From Cetorhinus maximus (lineage: Eukaryota): a DNA stretch of 64,000 nucleotides. This document shows, piece after piece, positions 1 to 64,000 of this stretch. The stretch is taken from NCBI RefSeq assembly GCF_964194155.1, contig NC_135879.1:170252001-170316000 (forward strand), given 5' to 3'. Below the pieces are notes generated by a model. It did not search any database and was not told the DNA's origin. It worked only from the letters and a program-made list of their open reading frames with translations. The position numbers and the translations under genes are program-made. The number at the start of each line of letters is the position of its first letter. Positions within the stretch are counted from its first letter, which is position 1.

Positions 1-93
1 TTGTTGAAGTAACAAGCTACATAGATTAAAGGGAACCTGTAAATGTGATGTACTTGGATTTCCGAAAGGCATTTGCTAAGGTTTCTACACAAA

Positions 94-865
94 GGGCAGA
101 ATTTTGCCCTTGTCAGGTGGGCTTGGTGAGGGCGAGTGGGGTGGGGGGGGGGTCAGGAAACTGAGCGCCACCTGCAATCAAGGCTGGAAAGTAATTTCAC
201 GCTGGTGGGCCAATTAAGGCCTTCCCAGTGTGAAATGTGAGCAGCAGTGCTCAGCGCTGCCTGTGCAGGCGGGGGGAGGAGGGCAGGCGGGTGGAGGAGG
301 GCGCGCGGGGGGAGGAGGGCACACGGGGGGAGGAGGGCACACGGGGGGGAGGAGGGTGCGCAGGGGGGGGAGGGCGCGCGGGGGGGGAGGGCGCGTGGGG
401 CAAACGCGAACTTCGCACATGTGTGAAAATCTCCTTGATGCTGCCTCAGGGAGATGAACAGTTTTTAAAAAAATGATAAAGAAATTAAAAATGTTATAAA
501 GCATGTGACTCTGTCACATGAGCAGGGACATGTTATTAATTAAGTTTTAAAATTTTAATTTAAATTTTATTTGCTTTAGTAAACCCCATCCCGCCCATGG
601 ATGAGGTTCCTAAAAAGTGCAAAGGCCGCTTGGCCTTTTCACCTGCCCGCCAACCGTAAGGTTGGATGGGCAGCGAAAAATTTCTTTTAATGGCCTTAAT
701 AGGCCTTTTAATTATTGGTGGGCGTGCTGCCGACTCCGGTACATGCCTGCCGACTGAAGTATCATGTGACTGTGCATTGACATCGGGACATTCTCCTGAA
801 GTCAACACGTGTCATTTTACGCTCGAGCGGGTCAGGCGTGCGCCTGCCCGCCGAGGTAAAAATTT
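94..865. mobile_element. Non-autonomous DNA transposon (MITE family A, Harbinger-like), copy 1
   Basis: Starts GGGCAGAATTTT and interrupts the CR1. Shares internal blocks (ggccaattaag, tgtcacatgagc.gggacatgtt, tggatgaggtt, aaggttgga.gggcagc, cattttacgc) with 5928-6515 and 19610-20153. Confidence 0.8.
270..400 (+). repeat. G-rich minisatellite (~17-18 bp unit GGGGGAGGAGGGCRCRC) inside the MITE
   Basis: About 7 imperfect tandem units; it produces the Gly-rich and Pro-rich ORFs at 214-504. Confidence 0.85.
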
Positions 866-3804
866 ATTAAATGCTCATGGTGTAGAGGTAACATATTAGC
901 AAGGATAGAGGATTGGTTAACTAACACAAAAAAGAGAATAGGGATAAACGAGTCATTGTTGGATTGGCAAGGTGTAATGGGTGGAGTGCCACAAGGATCA
1001 GTGCTGGGTTCTCAATTATTTACAATCTATACCAATGACTTGGATGAAGGGACCGAATATATAGCTGCTAAATCTGCTGACGACACAAAGATAGGTAGGA
1101 GAGTAGGTTGTGAGGAGGACATAAGGAGCCTGAAAAGGGATATAGATGAGTTAAGCGAGTGGACATAAATTTGGCAGATGGAGTATAAATTGGGAAAATT
1201 TGAACTTGTCCACTTTGGCAGGAAGAATAGAAAAGCAGTATATTATTTAAATGGAGTGAGATTGCAGAATTCTGCAGTACACAAGGATTTGGGTAACCAG
1301 GCACATGAAACACAAAAAAGTTAGTATGCAGGTACAGCAAGTGATTAGGAAGGCAAATGGAATGTTGGCATTTATTGCAAAGGGAATTGGGTATAACAGC
1401 AGGAAAGTTTTGATAAGTTTGTACAGGGTGTTGTTGAGACAAATCTGGAGTACTGTGTACAATTTTGGTTTCCTTACTTAAGGAAGGATATAATTTAATT
1501 AGTAGCAGTTCGGAGAAGGGTCACATAACTGATTCCTGGGATGAAGGGGTTATTTTATGAAGAAAGATTGGACAGGTTGGGCTTTTATCCATTACAGATT
1601 AGAAGATTGAGAGATGGTCTTATTAAAACATATAAGATTCTGAGGTGACTTGACAGGGTGGATGTTGAAAGGATGTTTGCCTTGTGGGAGGGACTAGAAC
1701 TAGGGGACACCCTTTAAAATTAAGGGTTCTCCCACTCAAGATGGAGATGAGGAGAATTGTTTTTTTTCTCAGAGGGTTGTTAGTCTGTGGAACTCTCTTC
1801 CCCAGAGAGCAGTAGAGGCAGGGTCATTGAATACATTTAAGGCTGAGTTAGACAGACTCTTAGTTAACAAGGAAGTCAAAGATTAGAGCGGGTAGACAGG
1901 AAAGTAGAGTTAAGGTCACATTCAGATCAGGTATGATCTTACCAAATGGCGGAGCAGACTTGAGAGACCGAATGGTCTTAATTCGTATGTTTGTTCATAT
2001 ATCTATTTATCCATGATACCCATGAGCATCTAATGTGTTTTCTTAATTCTTTCATGTTATGTGGTGCTCCCCTTTCATTGTTTGGCCCATGTTTGTGTTA
2101 ATTATCACATATGCCCATGTTGTCCGAATATTCTCTTTTCTTTCAACCTATTAATCTATTCTTAAATGTTGACATGGTTTCTGCTGCACTAAGTACAGTA
2201 GTACATTCCATAGCCACATAAACCTCTGTGTACAAAAGTTTTTCCTGATCTCTCACATTTATTTTATATCCATGTGCCTTCATTCTACAATGCTTAACCA
2301 CCGCTAGACTACATCAATTCCCAGGAGCAGACAGCAGTCTGGGCTGCTATCTGCGCAGCATTCAATGATATCAATGAGGTAAATTGCATTGGTAGTGGCC
2401 CGCTCTGCTGCCTGCCCCTGATGGATCAGCGTCAATCTCTGTAGCACCATTAGACACGGTGCTGCACGAACAAATATGCACCCCACCCCAGCCATTCTGT
2501 GACCATCTATTTTGATCCATCCCTTCATAAGTTTAAACACCTCTTTCAAATCCCCTTGATCTCCTCTGTTAAAATGAAAATAGGCCAGTTTTTCAAATCT
2601 TTCTTTCTATTGGTATTTCCTCATACTAAGTAGCACTTGTGCCTCAACACCCTCCCTATAATGTAGAATTCAAAATGGCACTGTTCTTCAGCTGTGGTCG
2701 TACTAAAGTTTTGTGGAGATTCATCTATATAATTGACCTATTAGTATAATTATCAATCCTATTACATGTCAAATTTTACATGTTGAAATACAGATGACAA
2801 ACTTAACTTTTCCGAAGCTTTTACACTGGATTATATTTTAGAGAAAGAAGTCATTTCACTCTCATTCTATGATTTTACTTGACAAAGTTTCATAACCCAA
2901 ATCTTTCATAAAAGTGAACTTCCATGTCATTGAGGCGAACATTTCTGATTTCAGTGTCATTAGTATTCAGGATTTTAGGACTCATTCTTAAGTAAACTAT
3001 GGAAGTTTATTCTCCTTCGATAGTTTATGTTGTATACTTAATTGGTTAGATTATGAAAAAAGATAGTTCACATGTATGGGCTATATTACTGCATTGTTGA
3101 CATTTCTCTAGAGAACCTAGATGTCAGGAGTTTACATCTAAACAATAGCAAATCAAAAACAGGAAACTGTTGGTGAGAAATACCCTTTATCTTCCTGCAA
3201 ACTCGCGTCACCGTCGTCCTCGGAGACTGAGATGTGGGAACACCAGGGTAAATAATCAGGATTTCATAGGCGAACATGCAATAATGTTTACAGCAAAATA
3301 ACAAAAAGGAATTGTTAACTTCACACATCCACATAACAGGAAATTAGGCTATGTCTGGCTCTTTCGCAGAAAACAAGTGTTTAGCTCTAAATAAAGTAAT
3401 TACTTCTCGTAAGCAACTATTTACAGTTCACAAAGGGATACTGGAAAAAAGGGCAATTGTTTTGTCAACTTATGAAGAATGAGCCAGGTTTGACCTAATT
3501 GCTATACATAAACAAAATAAAAATCTAAAAATAATGAGTTCAATTTACTACATTCAGAACTTTTTTTTTAAACATAAAGGTGTTTAAAGGCAACAGCGAT
3601 ATTGGAACGACCACTTGTGTCTGTTGATTGCAGAATGCTGCTAGCAGACATTTGTTACACATCAGACAGATCTTGGCTTAACTGGTATTGAAGTACAGTA
3701 AGAACAGAGCTCTGCACGTCATGATCTCTTCACTGCTAATTTTGGGAGAGCAAGGAGGAGCAATTATTCTCTAATGTTTAAAACACACATTTTAAACTTC
3801 TCAG

Positions 3805-3985
3805 GAGGTTTGAAAAGTTGGTGAAGCAGATTCAATAGCAACTTTCGAAAGGAAATTGGAAAAACATGAAGAGAAAATATTTACAGAGCTATGGGGAAAG
3901 AACAGGGGACTAATTGGATAGCTCTATAAAAGAGGCATGATGGCCAATTGGCCCCCTTCTGTACTGTATCATTCTATGATTCTAT
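3805..3985 (+). mobile_element. CR1 3'-end fragment
   Basis: ggtgaagcagattcaatagcaactttc...ggggaaagaacagggg..., ending in the ATTCTATGATTCTA tail typical of CR1. Confidence 0.7.
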
Positions 3986-5143
3986 TCTACAAGGTGCTCC
4001 CTGAGTAGCTTCAGCTTGGAATTGAGAAGGCTGCTAGGTCCATGATGAGGAAACATGAGATAGCTGGCAACCTGAAAATGTCCAGATTCATTCTGTGGAA
4101 CCAGGACTAGCACTGGACAAGAGGGTGGCAGGGGAACAAATATGCTATCCTCCTGAGAGAGGGCACACCTCTCCCATGGTGCCACTGCAACTCACATGGA
4201 GCAATGCCCACCTGCTGTGGGAGAGCAGGTTTTAGGGCTGTCTTGGCTTCTTGGAAACCCATATCAGTGCTTTCCTTTCAGTTTAGTAAGCTGCAGGAAA
4301 TGGTGGCACCCCGACACTTTACAGCTTCACTATGTGAATCCCGGAGATATTCTGCGACTGGTGCCAGAGATTCTTGAATAGCAGGCTCAACAGCAGTCTG
4401 TATTGAGATAGGTAAGCTCCATGGTGCACGGCAGTGACTCAAGGCCATGAGTGAACGTCAAAACAAGTTGGAAGTAGATGCCTTTACTGTATTACATAGC
4501 ATCCCAAAAGGCATTCCCACTACATTGGCCACTTCCTGGTTATAGTTCTTTTAAAAACTGGCTCCCAGAAACCATCATCCCTGTCCTCTACAGCAGTGCA
4601 AGAAGATGGGCTTGTCTTCTGCTAAGCTGTGACCTGAGCCACCCCTTCCCCCTGAAACACCTGTGCTTGCTGAATAACCTAGTACTGATCCATCTAAATG
4701 ATTTAATGGGTGTGGATGCCACTGATGTTTGAGAGTACAAGAGTCACAATGCATCTTCAGTTTCAGTGCCCGCCTCGCAATCGCCAATAGGCCTGAGACT
4801 TCAGCAAGACTTGGAAAGAGATAATAGAGAAAATGGTTTGCAAAATAGTGGTTTCTCAGTGACGGCATCACTCCTCTAATGTGGTTATTCTGTCTGTCTC
4901 TCTCTCTCTCTCTCTCTGTGTCTAGCATTAAGAGCTGGTTTGACCCACAAGAGGAATGGGAGGGTTTTAGTGAATGGTGTGCTGAAGTGTTCTAAACATC
5001 TGTGAAGAAGCGTCAAGTATGTTCAAGAGGGGGAATTAATAGTGAGAGCAGTTGGATCATTAAGAAGTGGTAGCATGAAGGGTGCTACGGAAGAGTGTTG
5101 CAATGATTAGATGAGAGGAGTGTGAAGCGGGGTGATCGCCTGT

Positions 5144-5272
5144 ACAAAAATAAAATTCTGCAGATGCTGGAAACCAGAAATAAAAACAAAAAATTCTGGA
5201 AAATGTGGGTCAGGTGGCATCTTTGGAGAGAGAAGAGTTAATGTTTCAGGTTGATAACCTTTTGTCAGAATT
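5144..5272 (-). mobile_element. Penelope-type terminal-repeat fragment
   Basis: aaaattctgcagatgctggaaa...gagttaatgtttcaggttgataaccttttgtcagaa, homologous to 21586-21712 and 34837-35017. Confidence 0.55.
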
Positions 5273-5927
5273 GATGTTGTTAAAGTGGCACAGGGCTGTG
5301 CTGACAATGACAACAAAACCTTGAATGGCAGTCTTACCTTAACAGCCCAGGTAAGGCTGTTGAACCTCTTTTTGCTTTGCATCCAGGTACAAGGGGTTAA
5401 ATATCGGATGTTTACAAACTCAGCAGCCTCAGATTGTGCTTCTCCCATCTGATGTAAATTAGGAAATTATTTCCTCTCCTAACCTACTTACTAAAGTCTC
5501 CAAAGCATTGTCAAACAATCTTGTCCCTTCCGGTCCACAAGCAACCTGTAGGTGAACTCTATGATGAGGACTGCACTGTGCATTTACAAGATGCAAGCCA
5601 CCAGTAACTGGGGATGAAACTGGCCAAATTCCATGCCCCCCCCGCACCCCACCCCACCCCACCACCACCACAGTTCCTCCACCCCAGGTATCCATACAAT
5701 TCAAGCCAAGAACTCACTTATCAAACTTAAAGGATCCACAAACTTGAAAAGCAATTGTGTCTTGCGTGGGGAATGTGGTTTCCCCCTGCTCATTTTATGC
5801 CCATTTTGGAGTTCAGAAACTCCCAGCAGGCTGTGGATGCTGAGTCAATCCAAATTTTCAAGATTGAAATTATTACTGTGTTAGGGTATCAAGTGATATG
5901 AATTAAAGAGAGGTAAGTAGAATTAAG

Positions 5928-6515
5928 GGGAAGAATCTTCTGTTCGGCGTGTGGGGGCGAGGCCTGCATGCCGGTGTGTAAAATGATGCGCGGTGATGTC
6001 AGGCATGCGTCCCGATGTCACCGTGCATCATTCTGATCTTCTGTTCGGTGGGTGCGCACCGGAGTCAAAGGCCTGTTAAAGCCATTTAAAAACCAATTAG
6101 CCCTATTGAGAAAGCTGCCCGTCAAACCTTAAAGTTGGAGGGCAGGCAAAGAGCCCAGGCAGCTTTCACATTTATCATGAAACCTCATCCACGGGCATAA
6201 AAATTTAATGAAAATTAATAAACATGCCCCAGCTCATGTGACACTGTCAAATGAGGGGACGTGTCTGAATAATTTTATTTTTTTATTTTTCCCAACTTTA
6301 ACATTGCGTGAAAGAGCGCAGGCCCCAACTCTCCATCCTCCCCCCACCTGCACAGGTAGCGCTGAGCACTTCCGGGCACGTGTCATGCTGGGCGGGCCAA
6401 TTAAGACCCAACCACGCAAAATGGCGACGTGCAGCTGATCACGGGCGGCAATTGGCTCCTTGCCCGCCTGCTCCGCTCCTGACCGGCCCGCCCGATGGGG
6501 AGTAAAATTTTCTCC
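5928..6515. mobile_element. MITE family A copy 2 (opposite orientation), inserted in a CR1 3' tail
   Basis: Imperfect TIRs GGGAAGAATC / AAAATTTTCTCC, 3-bp TSD AAG (5925-5927, 6516-6518). The CR1 tail at 5800-5927 resumes at 6519-6572. Confidence 0.8.
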
Positions 6516-6939
6516 AAGGTTTCAGTCAGCCATGATCGGCTTGTGGGAATGGCCTATTTCTGTTCTTATGTTTGCCTCCATATCCTGAGCAATGTCACTC
6601 GTGTTCTTTGGGGCAGATGGCAAAAAAACAGCACTAACCCTTCCTGGCATTTTACACACAACCACTGCTTCAATGCTTGGGGAGCAAACAAATTGCACGA
6701 GCATTGAAATAATACTTGGATTTGTCCGAGGTTTAGCTGAATTCTGTCACAACAAAAACAAAATATTTGTATAAAGTGCTTGATTTAGATGGCTTTTGCA
6801 TGAACTACAATTATCACATTTAACTGTATATAATTTATATTAAAAAAAAATTCCTCATTGTTAAAGATAGAAAGAGGGTTTATTTTTCTTACTGAAAAGC
6901 AACTACTGCATTTTTTTTAATGGTTATAGGTAATTTCAT

Positions 6940-7560
6940 AAAATCTGTGGCTACAAGTCCAGGCCAGAGCTTAAGAATCCTACAGCGAGTAACTCACCTC
7001 CTGACTCCTCAAAGCCTGTCCACCATTTACAAGTCAGGAATGTGATGGAATACTCTCCACTTGCCTGGATGAGTGAAGCTCCCACAACACTCAAGAAGCT
7101 CAAAACCATTCAGGGCAAAGAAATCCACTAGACTGATGCCCCGTCCATCTCCTTAAACATTCACTCCCTCCACCACTTGGTGCACTATAGCTGCAGTGTG
7201 TACCATCTATAAGATGCACTGCAGCCACTTGCTGAGGGTTCTTCAACAGCACCTTCCAAACCTGTGACCTCTATCACCTGGTAGAAAAAGGGCAGCCAGT
7301 ATATGGGAACATCAGCACTTCCAAATTCCCCTCAAAGTCACGCACCATCCTGACTTGGAAGTATATTGGTATTCTTTCATTGTTTCTGGGTCAAAATCCT
7401 GGAATTCCCCCAGTCATAACAACAATGTGCGTAAACCTGCACCACATGGACTGCAATGGTTCAAGATGGAGGCTCAACACCATCTTCTCAAGGGCAGTTA
7501 AGAATGGGCAATAAATTCTGGCCTTGCCAGAGACATTCACATCCCACAAAAGAATAAAAA
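6940..7560 (+). mobile_element. CR1/Jockey-group LINE (family 2), 3' end
   Basis: Degenerate ORF2 C-terminus (YKSGM..EYSPLAWMS..) and 3' tail gggcaataaattctggccttgccag..cacatccca..aataaaaa, shared with many copies in this window. Confidence 0.8.
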
Positions 7561-7689
7561 CTAATGAGAAAATAATAGCAATATTTGCACATTAGCATTT
7601 GTCTTGAATGTTCACATATTGATTACTTAAAATCGATATGGTTGGAAAAAAGGGAAATACATGATTATTTAAAATTTAAATATAACCCA

Positions 7690-9195
7690 GAAATACAGCA
7701 TAGGCAGGCAGACAAGCTCTCCATTTTAGTGAAAATAGTTGCAGGAACAAATTCGGAAGTCCCACCCCGGAACCTTGTCCCTGCCATTTTTGCATGGGCA
7801 GAGGGGAAGAATGGGTGGGTGGGTGAGTTCTAAATAGCACATCTGTGGTTCTTGGAGGCAACTGCACATGTTTAAGTGAAGCTGCCTCAGTCACAACTGA
7901 TTTTCGCTGGTGGAATGTCCAAAACATGACTTGTGCACTTTAGACCAGGTACGAGAAAGTCTAAACTTACCAGAGTTCTTTGGAGAGGTAAGGTAACCTT
8001 TTGGACAGGTATGTTATTCTTTTGGACATGGTCCTGGGACACCTTTGGGAAGGGTTAGGTGCCGTTTTGGAGAGGTCAGATGTCCTTTTGGAGAGGTGAG
8101 GTGCCTTCTGGGAGAGATAATGTGCCCTTTGGAATTATTAACAGTGGACAGGAATGTGTGTAAAAAGTGCATAAATTCATTGCAACTGTCAAGCTCATTG
8201 CAACTGTCAAAAGAACTGTCAAAGGGAGTTGTCAAAGGAAGCTGTCAAGGTATTTAAATCTGCTGCCCCTTAAATATTTGAAAAAAACTGTCTGCAGTGT
8301 TAAAATTCAGTGCTTGTTATTTCACTCTGGCTATTGACACAGCAAAACGGTTACCATTATAGGATTACTGTTGCAAGACCGATTTTACAACCTATTATTA
8401 TCATAGTGGGGTACCTGTCAGTTCACAGTTTGATTGACAGCTCCAAGTGCTTGCAAAGTCTTTGAAGTGGGACTATGAATACAAATGCTTATTTTTAATA
8501 AGGGATTAAAATAAGTTAAATATAGTGAAAGGGTTTTTATCAATGTGAATTTTTTTTTGAAAAATAGTGAATTTATCAATAGGCATTAAGAAATTTATTT
8601 AATCTCAGCATGGGTCCTGTGGTCTGCACATTGTGAATACTGGGTGAGTTGGCATGGACGGAGTAAGGACAAAGGGTGTTTGGTGGGAGGCATGGGTTGT
8701 CATGAGTTGGCAATGAAATGACATAGGGGCTATATAGGACTATGGGGATGAGTAGGGGCATGGCTTGGTATGAGGGTCATGGGGTGTCAGTAGAGGGGCA
8801 TAGGTTGGCATGGAGAGTATGAGGGGGCATGCAGGATGGGTAGAGGGCATAGGTTGGCATGAATGGTAGAGGTGCCATGGGGTTGAGTAGAGGGGCAAGT
8901 GATGGCATGGGTTGGAATGGATGATATGAGGAGCCATGGGGGTGGTGGGCATGAGGTGGAATGGGTTGGCATGGATGGGACATGGGGAGAGTATGGAGGG
9001 TTAAAGGCTGAAAGGCTGTTTTTGCTTTATTCCTTTCTTTCTTGGCTTCAACAAGTACCGAGACCTCTACACCCAGCTGCCTCTGAACTCTTTCAGGCCT
9101 CCCCACCCTGGGAACTAAAATCCAAACTTTCGGGGCACTTTCTCCCGGGTTGGGTTTGTGCAGCCAGGAATTCTCCCGACTCTGCAATTCAAGCC
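7690..9195. mobile_element. Non-autonomous element family B (MITE-like) with internal tandem repeats
   Basis: Shares blocks (gtttgattgacag; gaatactgggtgagttggcatgg; cctgccatttt) in reverse complement with 22680-23190 and 24775-25842. Has 21-bp repeats at ~8045-8130 and GGCATG-rich repeats at 8640-9000, and ends aattcaagcc. Left boundary uncertain. Confidence 0.55.
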
Positions 9196-9467
9196 ATAGG
9201 GGGGAAATCATCCCAAATTTGCACTAAGTGCAGTAGCGGGCAGGTAAAACGACGTTTTATCTGCCGGCCGCAATGGCGGCTTTTCATGCCACATTATTCC
9301 AAACCTGCCGCATTAATTATGTATTCCCAAGAAACATGCTGTTTACATGGTGGGTGGGCTCTCACTCACCCACTGCACCCTCACCTCACCGCTTCATCTC
9401 GCCAGGCGCCATATTTAAAGTGCAGCCGCGTGCACACCTCTCAGTGCTTCCAGCCCACGACTGCTGC

Positions 9468-10110
9468 ATGGAAGACATGGCCCCGAAAGGCAAAAAGGCT
9501 GCAGCTCCCTGTTAGTGATGCATCCGTCGAGCACCTTTTGGACGCCATGGAGGCCCACCATGATGTCCTCTACCCCCGCTCTGGCCGCAGGAGGTGCAGC
9601 GGCATCACCAATCCAGCATGGGAGACAGTGGCAGCGGTGGTCAGTGGCAATGTCCTGCAAAAGAGGACAGCCACCCAATGCCACTACAGCATGAATGGTC
9701 TCATCCATTCCACCAGGGCAATTCACTCTTCTCATCACTCTCAACTCACACTCACAAACCCATCACACATCTACAGGGATCTCACACCTCAAGGGACATC
9801 ACCACTAACTCTCACGCACACCCTCACATCTCCATCAGGCTCATATCCTCTTGAGCTCACAACCTTATTCCTGTCCATGATGCCACTCGCCACACAAACA
9901 TTCCATGCAGTGCCATGTGTCCCACTCACACTCTCTCCATGTTTTCATGCAGGAGAAGCTGGCTCACATCAGGAAGAGGTCCCAGACCAGTGGTGGAGTG
10001 GGCCACATTAGGCCCTTCACTCAGTTTGAGGAGTGTGCCATCAGGCTGACGGGTGAGGATGTGGACCATGCTTGCGGTGACAGTGAGGTCGGCAGCGAAC
10101 ACCCACGTGA
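9468..10110 (+). pseudogene. Harbinger Myb/SANT-like DNA-binding protein remnant (two exons, frameshifted)
   Basis: MAPKGKKAAAP(fs)SDASVEHLLDAMEAHHDVLYPRSGRR..TNPAWETVAAVVSGNVLQKRTATQC..MNGLIHSTR, then intron 9718-9952 (gc..tgcag), then EKLAHIRKRSQTSGGVGHIRPFTQFEECAIRLTGE. This fits a Myb/SANT (MSANTD/NAIF1-like) trihelix. Confidence 0.8.
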
Positions 10111-11259
10111 GGATCCTGCACCACATCATCCCTCTCTATACGCAACTGTGAGTGCTCTCTCTCCTGCTTTTGACTCTGCTGCCTTGCACTAATTATTTCT
10201 ATTTTGGTTCAAAGAGAGCTCTGCCAAGGGACCAACACCCCCAGCTAGCCAGTACTTCAGCTCCATCCAGGTCCTCATCTCCAGCCAAGAGGGCACCTCC
10301 TCCATTGAAGAGCTGGAAATAAGCAGCCTGGAAGACCTGGCACAGCCCTTACCTATACACTCCACCAGCGCAGACACAAACCTCAGTGGGACGAAGATCT
10401 AGAGCATGCTTGACAATCTGGTGGTCACCGCATGGACACGCGTCCGCAGCAGAAGGAGGCAGGTTCACCTGAGCTCCCTGGCACTTGGAGGACTACTGGG
10501 AATCAGACATCCGTGAGGTCCATGTCAGATGATGAGCCTCTGGGTTTAGCCTTCCACACATCCTGGAGAGTCAGCAGAAGGCATGCGAATATCACGCAGA
10601 GCTACTAAGAGCCCTCAACAGAGTGGCACGTGAGTCGAGGGAGTGCATCTGCCTTCTCCAAGATGAAGTGGTTCCCTCATTTGCGTGAATGAGGTCTCCA
10701 TGGGGTGAATGGGGGATGCTATGGAGACCCTGGTCCAGCAGGACACGGAGGTGTGTGCAGACCTGCACTCCATCATACTCCATCACAGGAGCCGTGGCTG
10801 AGTTCCTGCCGTGGCAACGCGAGAGGGAAACGGGCACCTTGACGTCCCTCCAGCTGCTCCTTCCCCTCAGTGAGTCAGGCTGGGGCCCCCTGACACCCGG
10901 AGGAACAGCGGCAGCTGGACACCCCTGGGTCATCCACTCAGGAATCTCAGATGCTGTCCGCCCCCTCCGGGTCCCCTTTGCCTATGAGCCCTCAACCTCG
11001 TCCTCTGTCTGGAGGGAGAAGTGTGTGTGTGGCAGGGCCTTTCGGAACTTTGTGCAAGCACTCTCCCACGCACGCGGATCCTTCACGCATCCCACTCACC
11101 TCAATGTCCTGAGTATTTTCAGTGCTGCCTGCTGGGTTCGCTTTGAGTTGTCCATCTGAGCTGACCTGTATCTCTGCCACCCCAATGATCACACTCCCAT
11201 GCAGCACCTGATTTCTCCCACCACGACTCTTGTTTCACTGTCAATTTGGACAGCATGGT

Positions 11260-12320
11260 GCTAATTCAGTTTTACCTTCACTCCCCCATCCTTTACCCTC
11301 CCCCAGTCACCCATTTCCTTTCCCCCATCACAATTGGCTCCCCGGCATCACCTTTCGCCTCCCCTCTGTGACCTACCAGCCACAACCCCTTTCTTTTGGG
11401 GATGTCCAAGTGAATGTGCACGTTCCCTACCTTCCCGAAAATCCCACCCCAATCCACATTCATCTCTCCAAGCTCCTCCTTCCCAACCTCAGGGTCTGTG
11501 TCTGCCTCCGAGTCCCCACCAACCACCCTCGCAGTCCCTTCTATCGCCACCGTCAAACCTTCACTCTCTCACCCTACCGCCTCACTCTGCCCTCGGTCAT
11601 TCTCACCCTTTCTCCATACCACACCCACCCTCAGTTTGCTCCCCAGGAGGCAGACATGGACTTATCAGACCCCTCCCTTTTACGTTTATCTTAATATCTC
11701 AGCCTCCGGACCCCTTTCCTCCCCCCCTGGATCCCTTACCCCCTCCAGACCCCTATCCCCCCAGAATCCCTTCCTCGCCCCCACTTAATGCCACTCTCCT
11801 GGACTCCCCTACTTAGTCCCCCCTTTCCTGACTCCCTCAGACACCCTTACTTCTTCTGCCACCATTCGTCCTCCCCCCCTCGACTCCTTCCTCCAGTCTC
11901 ACTTCTTACTCCAACTTTACTCCTTCCCCCTTCCCGACTCTTTCCTCCACTCTTACTTCTTCCTCCACCCTTACTCCCTCATCTCTCCGCACTCCTTTCT
12001 CTCCCTGGACTCCTTCCCCTCTCCACACTCCTTCCCCCTCCGAATTCCTTCCCTTACACCTTCCATGCCCTTACACCTACCTCCCCAGTTGCCATCTTCT
12101 CTCCAGTTAACCCCTCCCTCCCTCCCATACTCCCTCCCCCCTCCAAACCTCACCTCCCCAGCACGTTCAATCCCCCCCAACCCACCCCCTGATAGCTCAA
12201 TTCACCCCCTCCCAACCTCATCCCCCGACACCTTCTCTCCAAAACCCCCACAACCTTACTCCCTCCAACATGTCTTCCTCTCCCAGTCGATCCTAATCCT
12301 TCCTCTTCCACCCCCTTGAC
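11260..12320 (+). repeat. ~1 kb pyrimidine-rich (C/T) low-complexity tract
   Basis: Extreme C/T strand skew; source of the Pro/Leu/Ser-rich ORFs at 11230-12319. Confidence 0.85.
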
Positions 12321-13380
12321 CATCATCCATTGTGAGCATCAACGGTGACTTTCCAACTTCGGTGAGCTGCTTCACAGCAGAGCCATGTCTGTGAGAGTCC
12401 ACCCAGCATGTCATGGACGTTCCTCCAGGGTGCCAGTGCTGTCAGGGTCCAGCATCTTCTGCTCCTCAGGTGTCCGCGATGTGAGCAAGGCTCTGGCGGT
12501 AAGTCCCAACTTCTGCACATCACACTTTTCAATACGTGTTCTGCACCGGCGTGTTTTCCCGCCGATGTGGGCGGATGATCTAGCGGGTGGGGGAATGAGT
12601 CTGCTGGACTGGCCTTATAATGATATGCTGATGTATTTCAATGAGGTTCTGATGTCTGATGGTGAGGAATGCAGCCCGCCATCGACGGGCTTAGTGGACG
12701 ATCGCAATTTGGTTTCAAGATGTTGTGAAACCGATTTTTGGCCTTCTCGCCATATTGCCCGCTCATGCCACCGAACACGTCCGACGCCAGCGGGCACAGA
12801 CGATTCCGCCAGAGTGTCCAAATGTTCAGGTTTTCTTCTGAAAGTCATGTTTGAATTGACAGCCGATATTATGTCTCCCTCTGCTGGTGATATATCAGTA
12901 CTACTCTGACTTTCTGAATCTGTATTGGGGTAATAATATGTTACATATTCAAATCAAAAGAATGAGAAAGCATTGCAAATGCAGTAGCATTGCGCTTTTG
13001 TGCATTGTAAGTAAGAAAGCTTATTTAGTCGTATAAAGGAGGTTCACAGTCACAGATAAGACTCACAGCATTAAAGACTCAGGCACTGATACCTCACAAA
13101 CACTGAAAAATGGGTAGAAAATGTTTCAAGATTGACATCACCAAAACTCATCTGATTATTCCTCTTTTCAATTGGGAAACTACAACGAACTTCAATTATG
13201 ACATTTATTCATATATCTGATTTTAAAACTATTTTCTTCAATGTAAAAAGTGTAATTTTTTTTTAAATTATAGATCGCATTGCGAATTGAAGTTATTTTC
13301 CACAAAGTAAGAATCCACAGAGATTGATGAGGCTTAAACGGAAGACAAGATGAATAAAGATGCAGTGTTTGTGTGATACT

Positions 13381-13576
13381 TTTTTTATTCTTTCAAAGAT
13401 GTGGGCTTCACTGGCTGGGCCAGCACTTATAGCCCATCCCTAGTTGCCCTTGAGAAGATGGTGGTGAGCTGCCTTCTTGAACCGCTGCAGTCCACGTGGT
13501 ATAGGTACACCCACAGTGCTGTTAGGAAGGGAGTTCCAGGATTTTGAGCCGGCGACAGTGAAGGAACAGCAATATA
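13381..13576 (-). mobile_element. Family-2 LINE 3' tail, cut by Harbinger B
   Basis: gatgtgggcttcactggctgggccagc..gcccatccctagttgcccttgagaag..., the same as 53975 onward; breaks at aatata|GGGTGG. Confidence 0.8.
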
Positions 13577-14821
13577 GGGTGGAATTTTCCAAGCCCGCTG
13601 GTGGCGGGAGTGATAGGTGGTGTGCACGGAAAATATGGCGGGACCCACTTTACTTCCGCTCTGCCTGCCGATGGTGGGCTGTGTTTCTGGCCATCGGTCA
13701 GCGGGGAGCTAATTGTAATACATTAGCATATAATTAAAAGGCCATCCCGCCAGGCTCTTGGAACCCCACCGTATCGTCCATCCACGTTGGCAGGAAAGCA
13801 CGTTGACATGTTACACAACAGCGCGCAGGCAACGTGCACTTGGCGGCCTTCACTTTGGGGGAACTGAGGTGAATAAGCAGCAGCGTTCTCCACAGCTCAC
13901 CCATTGTTTACAGACCTCAGGGCACTGGGGGGTGGGGGAAACTGATGCCTGGCCCCACAGGCGAATGCTGAGAGGTGGTCGGTGCCTGGGGATAAGTGCT
14001 GGCCAGTCTCGAAGGCGACTGCTGAAGGGTGGGGAGGATGCCTGGGGGCAAGTGCTGGATAGCCTCGGAGTGACTGCTGAGGGGCGGGGTCAAGTGCTGC
14101 CCTGGCGCTACATCCCGGGCACAGGCAATCGAGGTGGGGGACAGGGTAAGCGAGGGGAGTGGCCACACAGTAGGGACACCTGTATAAGCTGACCATGCCT
14201 CTGCAACTGAGACAGGGAGACGCAGCCACAGTGATATGATTGGAGCCAGGATCCTAGCCTGCCTGCCCATGCAAGCAACATGGGGGCACCAAATGGCCAC
14301 CAAGCACTCCACAGCTTACCTCCCTGCACCTCCCCCCAACCCCCTGGCATAGACTTCGAGTCTGTTGGACGCAGAGCAGTACAATCTCCTCGCCAACACT
14401 GGCCATGTAGCAGTCACTGCTGGAGACGCTCAGCATCTTGCAATCTCAGCATCCCGGTTTGGGCCAGTGTCCCCCATGTCGCAGGTTGACAGGGCAGCCA
14501 TGCAGCACATCTCTGGCCATTCGAGGGGCGGCCAGTACTCTCTGGGAAGCATTAAGGGGCGGTCACACAGGGTCAGGAAAGGTGCTAAGTACAGCCATGA
14601 TAACCACGTCTTGCTCTCTTTCATGCTGCAGGAGAACCACGTCAGGATCATGGATCCTGGTGGCCTATAGAGACCGTAGAAGATGGAGGAGAGAGTGACT
14701 GAGGCTCCTGGCCGCGCAAAGACAGAAGCAGCAACCTCATGAAGAAGGGGCAGCAGGGGCTCCCGCACACGCTGCCCAGGAGCGACAGTGAGCCGGGGCT
14801 GGTCAGCGCCTAGCGACAGCC

Positions 14822-15215
14822 AGGGTCTTTAGATGCCGCCTGCCATTCCTGTAGATGACTGAGAGCCAGTGTCGCTGACGACTGCGCATGTCCAGGGACC
14901 TGGTGGCTCACATCTGCCACTTACTGCAGGACTTGGCGCCAAGGGGACATGGAGGGCATTCACTGCCAGTGGCTGTGAAAGTGACCATGGTGCTCAATTT
15001 CTATGCCAGTGGCTCCTTTCAGGGCTCCACAGGTGGCCTCTGTGGGATTTCACAATAGCCACCCACAAATATATCCATGGGACCATCTTCTCCATGGCAC
15101 ACAACTTTGTACATTTTGCCAGGGACTGGGACAGCCAGGATGCAAGGGTCATTGGATTCGCCCTGATGTCGGGAGTCCCACAGGTGCAGAGCACTCATGT
15201 GGTGCTCAGGTCTCC
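14822..15215 (+). pseudogene. HARBI1-like (DDE_Tnp_4) transposase N-terminal remnant
   Basis: Manual translation from 14822: [76 protein letters not shown], then frameshifted ..FALMSGVPQVQ(GAIDC missing)STHVVLRSP. Confidence 0.85.
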
Positions 15216-15536
15216 ATTGCTACACTGAGAGGAGTGCAGTGGACATCCCTTCCTGGTGTTCCCTAGCTTGCCTTTGCATCTTCAGCAATTGTGACATGAC
15301 CGAGTCCAGAGGCTCATCATCTGACTCGAACTCAGCAACGCTCTGGTCTCCAACAATCCTCTGAGCACCGGGGACCTGGGAAGTCCCTGCCTCCGGCTAC
15401 TGTTGATCAGAAAGTGTGATGTGCTCACCAGACTGATCTCGAGGCTACTCTAGAGTTAGGTCCCACCGAGGTCTGTGTCTCTGCGCTGGTGGAGGGTGTG
15501 GGTGAGCGCTGTGATGGGACTTCAGGGAAGGTGCCT

Positions 15537-15887
15537 TCAGATTCCTCTACAGAGGTTTCTCCAGATCTTGATTGGAGGCCCTGGGTCAGGGACTTTGTTG
15601 ACTGTTTGGCAGATGTGCCTGCGAAAGCAAGGAGAGATAATTAGTGCATGGCAGTAGCATGTGAAACAGGACACGTCACTCACGGCAATGTTGTCTGATA
15701 GATGTTGCACTGCTGGATCCTCGCTTGTTAGAGCAGCACCGACCTCATTGCTAGCACAGGACCTTTCCCGGTCATCGCCGGCCAGCTGGATGGCTCTGTT
15801 TTTGAATTCTGTCAGAACTTTGATCTCCGGCATCACTCCATCTGTCTGTGACCTTTCCCTCCTGTTGTCAGCCAGTTTGTCCTGCAT
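15537..15887 (-). pseudogene. Harbinger Myb/SANT-like gene, exon 2 remnant
   Basis: DKLADNRRERSQTDGVMPEIKVLTEFKNRAIQLAGDDRERSC is homologous to exon 2 of 9468-10110 and follows the same tgcag acceptor. Confidence 0.75.
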
Positions 15888-17419
15888 GGATTGAGATGGG
15901 GAGAGTGTATCAGGAGGCCTGCTGGGCCAGATGATAAGTATGCCTGGCCTGTCTGGGTGGTGAGTGGTCCCATTTGTGAAAATACAGAATATAATTCAGT
16001 CAGTTACCATATAAAAAAGTCATACTTACATATTTAAAAACAAAAAACAACCACTACCAGCCAACTACCAATAAAGCAGTCAACTTGCCAAAAAGCAATC
16101 CTCAAAAATAACCACAGTTCACAAACACTTCAGTTACTTCAACATCTACTCCATTTTACTACAAATTCACTTCTCCATCCCCTTCTACTCTGCTTGAATT
16201 CACTCCACCTTTCAGAAAGGGATGCAAGGAAGGTATCCCAAGGAATGTCCAGTGCAAAAGAACATAATAAAAAGGATAATTGTCAATCATGTGAAAACAG
16301 CATTTTGCTCTGGTTAGAAATAGGCAATCCAAATTGTGACAGCATGAAACACAGAAATCTAATAAACACTGAAGATGCGAACAATATTATAAAAGGTACC
16401 TCAAACATTAAAGATATTGGGAATTATTTGGTGCACATAAACAGCCACTGCAAATGAGCTGCTATTTGATAGCCCCTTCCTTGTGTCACTGATCAATCCA
16501 CAGGATCCGGATGATCTTCCTAATTGCACAGGTTGTCTGGTCTTGTATCTAATGGCAATCATTTGGCCTGGAGAACTATTCTGCAATGTGGAGTGAGAGA
16601 ACCCTCCAATTCTAGTCAAATGTAAAAGTAGATCAACAGATGAGACCATTACTGTTCCTACATTTCTGAGTAGAGTAAATAATGATTGACTATTTTGATA
16701 AATAAGCTTTCTCATAGAGACTTTCTTAGATCAATGACAGGCTTTATGAATTTCTTTACAGTTAATACCCTTGTTTTCTGACACAGGATTACTCACCCAA
16801 CTTTAGTACATTGTATTCTGTACCCATTATAATGGTGTATTTACATTCTTTATCTAATAATCTGTTTGCTTACTAGATTATGTGCACTTAATTCTATTTT
16901 GAGAATGGGTTAATTATCCATACCTAGAATACTGTGGCTATGAGCAAGTGACAACAGTAATCCCAAACTTAAAAAAAGTATGTGCAGTTTATCTAATGAT
17001 ATTTTCTCAATCATTTCTAGTTACCTTTTATAGACATACATGATGCTGAATTTCTGCATCACGAAGTATAACCCTCATCATCGGCAGAATATCACTGGAC
17101 TTTGTTACACTCACAAAGCAGAAGGATGAGCCAATTATGGAATAACTCTTTCTCTTCTTTACTGCGTAGCATTTACCTACAATAAATAAACTTTTATCTG
17201 TGCTGTGCTAAGCTTTAATAGGCTTTGGTACTTCATAGCTCAGGGATCAAAGATTTTTTGACATTTTGTTATGATCTCTGTAGAGACTGATAACTTTTAG
17301 AAAGAGATTCCAGCTTCCAGTTACTGGCTGAAAGAATGACAGGGTAAGATTTCACATTTTAAAACTTTTACTCTTACAGATGACTTAAAAAAAACACTAT
17401 TGACTCAATAATTTTCTTT

Positions 17420-17972
17420 TCACAGAATCACAGAATGTTAACAATGCAGAAGGAGGCCATTCGTTCCATCGTGTCTGTACCAGCTCTCCAAAAGAGCATT
17501 ATGACCTGGTGCCATTGCCCTGCCTTTTCCCCGTACCGTTGCACATTGTTTCTATTCAAATAATCATCTAATGTCCTCTTGAATGCCTCGATCGAACCTG
17601 CCTCCACCACACTTCCAGGCAGTGCATTCCAGACCCGAACCACTCGTTGTGTGAAAAAGTTTTTCTCACTTCACACTTGCTTCTTTTGCAAATCACTTTA
17701 AATCTGTGCCCTCTCGTTCTTGATCCTTTTATGAGTGGGAACAGCTTCTCTCTATCTACTCTGTCCAGACTCCTCATGATTTTGAACATCTCTATCAAAT
17801 CTCCTCAGCCTTCTCTCCAAGGAGAACAGTCCCAACCTCTCCAGTCTATCCTCATAACTGAAGTTTCTCATCCCTGGAAACATTCTTGTAAACCTCTTCT
17901 GCACTCTCTCCAATGTGTTCACATCCTTCCTATAATATGGTGCCTAGAACTGTACATAATATTCCAGCTGAG
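17420..17972 (-). mobile_element. CR1 LINE 3' end
   Basis: ORFs 17568-17798 (IEMFKIMRSLDRVDREKLFPL..RTRGHRFK) and 17428-17643 (VWNALPGSVVEAGSIEAFKRTLDDYL). Confidence 0.9.
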
Positions 17973-18609
17973 GCAGCTTATACATTAAACTACAGAGAAG
18001 AGTTTCCCTATTTAACTTTTAGTATGACACTTTCCTCTAGCTCCTGCTGTGGTTATACATTACACTATCCTTTAAGTGGACACTTCAGCATCCAGGACCC
18101 AGTCTAAAATTATTCTCAGCTTCCAATGCCTTGCTTTCTTTTGACTTTCCCAGTTTGGTAACTTTTGTTCCCAGAACAGACTTTCACTGTGAGTGTTACA
18201 CTGGAGATACCTTCCCTCTAGCCCAAGCGAGGTGAATCTTCCAGCCTCCTTTAAATCTTCACAAACTCAGTCTCTTCAATCTGAGCACAAGCTCACACCC
18301 ACGTTCAACATGGTGAACAATAGAGTCAACATTTTCTCTGCTTCAGGTGCAGTACTGGCTGCCTCTATCTCCTGCTCTTTGCTCCTCAGATGGCTGCAGA
18401 CTGCTCCAAACCAGCTGCTGCCTGCCTGTGATTAACTCATTGATTTGTAGGAAAGCCTATAACTTGACCTTAAAAATGGCTTTCTCTGCCCTTTTCCCCA
18501 TGGCAACAACCTTGCATTCGGGTAGCAATGCTAATTAGCTATCTTTGATCCCAACTCCCTTTCGTCTGAGAAGTAAATGGACAGTTTACAGCACAACTGT
18601 TTATAACCC

Positions 18610-19522
18610 TGTTGTGGCACAACGGATGGTAAATGCTAAGCTGCTCAAATCCAAAAGCGAAACTTGAAACAACTGCTATAACTGTTTTGCAATTTGTATT
18701 TTTATTTTGAGATGTGTGCCTTGAATTCAATAGTAATAAATCCACCGAATCTTAGAGTTTTTTTAAACAAAACTAAATTAAACATTTATTAATAAAATAA
18801 ATAATTTTAAGCACATACATAGGTTTACAAATTACTACTATGATAACTCCTAGCTCCCCTAATTAATCTAACTCCCAGTTATACCTCCGTTAAGGTGACA
18901 GTAAAAACAAAATAGATTTTAGCAGACCCAGACAAAGCACATAATACTCTATACAGAGATATTCACTGTGAATTCTCTTAGCTTTGGTTCCTGTAGGCAG
19001 CAGCTTGTTACATAGAGGCTAGAGGCTTTTCACATTTGTTAGATCTTAGACATACACATAACTTCATTATCTTTCCCCTTACGCATAGCTTCATCTCCTT
19101 TATACATGTTTCTTCCTTTTTAATGTAAATCCCATTGTTACAATATGTCTTTGGACTTTACCTTTCTAATAATAAATATCTTTCATAGTACCAATTTTAT
19201 CAGTAAGCTTTGGGGAAAAATAAAATGTACACTGTCGGGCTTCTTCTGGCTAAATGTAACATTTCACCCTCTTCTTTGAAATTCAAACTACTCTGGCTTA
19301 TCTAAAAATGCAAATTTTCCTTTACATTTCACTTTTTAAAACTTCAGCCATGTTTACTTATTTGGCATTTCAAACCCAGCTTCTCCTCTCATACATCAAA
19401 ACCTTCAGACCAGCTATCTTTAAATCAATTCAGTCCCACACAGAGAGACTATCCAAACTCCACTATTCCTATTTTACAATAAATCCCAATAACATTATGA
19501 AAATTATTATATTTTCATGACA
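18610..19522 (-). mobile_element. Solo LTR (913 bp)
   Basis: TGTTGTGG...TTCATGACA termini, perfect 4-bp TSD ACCC (18606-18609, 19523-19526), homologous along its length to 50532-51287. Strand inferred from TTTATT. Confidence 0.8.
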
Positions 19523-19609
19523 ACCCAATACCAACAATACCTTTCTGGGACTTTGAGAAACCAAAAATCTACTAAAAGTAAAATAAGAGACTGCTGCTAT
19601 TGTCTTCAA

Positions 19610-20153
19610 GGGGAAAATTTTTCCTATGGTGGGTGGACTGGGCGGGAGCGGGCGGGGGTGGTGCACGAAAGAGCGCAGCAATCTACCTGAGGCTTTGAGC
19701 TGCCTCAGGGAGATTGAATGGATTGTAAAACTTTTCAATAAAAAAAGTAAAAATATATTTAAACATGTCCCCCTTGTGACAGTGTCACATGAGCTGGGAC
19801 ATGTTTGTGAAGCATGTAAAATTTATTTATTTGTTTTATAAAATTTACAGGGAACCTCATCCCGCCTGTGGATGAGGTTTCCTGAAAACTCAAAGGCCGC
19901 TTGGGCTCTTTGCCTGCCCTCCAAAATAAGGTTGGACGGGCAGCATTCTAAACTAGTTTAATTACTTTTTTAATGGCCTTAATTGGTCGTTGACAGTTCG
20001 GCGGGCTCGCAGCTACCTCCAGTGCATGCCCGCTGAACGAAATATCGAAACGATGGGTGATGACGTTGGGATGCACGCCTGACATCAAAGTGCATCATTT
20101 TACGCGTCAACGTGTCGGACCTGCCCCCTCACACCAACAGCAATATTCTGCCC
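19610..20153. mobile_element. MITE family A copy 3
   Basis: TIRs GGGGAAAATT / TATTCTGCCC, 3-bp TSD CAA; internal blocks shared with 94-865. Confidence 0.8.
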
Positions 20154-20559
20154 CAAGTGTAAATATCTTGCACCTTTTTCCCAATCTAAGGTTTCGTTTG
20201 ATCCCTAACAATCAAACCATCCAGGTTCACTGTCAGGCAGACTATAGAACAGGTCACATGACCCTTTTCATTTATCCTAAATTTAAAGCTCCAGTCCCAA
20301 AATATAGTAATCTTATAAACCTCATAATTGTAACAATCCAGCAACTGGAGCTCATAGTCCCAGATGGTGCATCAACTATGAAACAGCTGGATGGTGCAGA
20401 AATGCCAGATTTTCACGATTACAAGACGAAGAGAACAATTCATGACTGCTAACGTGTTTCTCTTTTCTTTACATAATTGTAAATGTTATTCTTTGCAGGA
20501 AAGACTACTTGCATTAAAAGAATTTGATTCTTATCCTAGTGGCATGAATGGCACTCAGC

Positions 20560-20845
20560 TATGGTAGCGTAGTGGTTATGTTGCTGAACTAATAAACAAG
20601 AATCCTACACAGATAATAAATAGATACACAAGAGCAAATCACACCATGAAACTCTGTGAATAAAAACATTAAATAAATCTGGTATGAAAAGCTGGTACCA
20701 GTAAAAATGATCATGATTGTTGTAAGAATCCAACTGGCTCTTAAATGTCCTTCAGGTAAGGAAATCTGCCATCCTAACATGGCTGGTCTACAATATTACT
20801 CCAGCCCTACACCAGTGTGGTCAACTCTTAATTACACATTAAAAT
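20560..20845 (+). mobile_element. tRNA-derived head (same family as the SINE at 47438)
   Basis: A-box-like ggtagcgtagtgg; body ..tgtccttcaggtaaggaaatctgccatcctaac..tgtggtcaactctt matches 47438-47705. Confidence 0.7.
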
Positions 20846-20851
20846 GTATCA

Positions 20852-21233
20852 GTCTTGGCTCAGCTGGTAGCGCTCTCACCTCTGAGTCTATAGGATGTGG
20901 GTTCAAGTCCCACTCCAGGACAAAAGTCAAGACTGACACTCAAGTGCAGTACTGAGGGACTCCTATGTTGTTAATGCCACGAGGCATTAAATTAAGGCCC
21001 CATTTGCTCTCTCAGATGGACATAAAATGTGGCAATATTTTGATCATAATCTATCCTTCAAATCAACATCACAAAAAACAGATTGTCTGGTCACCACCAC
21101 ATTGCGATTTGTGGGAGTTTGCTGGGTGAAAATTGCTGCTGCATTTCCTACAGTAACTATTCTTTAAATGTATTTAATTGGCTTAAAGCAATTTGGAATG
21201 TCTGGTGGTCGTGAAAGGCACTGTATAAATACA
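20852..21233 (+). mobile_element. DeuSINE (SacSINE1/AmnSINE1-like), near full length
   Basis: tRNA head ggctcagctggtagc..gggttcaagtcccac, Deu-like core, and 3' tail gtcgtgaaaggcactgtataaatac. Family assignment from recalled consensus. Confidence 0.75.
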
Positions 21234-21499
21234 ATTCAAGTCAAGTAAGCCACTCAGTTACATAGCCATAGTTCACAAACACTTCAGTTACTTCAGTACA
21301 AATCCACTCCATTTTACTACAAATTCACTTCTCAGTCTCCCCCTCTTCTCTGCTCTACTCTAATTTGCTTCAACTTTCAGAGTGGAGTACAACATAGGTA
21401 ACCTCTTCCTCTTCTCCAATTTGCCACTATGAGAATTAGTACAAAGAATAAAACAAGATGGGCCACTCGGTTTCAGTGTAAGCAGCGATTTCAGACACA

Positions 21500-22372
21500 C
21501 CTCAGCACTCCTCACTAACATCACAGGACATGTGCCAAAGTTTGCAAACTATTCCACAAACTAGACAAGCCACCGCCTACCCTTTTAAGGAAAGGTCATC
21601 GACTTGAAATGTTAACCCTGTTTCTCTCTCCACAGATGCTGCCTGACTTATTGAATATTTCCAGTAATTTCTGCATTAATTTCAGATTTCCAGCATTTGT
21701 TTTTTGGATTTGTAACAGCCTGACATAGTAGCACTCACAGAATCATATTCATCAGCCAATGTGCAAACATCTCCACCACATCACTGGTGATCCTATCCCA
21801 GCATGAGACACCTACCAGAGATAAGGACACAGTTGTAAACAGACAGCAATGACATGGAGTCTTCAGCAGTGGCTTTAGATCCCATGAAGTCTCGTGGTTT
21901 CAGGCAAAACATGGGCAAGGAAACATCCAGCTGATTAACACCTACTGCACTTCCTCAGATAATCAATCTGTGCTCCACTTGGATGAAATACTGAGGATTG
22001 GAAGGCCACAGAATGTACTCTGGATAGGAGAGTTCAATGTCCATCGCCAAGGTACCGCCACTGATCATGGTGGATGATTCATGAAAGACAGAGCTGTCAG
22101 ACTGGGCCTGCAGCAAATGATGAAAGAGAGCACAACCTACTTGCACATACTGATTTATCTGTTGCAGATGCATCTGTCCATGATGGTATTGGTAAGAGTG
22201 ACCACCACACAGTCCTCAAGGAGGCCAAGTTCCACCCTCACAGTGCAGACACCCTCCATCATGCTGTGCTAAAAGGGATAGATTGGGAACAAGTCTTGAA
22301 GATCAAAACTGGACATCCATGAGGCAGTGTGGGCCTTCAGCATCAGCAGAATTGCATTCAACCACAATCTAT
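21500..22372 (+). mobile_element. Family-2 LINE endonuclease region, interrupted by a Penelope-type fragment (21586-21712)
   Basis: Degenerate APE motifs: PDIVALTES, WIGEFNVH, SVHDGIGKSDHHTVL (ORF 22074-22322). Confidence 0.75.
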
Positions 22373-22679
22373 TGTTACAGACAGGAAAGGAGAGATAAAC
22401 TGAAACCCTCAATTCCCTTCCCTTCTGTCCGTAATTAGTGTGGTTTATGTATGAAAAGGTAGATGTATGTGTTTCTAAACCTGTTAATGTGTGGTCAATT
22501 TAAAGAGTACCAGCAGCAGACTTTCATGGGTTTAAACAAAGAGGATTATTTATTCACAAATTCACCCCTAAAGATCTAAATGCTACATCAGTCACACACC
22601 ACACAATCGGAAAGGCTACAACTGAAGAAGGCAGTGCACTTCTACAAGTATTAAACCAAAGGAATATTTAACAGTTCAC

Positions 22680-23190
22680 ATGTTTTTGAGAGTCCAGTGA
22701 AGAAGGACATTTTTCCACACTGGAATTGGTTTCCACCCACCCCCTCAGGCTGATCATGCCCCTTTTGTCCCCCTACCCACCCCCCATCGTGCCTCATGAC
22801 CCCTATGGCAAGCTTTGACACTTCCATGCCTGTTGACCCACTGTACACTTTCTAGAACCAGGAAATGCCATAGTGTATAGAGGGTATGTATAAAAAAAAG
22901 CTTTGAAAAAAGTAATCCATTGATAACTTTCTCCTATGCTTGAAAAAAATAGTCTAGGCCCCAAGTTAATAAGTCTCAATCATCCAGGCCCTTTGAGGTT
23001 TCAAAAACAGTAAGCCACAAACCCTTGCAACCACTTATGTCAATAAACATTGTGAAATTAACTGCAGAGATCAGAGAGCCTGAGCTGTCAATCAAACAAT
23101 GCTTCCTCTGGGGGCAGCTATTCAAATAGCTGTCTGGGCTCTCAGCCAAGCATATATAATAAGGCTTGGCTGAGAGCCCAGACAGCTATT
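22680..23190. mobile_element. Family B fragment ending in a perfect hairpin
   Basis: gagctgtcaatcaaac and C-rich catg repeats shared with 24775-25842. Confidence 0.5.
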
Positions 23191-23356
23191 ATATCATAAG
23201 GAATGACGGGGTCTGATTATTACATGAAGCAGAGAGGATATCTAGCAAACAAAATTGTGTTAGTGGGGAAGAGCAAAAAATCTTTGGTACATTGCATTTT
23301 CATTCCATTGTATCATTTGCCCTCAGTCAACAAGCTTATTTTGGAGGGAGGAAGGA

Positions 23357-23655
23357 CATGCATTTATGTAATCCTTTTCATGACCTCAGTTGGTCCCAAA
23401 GCTCTTTATAGTCAATTAAGTACTTCTGAAGTATAGTCACATCTACACGATATGAAAATGGAGCAGTCAATTTGTGCAGAGTTCACAGTTCCACAAACCA
23501 CAATATTTTTATTCAATAGTGACCAACACTGCTTTATTTTAGTTACATAGATTGAGGAATAAAAATTGCCCAAGACACTGGGAGAGCTCTACTGCTCTTC
23601 TTAAAATAATCCATGGGACTTTTAAATTCACCTGAGGGGGCAGATAAGGCCATCT
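23357..23655 (-). mobile_element. DeuSINE 3' part
   Basis: Reverse complement of the DeuSINE tail and core (catgcatttatgtaatccttttcatgacctcag..tcccaaagc..). Confidence 0.65.
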
Positions 23656-23689
23656 TAAAAAAACTTTTACAAGTAACAGCTCCAAAATC

Positions 23690-23920
23690 ACGTAAGTTAA
23701 CATGGCCACCTGCAAGATTCCCTTCAAGTCACAAGTCATCCTGACTTGGAAATATATTTCTGTTCTTTCACTGTCACTGGGCTGAAATGCTGAAACTCCC
23801 TCCCTAACAGCACTACGGATATATATATGCACAAGGATAGCAGTGTTTCAAGGTGGCAGCTCACCACTGCCTTCTCAGGTGCAATTAGAGATGGGCAATA
23901 AGTCTTGACCTTGCCAGCAA
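23690..23920 (+). mobile_element. Family-2 LINE 3' tail
   Basis: cacctgcaag..tcatcctgacttggaaatata..gcagctcaccac..gcaattagagatgggcaataa. Confidence 0.75.
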
Positions 23921-24774
23921 AAAAGATTATAACACTGCAAGTTATAACTCCAGAGGAAAATCAAACTTAATTACTCTGAAATTTAGGAAACAAAATAACC
24001 ACTTTGCTAAAGTCTAAATCTAGAATTCAAAGTTTCCTAGCTTGTTCGGCTAAATCGTGAATGTTCCCTGTCTTGCCACATGACCTGCAAATCTATCCAA
24101 TAACATGGAGCCAAATCCAGAAGTACTTTAGGTGTGTCAGACAAGCTTTTTCTTGCAACAATAATTTGGATAAAAGTACATTTTTCCATTTCTCTACACA
24201 TAAAAGTGTTTTCAATTTAGAAATTTTAATAGAATGGTTGATAAATGTGGACAGATATTGATATCATGGAAAAAAAACTTCCTCGACAAATATGAAAATC
24301 TATCAATACCTCAACATGCCTTAACAAATTACATCTCTATAGATCTGGTTGTGCCAAATGGCCAGCTTCTGTGTTGTATCTTCTATTTAGACCTCCTCAT
24401 ATAAAGATTTCTAAGAGCACTTTGCCGGTCAGAGGAAACAATGGCTTCTAAGTAGAAAGATAAAAGAGAAATGGAAAATTGCGTGTACAAAAATATAGCC
24501 AAAAAGAAAACTTTTCAGGAATTTTTTGAAAGGAGCAAGCAAGGTAGCAGATGGAAGAATTTAGAGAAAGGAATCCAGAAGGCAGGGGTATACTGGCTGA
24601 AAGAATGAACATTGGACGATAGAGCAGAGGTGAAGGAGAAATCTAGCATCAGCAGAAATGGGGTGCAAGCAGGGACATGTTGCTGGGGAAGATCATAACA
24701 GTTGGATGTAGCAAAGAAGTGGAGAATTTTAAAATGTAGAAAAGGATTTTAAAACCAGTTCACTGAGACACAAA

Positions 24775-25842
24775 GGACAGGATTTTTGCTACTGAGGCAG
24801 GTAGATCAGGTTGGGAAATTTCCTGACTTCCCTTGGAAGAAAATGCCCATGAGTGTCATAATCTTTGATGCGTGGGGGAGGGTACATGATAGAGTTGGGC
24901 CTGTCGGCCCTGGAAGCATAGTGTTGGCAGCCAAATACTGAGGATGGCTGGTTAGAATACCTGCCTTGGTTCTCTGGATTTGTGTAATAAAATGTTAGAC
25001 CTTTTAGTTCTCATCCCTCACACCCTTCACCCCTCACACCCCACCCATGCCCAATGGCCCTTTATGCCCCCATGCCAACTCATACCAACTCATCCAGTAT
25101 CCGCCCTCTGCAGACATCAGCAGCCATGTGGAGATGAAATAAAATAAAATTCTAAAAATCTAATACAGCTCTCACTATACAGACTTGATAACAAAAACAA
25201 AAACACCAATTCACGGAAGCCCACTTAAAGCCTTTATTAATCTCAAGTGCTTAATTTCTTATAGAAACAAACAAACCTCTATTCGTACCCCACATTAAAA
25301 GCAGCTAATCCTTTAATAGTCTCTTTAACCTGTCAATCAAACTGTGAACTCAGAACTTTCCTGCAGAGATACCATTCTGGTAATAGCATTAATAAAGAAC
25401 CCATAGGGAAATGTCAACAAAAAACTATTGAAATATTGAAACTGCTAGATCAGAGGCTGCACCATCTGGCATGTCAGTCGAAGCAATACAGCTGAGTTTT
25501 TTAAACTCTCATTGATGCCTGCAACCTGGTCTTTTTTACATGTTTAAAAAGTTGGGGATTAAAAATACTTCAGAGCATGACATTAAACAGACCTTATAGC
25601 CCTTTAAGAGCATTTATGGAAATTCGTAACTCCAAAACTGTGGGTTAAGATCCTCACAACATGGAGTCTGTTTGAACTCAGCCCTGAGTTCGAATGGCCC
25701 CGCTGAGTTTGGTTTTCACTCATGAGTGAATCATGCTCTGCCCCCTTTCCTCTCCCAGCAAAATTGGATCTGTCGGAAATGGGGCAGGACTCCTCCATCC
25801 GGGTCCTGCCTGCCATTTTTGAAGGTCCGCAGAGATTTTCCC
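24775..25842. mobile_element. Family B non-autonomous element (opposite orientation to 7690-9195)
   Basis: Weak TIRs GGACAGGATTTT / GAGATTTTCCC; shared internal blocks. Confidence 0.55.
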
Positions 25843-26235
25843 AACAATGGAATCAAAGAGTGGATGGACTTTTCGTGGCATAACAACTTGATGCACCAAG
25901 AATCACAATAAAAAAAATTTTCAAAATAATTTGGACATTCACATCTATTAATTAATTACATAGTGAACTATTACTCCTACAACATCACTGTTAATTGAAC
26001 AAGTTTGATTTGTTTGCAAATGTAGGGTGTGTGGAAGGAAATCATTCAGCCCTTCTTACTTCCACTGTATTTAAGCCGGGCTTGGGTTGATTTTAAAATC
26101 CCACATTTCTGCTTTCTCCCATACCCCTTTATACTTTCCTTTATTCTTTATGCAATTTAATTAATCACAATTTGTGACAAGCATTCCACACTCCAGTAAC
26201 AATCAAATCGCTATTCCCTTTCTTGAACACCAAAA

Positions 26236-26815
26236 CAACATGCACTTATATAACATTTATATTAGTAGAGTAGAAAAACATGCCAAAGTATCTTACAGAG
26301 GCATAGTCAGCAAATGGAGCCAGGGCCAAAGAAGGAGGCAATGCTGGAGGAAGGCAATGAAGACTGAGGGTGGGTTAGCAAATAAGGTCCCAAGCATATG
26401 CCTAGCATTAAAGGCGCAGCAAAGACAGAGGGATGCGCAAAAGGCCAGATTCAGGGAAAAAGGAACTTTGGTGGATTGTAGGTTGGAAAAAATTACAGTT
26501 GTGGGGTGGGATGAAACCATTAAAGGATTGAAACACAAGGAATGAATGGATTAAATTACAGGTGAATTTGATACACTGGGGACCGAGTCACGAGGGCCTT
26601 GGTGCAAGAATGAAACACAAATAAAATTTACAGGGGATTGAGGATAAGATCTGGGCCAGGAGAGCAGAGGAGTGGCTGAGTCTGGATGTGGCTTAGGCAC
26701 TGGTGAGAGCTTCAAACGCAAATTGACATAATTAGGGGCAGAAGTGTTCAATATCACAGAGGTGGAAGTAGGTGGTTTGTGATGGAGGGGATAGGTTGTC
26801 AGAACTCAGGTTGTA
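26236..26815 (-). mobile_element. L2-like LINE 3' remnant
   Basis: aacaacatgcacttatata.. tail followed by purine-rich degenerate sequence; similar remnants at ~24400-24770, 44220-44840 and 47270-47410. Confidence 0.45.
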
Positions 26816-26987
26816 GTCACACTGCTAAGAAAGTTGACAGAGAAACTAGGGAATTATAGACCAGTTAGCATAATATCTGTGGTCAGGAAATTACTAGAAT
26901 AATTTACAGTAGGGTGACTGAACACCGTAAAAATTTTCAGCTGATCAAAGAGACCCAGCAGGGATTTGTAAAGGTAGTTTATGCCTG

Positions 26988-27313
26988 TGTTGGATCCTTG
27001 GTCACTAGGTTAGCTGGACTAATGGATTCGGGTTGCACGCTTGTTTCAGGATGACTGAATTGGTACCATGGACATAGCAGATCAGCAGACGGTTCTTATG
27101 TAGAACACATTCTATTTATTTACAGAGGAACTCAGCAGCTACACTTGTGTACTTACAACAAAAACCCTGCCTCTACATTACAGACTCTTACTCTAGACTA
27201 CTGACTACAGACTACTAAGGTAGCTTGCGCTACTTTGCTATTGGGTAATAAGATCATGTGATCTTCTATTATAACATTCTTCTTAAAGGTATATTACACA
27301 TCAGATTACTACA
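26988..27313 (-). repeat. 3' LTR of Gypsy 1 (326 bp)
   Basis: TGT..ACA termini; about 90% identical to 31486-31783 by manual alignment. Confidence 0.92.
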
Positions 27314-30300
27314 TCCCTCCCCCTTTACTCAGAAATATATTTTACAGTTACAATTATAATTTTTCTCAAAATATCAAATTATTTACACAGGTAAGGAATT
27401 TACAAATTCAGTCTTTCTGGGGGTTTCCTTATGTATGTAGAATATCTCAGCTCTATAGCTTCAGATGTTTTGTCAGGAACCTGCTTTTTTGGTGTTTTCG
27501 AACATCAGGTTCTTTAGTGGGCACCTGCAAATCCATTTTGTCAAATCTTGCAGGTACAGCCTATCCTTCAAAGACATCTGTATCAGCTGAGTTCTTTCAA
27601 CAGGAGATATTGACGCAGTCGTGAACACTGGAGGAATGATTTCCTAATACTTTGTTTCTCTCCTCCTTATCTGATCTATATGTCTCTGTATGATTCGGTC
27701 TTCTACATTCACGTGGTAAGAAAGAGGTCCAGTAACTGCGCTTATTTCACCTAATAATCACTTAAGTCTTTCACCAAAATTGTTCACATATACCAACTCT
27801 CCCACGGTAAACTTTCTGTCATGACTATGCCAATCATGTACAATTTTCTGACTTCCCTGACTCCTTTCCACCTTCCCCCCTAAGTTTGGCATTACTAAGC
27901 TCAATCTCATTCTGAGACGGCGATTCATCAACAATTCCGTAGGTGTGACACCTGTTGTCGTGGGAGGGGTGTTTCTATAATGGAAAAGAAAATGTGCTAA
28001 CTTGGTCATTATGGAGTCTCCAGTTAACTTCTTCATACCATTTTTGAATGTTTGAACTGCTTGCTCGGCCAGTCCATTCGAAGAATGGTGGTATGGTGAA
28101 GTTTTACATGAGTAATACCATTGAGGCTGATAAACTGTTGAAACTCAGCACTCGTAAATGTTGTGCCGTTGTCTGATATGACCACTTCTGATAGTCTGTT
28201 GATGGTGAAACTTTGTCGTAGCTTGTCAATTGGAGCAGATGTTGGTGACTTTACTTCATATATGTCCATCCATTTTGAGTGAGCATCAACAATAAAGGGA
28301 AACATTGTTCCCATAAAAGAACCCTCATAGTCAATATGCAATTGCACCCATGGCCTTTATGGCCACTCCCACAGGTGTAACAGAGCTCTTGGAGGTCACT
28401 TCTGCACTTGCTGACACTGCATACAACTTTTCACTAAGCTCTCTATTTCTCCATCCATTCCAGGCCACCATAGGTAGCTGCGTACCATGGTCTTCATTTG
28501 GGAAATACCTGGATGTGCACTATGTAATTCAGTTAACAATGGCTTTCGTCCTTTTGGGGGAACAATCACTCTAGCTCCCCACAATAAGATACCATCCTGG
28601 CTGGTTATTTCATACCTTCTGTGAAAATACGGTTTCATTTTGTCAGATTGCTGTTCTTGTGACCAACTGTGAAGAACTTGTACTCATACTTTGGATAAGA
28701 CTGGGTCTTGACTTGTCCAATCTCTGATCTGTCTAGCACAAACCGGTGATGAATCTAAGAAGTTCAATAATAAAATGAGTTCTTGAGGAACTGGAACATC
28801 GTCATCATTTTCTTCCAAAGGCAAACAACTAATTGCAATCTGATTTCCAGGCCTGTGGATGGAAGTATACTCTTACGCTGCCAGAATCAATGCTCATGTC
28901 TGTATTCTTGCTGAGGCTGTGGGTGGTTTAGCCTTGTCCTCGGTTAACAATCCTATCAAAGGCTTGTGCTCTGAAACAATAGTAAAATGATGACTGTGTA
29001 CATACTAGTGAAATTTCTTGACACCAAAGGATGATTGCCAAGCTAAGCCTTCTTTTTCTATCCGTGAGTATCCCTTTCCGCTGTCTGGAGCATTCATACA
29101 TATCCAATAGGCTGTTCTGAGCCATCGTTCATTCGATGAGAGAGCACTGCTCTCACTCCATGAGGAGATGTGTCACATGTCAGAACTAACTCTTTTCTTT
29201 GGTCAAAGTGTACTAATATGGTGGATAAATACAACAGCTGTTTCACTTTTGTGAAAGCTTCTTTCTGTGGTGCTTGCCAAGACCAACGTTGGTTTTTCTT
29301 GAGTAGGTAATACAGTGGTGCCAGTTCTGTCGACAAATTAGGCAAAAAGCGTCCATAGTAATTGATCATTCCCAAGAATGATTTGAGTTCGGGGGTGATT
29401 CTTGGTGCTGGTGCCTCTCTAGTGGCTCTCACTTTTTCTTCAGCTGGGTGGGGGCCCTGTGCATCTACCCTGTGATGTAAGTAGACTACCTCTTTCGCTT
29501 GGAACATACACTTTTCTTTTTTTGAACACACTGAAGTGAAAAACACTTCAAACCTTCTTCCAAGTTTGCCAAATATTCCTTTTCAGTGAGTTCTGTCACG
29601 AGAACATCATCTAAATAAACTATAACATGGGGCAATCCCTGCAGTAAACTTTCCATTGTTCTCTGGAATAATGCACAAGCTGAGGATACACCAAAAGGCA
29701 AATGGCTATATTGGTACAATCCTTTGCGTGTATTAATTGTGACAAACTTCTGGAAGACCTTCTCTAACTCCAATTGTTGATAAACATGGCTCATATCAAG
29801 CTTCGTGTAGGCGGTTCCACCTGCCAATTTAGCATACAAGTCTTCAATTTTGGTATAGGGTGTCTGTCCAAAATAGCCACTTTATTGACAGTCAATTTGT
29901 AGTCTCCATGAATTCGAACAGTTTGGTCAGTTAAGTACAGGCCTACTGGTGCTGCCCCTTCCGAGAACTGCACAGTTCTCCCAGTTTCTCTAATCTGTCC
30001 AATTCAGTGTCTACCTTTTCCCACATTGAATAAATTACTGGTCTTGCCTTCATAAATTGGGGGGTAGAGTCAGGAGTTTTTGCTTGTAGCCCTTGGATCT
30101 TCCCGAGTTCCTCTTGGAAAACTTGTAGTAGCTTAGGTAACCCAGTGGCTTTCAGTCAGAAGATCTCAGTCCTATCCAATTTAATTTCTTTCAGCTAGTT
30201 TCGTCCAAGGAGACTTGGCCCCTGTACCACCATCAAGGGTAATTTCACTGATTTGACTTCCATACTGTACAGTAACCCTGTTTTGATTTTTCAATTTGGC

Positions 30301-31485
30301 ATCTGTTTCTTCCAAATTTAATTTACATTCCCCATGATTCAGGTATTTAAACATATGCTCACCTATCACCGTAGAGGAAGCACCTGTATCTACCTCAATT
30401 CTGATAGGCCTATTATTCACCCTCACAGTTACATTGGTTCTTCCTACCTTTAAATTATACAATGAATCTGAATCTGTCACTTCAGGCTCTTCTATGTTAT
30501 GAATCTCAGGGTTTTTTTTCTTTTGATTGAAAGCCTACCTGATTCTATCCTTGCAATGTCTCATGAGGTGTCCATTTTGATGACAGTAAAAACATTTGAC
30601 TTATTCAAATTTCGATTCATTACAAGGTTGTCTGTTTCCACCTCTGTTATCATTATTCCATGTTTTCGCTGCAAAGTCATTTCTTTTTATTTGTCTGTAA
30701 GCTGTGGCTGCTTCCCACTTCTCATCGGAGCTGAACTTTTCTGCACCCTTTTTGGCTGGGGCTCCCCACCCAATGTGGAGGATGGAACCATTTTGCACTC
30801 CCTGTATGGCTTTCGAGTTCCTCACTGCACCTTCCGTGGCCAGTGCTATTTCCTGCACCTTCTGAAAATACAATTTTTTTTCAGACAGTAATCTCTTCTG
30901 AATCACACTTTCATTTCATACCACACACCAAACGATCTCTAAGCATTTCATTTATAAATATACCAAATTTGCAATATTCAGTTAACCACTTTAGACTTGC
31001 CACATAACAAACAACTGTCTCCCCTGGGGCTCTATTTCTTGAGTTAAATTTGAACAGTTGCATCGTTACCGAGGGCTTGGGCTGGTAATGGTTCTTCACA
31101 AGGTTCACTAAATATTCCAAATCAATATTTTGAATCGGGGCACTGGGTGCCATTAAACTTCAGATCAATCTATAAGTCTTACTCCCACACGTGGATAAGA
31201 GGATCGCGTGCCTTTTCTCCTCCCCCGCAAGGTCATTTAGCTTGGAAAAAGAATGCGAGGCGTTCAACATAATGAGACCAATCATCCACTGTTGGGTTGA
31301 AAGGATCAACTCTTCCAAACTGCGGCATGATTTGAGGGGTCTACTTCGATGATTAGGACGGAAATTCTACCTACAATTACCATGCGAGGTACGGCCCGAT
31401 TTCGGTTCACATGATTTCCTTCCTCGCTTATTTTTTTTTTCGTCCTTCCTTGTTTTTTCTTGCTTTTTTCACCTCGTTGCCAGTT

Positions 31486-31783
31486 TATTAGATCCTTGGT
31501 CACTAGTTTAGTTGGACTAATGGACCCGGGTTGCACGCTTGTTTTGGGATGGCCGAGTTGGTACCATAGGCATAGCAGATCAGCAGACGGCTCTTATGTA
31601 GAACACATTCTATTTACAAAGGAACTCAGCAGCTACATTTGTGTACTTACAGCTAAAACCTTGTCTCTACATTACAGGCTCTTACTCTAGACTACTCACT
31701 ACGGACTACTAAGGTAGCCCATGCTACTCTGCTATTGGGTAATAAGATCATGTGATCTTCTATTATAACATTCTTCTTAAACA
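31486..31783 (-). repeat. 5' LTR of Gypsy 1 (298 bp)
   Basis: Adjacent to the PBS; lacks 24 bp just inside the terminus and 4 bp internally relative to the other LTR. Confidence 0.92.
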
Positions 31784-33879
31784 GCCTGACAAATCATTGA
31801 CCTGGTTAGGAAATTGGCTGAGCAGAGGGAAACAGAGAATAGGGGTAATGTGCAGGTATTCTAAATGACAGGATGTAACTAGTGGTGACCTGCCAGGATC
31901 TGTGTTGGGGGTTCCACTATGCAGTAATAACTTAGATAATGAGATAGAAAGCCATATATCCAAACTTGCCAATGACACAGAGATAGGCGGCATTGTAGGA
32001 AGTGTAGATGGAAGCACAGACTTCTAAAGAGATATTGATAGATAAAGCAAATGAGCAAAACTGTGGCAAATGAATGTCAATATAGGCAAACCTGAAGTTA
32101 TCAACTTTCAACCTTGAAAGGATAGAATAAATGAAAAGCTAGAAACAGCGGTGGTCCGAAGAGACTTGGGAGTCCAGGTACATAGGTCATTAAAATGTCA
32201 TGAACATATTTCTGAAGGAGCTTCAGAAAATAATCAAAAAGGCTAATGGGGTGAATATTTAGATGTCTAGAATACAAGGGGGTAGACATTATGCTTCAGC
32301 TATACAAAACCCTGATTAGACCACACCTGGAACACTGTGAGCAGTCTGGGCACCACACCTTAGGAAGGATATATTGGCCTTGGAGGGAGTACAGCATTGA
32401 TTTACTAGAATTATATCTGGTTAAATTATGAGGAGATATTACACAAGATGGGGTTCCATTCCCTTGAATTTAGAAGGTTCAGGGGTGATTTGATCAAAGT
32501 TTTCAAGATATTAAAGGAACAGATGGGTAGATTGGGAGAAAGTACTTCTGCTTGGGAAGTCTAGGACAAGGGGACATAGTCTAAAAATTAGAGTCAGGAG
32601 TGAAATTAGAAAAACATTTCTTCCTGCAAAGGGTGGAACACTCTTCTGCAAAAAGCAAGTGATGCTCGATCAATTGTTAATTTTACAACTGAGATTGATA
32701 GGTTTTTGCCAGCCACAGGTATCAAGGTTTATGGGACCAAGGTAGGAGGTATATGGAGTTAGCTTGCAAATCGGTCATGATCTCTTGAATGGAAGAACAG
32801 AGTTAAATGGCCTACTCCTACATTGAATGGGACACCAAGGTTATAAACTGGCTTTTTTATTCATTCTGGGGATGTGGGCTTTGCTGGCTAGGCCAGCATT
32901 TATTGCCCATCCCTAATTGCACTTGAGAAAGTGGTGGTGGTGAAGATGGTGGTATTTGGTTCAGCCCAAGACACAGATGGGATGGGTGAGGTGAGGTGTG
33001 GTAAAATCAGTAGGAAGAGCACATAACTTGTGGTAGGAGCCAAAAACATGGCTCCATCCTTTCAATGTTTAGCTGGATAAATTGCAGTTCATCTAAGGCT
33101 GAGTGTCAATTAAGACAGGTGAACCAGGTAGTAGAGACGAAAAGCTGTAAGGTTTATCACTCTTTGGTCATTTGGCTCAGGTCCCATTTCTAATGAAATC
33201 TGAAAAATCATGGTTATTCCTTTGTCTACTTCCTTACTAATCTTCACATTTCTGGGGTGCATACCAATTCATCCTTGGCACATCAAATTTAGCATCTTCA
33301 GTTCTTTAAGAACAATATCCTCATAACTGCATGTATCAGTTGGCTGCCTTTTGACATCCTCTTCCACCAGCCTTTGAACACTTCCTTCACTCTCCTCTGC
33401 ATAAAGGAAAAGTATGCTCCGCCATTTACCTACTGTAATAATCTCACCACAACCTCTTTAATGGTTTTTCTTCTACTGAGTTACAACAGCATAATTAACA
33501 ATGCAGTAGTAATTGCTCCGTTTCAAAAATACTTCATTGGCTGAAGACTGCTTTGGGAATTTGTGAAAATTGCTATATAAATGTAAACCCTCAAAAACTT
33601 GCACTATCATTGTCTGCAGCTTTTCTCTACTGTAATCTCTCAATTACCTCTTTTTGCAGTGTTGCTTTAGTGATCCTCCTTTGAGTTTATGGATATCTAG
33701 CTAAGACTGCCAAACTGTTTCTTTGCTCTTTAAGCATCAATTTGCTAAATGTGCACCAGAGTTCCAAGGAGGGGAGGGGAGGGGAGACCAAACCCCCTCA
33801 TTTGTCCCATTGATTTATCTACGGTGTCAGGCAGCTCCTCACTTCCACTTCTCCCAGATGTCATTGTCCAGGTTAAAGA

Positions 33880-34186
33880 GCCTTCAGTTTATAAAAGACC
33901 AGGGAACTGACTGTGTGCCATCTTATTACTTGATCTTCTGAATTTTTGGTGTGGATATTGAAGCAGCAAATGACTCTCCTGAGAGGAGGCACGGATTGAC
34001 AGGCGGGCACAGATGGTCGGGGGCGGTGCTGCTGAGGCAGGCATAGGCATGCGGGACGTACTTTGACGCCGTGCGTCGGTGCGGACGGAGCAGGTACGGC
34101 GCGGGCGCAGAGCCTGTGCCTTGATTGATACAAACTTTGATCAAAAAATGTAACAAAGCAAGTTAGAGGGGACTCCGCGATCAAAC
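33880..34186 (+). promoter_or_regulatory. Putative promoter / 5' UTR of the CSPG4-family gene
   Basis: CpG-dense non-repeat patch at ~33985-34180, GC box GGGGCGG near 34020, TATAAAA at 33890-33896, directly upstream of ATG 34187 (AAACATGG Kozak). Confidence 0.6.
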
Positions 34187-34265
34187 ATGGGCTTCTTGGG
34201 GAAGTCAGGAAGCGTCCTGTTCTTCTTGGGGATATGTGTGTCTGCGGCTGGGCTTGCCTATGGAG
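34187..34265 (+). CDS. CSPG4: CSPG4-family exon 1 (signal peptide)
   Basis: MGFLGKSGSVLFFLGICVSAAGLAYG, then G|gtaagt phase-1 donor. It joins exon 2 in frame (G+CA=Ala) to give AYG-ASFFG, the mature N-terminus seen in NG2. Confidence 0.82.
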
Positions 34266-34836
34266 GTAAGTACTTACAGCTGCTATGTTGTAAAGTCACC
34301 CGGGCAGTACTTCTCAGGGAATAATGCAGGCTTGGTCCCAGAAAGCAAAGGCTTCCACCAAATGAATTCATGTCTGCTGTGGCACATTTTCCTCCCTACT
34401 TGCTAGCCTTAGAATTTGAGTTGTAGTTTCCATACTGTTGACAAATCCCTTGTCGTGACTGTTAACAGATCGACCCAGCATCATTACCTTAAAAGGATAT
34501 GGACAACACGGGGTTAAAATATTGACTTTTATATGGTATTTATCTGTGTTTAACTTAAAACTCTAGAAAACGTGAAGAGAAGTGCACAATATGATCATAA
34601 ATACATAGTCGTTTGCTTATATTGTTTTTTTTAAGTTCAGGTTAGTTTACTCAAAAAATGTGCAAGGATATTTTTAAACTGAGTTTTTATTGTAGTTGTG
34701 CATATGTGCACGTGTATATATATATATATATATATAGGTAGGATATAAGTTCTACTCCAGTAAATGAGCCACTAAACCCACTTGATAGACCTTCCAGCAC
34801 TTGTACAATAGCTGCAATTTCAACATCTGTCAGTCC

Positions 34837-35017
34837 TGTAGAATAAAGGCAAAGTACTGCAGATGCTGGAAATCTGAAACAAAAACAAAAATGCTGGAAA
34901 AACTCAGCAGGTCTGACAGTAAAGAAGGGTCATGCGGACTCGAAACGTTAATTCTGTCTTTCTCTCCACAGATGCTGTCAGACCTGCTGAGTTTTTCCAG
35001 CATTTTTTGTTTTTGTT
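34837..35017 (+). mobile_element. Penelope-type hairpin mini-element with 11-bp flanking direct repeat
   Basis: Inverted arms 34876-34919 and 34975-35019 (44-45 bp, one indel); flanked by TCTGTCAGTCC at 34826-34836 and 35018-35028. Confidence 0.65.
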
Positions 35018-35837
35018 TCTGTCAGTCCAGAGTTGTTTTCCACTGTGATTGCTATAATTTTTTTTACTGTTTCTTCATGGTATTGAGGATTCTATGGAGT
35101 TATGAAAGAACAAAATTCATTTTTTACTGCCTTATGGTGCATTTCATTATGGGCTATGTCTTCCAAATATACAAGATGACAAGTAACATCAGGATCCTTG
35201 TCAAATGGAATTTAGCATTCAGAATAACTTGCTGTCTTTCCAGTCTTCCACAGTACATTGTTGATTCTGATCCTGACATCCTCTCAGGTCTTGTCACTTG
35301 TCAAATCTATTGCAAAATTTGGAAATTCTTTAGATTTCATTGAAGGAGGTGCTTGACCCACTAACATGAGCTTACCTTTGAAAATGCAGAGTAGACATTT
35401 TCTACATCTTTGTGAGAGAAGATTTTGATAATGCGTTTCACATTTCTGGGTTTTTTGGGTCATATTTTCATATAAATGTTTTGGAGGGAGAAACTTGGCT
35501 TTTATGGATTGTTTTAATGCAAAATGCATTTGCACAAGTTTTGGGAGAAAAATGCAGTGAGACAGAAGTGATTAAAATGTTTTTGAACTCAGCTTTGAAA
35601 TTGTTTCCCTGAAGGCTAATCAATAAGCAATCCATTAGCCTGTCTAAGTAATTAACAAACCTCACACCTGTTGTGTCAGGAGGTCTTTCGTCCCAGGCAC
35701 TTGGTAGGGGCCATCTGGGATAGTTGCAAACACCGGGAGGTTTTAAAAAATAGTTGGGAACAAGTCAGGCAATCAGGTTTTTAAATAGAAAGCTGTGAGA
35801 CTAAACCCACCTGGGCTTAAAAGAAGAGTGCAGGAAA

Positions 35838-36325
35838 GAACATGCATTTATATAGCCCTTTCCACAATATCCAGATGGCCCCATGTCTATTACAATTAAT
35901 TAAGTACTTTTTGAAGTGTAATTATTGTTGTAGTGTCTGAATCACGGCACTCAGTTTGCACACAGTCAGGTTCTGCATACCTTTTCAAAAGCAATTAGGG
36001 ACAAACAATAAATGCTGGCCCAGTCAGCGACACCCACATCCCGTAAATGAATTTTTAAAAAACAATGTGATAATGACCAGGTAATCTGTTTTTGTGGGAT
36101 AAATATTTGCCAGTGCACTGAGGAGAATTCCCCTGCTTTTCTTTAGAATAGTGCCATGAGATCTTTTAAAGCAGATGGGACCTCGTTTTAACATCTTATA
36201 TGACACCTCTGATAATGCACTGAAGTGTCAGCCTGGAATTTGTGCTCAAGGCTCTGGAGAGCAACAGGGACCCACAGCCTTCTGACTCAGAGGCGAGAAT
36301 GCTGCCAACTGAGTAATGGCTGGCA
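35838..36325 (-). mobile_element. DeuSINE, near full length, with a family-2 LINE tail inserted at ~35980-36060
   Basis: Reverse complement of head (cttctgactcagaggcgagaatgctgccaactgag), core and tail. Confidence 0.7.
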
Positions 36326-37231
36326 CCATTTGAGAGTGAGGAGTTTATGGGTGAGGAATTCATTTACAGCAGTGTTATGGGTGCTCTGCAAGCCACTAAC
36401 TATGCAGTTGGCACGGCGTTCTCCATGGATACAGCACCCAGCTGTTTCCCTGATGTCCGCCCGAATATAGTGAATTGGCACTATCCTGATGTTGCCTACC
36501 CTAGCCGGCTGATGTGACGCTAGGATTCCAAATTTGAACAAAGCAGGTCCTGGCAATGTCTACATTTCCCACTCCTGAGAAAATAAATTTGAAGTAGGAA
36601 GCTGGGCCCTGCAGTGGCATTAGCTAAAGTGCCAGACATCTTGATTACAGGTAAATAAAATTTATCCAGCTTTCCCTGTTGGAAAGTGTCTGAAAGTTCC
36701 CTGGAGTATTTTTGCAGGTGTTTTAGTCCATTTGCCAGAGTGTGTTCGTCGTATCCTCACAGGGTTGGCAGAGGAGTAGGTGACCTGTCTGCAAAAGGGC
36801 TGCAACAGGTAGGAGGGTTGCAGTTGTTGTGCCTCTGGCTGTGCAAGGCAACAGGAAGATGGAGTGGTGGCTGCAAAGAGAGCAAGCTTCATGCCATTCC
36901 CCTTGCCATGTTGGAGCCGGACTCGTCCACGCTCCTGAACAGCGACAGGAGACTGACCGGCCAGTCAATGCATTCAGCCTTTCGGTCTACATACCCATGA
37001 GTGGCCTCCTGTATGTCACCTCATTGAGGTCCTCATGTGAGCTCTGCAGCAGCCTTTGTCTGCTACCTCACCCTTTGAGCTGGCAAACAAATCATCCTTT
37101 ACCCCCAGCATGGTTACAGGCTATTTGTTCCCAGTGACTCAACATGTGCTAATCCAAACTATACAAGCCTTCATGGTAAATGCAGTGGCATTGTCTGAGT
37201 GTCAGATCAAGTGACGGGGCATCTTCATTAC

Positions 37232-38280
37232 AGCATATGAGCGTACGAATTAGGAGCAGGCTTAGGCCATTCAGCCCCTTGAGCCTGATCTGATTGTCGC
37301 CTCAATTCCACTTTCCTGCCTACCCCCTATACCCTTTGACTCCCTTGTTAGCCAAAAATCTATCTACTTCTGCCTTAAAAATATTCAATGACCCTGCCTC
37401 CACTGCTTTCTGGGCAAGAGAGTTCCACAGACTCACAACCCTCTGAAAGAAAAAAAACTCATCTCTGTCGTAAATGGGAGACCCCTTATTTTTAAGCTAT
37501 GTCCCCTAATTCTAGTCTCTCCCACAAGGAGAAACATCCTTTCAACATCCACCCTGTCAAGTCCCATCAGGATTTTCTATGTTTCAATAAGATCACCTCT
37601 CATTCTTCTAACACCAATGGATACAGACCCAACCTGTCCAACCTTTACTCATAAGATAACACCCCTTCCATCCCAGGTATCAGTTGAGTTAACCTCCTCT
37701 GAACTTCTCCTAATGCATTTATATCCTTTCTTCAACAAGGAGACCAAAACTGTTCGCATTGATCTAGATGTGGTCTCACCAATGCCCTGTACAACTGTAG
37801 CAAAACACCCCTATTTTTAGCAATAAATGACAACATTCCATTTGCCATCCTAATTACTTGCTGCACCTGGATACTAACATTTTGTGATTCACGTATAGGC
37901 ACACCCAGGTCCCTTTGTACCGTAGAATTCTGCAATCGCGCTTCATTTAAATAATATGCCACTTTTCTATTCTTCCTGCCAAAGTGGACAAGTTCACATT
38001 TTCCCACATTATACCCCGTCTGCCAAATCTTTGCCCACAGGTTTCCTTTTGTACGCGTTGCTTGTTACATCCTCACAGAACTCTAATAAATTAGGCAAAC
38101 GTGATTTCCCTTTCACAAAACCACGTTGACTCTGCCCGATTACATTGAGATTATCTAAGTGCCCTGCTATAATCGCCTTAATAATAAATTCCAGCATTTC
38201 CCCTATGACAGATGTTAAACTGCCCTGCGGTTTCCTGCTTTCTGTCTCCCTCCTTTCTTGATTTAGTGCTGTGCTGTTGT
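37232..38280 (-). mobile_element. CR1 LINE fragment with 3' end
   Basis: ORFs 37732-38007 (KCELVHFGRKN..QRDLGV..LYRALVRPHL) and 38009-38296 (GFVKGKSRLPNLLEF). Confidence 0.9.
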
Positions 38281-39529
38281 TCTCCCCCTTTCTCATTGGG
38301 CTGTCGTGGCTAGAGAGGTGGCAGTTCTTGAATGGCTGAAAGCTGTAATTCAGAAGGGGAAAGTGTGAAATGAGGTGGGAAGCAGGAGGTCCATGTTTAC
38401 AACATCAGCAGCTTGCTTATCATGCCAGATAGCAGGATGAGTGTGAGGTGGAAGCTGAGAAGGGCGTAAAGCAGAAAGATCCCATAACATTCAAGTTCCT
38501 CAGTGACACTGGATGTTTCAGGCCCCATCCCAGCCTGCATCATGATGCTGGGAGCCATCTCCCCTGTAGGATTCAAGAAATATAAGCACCGTTGTCCCCT
38601 GTCCCGCCCATGCAGGTGTACCCATGAATCAATGAATGAAAAAGGAACACTTTTTAAAAATTTTTAAAAAACAACATGGAGAATGGGCAATCTGTGTTGT
38701 AACAACATGGATTCTAGGGGGTCAGGTTACCTCCCTCCATATCTACAAATATACCTGAAACTGCCCAAGGCTGGAAAAATCCTGCTTATTTGCTCAGGAA
38801 ATGAAAATGTAAACGACCTTTTGGAACATTCCTTTGAGGAGGCATTAAAAACACAACAGATTTATTCTATGGGCTTAACAGCTACAATTGTCTCAATGTC
38901 TACAGAAACTGGTGCACAATGACCACACAGACTTAGTGGCTGTAGAATGAAATTCCACAGAAAGGGTGTAAATCAAAACCATTTTATCACAAAGCGATGC
39001 AAGTGGACAGGATTCAAAACCTCATTGTGTGTCAATGCTAATGTTGACAGGGACCATTTGTGTGGACAATGAGAACACTGATACTATGGTCACCTGACAG
39101 AAACCAACTTGTGATAAGAAACATTTATTAACATACATCTTGAGCAGCAGCCTCAAGTCAGTCAGTCTGGAAGACAAATAGACCATAGAGGGAACAGATT
39201 CCACCCAGCAAAGGAAGAACCCTGCTTAGAATCGACTAACCGGTGGAGAAATTTTACCTTTTACCTGCAGATTTGAAGAACCAAGCCAGATCTTCAGTAC
39301 AAGATCTCAAATGCAACTTCCACTGGAAGAAAGCCAGAAGCTTGTTGTTGCAAGGAGTAAGCCACTGTGAGTTCGTCACCAGAAAAATCCGAACTCCATT
39401 TTTTTCAGTGAACCAAAAAGAAATCATCATGCCTGCAATGTTTGCAGTTTCCACCCCGAAAGACAAGAGTAATGGTGACTTTTTGGACTCTTTAAAAACC
39501 TAAGTGCATTCTACCCCTTCTGTAATTCA

Positions 39530-40380
39530 TGGCATGCTACTTCTGCCATTTAGTATGTATGTAGTCCTTTGTTGTAACTTCACCAGGTTGGCACTTCATT
39601 TTTAGGTATGCCTGATGTTGCTTTTGGCATGTATCCCTACACTTCTCATTGATCCCTTGGCTTGATGTTAATAGTAGAGTGAGGAATATGCCAGGCCATG
39701 AGATTACAGATAATGGTGGAATATAATTCTGATGCTGGTGGTCCACAGTGGCTCATGGAGACCTGGTTTGGGGCTGCTAGATCGAATCGGAATCTATCTC
39801 ATTCGTATAGTTGTAGAGTCACGCCACACAATGAAGGTGTCCTCAGTGTGAAGATGGGACTTTATCCCCAGAAGGTCTGTGTGGTGGTCACTCCTACTAA
39901 TTCTGTTATGGACAGAAACATCTGAGAGAGGTAGATAGGTGCAGGTGTGTTCAACTACTTTTTCCACTCTTGTTGGTTCTCTCGCCAGCTTCCGCAGGCT
40001 GAGTTTGACAGATATGTCCTTCAGGCCTTGGCCAACTCGGTCAGTATTGGGGTGACTAAGCAACTCTTGATGATGGATATTGAAGTTCCCCCACCCAGAA
40101 TAGAGGCTCTGTTCTTGCTACCCCAGTGCTTCTTCCAAGTAAGTTGAACATGGAGAGGCACTGATTCATCAGCTGAGGGAGGGTTTAGTGGTAATCAGCA
40201 GGATGTTTCCTTGCCAGTGTTTGACCTGATGCCGTGAACTTCATGGGTCTGAAGTCAATGTTGGAGGCTGAGTTTAAATTCCCCAGCTGCTGTAGTAGGA
40301 TTTAATTTATGTTTCCAAAGAATTAATCTGGGTTACATTGGATTACACACCCAGCAACATTACAACTAGGTCACCGTCTC
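39530..40380 (-). mobile_element. Family-2 LINE endonuclease fragment joined to a tRNA-derived head (40266-40380)
   Basis: ORF 39794-40063 has SVHNRISRSDHHT; the reverse complement of 40266-40380 matches the SINE head at 47438 and 63820. Confidence 0.72.
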
Positions 40381-42009
40381 AATTCTGTTGATGGAAAATC
40401 TTGAATTACTTGACTGGTTAATATTTATGTAATAGAAATGTAGCAGCAGTGTTTGAAGCTAACATATGTTCTTGCTGCATACTATAAAATGTATGTATTT
40501 TGTAACAGTGCCTTGCATTTTTATAGCACTTCCACTTGGAAGAAAACACCTAACAACATTTTTACAAGAAAGAGAATAAATCAATTGAATGCAATGCCAA
40601 AGTAAAAGAGATGATTAGAACAGTTAACAAGTATTTAAACTTGAAACAAAAACAGTTACAATCTCTTCTTTTTTTATAGGCATTTAAAAAACTTTTGTTA
40701 ACACTTTTCTAAAAAGTCAAATCATTTTAATTCCAAATTGTCTGTAGGCTACATGGTGACAGTACAAAAAATACAGCTCTTATGAGTCCTCTATGATGTC
40801 AATGGCAGGAAGACCACTGTATACATTGCAGTGCTGCCCCTGAAGTCAGGCCTACTGCCTACAGCAATGTGGTAATATAAAGATAGCATAACATTTCAAT
40901 GAACACTGCTCAACTTAAAATTTGCATTCCTCAGATACCACGCCAATTATCCCAACAGCACAAGCATATAGTTTTCCATTGAGTATTTCATTACCTTTGC
41001 TAATACTTATTATTATAAATGCTGATAACATCCTTCATCACCAGATTTTCAATCAGCCTTATTTAAGAGTAGACAAGGTAGTTATAGACGAAGAAGGCAA
41101 TTTTTATCTTCAGGACTCCAGGGTTTGTGCCTCCACTGCTTCTAGAAATCGATTCCATATGTTGATCAGTCTTTTTAAGAACAATCCCTGGCGATTAATC
41201 CAAAATTTGCCTTTTATGGTTTGAACCTGTGTTCTGTGTCCATTATTTAATTCCGTACTCATTATCTAATTTAATGATACTTCAATTTTATATTCTCGAT
41301 CCTCCATGACTCTAAGATCATTTCTCAGAAGCCTTCTTTTCAGGCTTAAATTCTTAATTTTTTCAATCTTCCTCATGACTCAGACTTTGACACTCTGGTC
41401 GGCCTTGCAAACCTTAATTGAAATGTGTGCCAAGTACCCCACGTATGTCTCTGCAACCTCAGCAGGACTGGACACAATACTTGAGATGTGATCTGACCCG
41501 GGTACTTTATAGTTTAGTCTCAGCTTTCTCTGATCCTGTATTCTACTGATTTGGTTATGTTCAACATTGAAAAATAGTACAAATGCAATTGAGCTGAACA
41601 AAAATGGAAGAAAATAGATCTGTGACATGCAACCTATTTTGTGAAATAGCTTTAACTAAACAACAAAAAAGAGGATTAAGTTGAACAGCAAAGAGATGAG
41701 GTTAATATAGATGAATTGAGGTGTTTCTACTTAGCCTCTATGAGTATTGGCTCAGGCTCTGTCCTTTTCAGTTTTTTAAATTGGTTCTGATTTCCTTAAT
41801 CTGTACATCACTCCTTTCTGACAACTACTGATGGTGACACCAAATGCTGGAATTGTTCTCTCAAATGTTGAAATTATGGCAAGTGATTATTTATGATTGA
41901 AATGTTGATCATATAACACTTCAACACATTATTTTTTCTTGAAATTGTTTGGCTTTTATGCAGGAAGGCTGCACTAACAAAAGCGCACCTATCTGAGGGA
42001 TTATAAATA

Positions 42010-42275
42010 TTTTCTCTCAGAGGGTTGATAGTCTGTGGAGTTCTCTTTCTCATCGAGCAGTGGAGGATGTGTCATTAAATATATTCTTAGATTAGATTTT
42101 TGATCGACAAGAGAGTCAAGGGTTATGGGGAGTGGGGTTTGGCGTTGGGGAGACAGGAAAGTAGAGTTGAGGCCTCAGTCAGATTAGCCATGATCTTCTT
42201 GAAGGACAGAGCAGGCTTAAGGAGCCAAATAGACTATCCCTACACCTAATACTTCTGTTCTTATGCTCTTATCAC
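42010..42275 (+). mobile_element. CR1 3' end
   Basis: ttctctcagagggttgatagtctgtgg..agccatgatctt..; similar to 1760-1995. Confidence 0.8.
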
Positions 42276-42569
42276 TCCTGTCTACTTAATCACGAATTTC
42301 AAATAAAAATTGCATTTTATAGCTTCTTACTTTATAGCCTGTAACCTCAGAAGCATGTTTCCTTGCCCAAACATGTGAAAGGTTGTTTACATTCCAGTAA
42401 AAAAAATATTCTAAACTGCCGCATCAATTTCCCTTTGATTTTTCAGTCAAGTACATAATTTTGCTGGAATATAAAGTTTTATGTCTAGACATAATTTGGC
42501 AATGTTTGAATAGATTTGCCATATATGGGCATTGATATTCAGTAAGGTAGCAGTCCTTGCTTGCTTGCT

Positions 42570-44150
42570 TGCTTTATATTCATTCACAGGATGTGGGCTT
42601 TGCTGGCTGGGCCAGCATTTATTGCCCATACCTAGTTGCCCTTGAGAAGGTGGTGGTGAGCTGCTTTCTTGAGTCACTGCAGTCCATGTGGTGTAGGTAC
42701 ACGCACAGTGCTGTTAGGAAGGGTGTTCCAGGATTTTGGAAGGTGCTGTCTAAGGAGCCTTGGTGACTTCCTGCAGTGCATCTTGTAGATGGTACACACT
42801 GCTGTCACTGTGCGTCAGTGGTGGAGGGAGTGAATGTTTGTGGCTGTGGTACCAATCAAGCGGGCTGCTTTGCCCTGGACGATGTCAAGCTTCTTGAGTG
42901 TTGTGGGAGCTGCACTCATCCGGGCAAGTGGGGAATATTCCATTACACTGCTGATTTGTGCCTTGTAGATGGTGGACAGGCTTTACGGAGCCAGGAGGTG
43001 AGTTACCTGTTACAGGATTCCTAGCCTCTGACCTGTTCTTGTAGCCACAGCCTTTATATGGCTAGCCCAGTTCAGTTTCTGGCTAATGGGGGATTCAGGG
43101 ATGGTACTGAACGTCAAGGGGCGATGGTTAGATTCTCTCTTGTTGGAGATGGTCATTGCCTGGCACTTATGTGGCACAAATGTTACTTGCCACTTGTCAA
43201 GCCCAAGCCTGGGTATTGTCCAGGTCTTGCTGCATTTGGACCTGGACTGCTTCAGTATCTGAGGAGTCATGAATGGTCCTGAACATTATGCAATCATCAT
43301 CGAACATCCCCACTTTTGACCTTTATGATGGAAGGAAGGTCAGTGACGAAGCAGCTGAAGATGGTTGGGCTGAGGACACTACCCTGAGGAACTCCTGCAG
43401 TGACGTCCTGGAGCTGAGATGACTGACCTCCAACAACCACAACCAACTTCCTTCGTGCTAGGTATGACTCCCACCAGTGGAGAGTTTCCCCCTGGTTCCC
43501 ATTGACTCCAGTTTTGCTAGGGCTCCTTGATGCGACACTCAGTCAAATATGGCCTTGATGTCAAGGGCATTCACTCTCACCTCACCTCAGGAGTTCAGCT
43601 CTTTTATCCATGTTTGAACCAAGGCTGGAATGAGGTCAGGAGCTTCGTGCCCCTGGCGGAACCCAAACTGGGCGTCAGTGAGCAGGTTATTGCTGAGCAA
43701 GTTATTGCTGAGCAAGTGTCGCTTGATAGCACTGTTGATGACCTCTTCCATTACTTTACTGATGATGGAGAGTAGACTGATGGGCCGGGTTGGATTTGTC
43801 CTGCATTTTTGTGTACAGGACATACCTGGGCAATTTTCCTCATAGCCAGATGCCAATCCTGTAGCTGTACTGGAACAGCTTGGCTAGGGGCGTGGCAAGT
43901 TCTGGAGCACAAGTCTTCAGTACTATTGCTGGAATATATTCAGGGCCCATAGCCTTTGCAGTGTCCAGTGCCTTCAGCTGTTTCTTGACATCACGTGGAG
44001 TGAATTGAGTTGTCTGAAGACTGGCATCTTTGATGCTGGGGACCCCTGGAGGAGTGGATCGTCCATTCGGCACTTCTGGCTGAAGATTGTTGCAAATGCT
44101 TCAGCCTTATCTTTTGCTGATGTGCTGGGCTTATGATGATGGAAATCTCG
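42570..44150 (-). mobile_element. Family-2 LINE RT region and 3' end
   Basis: ORFs 43840-44073 (KAMGPEYIPAIVLKTCAPELATPL), 43587-43856 (RPISLLSIISKVME..QFGFRQGH) and 43010-43270 (WQVTFVPHKCQAMTIS). Confidence 0.9.
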
Positions 44151-47100
44151 TAGACTTGAGGAATATTGTTGAATCCATAAACCTCCAAGATGGAAAAGAT
44201 AGAGATGCATTCGATAAATATAACAACAAAAGAACAACTCGCATTTGTATAATACCTTTGACATTGAATATCTTAGGCAATTTTTATGAGATATAATCAG
44301 ACAAAAATGGACATGAAACAAAAGGAGATATTAGAAGGGGGTGATGAAAAGATTTGTTAAAGGGGTGGGTTTTAAGGAGGGATTTGGGGAAGGGTATGTA
44401 TCCTCACTGGTGGTGATACTTTCAGCCAACGTTGGGCTGAAGGGGAATGCACAAGAGACTAGAGTCTGAGTAAAGGAGAATTCGTGAAGGCCTGTAGTGC
44501 TTCAGAAGGTAATGGAGATGTTGATGGACGATGCCACGATGTGGCGGCAGTGCACTTCAGCAAGAGCAGAAATGATGAATGGGATGGGTCTTGGTGCAGG
44601 GCTTGGTTGGTATATGAAGCAGAGTTTTAGATTAGTTCAAATTTACTCAAAGCAGAGGATTAGAGGCCATCCAAAATGTCAAGTCTGGAGGTGACAGTCT
44701 TGGATGAGAGCGTGTCGTGGATAACAACAATAACTCAAATTTATATAGCACGTTTAGCATAATAAAATGTTCCAAGGCACGTTACAGGCGGCTAAAGCAG
44801 GAGCAGAAGCAGGCAGTGTTAGAGATATAAGGCAGTGGTCTTTGTGGTTAGACCTATCTTGGAGTATAGTGTATAGTTTTATCTTAAAAGGACCCATAGA
44901 ACTTCACAGGTGGGGTTATAAGCAAGGTTTGACATTGAGTCAAGCAAGGTACCATTAGGGCAAAGAGGATATGCTTGCATCAGAAACATACAGAGAAGGC
45001 AACAAGAAAATCCAAAGTGAGAAAATATTAGAAGGTTAAGCTCCATAGTGAAAAGACTTAGCAATGAAAAATGCTGAGTACATTTCAAATCTGAGAGTAA
45101 CACACCAAGGACCACAAATTCAGTTGTCATTGTTTTTTTCCTGGAAACAATGAATGCACTAGTGCATAAGGAAGTCTCAATAATTGTGTGAATAATCATA
45201 ATTTACCATCAATTCCCAACTATTTCTATTTTCTGAAACTTAGTATATTTATGTTGAAAATAGGAGTGCCATAATGCAAGTTATTAGCATACACAGATTA
45301 AGTTAAACTCAATAGCCCAAACCTTCCAGCCTCCGGATCGTCGGAGATTGAACATACAACCGTAGATGCGCGTAGAGACTGTGTGGAAGTCCTGATGTGC
45401 TGATCTACATAGGAATTGCCTGGGAAGTTTCAACTTTTGATGAAGTTTCCTTGCCCTGGGACCCTCCATGAATGTTTCCAACTCTATAGACGGAGACTTC
45501 AGAAGGTTCCCATTTCCTGGGTAACTATTCAGGTAAGTAAATGTTAGACTGAAAAACCCTAGTCTAACTTCTGGGTAACCCCAGAACTGACACCCCAATC
45601 ACTCACACTGACCACCCACTGACTGCACAATTGCCAAACCACCCAGCTGCCACCTCACCCACCCCACCCACTTAACCTCACCCGCTCTACCACCTTACCC
45701 ATTCCCTCATTCATCCATTCACCCATTCAGCCACTAACATCATTCATTAACAATTAAACTGGATCTTTAAACTTTCCATACAGCAGCTAGTATCGTTAAA
45801 AAGGGGGTGTGTCTTGCCTTCACCTGACTGTACACTGCTGCGATGAAGCTCTCCGAGGGACACTGCCCTCCACATTTCTGATAAAGCCAAAATGAAAATA
45901 GCTAAGAAAACTGAAACTGGAGATAATGCTGATCAGTATAAATGGAGCCCACTGAATCCCATCTCTCTCATACCCTAAGTCCCTGATTCCAGCATGGAAC
46001 TTATCAACCTTTAAATGAAAAAGTTCTGTGCAAGTTTACATTTTACTAGTTTATGCTTGTGACCAGTGGTCTGTTATGCCTTTTTTTTGAAGTAAGGCTG
46101 GCCTAACTTGAGCCTTTTTTAATAATTTACATTTTTAAACAATATTTGCAATATGCAGCAAAAATTGAGCCCTTCTTTAATCCTTTCCTCATTGTACATC
46201 CACTTTTCACATGGAATTACTCTTGTTGCCCTTTCTCCAACAGACCCATGTAGTGTGATGACCAGAACTGCAAGCTCGTCCTCTGTGTGGTCTGATCAGC
46301 TGTTTTACGGCTTCAGCATAACATTGTACTGTCCCAGTATTTTGTTAACTGTTTTTCACTGCCTCACCATGTTATATGGAGCCTGGAATCATTTTGGTCA
46401 CTCTGCTCTGAACATTTTCCGATGCACCAATGTCTTATATGAAATAATGATTAAAATTGCATTCCATATTTCAGAATTGCTCTCTGGATTGATCTGTACA
46501 ATGTCAGTACAACATGTTCTGACTTGTAATCCAATGCCCTCTAAATGCATGCGAGCACTAAATTGGCCTTATTGATTCCCTACAACAGAGACCATGCTTC
46601 CAAAGTATTCCATTGGCTGTAAAGTGCTTTGGGTTAATCTTGAGGTGTGAAACACACTATATAAATGCAAGGTCTTCTCTTTCAAACTGAATAGATGGAA
46701 AATTAAATATCTGAGCATGATAAAAACTTGTGTTAATGTCACACATAATGTGTCCCAAACATTTTGGTGTTTCACATACGCTCAATTGCTTTGATGTTCA
46801 GTGATTGTTATGCAGTAGCTATTTTGCACACAGCAAGATCCCACATATAGCTGTGAGATGAATGACTAGATAATCACAGACCCAAGAATTTCTTAGCAGA
46901 GAATTAAAGATAAATGGCGCTGTTGGCCGTCTCAGTTGGTCGTGCAGCAGGCTGGTGCCAGTCTAGCACCCCAGCAGCCCTACCATACTCTAGTTGTGAC
47001 TTACCTTAGGAGTAGTTCACAACACTATGGGTCTTGACTGGGTGAGCAGAGTATCTGTCTGCCACCCTCCCACTGAGAGCCATCAGCACGGTCCCAGTGT

Positions 47101-47437
47101 GTTTAATTTGCACTGGTGATTTTATTGGAGCAGTTTTAAAAAATACATCATGCCAAATAATTTTGTCTTCTGTTGAACCATCATCCACGATTTTATCACA
47201 AACTAAAACCCCTAGGATATTCTTAAAGGCAGGGACTTTATTTTGTTGAGGGCGAGAATTAATTCCACCAACAACAACTTGCACTGAGCCAAAGGAGGAT
47301 ATATTAGGGCAGGCAACTAAAAGCTTTGTCACAGAAATAGGTTTTGAGAAAGGTCTTTGAAGGAGGAAAGAGAAAAATGAAGAGACAGAGGTTTGGGAAG
47401 ACAATTCTAGATGACTGAAGTCACGATCATAAATTAT

Positions 47438-47785
47438 GTGGCGTAGTGGTATTGTCACTGGACTAGTATTCCAGAGACCCAGGGAAATGCTCTGGGGACC
47501 TGGGTTTGAATCCCACCACAGCAGATGGTGAAGTTTGAATTCAATAAAAATCTGGAAGTAAAAGTCTGATGATGACCATGAAGCCATTGTTGATTGTTGT
47601 AAAAACCCATCTGGTTCACTGACGTCCTATAGGGAAGGAAATCTGCTGTCCTAATCTGGTCTGGCCTACACATGACTCCAGACCCATAGCATTATGGTTG
47701 ACTCTGAACAAGGGAAGTTAAGGATGGGCAATAAATGCTGGTTTAGCCAGCGACACCCACATCCCATGAATGAATTAAAAAAATA
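47438..47785 (+). mobile_element. tRNA-derived SINE sharing its 3' tail with the family-2 LINE
   Basis: A box TGGCGTAGTGG, B box GGTTTGAATCC (47503-47513), tail ggatgggcaataaatgctgg..agccagcgacacccacatcccatgaatgaatt(A)n. Confidence 0.85.
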
Positions 47786-48929
47786 TAATTTCTGGCAGCT
47801 TTAAAAAGTGTGAAAGATGCTCAAAAAGCTGCATGAGCACGCTATTAAACTCAGGCTGACACCTCATCGGAGCTGCATTTTACCACCCCCCCCCCCCCCC
47901 CCCCCCCCCACCCCACCCCAGGAGTTGCCTCATCATTTATCTCCAGAGTCAAGCTGAGCCCTGAGTCTAAATTTTTACCACTACTTCCAGTATTTCAGCA
48001 GTGCTAAAGTTAGAGTGTAAAATCAATGTTAAAATCTGTATTTACACTGTTAAAAAGCTCAGAGTTACAAAATGTCATAGAAATGTCAAGAGCTAGGGAA
48101 AAATACACCTTATTAAGCCAAACCTAACTCTGTTATTAAAAGTGATAACTGTTATGTGAAGCAAGCAGCTGTGTTATGTTATACTTAATAATTCAGAGGC
48201 TACCCAGTAGTTAACGTAAGAAAATACACCTTTTGTTCATGCCCTTTTAATGTAACAATCATTAAGAGACATTCTTGGAGTAGATTATCTGTGGAAACCA
48301 ACAGTTAGTTGTGTTGTGTACTTTTGTAGTGAGATATCAAAGCTGGATTTTGAAAACCTCCGAACAGCTGCAAGACACATCTGGGGTAATTTTAATCTAA
48401 CTCGCTGGGTGGGAAACCAATGGATTAGATGGAATGCTGGTTTTACACCTACTCCTGAAAGTGGCCATCCAAAAATGAACTAGTTAAGAGTTAAATGGCT
48501 ACATTTTAATGAAGAAAATTTGAGTGGCTCTTTAGTTGGTGGCCAGTATTGAGGTCGATTTGCTGCTGTTGTGTAGTTCCTCATGATTGTGCAGATGACT
48601 TGGCCTACGCAGCTGTGTTTGAGCATGAAAGTTTTTTTTAAAGGAAACAATAATTAGTGGATGCAGGTAGGTGGGATTAATGTACTTGTTTTTAATGATA
48701 AACTCTATACATGTCATTAAAAACATAAGTGTAACAACTATTTTGGATGATATAGAGTCTCCGATATCTATCTGTTGAAATAAGAACAAAATCCGGTTTG
48801 AATTATCTCCTGTCACTTTTCCAAAGTTCTGATGTGCCTAATAGGTTTCATATATCAAATAAAATCTTTTGAACCTCATTGTTTATGATTTCATCTCCCT
48901 GTTGTGTGGCATGAAGACTAATGATAAAT

Positions 48930-49461
48930 TAGTGGTTCTCAGACTGTTTTGGTTGAAGGACCCCTTTTCAAATGGATTAGTAATCACGCATCCAAATTAC
49001 AATACCATACGATAATCACAATATGAAAGGGCTGTATGTAAAGAATCTGTAAGTTTGTAGCACTTAAATAATTAAAGAGAAACTTCCTGACTTGAACAAG
49101 GCTGAATTCACTTGGCCTCCACCACCAGCCTTGTGGGTCTCTCTGGTGATCTTCTTGCCACATTTAGCACTCCTCCATGCACAATCCCCTCCTAGGTGAG
49201 AGAGCTATCCCATTCTGCATGGTACATGTGGCAGCTGCACTCCGCTTCTGCTTCTCAGCTGTCTTCAAACTTGCCTCCAGCCTCTGCTCAACCACTTACT
49301 GTTGACCACTGCACCCAGGGCATTTATAGAAATTACCCACCTGTAAGGTCAATCCCTGCTTGGTAACCACTTACACATTATTTCACAGACCCCCCCCCCC
49401 TCGCAAAACGCCAGAAAGTCTTCCTCTCAGGGGTCTGCATATCCCAGTTTGAGAATACCTG
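48930..49461. mobile_element. hAT (Charlie-like) non-autonomous element
   Basis: TIR-like TAGTGGTTCTCAGACTG / CAGTTTGAGAATACCTG; no clear 8-bp TSD. Confidence 0.55.
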
Positions 49462-49519
49462 GTAATAACAGTCAATGTTTTTAGCTGTGACTGGTTTAAG
49501 TTACAAATGGAACATGTAT

Positions 49520-50225
49520 GGGCAGTTTATGTAATAGATACAAGTTCCCAGATAATGAAGCAGTCTTACCTGCATGCAGTAAAACATCGGAATCCTGTGG
49601 GGCGGATTGACAAGTAGTAAGTAATGTTTGTGCCACACAAGTGCCAGGCAATGACCATCAAGGCAATCTAACCACCACATGTGGCATTCAATGGTAATGC
49701 CAAAACCAGATCTCCCATCATCAACAGTTTGAGGATCGCCATTAACTAGAAGTTCATCAGGACCAGCTACATAGATACCGTGACTACTAGAGTAGGACAT
49801 AAGCTGGCTATTCGGTAGGGAGTGGTTCCCCCGCTGACTCCTCAAAACCTGCCCACCATCTACAAGGCACAAGTCAAGAGTGTGATGGAATATTCTTCAC
49901 GTGCCTGGATTTATAGCTGCAGCATCTCTGAAGAAGCTTAGTCCCATCCAGAAGAAAGTAGACCGGTTGATCAGCACTCCATCTACCACCAGCACCCAGT
50001 GGCAGCAGTGTGTTTAATACACAAGATGCACTGTAGCAGCTCACCAAGGCTCCTTTGACAGCACCTTCCAAATCTGTGCCCTCTACAACCTTGAAGGACA
50101 AGGACAGCAGATACATGGGAACACCGTCACCGCCACCTGCAAGTTCCCCTCCAAGCCACTCACCATCCTGACTTGGAAATGTATTGCTGTTCCTTCAGTG
50201 TCCCTAGGTCCAGTCGTGCAACTTC
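49520..50225 (+). mobile_element. Family-2 LINE 3' region
   Basis: Degenerate ..HKCQAMTI..TIYKAQVKSVMEYS..; reverse-complement match to 42600-43270. Confidence 0.8.
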
Positions 50226-50531
50226 CTACTCAGTGGTTCCATTTTTTGTTTCTAGAAACTGTCTTTTTTAAAACCATTTAAAATAAACTGTTTACAGGCA
50301 TCTTGTTTTAACCATGGTTCACTAAAGTATATTATCTGACATTATCACTTTGCTGTTTAGTGGCACCTTGCTGTGCACAAATTGACTGCAAATGTATCGG
50401 CCAAAGCTGTGTTACTACTCTGACTTCTGTTGTGGGTGTTGGTTACAGGCTAGTATGTCTTAAAGAAATCTTCGTGGTCTTCCATAAGTTTACAGTAAAT
50501 CTTTATTAATTACTAGAACTATTTACACATG

Positions 50532-51287
50532 TGTTATGACATAGCAATTGGTAAAGGCTGAGTTATTTAAAATCCCAGACAGAAACTTTAAACAACTGGC
50601 ATAACCTACATTTTTAAGTGCTATGTTTAAGATGCAGCTCTAAATTCAGGAATCAGACCACTAGTTCTCGAGGTTTTTACATCAAACTATATGAGACATT
50701 TATTAATTTACACAAGTTAAATATATACACATGGCTACAAATTACTACTGTCATAACTTTTAACAAATTCCCAAACTAATCTCCATTAAGGCAACAACAA
50801 CCTATAGACTTTAAGAAGAAACCAGGCAAAGCATCTTCACCTAACAAATTCAAAATGAGGTTCCTTTCACTTTGGTTCCTTTGCAGACACAGTGGCAGGC
50901 TTACAGGCTTTTATGTTACATGCCTCTGCCCTGCAAACATGAAACTGCTGTCTGTTTATACCCAGCACATCTCATTGAATGTAAAATTTCATTATATCAC
51001 CAGCCCCTTTGAACTCCACCTCTTCCAACCCCTTTCATAGTACCAATTTTATTAGTAATATAAACATTGCTTGGTCTCTGCTAGCTAGGTGCCAGATTTC
51101 ACTCTCCTTCTTGAATGCTCTGTTCAACAAAATGCAAATGCATTATACCTCTCTTACATCTCAAAACTAGTATATATCAAAGCACCCAGACTAGCTGGCT
51201 TTAATCCAATTAAGACACACCCACAGATTAAACTTCTATTTAAAAAAAAAATCCAATAATATTATATACATTAATAGCTTCATGACA
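50532..51287 (-). mobile_element. Solo LTR (756 bp) nested in the Gypsy 2 LTR
   Basis: TGTTATGA...TCATGACA; TSD CATG/CTTG; the other Gypsy 2 LTR has an uninterrupted CATG at this site; related to 18610-19522. Confidence 0.82.
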
Positions 51288-52623
51288 CTTGTACAGTAAA
51301 GGGTACAAGCTAGGAGTTGTCTCCATGCTTAGGTCTTCACTCATCTCTGCTCAGCACCACACTGACCTTTGGGCCTGGGTCATGTGCCGCCTTGCATCAC
51401 TGTATGGGCAATACTGTACTCAGTCCCACATTAAGGCTAAATGTGTCAGATCCTAATACTACACCTATCCCCAAGTCTTTATCCAATTTGTTTGGAGTTA
51501 TACTAGTGTACTTCATGTCTAACACTGTTATCACTCCCATACATGTACATTGTTGTTACTACATTATTGCTGTTACTACATTATTATTATCACTACCCCA
51601 TCTCCCCCTTCAAGTGCTTGAATTGAAAAGTTTATGAAATCTGGTGGCCTGATAACCCTTCCATATCTCGTTCGCAGTTCTGTCAGTGGAGTGTTGCTGG
51701 TTCTTCCTGTTGGTCTGGAGGATGAATGGGCATCTGTGTATATTTTCATTCTTTTCTTCTATTCCTTCATGTTGAATCATACTTGGTTGGTTTGACTCTT
51801 GCGTTGATCGGTGGTTGCTGCTGATCTAACTCGTTTCTTGCGGAGTGGATAAACATTGTGTTCATCTCCTTGTTGCTTCTTTCCATTGTTGTTTTGGTCA
51901 GCTCAGTGTTCTCTTTGCCTGATGAAGAGTGTTCCTGTGACGAGAATAGGGTTTAGTGGTACACTCACCTCAGCATTTCATTGTCAGTCACCAACGGCTG
52001 CTACCAGGTTCTGGTATCTCTTGTAGCTTAACACACCGGCTGGTAGTTGTAGTGTATGCACAGAGGTTGTACTGTTGACCCGCTGTACCGCCATTGGGGC
52101 CAGAGGTAGGGGCTTGACAGATTGCTGATCACTCTCGTTCATCTCTTCCACCAGAGGCATCGTGGTTCCCTCCTGGGTGATTGGCTGATCTGACCATTGA
52201 GGCTTTTCTGGGACCTGTAATGAGAATGGACAAACCTGCTCTGCAGAAATACAAGACAGCTCAGAGCTGAAGTCCCAGTCAGGATACTCTTTTTTAGTTT
52301 GAGTACTTGGGAATGTATAGTTCTGTTTGGTTAATGACAGTGGTTGTCATGAAATCTGCCATTTTGAGGAGATCCAAGGCTATGCATGCATCGCTGCTCA
52401 GGAGGAAAAAAGGCTGTTACAGATGAGCTGGTTACAGCTCGAAGATCTGTTTGCTGCCATACCTTAGTGGTTTCAGGGTCAAACCTATGACTGGAAGTCA
52501 GATTTCCCTGGGCCTGTAAAGTGTTGTATCTGTTGATCAAAGCCAGAGGTCTTTCAGCCGTGATTCTTTGTCTGACAGGACAGTTACGCTGGCTCCTGTA
52601 TCCAATTTAAAATTTGTTAATAC

Positions 52624-53743
52624 ATAGAAACTAGGAGCAGGAGTAGGCCATTCGGCCCTTTGAGCCTGCTCTGCCATTCATTATGATCATGGCTGATCAT
52701 CCAACTCAATAGCCTGCTCCCGCTTTCTCCCCATACTCTTTGATCACTTTCGCCCCAAGTGCTATATCTAACTCCTTCTTGAAAACATACAATATTTTGG
52801 TCTCAACTACTTTCTGTGGTGACAAATTCCACAGGCTCACCACTCTCTGGGTGAAGAAATTTCTTCTCATCTTAGTCCTAAATGGTCTACCCCATATCCT
52901 CAGACTGTGACCCCTGGTTTTGGACTCCCCCACCATCGGGAACATCCTTCCTGCATCTACCCTGTCTAGTCCTGTTAGAATTTTATAGGTTTCTATGAGA
53001 TCCCCCTTCATTCTTCTGAACTCCAGCGAATATAATCCTAATCGACTCAATCTCTCCTCATATGTCAGTCCCGCCATCCCAGGAACCAGTCTAGTAAACC
53101 CTTCGCTGCACTCCCTCTATAACAAGTACATCCTTCCTCAGATAAGGAGACCAAAACTGCACACAATATTCCAGGTGTGGTCTCACCAAGGCCCTGTACA
53201 ATTGTAACAAGACATCCCTGTTCCTGTACTCGAATCCTCTGGCTATGAAGGCCAAAATACCATTTGCCTTCTTTACCGCCTGCTGCACCTGCATGCTTAC
53301 CTTCGGCGACTGGTGTACAAGGATACCCAGGTCTCGTTGCACATTCCCCTCTCTCAATTTATAGCCATTCAGATAATCTGCTTTCCTGTTTTTTCTACCA
53401 GAATGGATAACCTCAGATTTATCCACATTATACTTCATCTGCCATGCATTTGCCCACTCACTCAGCTTGTCCAAATCACACTGAAACATCTCTGCTTCAC
53501 CCAGAGAGTGGTGAGCCTGTGAAATTCGTTACCACAGAAAGTTGTTGAGACCAAAACATTGTATGTTTTCAAGAAGGAGTTAGATATAGCTCCTCTCTGC
53601 ATCCTCTTCACAGCTCACCCTCCCACCCAGCTTTGTGTCATCTGCAAATCTGGAGATATTTCATTTAATTCCCTCATTTAAATCATGAATATATATTGTG
53701 AATAACTGGGGTACCAGCACCAATCCCTGCAGTGCCCCACTAG
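52624..53743 (-). mobile_element. CR1 LINE 3' ~1.1 kb inserted in the Gypsy 2 protease region
   Basis: Nearly intact ORFs 53091-53489 and 52706-53077 (LYRALVRPHLEYCVQFWSPYL; YEERLSRLGLYSLEFRR). Confidence 0.92.
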
Positions 53744-53974
53744 TTGAATGGCCATTGACAGAAATGTCCATATTCCAAAATGAGATACCAAGATCTTTGA
53801 TCTCACCCAAGAAGCATGGCTATGTCTCATCTGGGTTTGCAGTCTCAACCCCGTGGATAATCTTTGGGCCTTCCATGGTTTTTTCCTTGCAAAGTTTATC
53901 ATAGTGTCCAATCCTGTTGCATTGGAAGCATTGGGCTGCACTTGCAAGACATTCATTTCACCTGTGAGGGTGCT

Positions 53975-55890
53975 ATTTTTTTTTATTCATTCATGGGGTG
54001 TGGGCTTCGCTGGCTGGGCCAACAGTTATTGCCCATCCCTAGTTGCCCTTCAGAAAGTGGTGGTGAACTGCCTTCATGCTGCAGACCATTTGATGTAGGG
54101 TATACCCACAGTGCTGTTAAGAAGGGAGTTCCACAATTTTGACCCAGTGACAGTGAAGGAACGGCGACATATTTCCAAGTCAGGATGATGAATGACTTGG
54201 AGGGGAACTTCCAGATGGTGGTGTTCTCATCTATCTGCTGCCCTTGCCCTTCTAGATGGTAGTGGTCATGGGTTTGGAAGGTGCTGTCTAAGGAACCTTG
54301 GTAAATTCCTGCAGTGCATCTTATAGATGGTACACACTGCTGCTAGTGTGCATCAGTGGTGGAGGGAGTGAATGTTTGTGGATGTGGTGCCAATCAAACG
54401 GGCTTTGGGGAGTCAGGAGGTGAGTTACTTGTCACAGGATTCCTAATCTTTGACCTGCTTTTGTACCCACAGTATTTATATGGCTAGTCCAGTTCAGTTT
54501 CTGGACAAAGGTAACCCCCTGGATGTTGATAATGGGGGATCCAGTGATGGTAATGCCATTGAACATCAAGGGGCGATGGTTAGATTCTCTCTTGTTGGAG
54601 ATGGTCATTGCCGGCACTTGTGTGGCGTGAATGTTACTTGCCACTTGTCAGCCCAAGCCTGCATTTGGACATGGACTGTTTCAGTATCTGAGGAGTCACA
54701 AATGGTGCTGAACATTGTGCAGTCATCAGTGCACATCCCTACTTCTGACCTTTATGATAGAAGGAAGATCATTGATGAAGCAGCTGAAGATGGTTGAGCC
54801 GAGGACACTACTCTAAGGAACTCCTGTAGTGATGTCCTGGAACTGAGATGACTGACCTCCAACAACCACAATCATCTTCCTTTGTGCTAGGTATGACTCC
54901 AACCAGTGGAGAGTTTTCCCCCTGATTCCCATTGCAGCCTTGATGTCAAGGGCAGTCACTGTCGCCTCACCTTGGGAGTTCAGCTCTTTTGTGCATGTTT
55001 GAACCAAGGTTGTAATGAGGTCAGGAGCTGAGTGGCCATGTTGGAACCCAAACTGTGTGTCAGTGAGCAGGTTATTGCTAAGCAAGTGCCACTTGATAGC
55101 ACTGCTGATGACCCCTTCCATTACTTTATTGATGATGGAGAGTAGACTGATGTGGCGGTAATTGGCTGGGCTGGATTTGTCCTGCTTTTTGTGTACAGGA
55201 CATACGTGGGCAATTTTCCACATAGACGGTTAGATGCCAGTGTTGGCGCTGCACTGGAATAGTTTGTCTAGGGGTGCAGCAAGTTCTGGAGCACAAGTCT
55301 TCAGTACTATTGCTGGAATATTGTCAGGACCCATAGCCTTTGCAGTATCCAGTGCCTTCAGCCATTTCTTGATATCGCGTGGAGTGAATCAAATTAGCTG
55401 AAGACTGGCATCTGTGATGCTGGGGACCTCCGAAGGAGTTAGAGTTGGATCATCCACTCGGCACTTCTGGCTAAAGATTGAAGCCAATGTTTCAGCCTTA
55501 TCTTTTGCACTGATGCATCATTGAGGATGGGGATATTTGTGGAGCCTTCTCCTCCTCCAGTGAATTGTTTAATTGTCCACCACTATTCACGACTGGATGT
55601 AGCACAATTGCAGAGCTTAGTTCTGATCCGTTGGTTGTGGGATTGCTTAGCTCTGTCTACCACTTGCCGTTTATGCTGTTATGTATAGTCCTGTGCTATA
55701 ACACCTCATTTTTAGGTATGCCTGGTGCTGCTCCTGGCATGCCTTCCTGCACTCTTCATTGAACCACGGTAGATCCCCTGGCTTGATGGTAATGGTAGAG
55801 TGCGGGATATGCTGGGCCATGAGATTCCAGATTGTGTTCAAGTACAATGCTGCTGCTGATGGCCCACAGCACCTCATGGATGCCCGGTCC
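53975..55890 (-). mobile_element. Family-2 LINE ~1.9 kb inserted in Gypsy 2 gag
   Basis: ORF 54813-55223 (WKIAHVCPVHKKQDKSSPANYRHISLLS..ALDIKAA) plus the shared 3' tail with poly(A). Confidence 0.9.
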
Positions 55891-57550
55891 ACAGTGCTGG
55901 CATGGTCACTCTCCTAGCCTATTCGAGGATTGCTTTCCCTGACTTAGGGTATCCCCGTGTTTTTGTGGCCTAACAAGCTCAATTGAATGTTGGCTTCTGC
56001 ACCATGTTTTGCTGATCATGTGCTGCTCCTCTGGTTCTGACTGTCTATGTGGATTACCCTTTTCAAGATTTGATCTTGCTTTGCTTGCAGGAGGTCAGAG
56101 AGTGCATCTTCTGTTACTCCTATCACTATTCTGGCTCTGAATTCAGATTTTAAATCTCCGTATTCACAATCTTCTGCCATCGTTCATTGATGAATGAATT
56201 GATTGGCTCACCCGGCAGTTGGACTCTCTTCTTGAATTTGTTGAATATTTATATTGCTTCTTAGATTAAAATAAATGACAAATGTTTTTTGTAACTCTTC
56301 CAATTTTGTGGATGATTCATTAATTCCCTATCTTACAACAATGTCATCTGCAATTGGACCCACCAAGTTAAGCAATGTGTTCACCTGTTCTTCCTCTGAT
56401 TTTTTATTTGAACCTGAAGTGATACTGTATCTTAAGAATCTTTTCCTTCAAAGTCCCCAATTTTGATTGGCCTGGGCTTTGGATTAGCCCGAATTAACTT
56501 GGGAGTGTGGAATTGTGATCCATGTTAAAAATTTTTAAATGTGTTCAGCTTTTTTCTGAAATTTCTGAATTTCAAGATGGCATCGCTGTTCACTTGGAGA
56601 CAGAGGAGTTTCCTGTGCTTGCTGGTTTTGGCAGGCTCTGCACAATGGCGATGGTGCTCCTCTTGGGGAAAAGATTAGCAATGGCTGCCTGGATCGGCTA
56701 CCTTCAGATTTCTTTTGTTCAGACGTTTGCTTTTTAAATTGTCGAGTCGGTCGAATTGGAATTCTGCTTGTTTTTTTTGTACTTAACTGGATAGTTGTGA
56801 CATTCACGAAGTATTTAATTAATTTGTTCTCTCTTTTTTGGACGAGCTCAGACGCCACGTGTTCAGGCTCCGACTCAGGGATCAGGTTTTATCGACGGGT
56901 TTCTTTAAAGCGACACTTCTGACACTGGATTACATTAAAGATATCTTGGGACTCACTGCAGCCTGGAATTTTAAAAGATTTAGCTCATCCTTTCAGTTCT
57001 GTTGACACTGCACTCTAAAGCTGGACTTCCAAAGGAGATTTATTGGAGTCTTCTGATACAGTAAGGAAGTTTAAATCGCTGCCTTCAGTTTCCAGGCCTT
57101 TCTGTGGTGCACTTTCTGGAGATTTTTTCTCTGCACCGCTGCTTCTTTAGGAGTTTCCTTTCAGGTCAGAGTGCTTTGTTGAATTTTTCTCAGTCTTCCA
57201 GCATTTCTGTTTGTCTCTGCATTTTAGTGAGGTGCTGGGTTTTTATCCCCTCGCTGCCACCATGTTGTGGGGTGTTGGTTACAGATTGGCACGTCTTAAG
57301 TAAGTCTCCGTAGTCTTCAGTAGGTTAACTGTAAGTCTTTATTAACTACAAGAACTATTTACGCATGCACAGTAAAGAGTACAAGCTAGGAGCTGTCTCC
57401 ATGCTTAAGTCTACATACATCTCTGTTCAACACCACACTGACCTCTGGGTCTGGGAAAGAGTCATGTGCCTTCCTACATCACTCTGTGGGCAGCACTGTA
57501 CTCAGTCCCACATTGACCCTATATGTGCCAGACCCTTGTACTATAACTTC

Positions 57551-57925
57551 TGAGTCAGCAGGTTGTGGGTTCAAGTCACAGTCCAGAGTCTTGAACACTA
57601 AACTAGACTTGTATTACAATGCAATACTGAAGGAATTTTGCACTGTTAGAGTTGTTGTCCTTTGGAGGAGATGTTCTTCAGAGGTGTCTTAAGGGCATTC
57701 AGGGATGGACAATAAATGCTGGTCTTGCTAGCAATGGCCACAGCCTATAAATGAATAAAGAATAACTAAGACCCCCATTTAGCATAAAATCATTATTACA
57801 TTGCAGTTCACTATGCTCACATTAGCTGCCACATTTCCTATATTACAACAGTGACTTAACTTCAAAAGCACTTAAATGGTGCTTTGGGATGCCCTGAGGT
57901 TGAGAAAGGCACTATAAGTGCAAGT
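57551..57925 (+). mobile_element. DeuSINE remnant (host of Gypsy 2) plus family-2 tail and DeuSINE tail
   Basis: tgagtcagcaggttgtgggttcaagtc continues the head split at the TSD; DeuSINE tail at 57800-57925. Confidence 0.65.
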
Positions 57926-59245
57926 TTTTTTTAAAGCAAACTGCCAAATCACATATGATTAATGGTGATTGTTTCTCAAAAAGTTTAATTGAATGCCAAA
58001 CTTGTTTTACAAATAAGACTTCATACTTCATTCTCCTCATGTCCGTGGCGACTTGCTGATCATTACTGTACTTCCTTTAGCCATTGCAAGAGCCCTATTT
58101 GGTGCCTTGGCCCTTTCCCACCTTTCAGTGGTACACTGGATCTTTGACTAAACTGTCACCTTTAGAGCCTGGATTTTAATGTAACCAAACCTGATAAGCT
58201 AAAGGTTTCTGCTGTTTGTTGACTGTGTAGCTCCTAAATTCAATGTGCATGGGCAGTTGAGCCCTTCTTCAAATGCACACTGGGGAGCTATAGAGAAAAT
58301 TGGTTTGGTTTAAAAAATGGGGAGAAAAATCACACTGATAAAATTAAAAATTTTCTACCATTCAGACTACTGCATGTCACTGGGGCAAAGTGGAAGGTGC
58401 AAAATAACAAAAAATCCCTCAAAACAACAATTAAATTATGGCTGAACCTGTCATTTTTTGTCCTTAAAAGAGGCTATTTTGCAGTACTTTCAGTGAGATT
58501 ATACATTGAGCTTTATAAAGTATAACTGGCTTTATGAAACAGTGTGCATCATTTGACTTCCTAAGAGCAGCAACATGGAAGATCCAGTGCTCATTTCTGA
58601 CATACAATGAGTGCATTCATTATTCCGTTTTCATCTAGTGTGTAGACAAAATCTTAGAAACGCTCCATATTTCATTGCATTTGCTGGTACGAATAGTATT
58701 ATTCAATATTTGTCATCACAACTGTTTTTAAAATGCTTTCATTTAATATTTATTAATGAAGAATAGGTGTATATTTGATCAGTTCTCAATGGTTTATCTC
58801 CATTTATCTAACGAAATGCATCAGACCTATCTCAACAAATTTAATTCCTGTAATCAGTAGTTGGACTAGGGCTAATAATTAACAGTGGAAGTCATTGGAC
58901 TTTCCATTTGGGGTCAGGACTAAATGTGGGTCCCAACCCCACAAATGTCGGGAATGGTTACCCAACATAATTTTTGTAGGACAAAAACAGAATTACCTGG
59001 AGTAGGATTGGCCAAGTAATAGCCAGAGGGCGGGTTCACGATCCAATTAAGAATGGCAAGTGGGCTCCCGATGCTGGAGCGTCAATAGGAGATCCTCTAG
59101 CACTGCTAGGTTGGGGAGGGGAGTGTGAAAGAAATGATACGGAGTTTTCTAAATCCTGATGTTTATTATTGTGGTGATTTGTGTCGCAGATAGTCTGTCT
59201 GTTGTTGTGCACAGTGTCTCTCATAACATTTTTCATTTATTTCAG

Positions 59246-59409
59246 CATCATTTTTTGGAAACAGCTATGTGCAGCTTAAAGTAACAGAAACATCTAGCAA
59301 GACATCATTAAATTTACAATTTCACACCTCAAAGTCAAGTGGACTACTTTTCCTTGCAGCAGGGGAAACTGACTACTGGCTGGTGGAGCTGCAGTCTGGG
59401 CATATACAG
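59246..59409 (+). CDS. CSPG4: CSPG4-family exon 2 (start of laminin G domain 1)
   Basis: tttcag| acceptor and |gtacac donor, 164 nt; (A)SFFGNSYVQLKVTETSSKTSLNLQFHTSKSSGLLFLAAGETDYWLVELQSGHIQ resembles the NG2 N-terminus. Confidence 0.92.
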
Positions 59410-59493
59410 GTACACTGGTTGGAAAACTGGATAAGTGTTTTGAAATGATGCTCATCTACTCTTTTGCTTAAATTCTGATTTTGCTGTTCTTAG

Positions 59494-62400
59494 GTGAAAT
59501 TGGAGCTTGGTTCTGGTGAAAAGATTCTTCGGTCTGAAAGAGGAGTGAAGCTAAATGATTTGGCATTGCACACATTGAACATATACCATGAGGATGATAA
59601 AGTTACCCTGACAGTGGACAAACACTTCCTAACTACTGTGAAGATGCCAGGACTGCTTCATGAGTTTAACATCCAACATGGCATTTTTGTAGGTGGAATT
59701 GGCCTGTTTGACGAACCTTATATGGAAGGTGCAGCGAGTAACTTCCGCGGATGCATTGATGAGGTGGTATTCAACCAGCATGACATCTTGTCATCTTTAA
59801 GGACATATTCTGGCTTTAAAAATGTTCATGAAGTTTCAGCAGGCTGCAGTGATGAATTTTTTGCTGAAGACGGTGAGCCAATCAGTTTATTTACTTCCAA
59901 ATCTTATCTTGAATTTGCCTCATGGAATGCACAAGAGGAGGCAATGCTTGAGTGTACTGTACGCACCACTCAATCATTGGGTCTGCTGCTATATAGTGCT
60001 GGTCGGCAAGGTGATTTTGTTGCTATGGAGGTTGCAGAAGGATTAATTCGAGTACTTATTGGAAAATCTGGAAAAAAAACACATCTTTCTTCCCTAAGTC
60101 ACGTTAATGACAATAATTGGCATGACATTAAGCTGCGATTTACACCTAAGCATCTTTACCTTACAATGGATGAGGAGACTGTAAAGGTTACTCTGAGCTC
60201 TCGCGGCAAAAGTATTAAGTTGAGGGGCCCTCTGTTCATTGGTGGTATAGATGACAGCACTCGTGTCGAAGTCTTGAAGATTGGCCTTCTATCCTTTGCA
60301 GGAAGTAAAGCAAGAGGAGGATCCTTCAGGGGTTGCCTAAAGGATGTGAAAGCTAACTCAGAAAAAAAGAGTTTAAAGAATGTGTTAGTTACTAAAGACA
60401 TTTCAGCTGGCTGCGCAGCAACGAATAAAAGTTCTACAACTGTTAAAACAACAACAGCTGAAATGGTAGTTGTTCCAACAGCTTCCACTCCTCAAGCGAC
60501 AGTCAAACCTACTGCAAAAGCACAGAGGACAAAATTCCTGACTCTCAATAATCTGGTAGTTGCAGAAGGAGGGCAGACAACACTGGAGTCAAAACACATA
60601 AAGTTGAACCTAGATTTCAAGAAATTGGGAGTGCGGCAGTCACAAATAATATTCAAGATAACAAAGCAGCCAAACCATGGGCATCTAAAATTGAACATTG
60701 GTCCAGAGCGTGAAGAGAATTCCTTCACCACATTGGACCTCTGGTATGGGAGAATATTATATGTTCATGATGGATCTGAGTATTCCCATGATCAGTTCTC
60801 ATTTTCTGTTTATACAAGCAGCAAGAAAGCAGTCCCAGATTACCTGAAGGGAGATAAACAATACCTATTTAACATTACTGTTACTCCAACCAATGATGCT
60901 CCTGAACTTGTCCTACCTGATGGTAATTTGTTCACTTTGCTGGAGAATTCCAAGAAATGTCTTGCAAGTAATGTGGTTAAGGCTATTGATATTGACACAA
61001 ATTCCACAGGGCTTCAGTTCTCCATTTTAGGTAATCTTAATGCAGATGCTGGATTTTTGGAAAGTGCGATGAATCCTGGTACAGCTGTAACTACATTCTC
61101 CAACACTGATTTGGAAAAAGGAAACATATATTACGTTCACCAGGGTGTTCGCACCTCAAGGATTGTGTTACGTGTCAGTGATGGTGATAAAGTGAGCAAC
61201 ACTGTAGTTTTACGAATAATGGCTATACCAGTGGATTATAAAGTGGTCAATAACACCGGTCTAGTTGTGGAACAGAGTGATGTGGCTTTGATCACTAAAT
61301 ACAATTTGTCAGTTGAAACTAATGCTGCCAATCAGGAGATTGAAATCCGTTACAACATTGCTAAAGCCCCAAAGTATGGTGAAATTCAACGACTTCATTC
61401 TAGCGGCGAATGGAAGAAAATCACTTCATTTTCTCAACGGTCAGTGGAGCGGGGCCGCATCCGATACTTTGGCACTTTTCATGAACTTCAGCCTGCTAAT
61501 GTAACTGAGATGTTCAGGTTTAAAGTTAATGTAGGGAGTGTGACGAGTGAGGAGCTAGTTTTCCCCATTACAGTGAAATGGGTTAATTTCAAACTCCTAA
61601 AAAATAACCCATTGGAGATTGATAAAGGAAAGAAACAAGCTCTGACTTCTGAAAATCTCCATGCTGTGTTGGAAGGTGCAAGAACCTCTGAAAGTGGGCT
61701 GCGCTATAGGTTGGTGACTGCACCTAAAAAAGGACAACTTCTGCTGAATGGCGCCATTCTTAAACAAAATTCTTCTTTCAGTCAGAGAGATATATCTGCA
61801 CAGAAGGTGGAATATGAATTAATTGGAAAACCTCGTGAAGATATTGAGGATGTCTTCAGCTTTCAGCTTTTCTCCAAGCACGCAGTATCACTGATCCATA
61901 ATTTCCATGCATTTATTAAAGCTGATGTTAACACCATTAATTTAACAAATAAAGGTCTCACCATGATTGAAGGTGAAGGAGAGTTAATAACTCAGGCAGA
62001 GTTATATGCAGAAACTTTGAACACCAACAATTTTTTGTACACTATTACGCAGAGTCCAAGATTCGGCAAGTTGAAGCGGATCAACCACTCTGATTCAACT
62101 GACAGTAATGATAATATAACAACCTTTACGAATGAAGATATTATTGGACAACGGCTCATGTACGTGCATGACGATTCTGAGTCAACACATGATGAGTTTA
62201 TATTTATTGCAGCTGCTGCTGGAGAAGCCACAGAGAATTCTAAGACAGGCCCAAACTCTGTGTCTGTTGTGGGGACATTTACTTTCACTATTCAGCTAAA
62301 AAACGATGAGAAACCAGTTCGTGTGGTGGACCAAATTTTTCATGTGGTTAGGAATAGCCAGCGGTTGCTGACCTCTGAAGATCTGCGCTATCATGATCCT

Positions 62401-63048
62401 GATTCAGACTTCAATGATACACAGCTATTGTACACGCGCCGTGGTATTCCAAATGGTGACCTAGTTCTAGTAAACGACACCTCGAGAAAGCTTTTCCAAT
62501 TCTTTCAAGAAGACCTTGAGCAAAAGCGGGTTTTGTTTGTGCATCGTGGTGCTGATAATGGCAGGTTTGTCTTGTTTGTAACTGATGGTAAACACTATAC
62601 TTCTTCATTACTTGAGGTCAGTGCCTCAGATCCTTATGTTCGAATAGCCAACAATACAGGACTTCTGGTGCAGAAGGGTCAAGAAAAGTCTCTAACAACA
62701 GGTAATTTTAGTGTACATACAAATCTTTTTATTGCAGACGAAAGTGAGATTAGTTACAGAGTATTTTTGTCACCAAAGCATGGAGCACTGTACTTGAATG
62801 GTATACGCACAGAATCTTTCACTCAGGATGACTTGAAGAATGGTCATATAGTATATCGCCATGACAACAGCAACAACCTTGTGGACAAGTTCAATTTCAC
62901 AATAAAGGTGAAGCATGTACTGCTGGATGCATGTGTGAATGTACGTATATATCTGGAAAGCCATCAGCGTGCTCCAACAATCGTGCACAACAGCAATCTA
63001 TTGGTTGAGGAAGGGAAGCCTGTGAAGATCAGCAAAAAAAATCTTCAG
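59494..63048 (+). CDS. CSPG4: CSPG4-family exon 3 (laminin G domains and CSPG/cadherin-like repeats); gene continues beyond the window; possibly the CSPG4B paralogue
   Basis: ttag| acceptor, 3555-nt open frame, cag|gtgaga donor. LamG motifs (NFRGCI, GSFRGCL) and CSPG repeats (YVHDGSE, PTNDAP, FTNEDI..LMYVHDDSE). A giant exon 3 is typical of this gene family. Confidence 0.95.
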
Positions 63049-63819
63049 GTGAGATGGCTGTAGGATGCACATCTGTGCTTGAATATACGCTGTTATCTCC
63101 TTGTTTAACTTCACATATCTGATTGTTTCTTTTCCAAAAAACAAAACATCCTTTTAAAATTACAGAAGTAATTTAGGGAATTGATTCAAAAGATTAACTT
63201 TGTTCAGAAGTTTTGTCTGCCCACGCAGTTTGTCATTGAATAAACAGGATGTTACATACCAGACCTGCTCACATTTTTCAGTACGCCAAGGTGTTCAGGT
63301 CTGATGTGCAGCGATGCAATGAAATAGAAAGGCTGGCTCCATGCTAAGTCCGTAATTTTTCCTAGTTCTGGTTAAATTGTTGTTGTAATGATATAATCCA
63401 ACCTTTATTTCCATGTTAGTTGCAAAAGCAAAACTAACTGGGCAGCAGCTTAATGCTCAGCCAGTTTTAAACAAAAATACAATTTTTAGATATTGACACA
63501 TTATAGTGGCACAATGACTTTTTGTATCAACGTAACATTTATTTTGTGAACTAACAAATGCTGTAATCTTTTATTAACATTTTATATGTACAATGTTTAG
63601 GTTACTTCAAATGTTCCTATAATCTGTTGCTTTAAGCATGCTACTAGCAGTGAAGTACCAGTACAATAATACAAAGGCAAAATAAAATGTACACTGCAAT
63701 AGTAAAAGCATCTATGTAATTAGCAACAGTTTGGTTATAACCTTAATGACCATCTCTTAGCTCCTTTGACCTTTGACACATTTTCCATCAATCATTACCC
63801 ATGCTAATTCCAAACTCAT

Positions 63820-64000
63820 GGGGAGGCAATGGCATAGTGGTAAAGTCACTGAACTACTAATCTGGAGGCCCATGCTAATGTTGTGGGTTCACGGGATCAA
63901 ATCTGACTATAGCAGCTGGTGGAATTTAAATTCAATTAATATATCTGGAATTAAAAAGCTTGTGGTGACCAATAGCAACCATGAGTCCAATGCCATAAAA
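63820..64000 (+). mobile_element. tRNA-derived head (same family as 47438)
   Basis: ggggaggcaatggcatagtggtaaagtcactgaactactaatc..gcagctggtggaatttaaattcaat. Confidence 0.75.

Follow-up and report, generated by a model that had tools for sequence, protein, structure and literature searches.

The region 20560–22372 of the window (the whole 64,000-nucleotide stretch of the basking shark genome analysed here) raises the question of whether a tRNA-like head lying 5' of a LINE endonuclease is the true 5' end of that LINE and, if so, which RNA polymerase transcribes the element. The region was found to be the decayed 5' third of a 3.29-kb LINE with a single ORF (endonuclease and reverse transcriptase), split by three insertions and collinear with the family majority over element positions 9–1223, so that the same-orientation run from head to endonuclease claimed in a preliminary description of this DNA holds. 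The head and 5' body (element 9–295) occupy 20563–20846 on the plus strand, with the A box at about 20565–20575 and a decayed B box at about 20632–20642. They are followed by a tRNA-headed SINE of another family (20847–21239, plus strand), labelled Deu type and placed at 20852–21233 in that description, after which the LINE continues at the next element base (element 296–319 at 21240–21263, plus strand, by mapping to the family majority). An unrelated insertion of ~175 bp (about 21264–21438), part of which recurs at 16108–16194, and an inserted fragment of another abundant repeat (21571–21713), also present at 5161–5262 and 34876–35019, had gone unnamed; between them lie the end of the 5' region and the start of the endonuclease (element 339–494 at 21439–21570, plus strand), and beyond them the decayed AP-endonuclease coding region (element 495–1223 at 21714–22370, plus strand), 70% identical to the family majority and ending at other repeats. 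The endonuclease, previously given as 21500 onward, has its motif I starting near 21508, and the spacer of about 250 bp shrinks to 138 nt between the end of the body and motif I.

A 3' piece of the family (element 3039–3262 at 23699–23921, plus strand) may be the terminal part of the copy just described. In the mixed repeats at which that LINE copy breaks off (22373–23698) lies a near-perfect 66-bp palindrome at 23125–23190, the repeat inserted at 21571–21713 forms an inverted head-to-head pair at 34876–35019, and two direct copies of 298 bp, 90% identical, lie at 26990–27287 and 31488–31781.

The recurrence of the head of the 47438 repeat at 20560–20845, reported before, was confirmed at 20563–20846 with a local alignment score of 184 against a shuffled mean of 42 and a maximum of 68.5 (300 shuffles). 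The second copy (39535–40380, minus strand), in which the head had been seen joined to endonuclease, is indeed the same element with an internal deletion (element ~116–657): element 4–115 at 40380–40269 is joined to 658–1407 at 40263–39535, and its head scored 84 against the 47438 repeat (shuffled mean 30, maximum 50.5). Both diverged heads lie upstream of endonuclease-like sequence on their own strand. The window also contains a short non-autonomous form (element 11–280 joined to 3217–3291 at 47439–47783, plus strand), two 5'-truncated copies on the minus strand (element 1558–2991 and 3123–3288 at 42573–44131; element 1160–3291 with gaps at 53977–55889) and a third head at the window edge (element 1–150 at 63820–63971, plus strand). 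Taken alone, the two window copies are weak evidence for a head belonging to the LINE, and the case is carried by 55 genomic loci.

These loci come from two endonuclease-only searches of the source genome (3.99 Gb), the best 30 of 40 scored candidates being kept from each and the window's own locus and four duplicates removed; the family itself was built from an endonuclease-only search with 29 loci besides the window's among the matches listed. The head was reached (element position 60 or less) by 39 of the 55 distinct loci, a proportion that is not the genome-wide share of full-length copies since such searches favour long ones, while 10 ended in the body and 6 after position 292. In the 600 nt upstream of the 16 shorter loci, nothing was found in common and no alternative 5' end appeared. 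In 53 control loci, some of them loci of an unrelated repeat and used as background only, the head occurred 6 times in 214,334 bp, or once per about 36 kb. A separate interspersed repeat family (L266–L295, query L037:1700–2980) was also encountered, at least 2.5 kb long, with copies about 72% alike and proline/serine-rich open frames.

The proposed comparison of head-endonuclease adjacency with chance bears on the idea that independent SINE insertions were nested by chance upstream of 5'-truncated LINE copies. The window copy is full of insertions and 4 of 30 loci of the short form lie inside or beside LINE copies, as nesting would have it; against this, the head stands in register and on the same strand in 39 of 55 loci against one per about 36 kb elsewhere, and at LINE loci it lies upstream of the endonuclease without a SINE tail of its own. 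We regard chance nesting as already refuted and its probability as negligible. The count of heads within one target site duplication (TSD) pair, also proposed, is unusable for this family because 20 full-length copies show no detectable TSD, the longest word common to both flanks measuring 5.05 against 4.64 in mismatched pairs.

The shared sequence starts abruptly at the head and continues, in 20 extended loci, for ~3.2 kb to an A tail. The majority of 16 long copies measures 3291 nt and agrees at 99.0% identity with a second majority, drawn from 20 other loci. The majority holds one long frame of about 970 codons, interrupted solely by one or two TGA codons resembling CpG decay, and natural copies matched Pfam endonuclease (PF14529/PF03372) and reverse transcriptase (PF00078) domains. 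Only 430 nt precede endonuclease motif I in the family majority, so there is no room for an ORF1. A single ORF with AP endonuclease and reverse transcriptase and no ORF1 is the organisation of Zenon LINEs of the CR1 group, and the copies finish, as those do, in short A runs. The arrangement of tRNA head, endonuclease-reverse transcriptase and tail that had been suspected is thus supported for the family as a whole. The copies are 80–95% like the majority, with no young copy among the best genomic matches, and they look old in the basking shark genome. A distinct older subfamily was sought with an 80% copy (L037) as query and rejected, the matches being 88–95% like the same majority.

The head of the family majority opens G-rich, with its A box at +11 and its B box near +75. 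For this head ARAGORN under relaxed settings predicts a cloverleaf in which the anticodon position reads AGT and the variable arm is long, the element starting about 3 nt before the predicted tRNA +1; default ARAGORN called no tRNA in the window, and Rfam gave no tRNA match on five decayed loci. The cues to the donor conflict, the anticodon position reading AGT yet the long variable arm being Ser/Leu-like, and a comparison with 22 distinct genomic tRNA sequences of only five isotypes (Ser and Leu not among them) gave weak alignments in which Thr(TGT) and Cys tied. Large tandem tRNA gene clusters are present on genome contigs C36, C11 and C26 (Lys, Val, Cys, Ile and Thr among those called). An identification of the body with MetaSINE was rejected, the 66-bp Meta domain as given in the supplement of PMC7245038 bearing no likeness to it by eye.

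The repeat at 47438, first described as a SINE, does have the A/B-box head and a LINE tail; its best interpretation is a LINE that has undergone an internal deletion. It consists of the LINE's first 292 and last 75 bases. All 30 loci found with it as query, which itself selects for the two-ended structure, consist of element 1–280/292 joined to 3214/3224–3291 (joint about 3217), and the same head-tail joint is present in contigs of other sequencing runs. Compared with the LINE ends, the short-form majority is identical at 283 of 292 and 71 of 75 positions, with no private sequence. The short form agrees with SINE2 elements in its tRNA-derived head with A and B boxes, in being non-coding and in having its tail in common with a LINE; the 3.29-kb form, with about 970 codons, is neither short nor non-coding. 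The simplest reading is that the short form derives from the LINE by internal deletion. An older SINE may have given its head to the LINE first. Four of the 30 short-form loci (L217, L220, L231 and L232) lie inside or beside a parent LINE copy, three of them in the same orientation, a possible insertion preference.

Whether the family was already catalogued had been left undecided; on its sequence it is the elasmobranch Zenon (Stuart et al. 2026, PMC13343379). In the supplement rows of that work, compared by eye, the first 400 letters of CarCar_Zenon-1 match the family majority almost letter for letter, and all seven published elasmobranch Zenon consensus sequences start with the head and have no T4 in the first 400 letters, while in two hagfish rows and one coelacanth row, whose orientation and completeness are unverified, the head is not visible and T-runs are plentiful. 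As far as these rows go, CarCar_, ScyCan_, RhiTyp_, HypSab_ and SquAca_Zenon resemble the basking shark family in being mostly 3.24–3.31 kb long, without ORF1 and with an A tail, and PMC13343379 reports that the family persists, with identity above 84%, in five elasmobranch species. Intact copies are listed there, in supplement table 3, for HypSab (3 of 612) and RhiTyp (1 of 1419). In contrast, the main text of PMC13343379, with 0 occurrences of 'tRNA', 'polymerase III' and 'Pol III', describes neither the head nor the T purge nor the short form derived by deletion. The searchable literature (Repbase, Dfam and subscription journals lie outside this scope) yielded no account of a shark LINE with Pol III transcription or a tRNA head, and as far as that literature goes the family is known and its promoter architecture undescribed. 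A quick reverse transcriptase tree, which included no named Zenon reference, placed the element, along with 7 of 80 metagenome relatives, in a clade of 30 rows (SH-aLRT 98), mostly relatives of single-ORF size, and the CR1 family of the same genome lay apart from it. Scans of viral contigs gave no relatives.

Several known systems share part of this organisation. The tRNA-derived SINEs (SINE2), including the bipartite LINE-derived SINEs treated by Kojima (2018, PMC5786205), likewise combine an A/B-box head, a T-run-free body and a LINE-type tail; in the shark family, however, it is the autonomous coding LINE itself that owns the head, and nothing in the short form is private to it, whereas the bipartite SINEs are presented there as RTE or Vingi UTR pieces to which a tRNA head was added. 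The Persaeus SIDEs of lepidopteran Zenon are also short non-autonomous forms produced by internal deletion of a Zenon LINE, but according to the relevant passage of PMC6740152 they have neither tRNA homology nor a Pol III promoter. RTE-1_DAn and related elements, LINEs with tRNA-like sequence, are a possible precedent, although they belong to the RTE clade and the passage of PMC5786205 that names them gives neither the position nor the function of the tRNA-like part; within the searchable literature the name RTE-1_DAn occurs in that paper only. The TRIMp3 elements Cassandra, Helenus and Ajax are retroelements with a small-RNA-derived Pol III promoter, but are described in the corresponding part of PMC10886601 as non-autonomous, non-coding LTR elements of 0.3–1.3 kb.

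The sense strand of the element is strikingly poor in T-clusters. Both majorities contain 0 TTTT and 5–6 TTT in 3.29 kb, against 72–73 AAA, 62–63 CCC and 52–54 GGG; the search for T4+ terminators proposed at the outset thus found none, which favours the claim of a Pol III unit. The shortest Pol III terminators are TTTT and TVTTT, with TCTTT, TATTT and TGTTT measured as weak terminators according to the results given in PMC8466645, and all four sequences are absent from the sense strand of the majority. When protein and codon usage were held fixed in synonymous shuffles, out-of-frame TTT numbered 0 against 11.0 expected in the first majority (0 of 2000 shuffles as low) and 0 against 10.8 in the second (0 of 5000 shuffles as low, shuffle minimum 2), and AAA, CCC and GGG were not depleted. 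Windows with four T in five positions numbered 1 against 9.9 expected (P 0.002). With T content this low, the absence of T4 does not by itself reach significance (P 0.09 and 0.12); the case rests on TTT and on the four-of-five windows. Individual genomic copies carry 0–2 T4 runs against 4–30 per equal length of flank (11 copies). A control built likewise from one CR1 family of the same genome had 13 out-of-frame TTT against 13.4 expected and 4 T4 runs in 317 codons; this canonical CR1-type LINE, with T-runs at expectation, also lies in the window at 1154–1931 (minus strand), 37248–38038 (reverse transcriptase frame on the minus strand) and 52629–53457. Among 80 related metagenome loci, of which L169 was left out of the T test for want of an ORF of 250 codons, 79 of 79 ORFs had at least two T4 runs with an observed/expected ratio of at least 0.59, including seven of equally low T content; a strict B box was missing upstream of all 79, and comparison of the head with the 80 gave no real match, though many of them contain little upstream DNA. 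The Phe content of the element (1.8%) is below that of all 62 database proteins and the 79 ORFs. Head and T purge co-occur only in the elasmobranch Zenon lineage among the sequences seen, as Pol III elongation would demand. Like the architecture of the element and the two-ended make-up of its short form, the strand-specific purge is a directly observed property of the family.

Since the element itself begins with a tRNA-like head carrying A and B boxes and its coding strand lacks T-runs, its active form is likely, judging from its sequence, an autonomous, protein-coding LINE of Zenon type transcribed by Pol III from the internal promoter in its head. TFIIIC and TFIIIB would bind the A and B boxes, and Pol III would start at the G-rich first bases, elongate unhindered through 3.3 kb and stop at the first T-run in the flanking DNA. 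The RNA would presumably be uncapped, and its translation would proceed without an in-frame AUG, from a non-AUG start or by a frameshift from the AUG at 348. In the majority no in-frame AUG occurs between position 293 and endonuclease motif I: the AUG at 293 is the last in frame before the motif and runs directly into a stop, the AUG at 348 belongs to a different frame and overlaps motif I, the endonuclease has its first in-frame Met no fewer than 100 codons in, and 12–13 AUGs lie upstream. Stop read-through from the AUG at 293 was considered and rejected, the second majority having another in-frame stop before 320. The endonuclease-reverse transcriptase protein would then start at the A-rich tail and copy the RNA by target-primed reverse transcription. 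The ancestral elasmobranch Zenon would likely have gained its head by a template switch to a tRNA or a tRNA-SINE, and deletion of element 293–3216 would have given the abundant SINE-like form. Pol III is said, in the title of a 1995 article by Gunnery and Mathews, to be able to make functional mRNA.

The length of 3.3 kb counts against Pol III transcription, lying far beyond the 100–700 bp range of SINEs, which is attributed to weak Pol III processivity in the discussion of SINE size in PMC10886601. This problem and that of the cap would both disappear if the head were a true part of the LINE and Pol II made the coding transcript, the tRNA-like fold serving as a TFIIIC-bound or processing element and U-runs being avoided for some other reason, for example RNA decay, splicing or translation. 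We hold this main alternative, in which the processing would be an RNase P-type cut of a read-through transcript (compare the HDV-like ribozymes of R2 and RTE), to be improbable, though worth serious weighing. With the element beginning only ~3 nt ahead of the predicted tRNA +1, processing and a Pol III start fit equally well, and the RNA-type data consist of contigs only: those of four runs, three of them only guessed to be RNA, cover 30 of 30 element bins and are silent on start, strand, cap and polymerase. One run labelled coral metagenome RNA has contigs over all 30 bins, probably from shark material in the sample, and raw 2026 DNA reads were placed 107 times in run X22 and 0 times in X23 and X24. 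Pol II transcription, however, leaves unexplained why exactly T-clusters, including the weak TVTTT, are purged from the sense strand only in the head-bearing lineage, and the AATAAA at element position 115 would put a Pol II transcript at risk of premature cleavage.

The lack of an in-frame AUG before the endonuclease motif would also suit a 3.29-kb form that makes no protein of its own, being a long Pol III-transcribed retro-chimera of a SINE head and a captured ORF mobilised in trans by a head-less Zenon. Such an origin appears very unlikely to us: the majority frame is open for ~970 codons save the one or two CpG-decay-like TGA, with both enzymatic domains present, the T purge makes use of synonymous positions and leaves the protein as it is, a head-less partner with a different 5' end did not turn up, and the persistence at over 84% identity in the five species listed in PMC13343379 does not fit it. 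Transcription of an autonomous coding element by Pol III thus stays the preferred reading.

Pol III is normally used for short non-coding RNAs. The fuller picture, which we think somewhat better than an even chance, is that sharks and rays would harbour an autonomous coding retrotransposon transcribed end to end by Pol III, with a 3.3-kb mRNA lacking a cap and an in-frame AUG, an ORF recoded to drop terminators, and a SINE born by internal deletion, a step for which no fusion is needed once the SINE arises. Cultured cells would allow a direct test of this claim. If true, this natural multi-kilobase coding Pol III transcript would allow cap-independent, AUG-free initiation as well as Pol III processivity to be tested, and some SINE families would be deletion products of a Pol III LINE.
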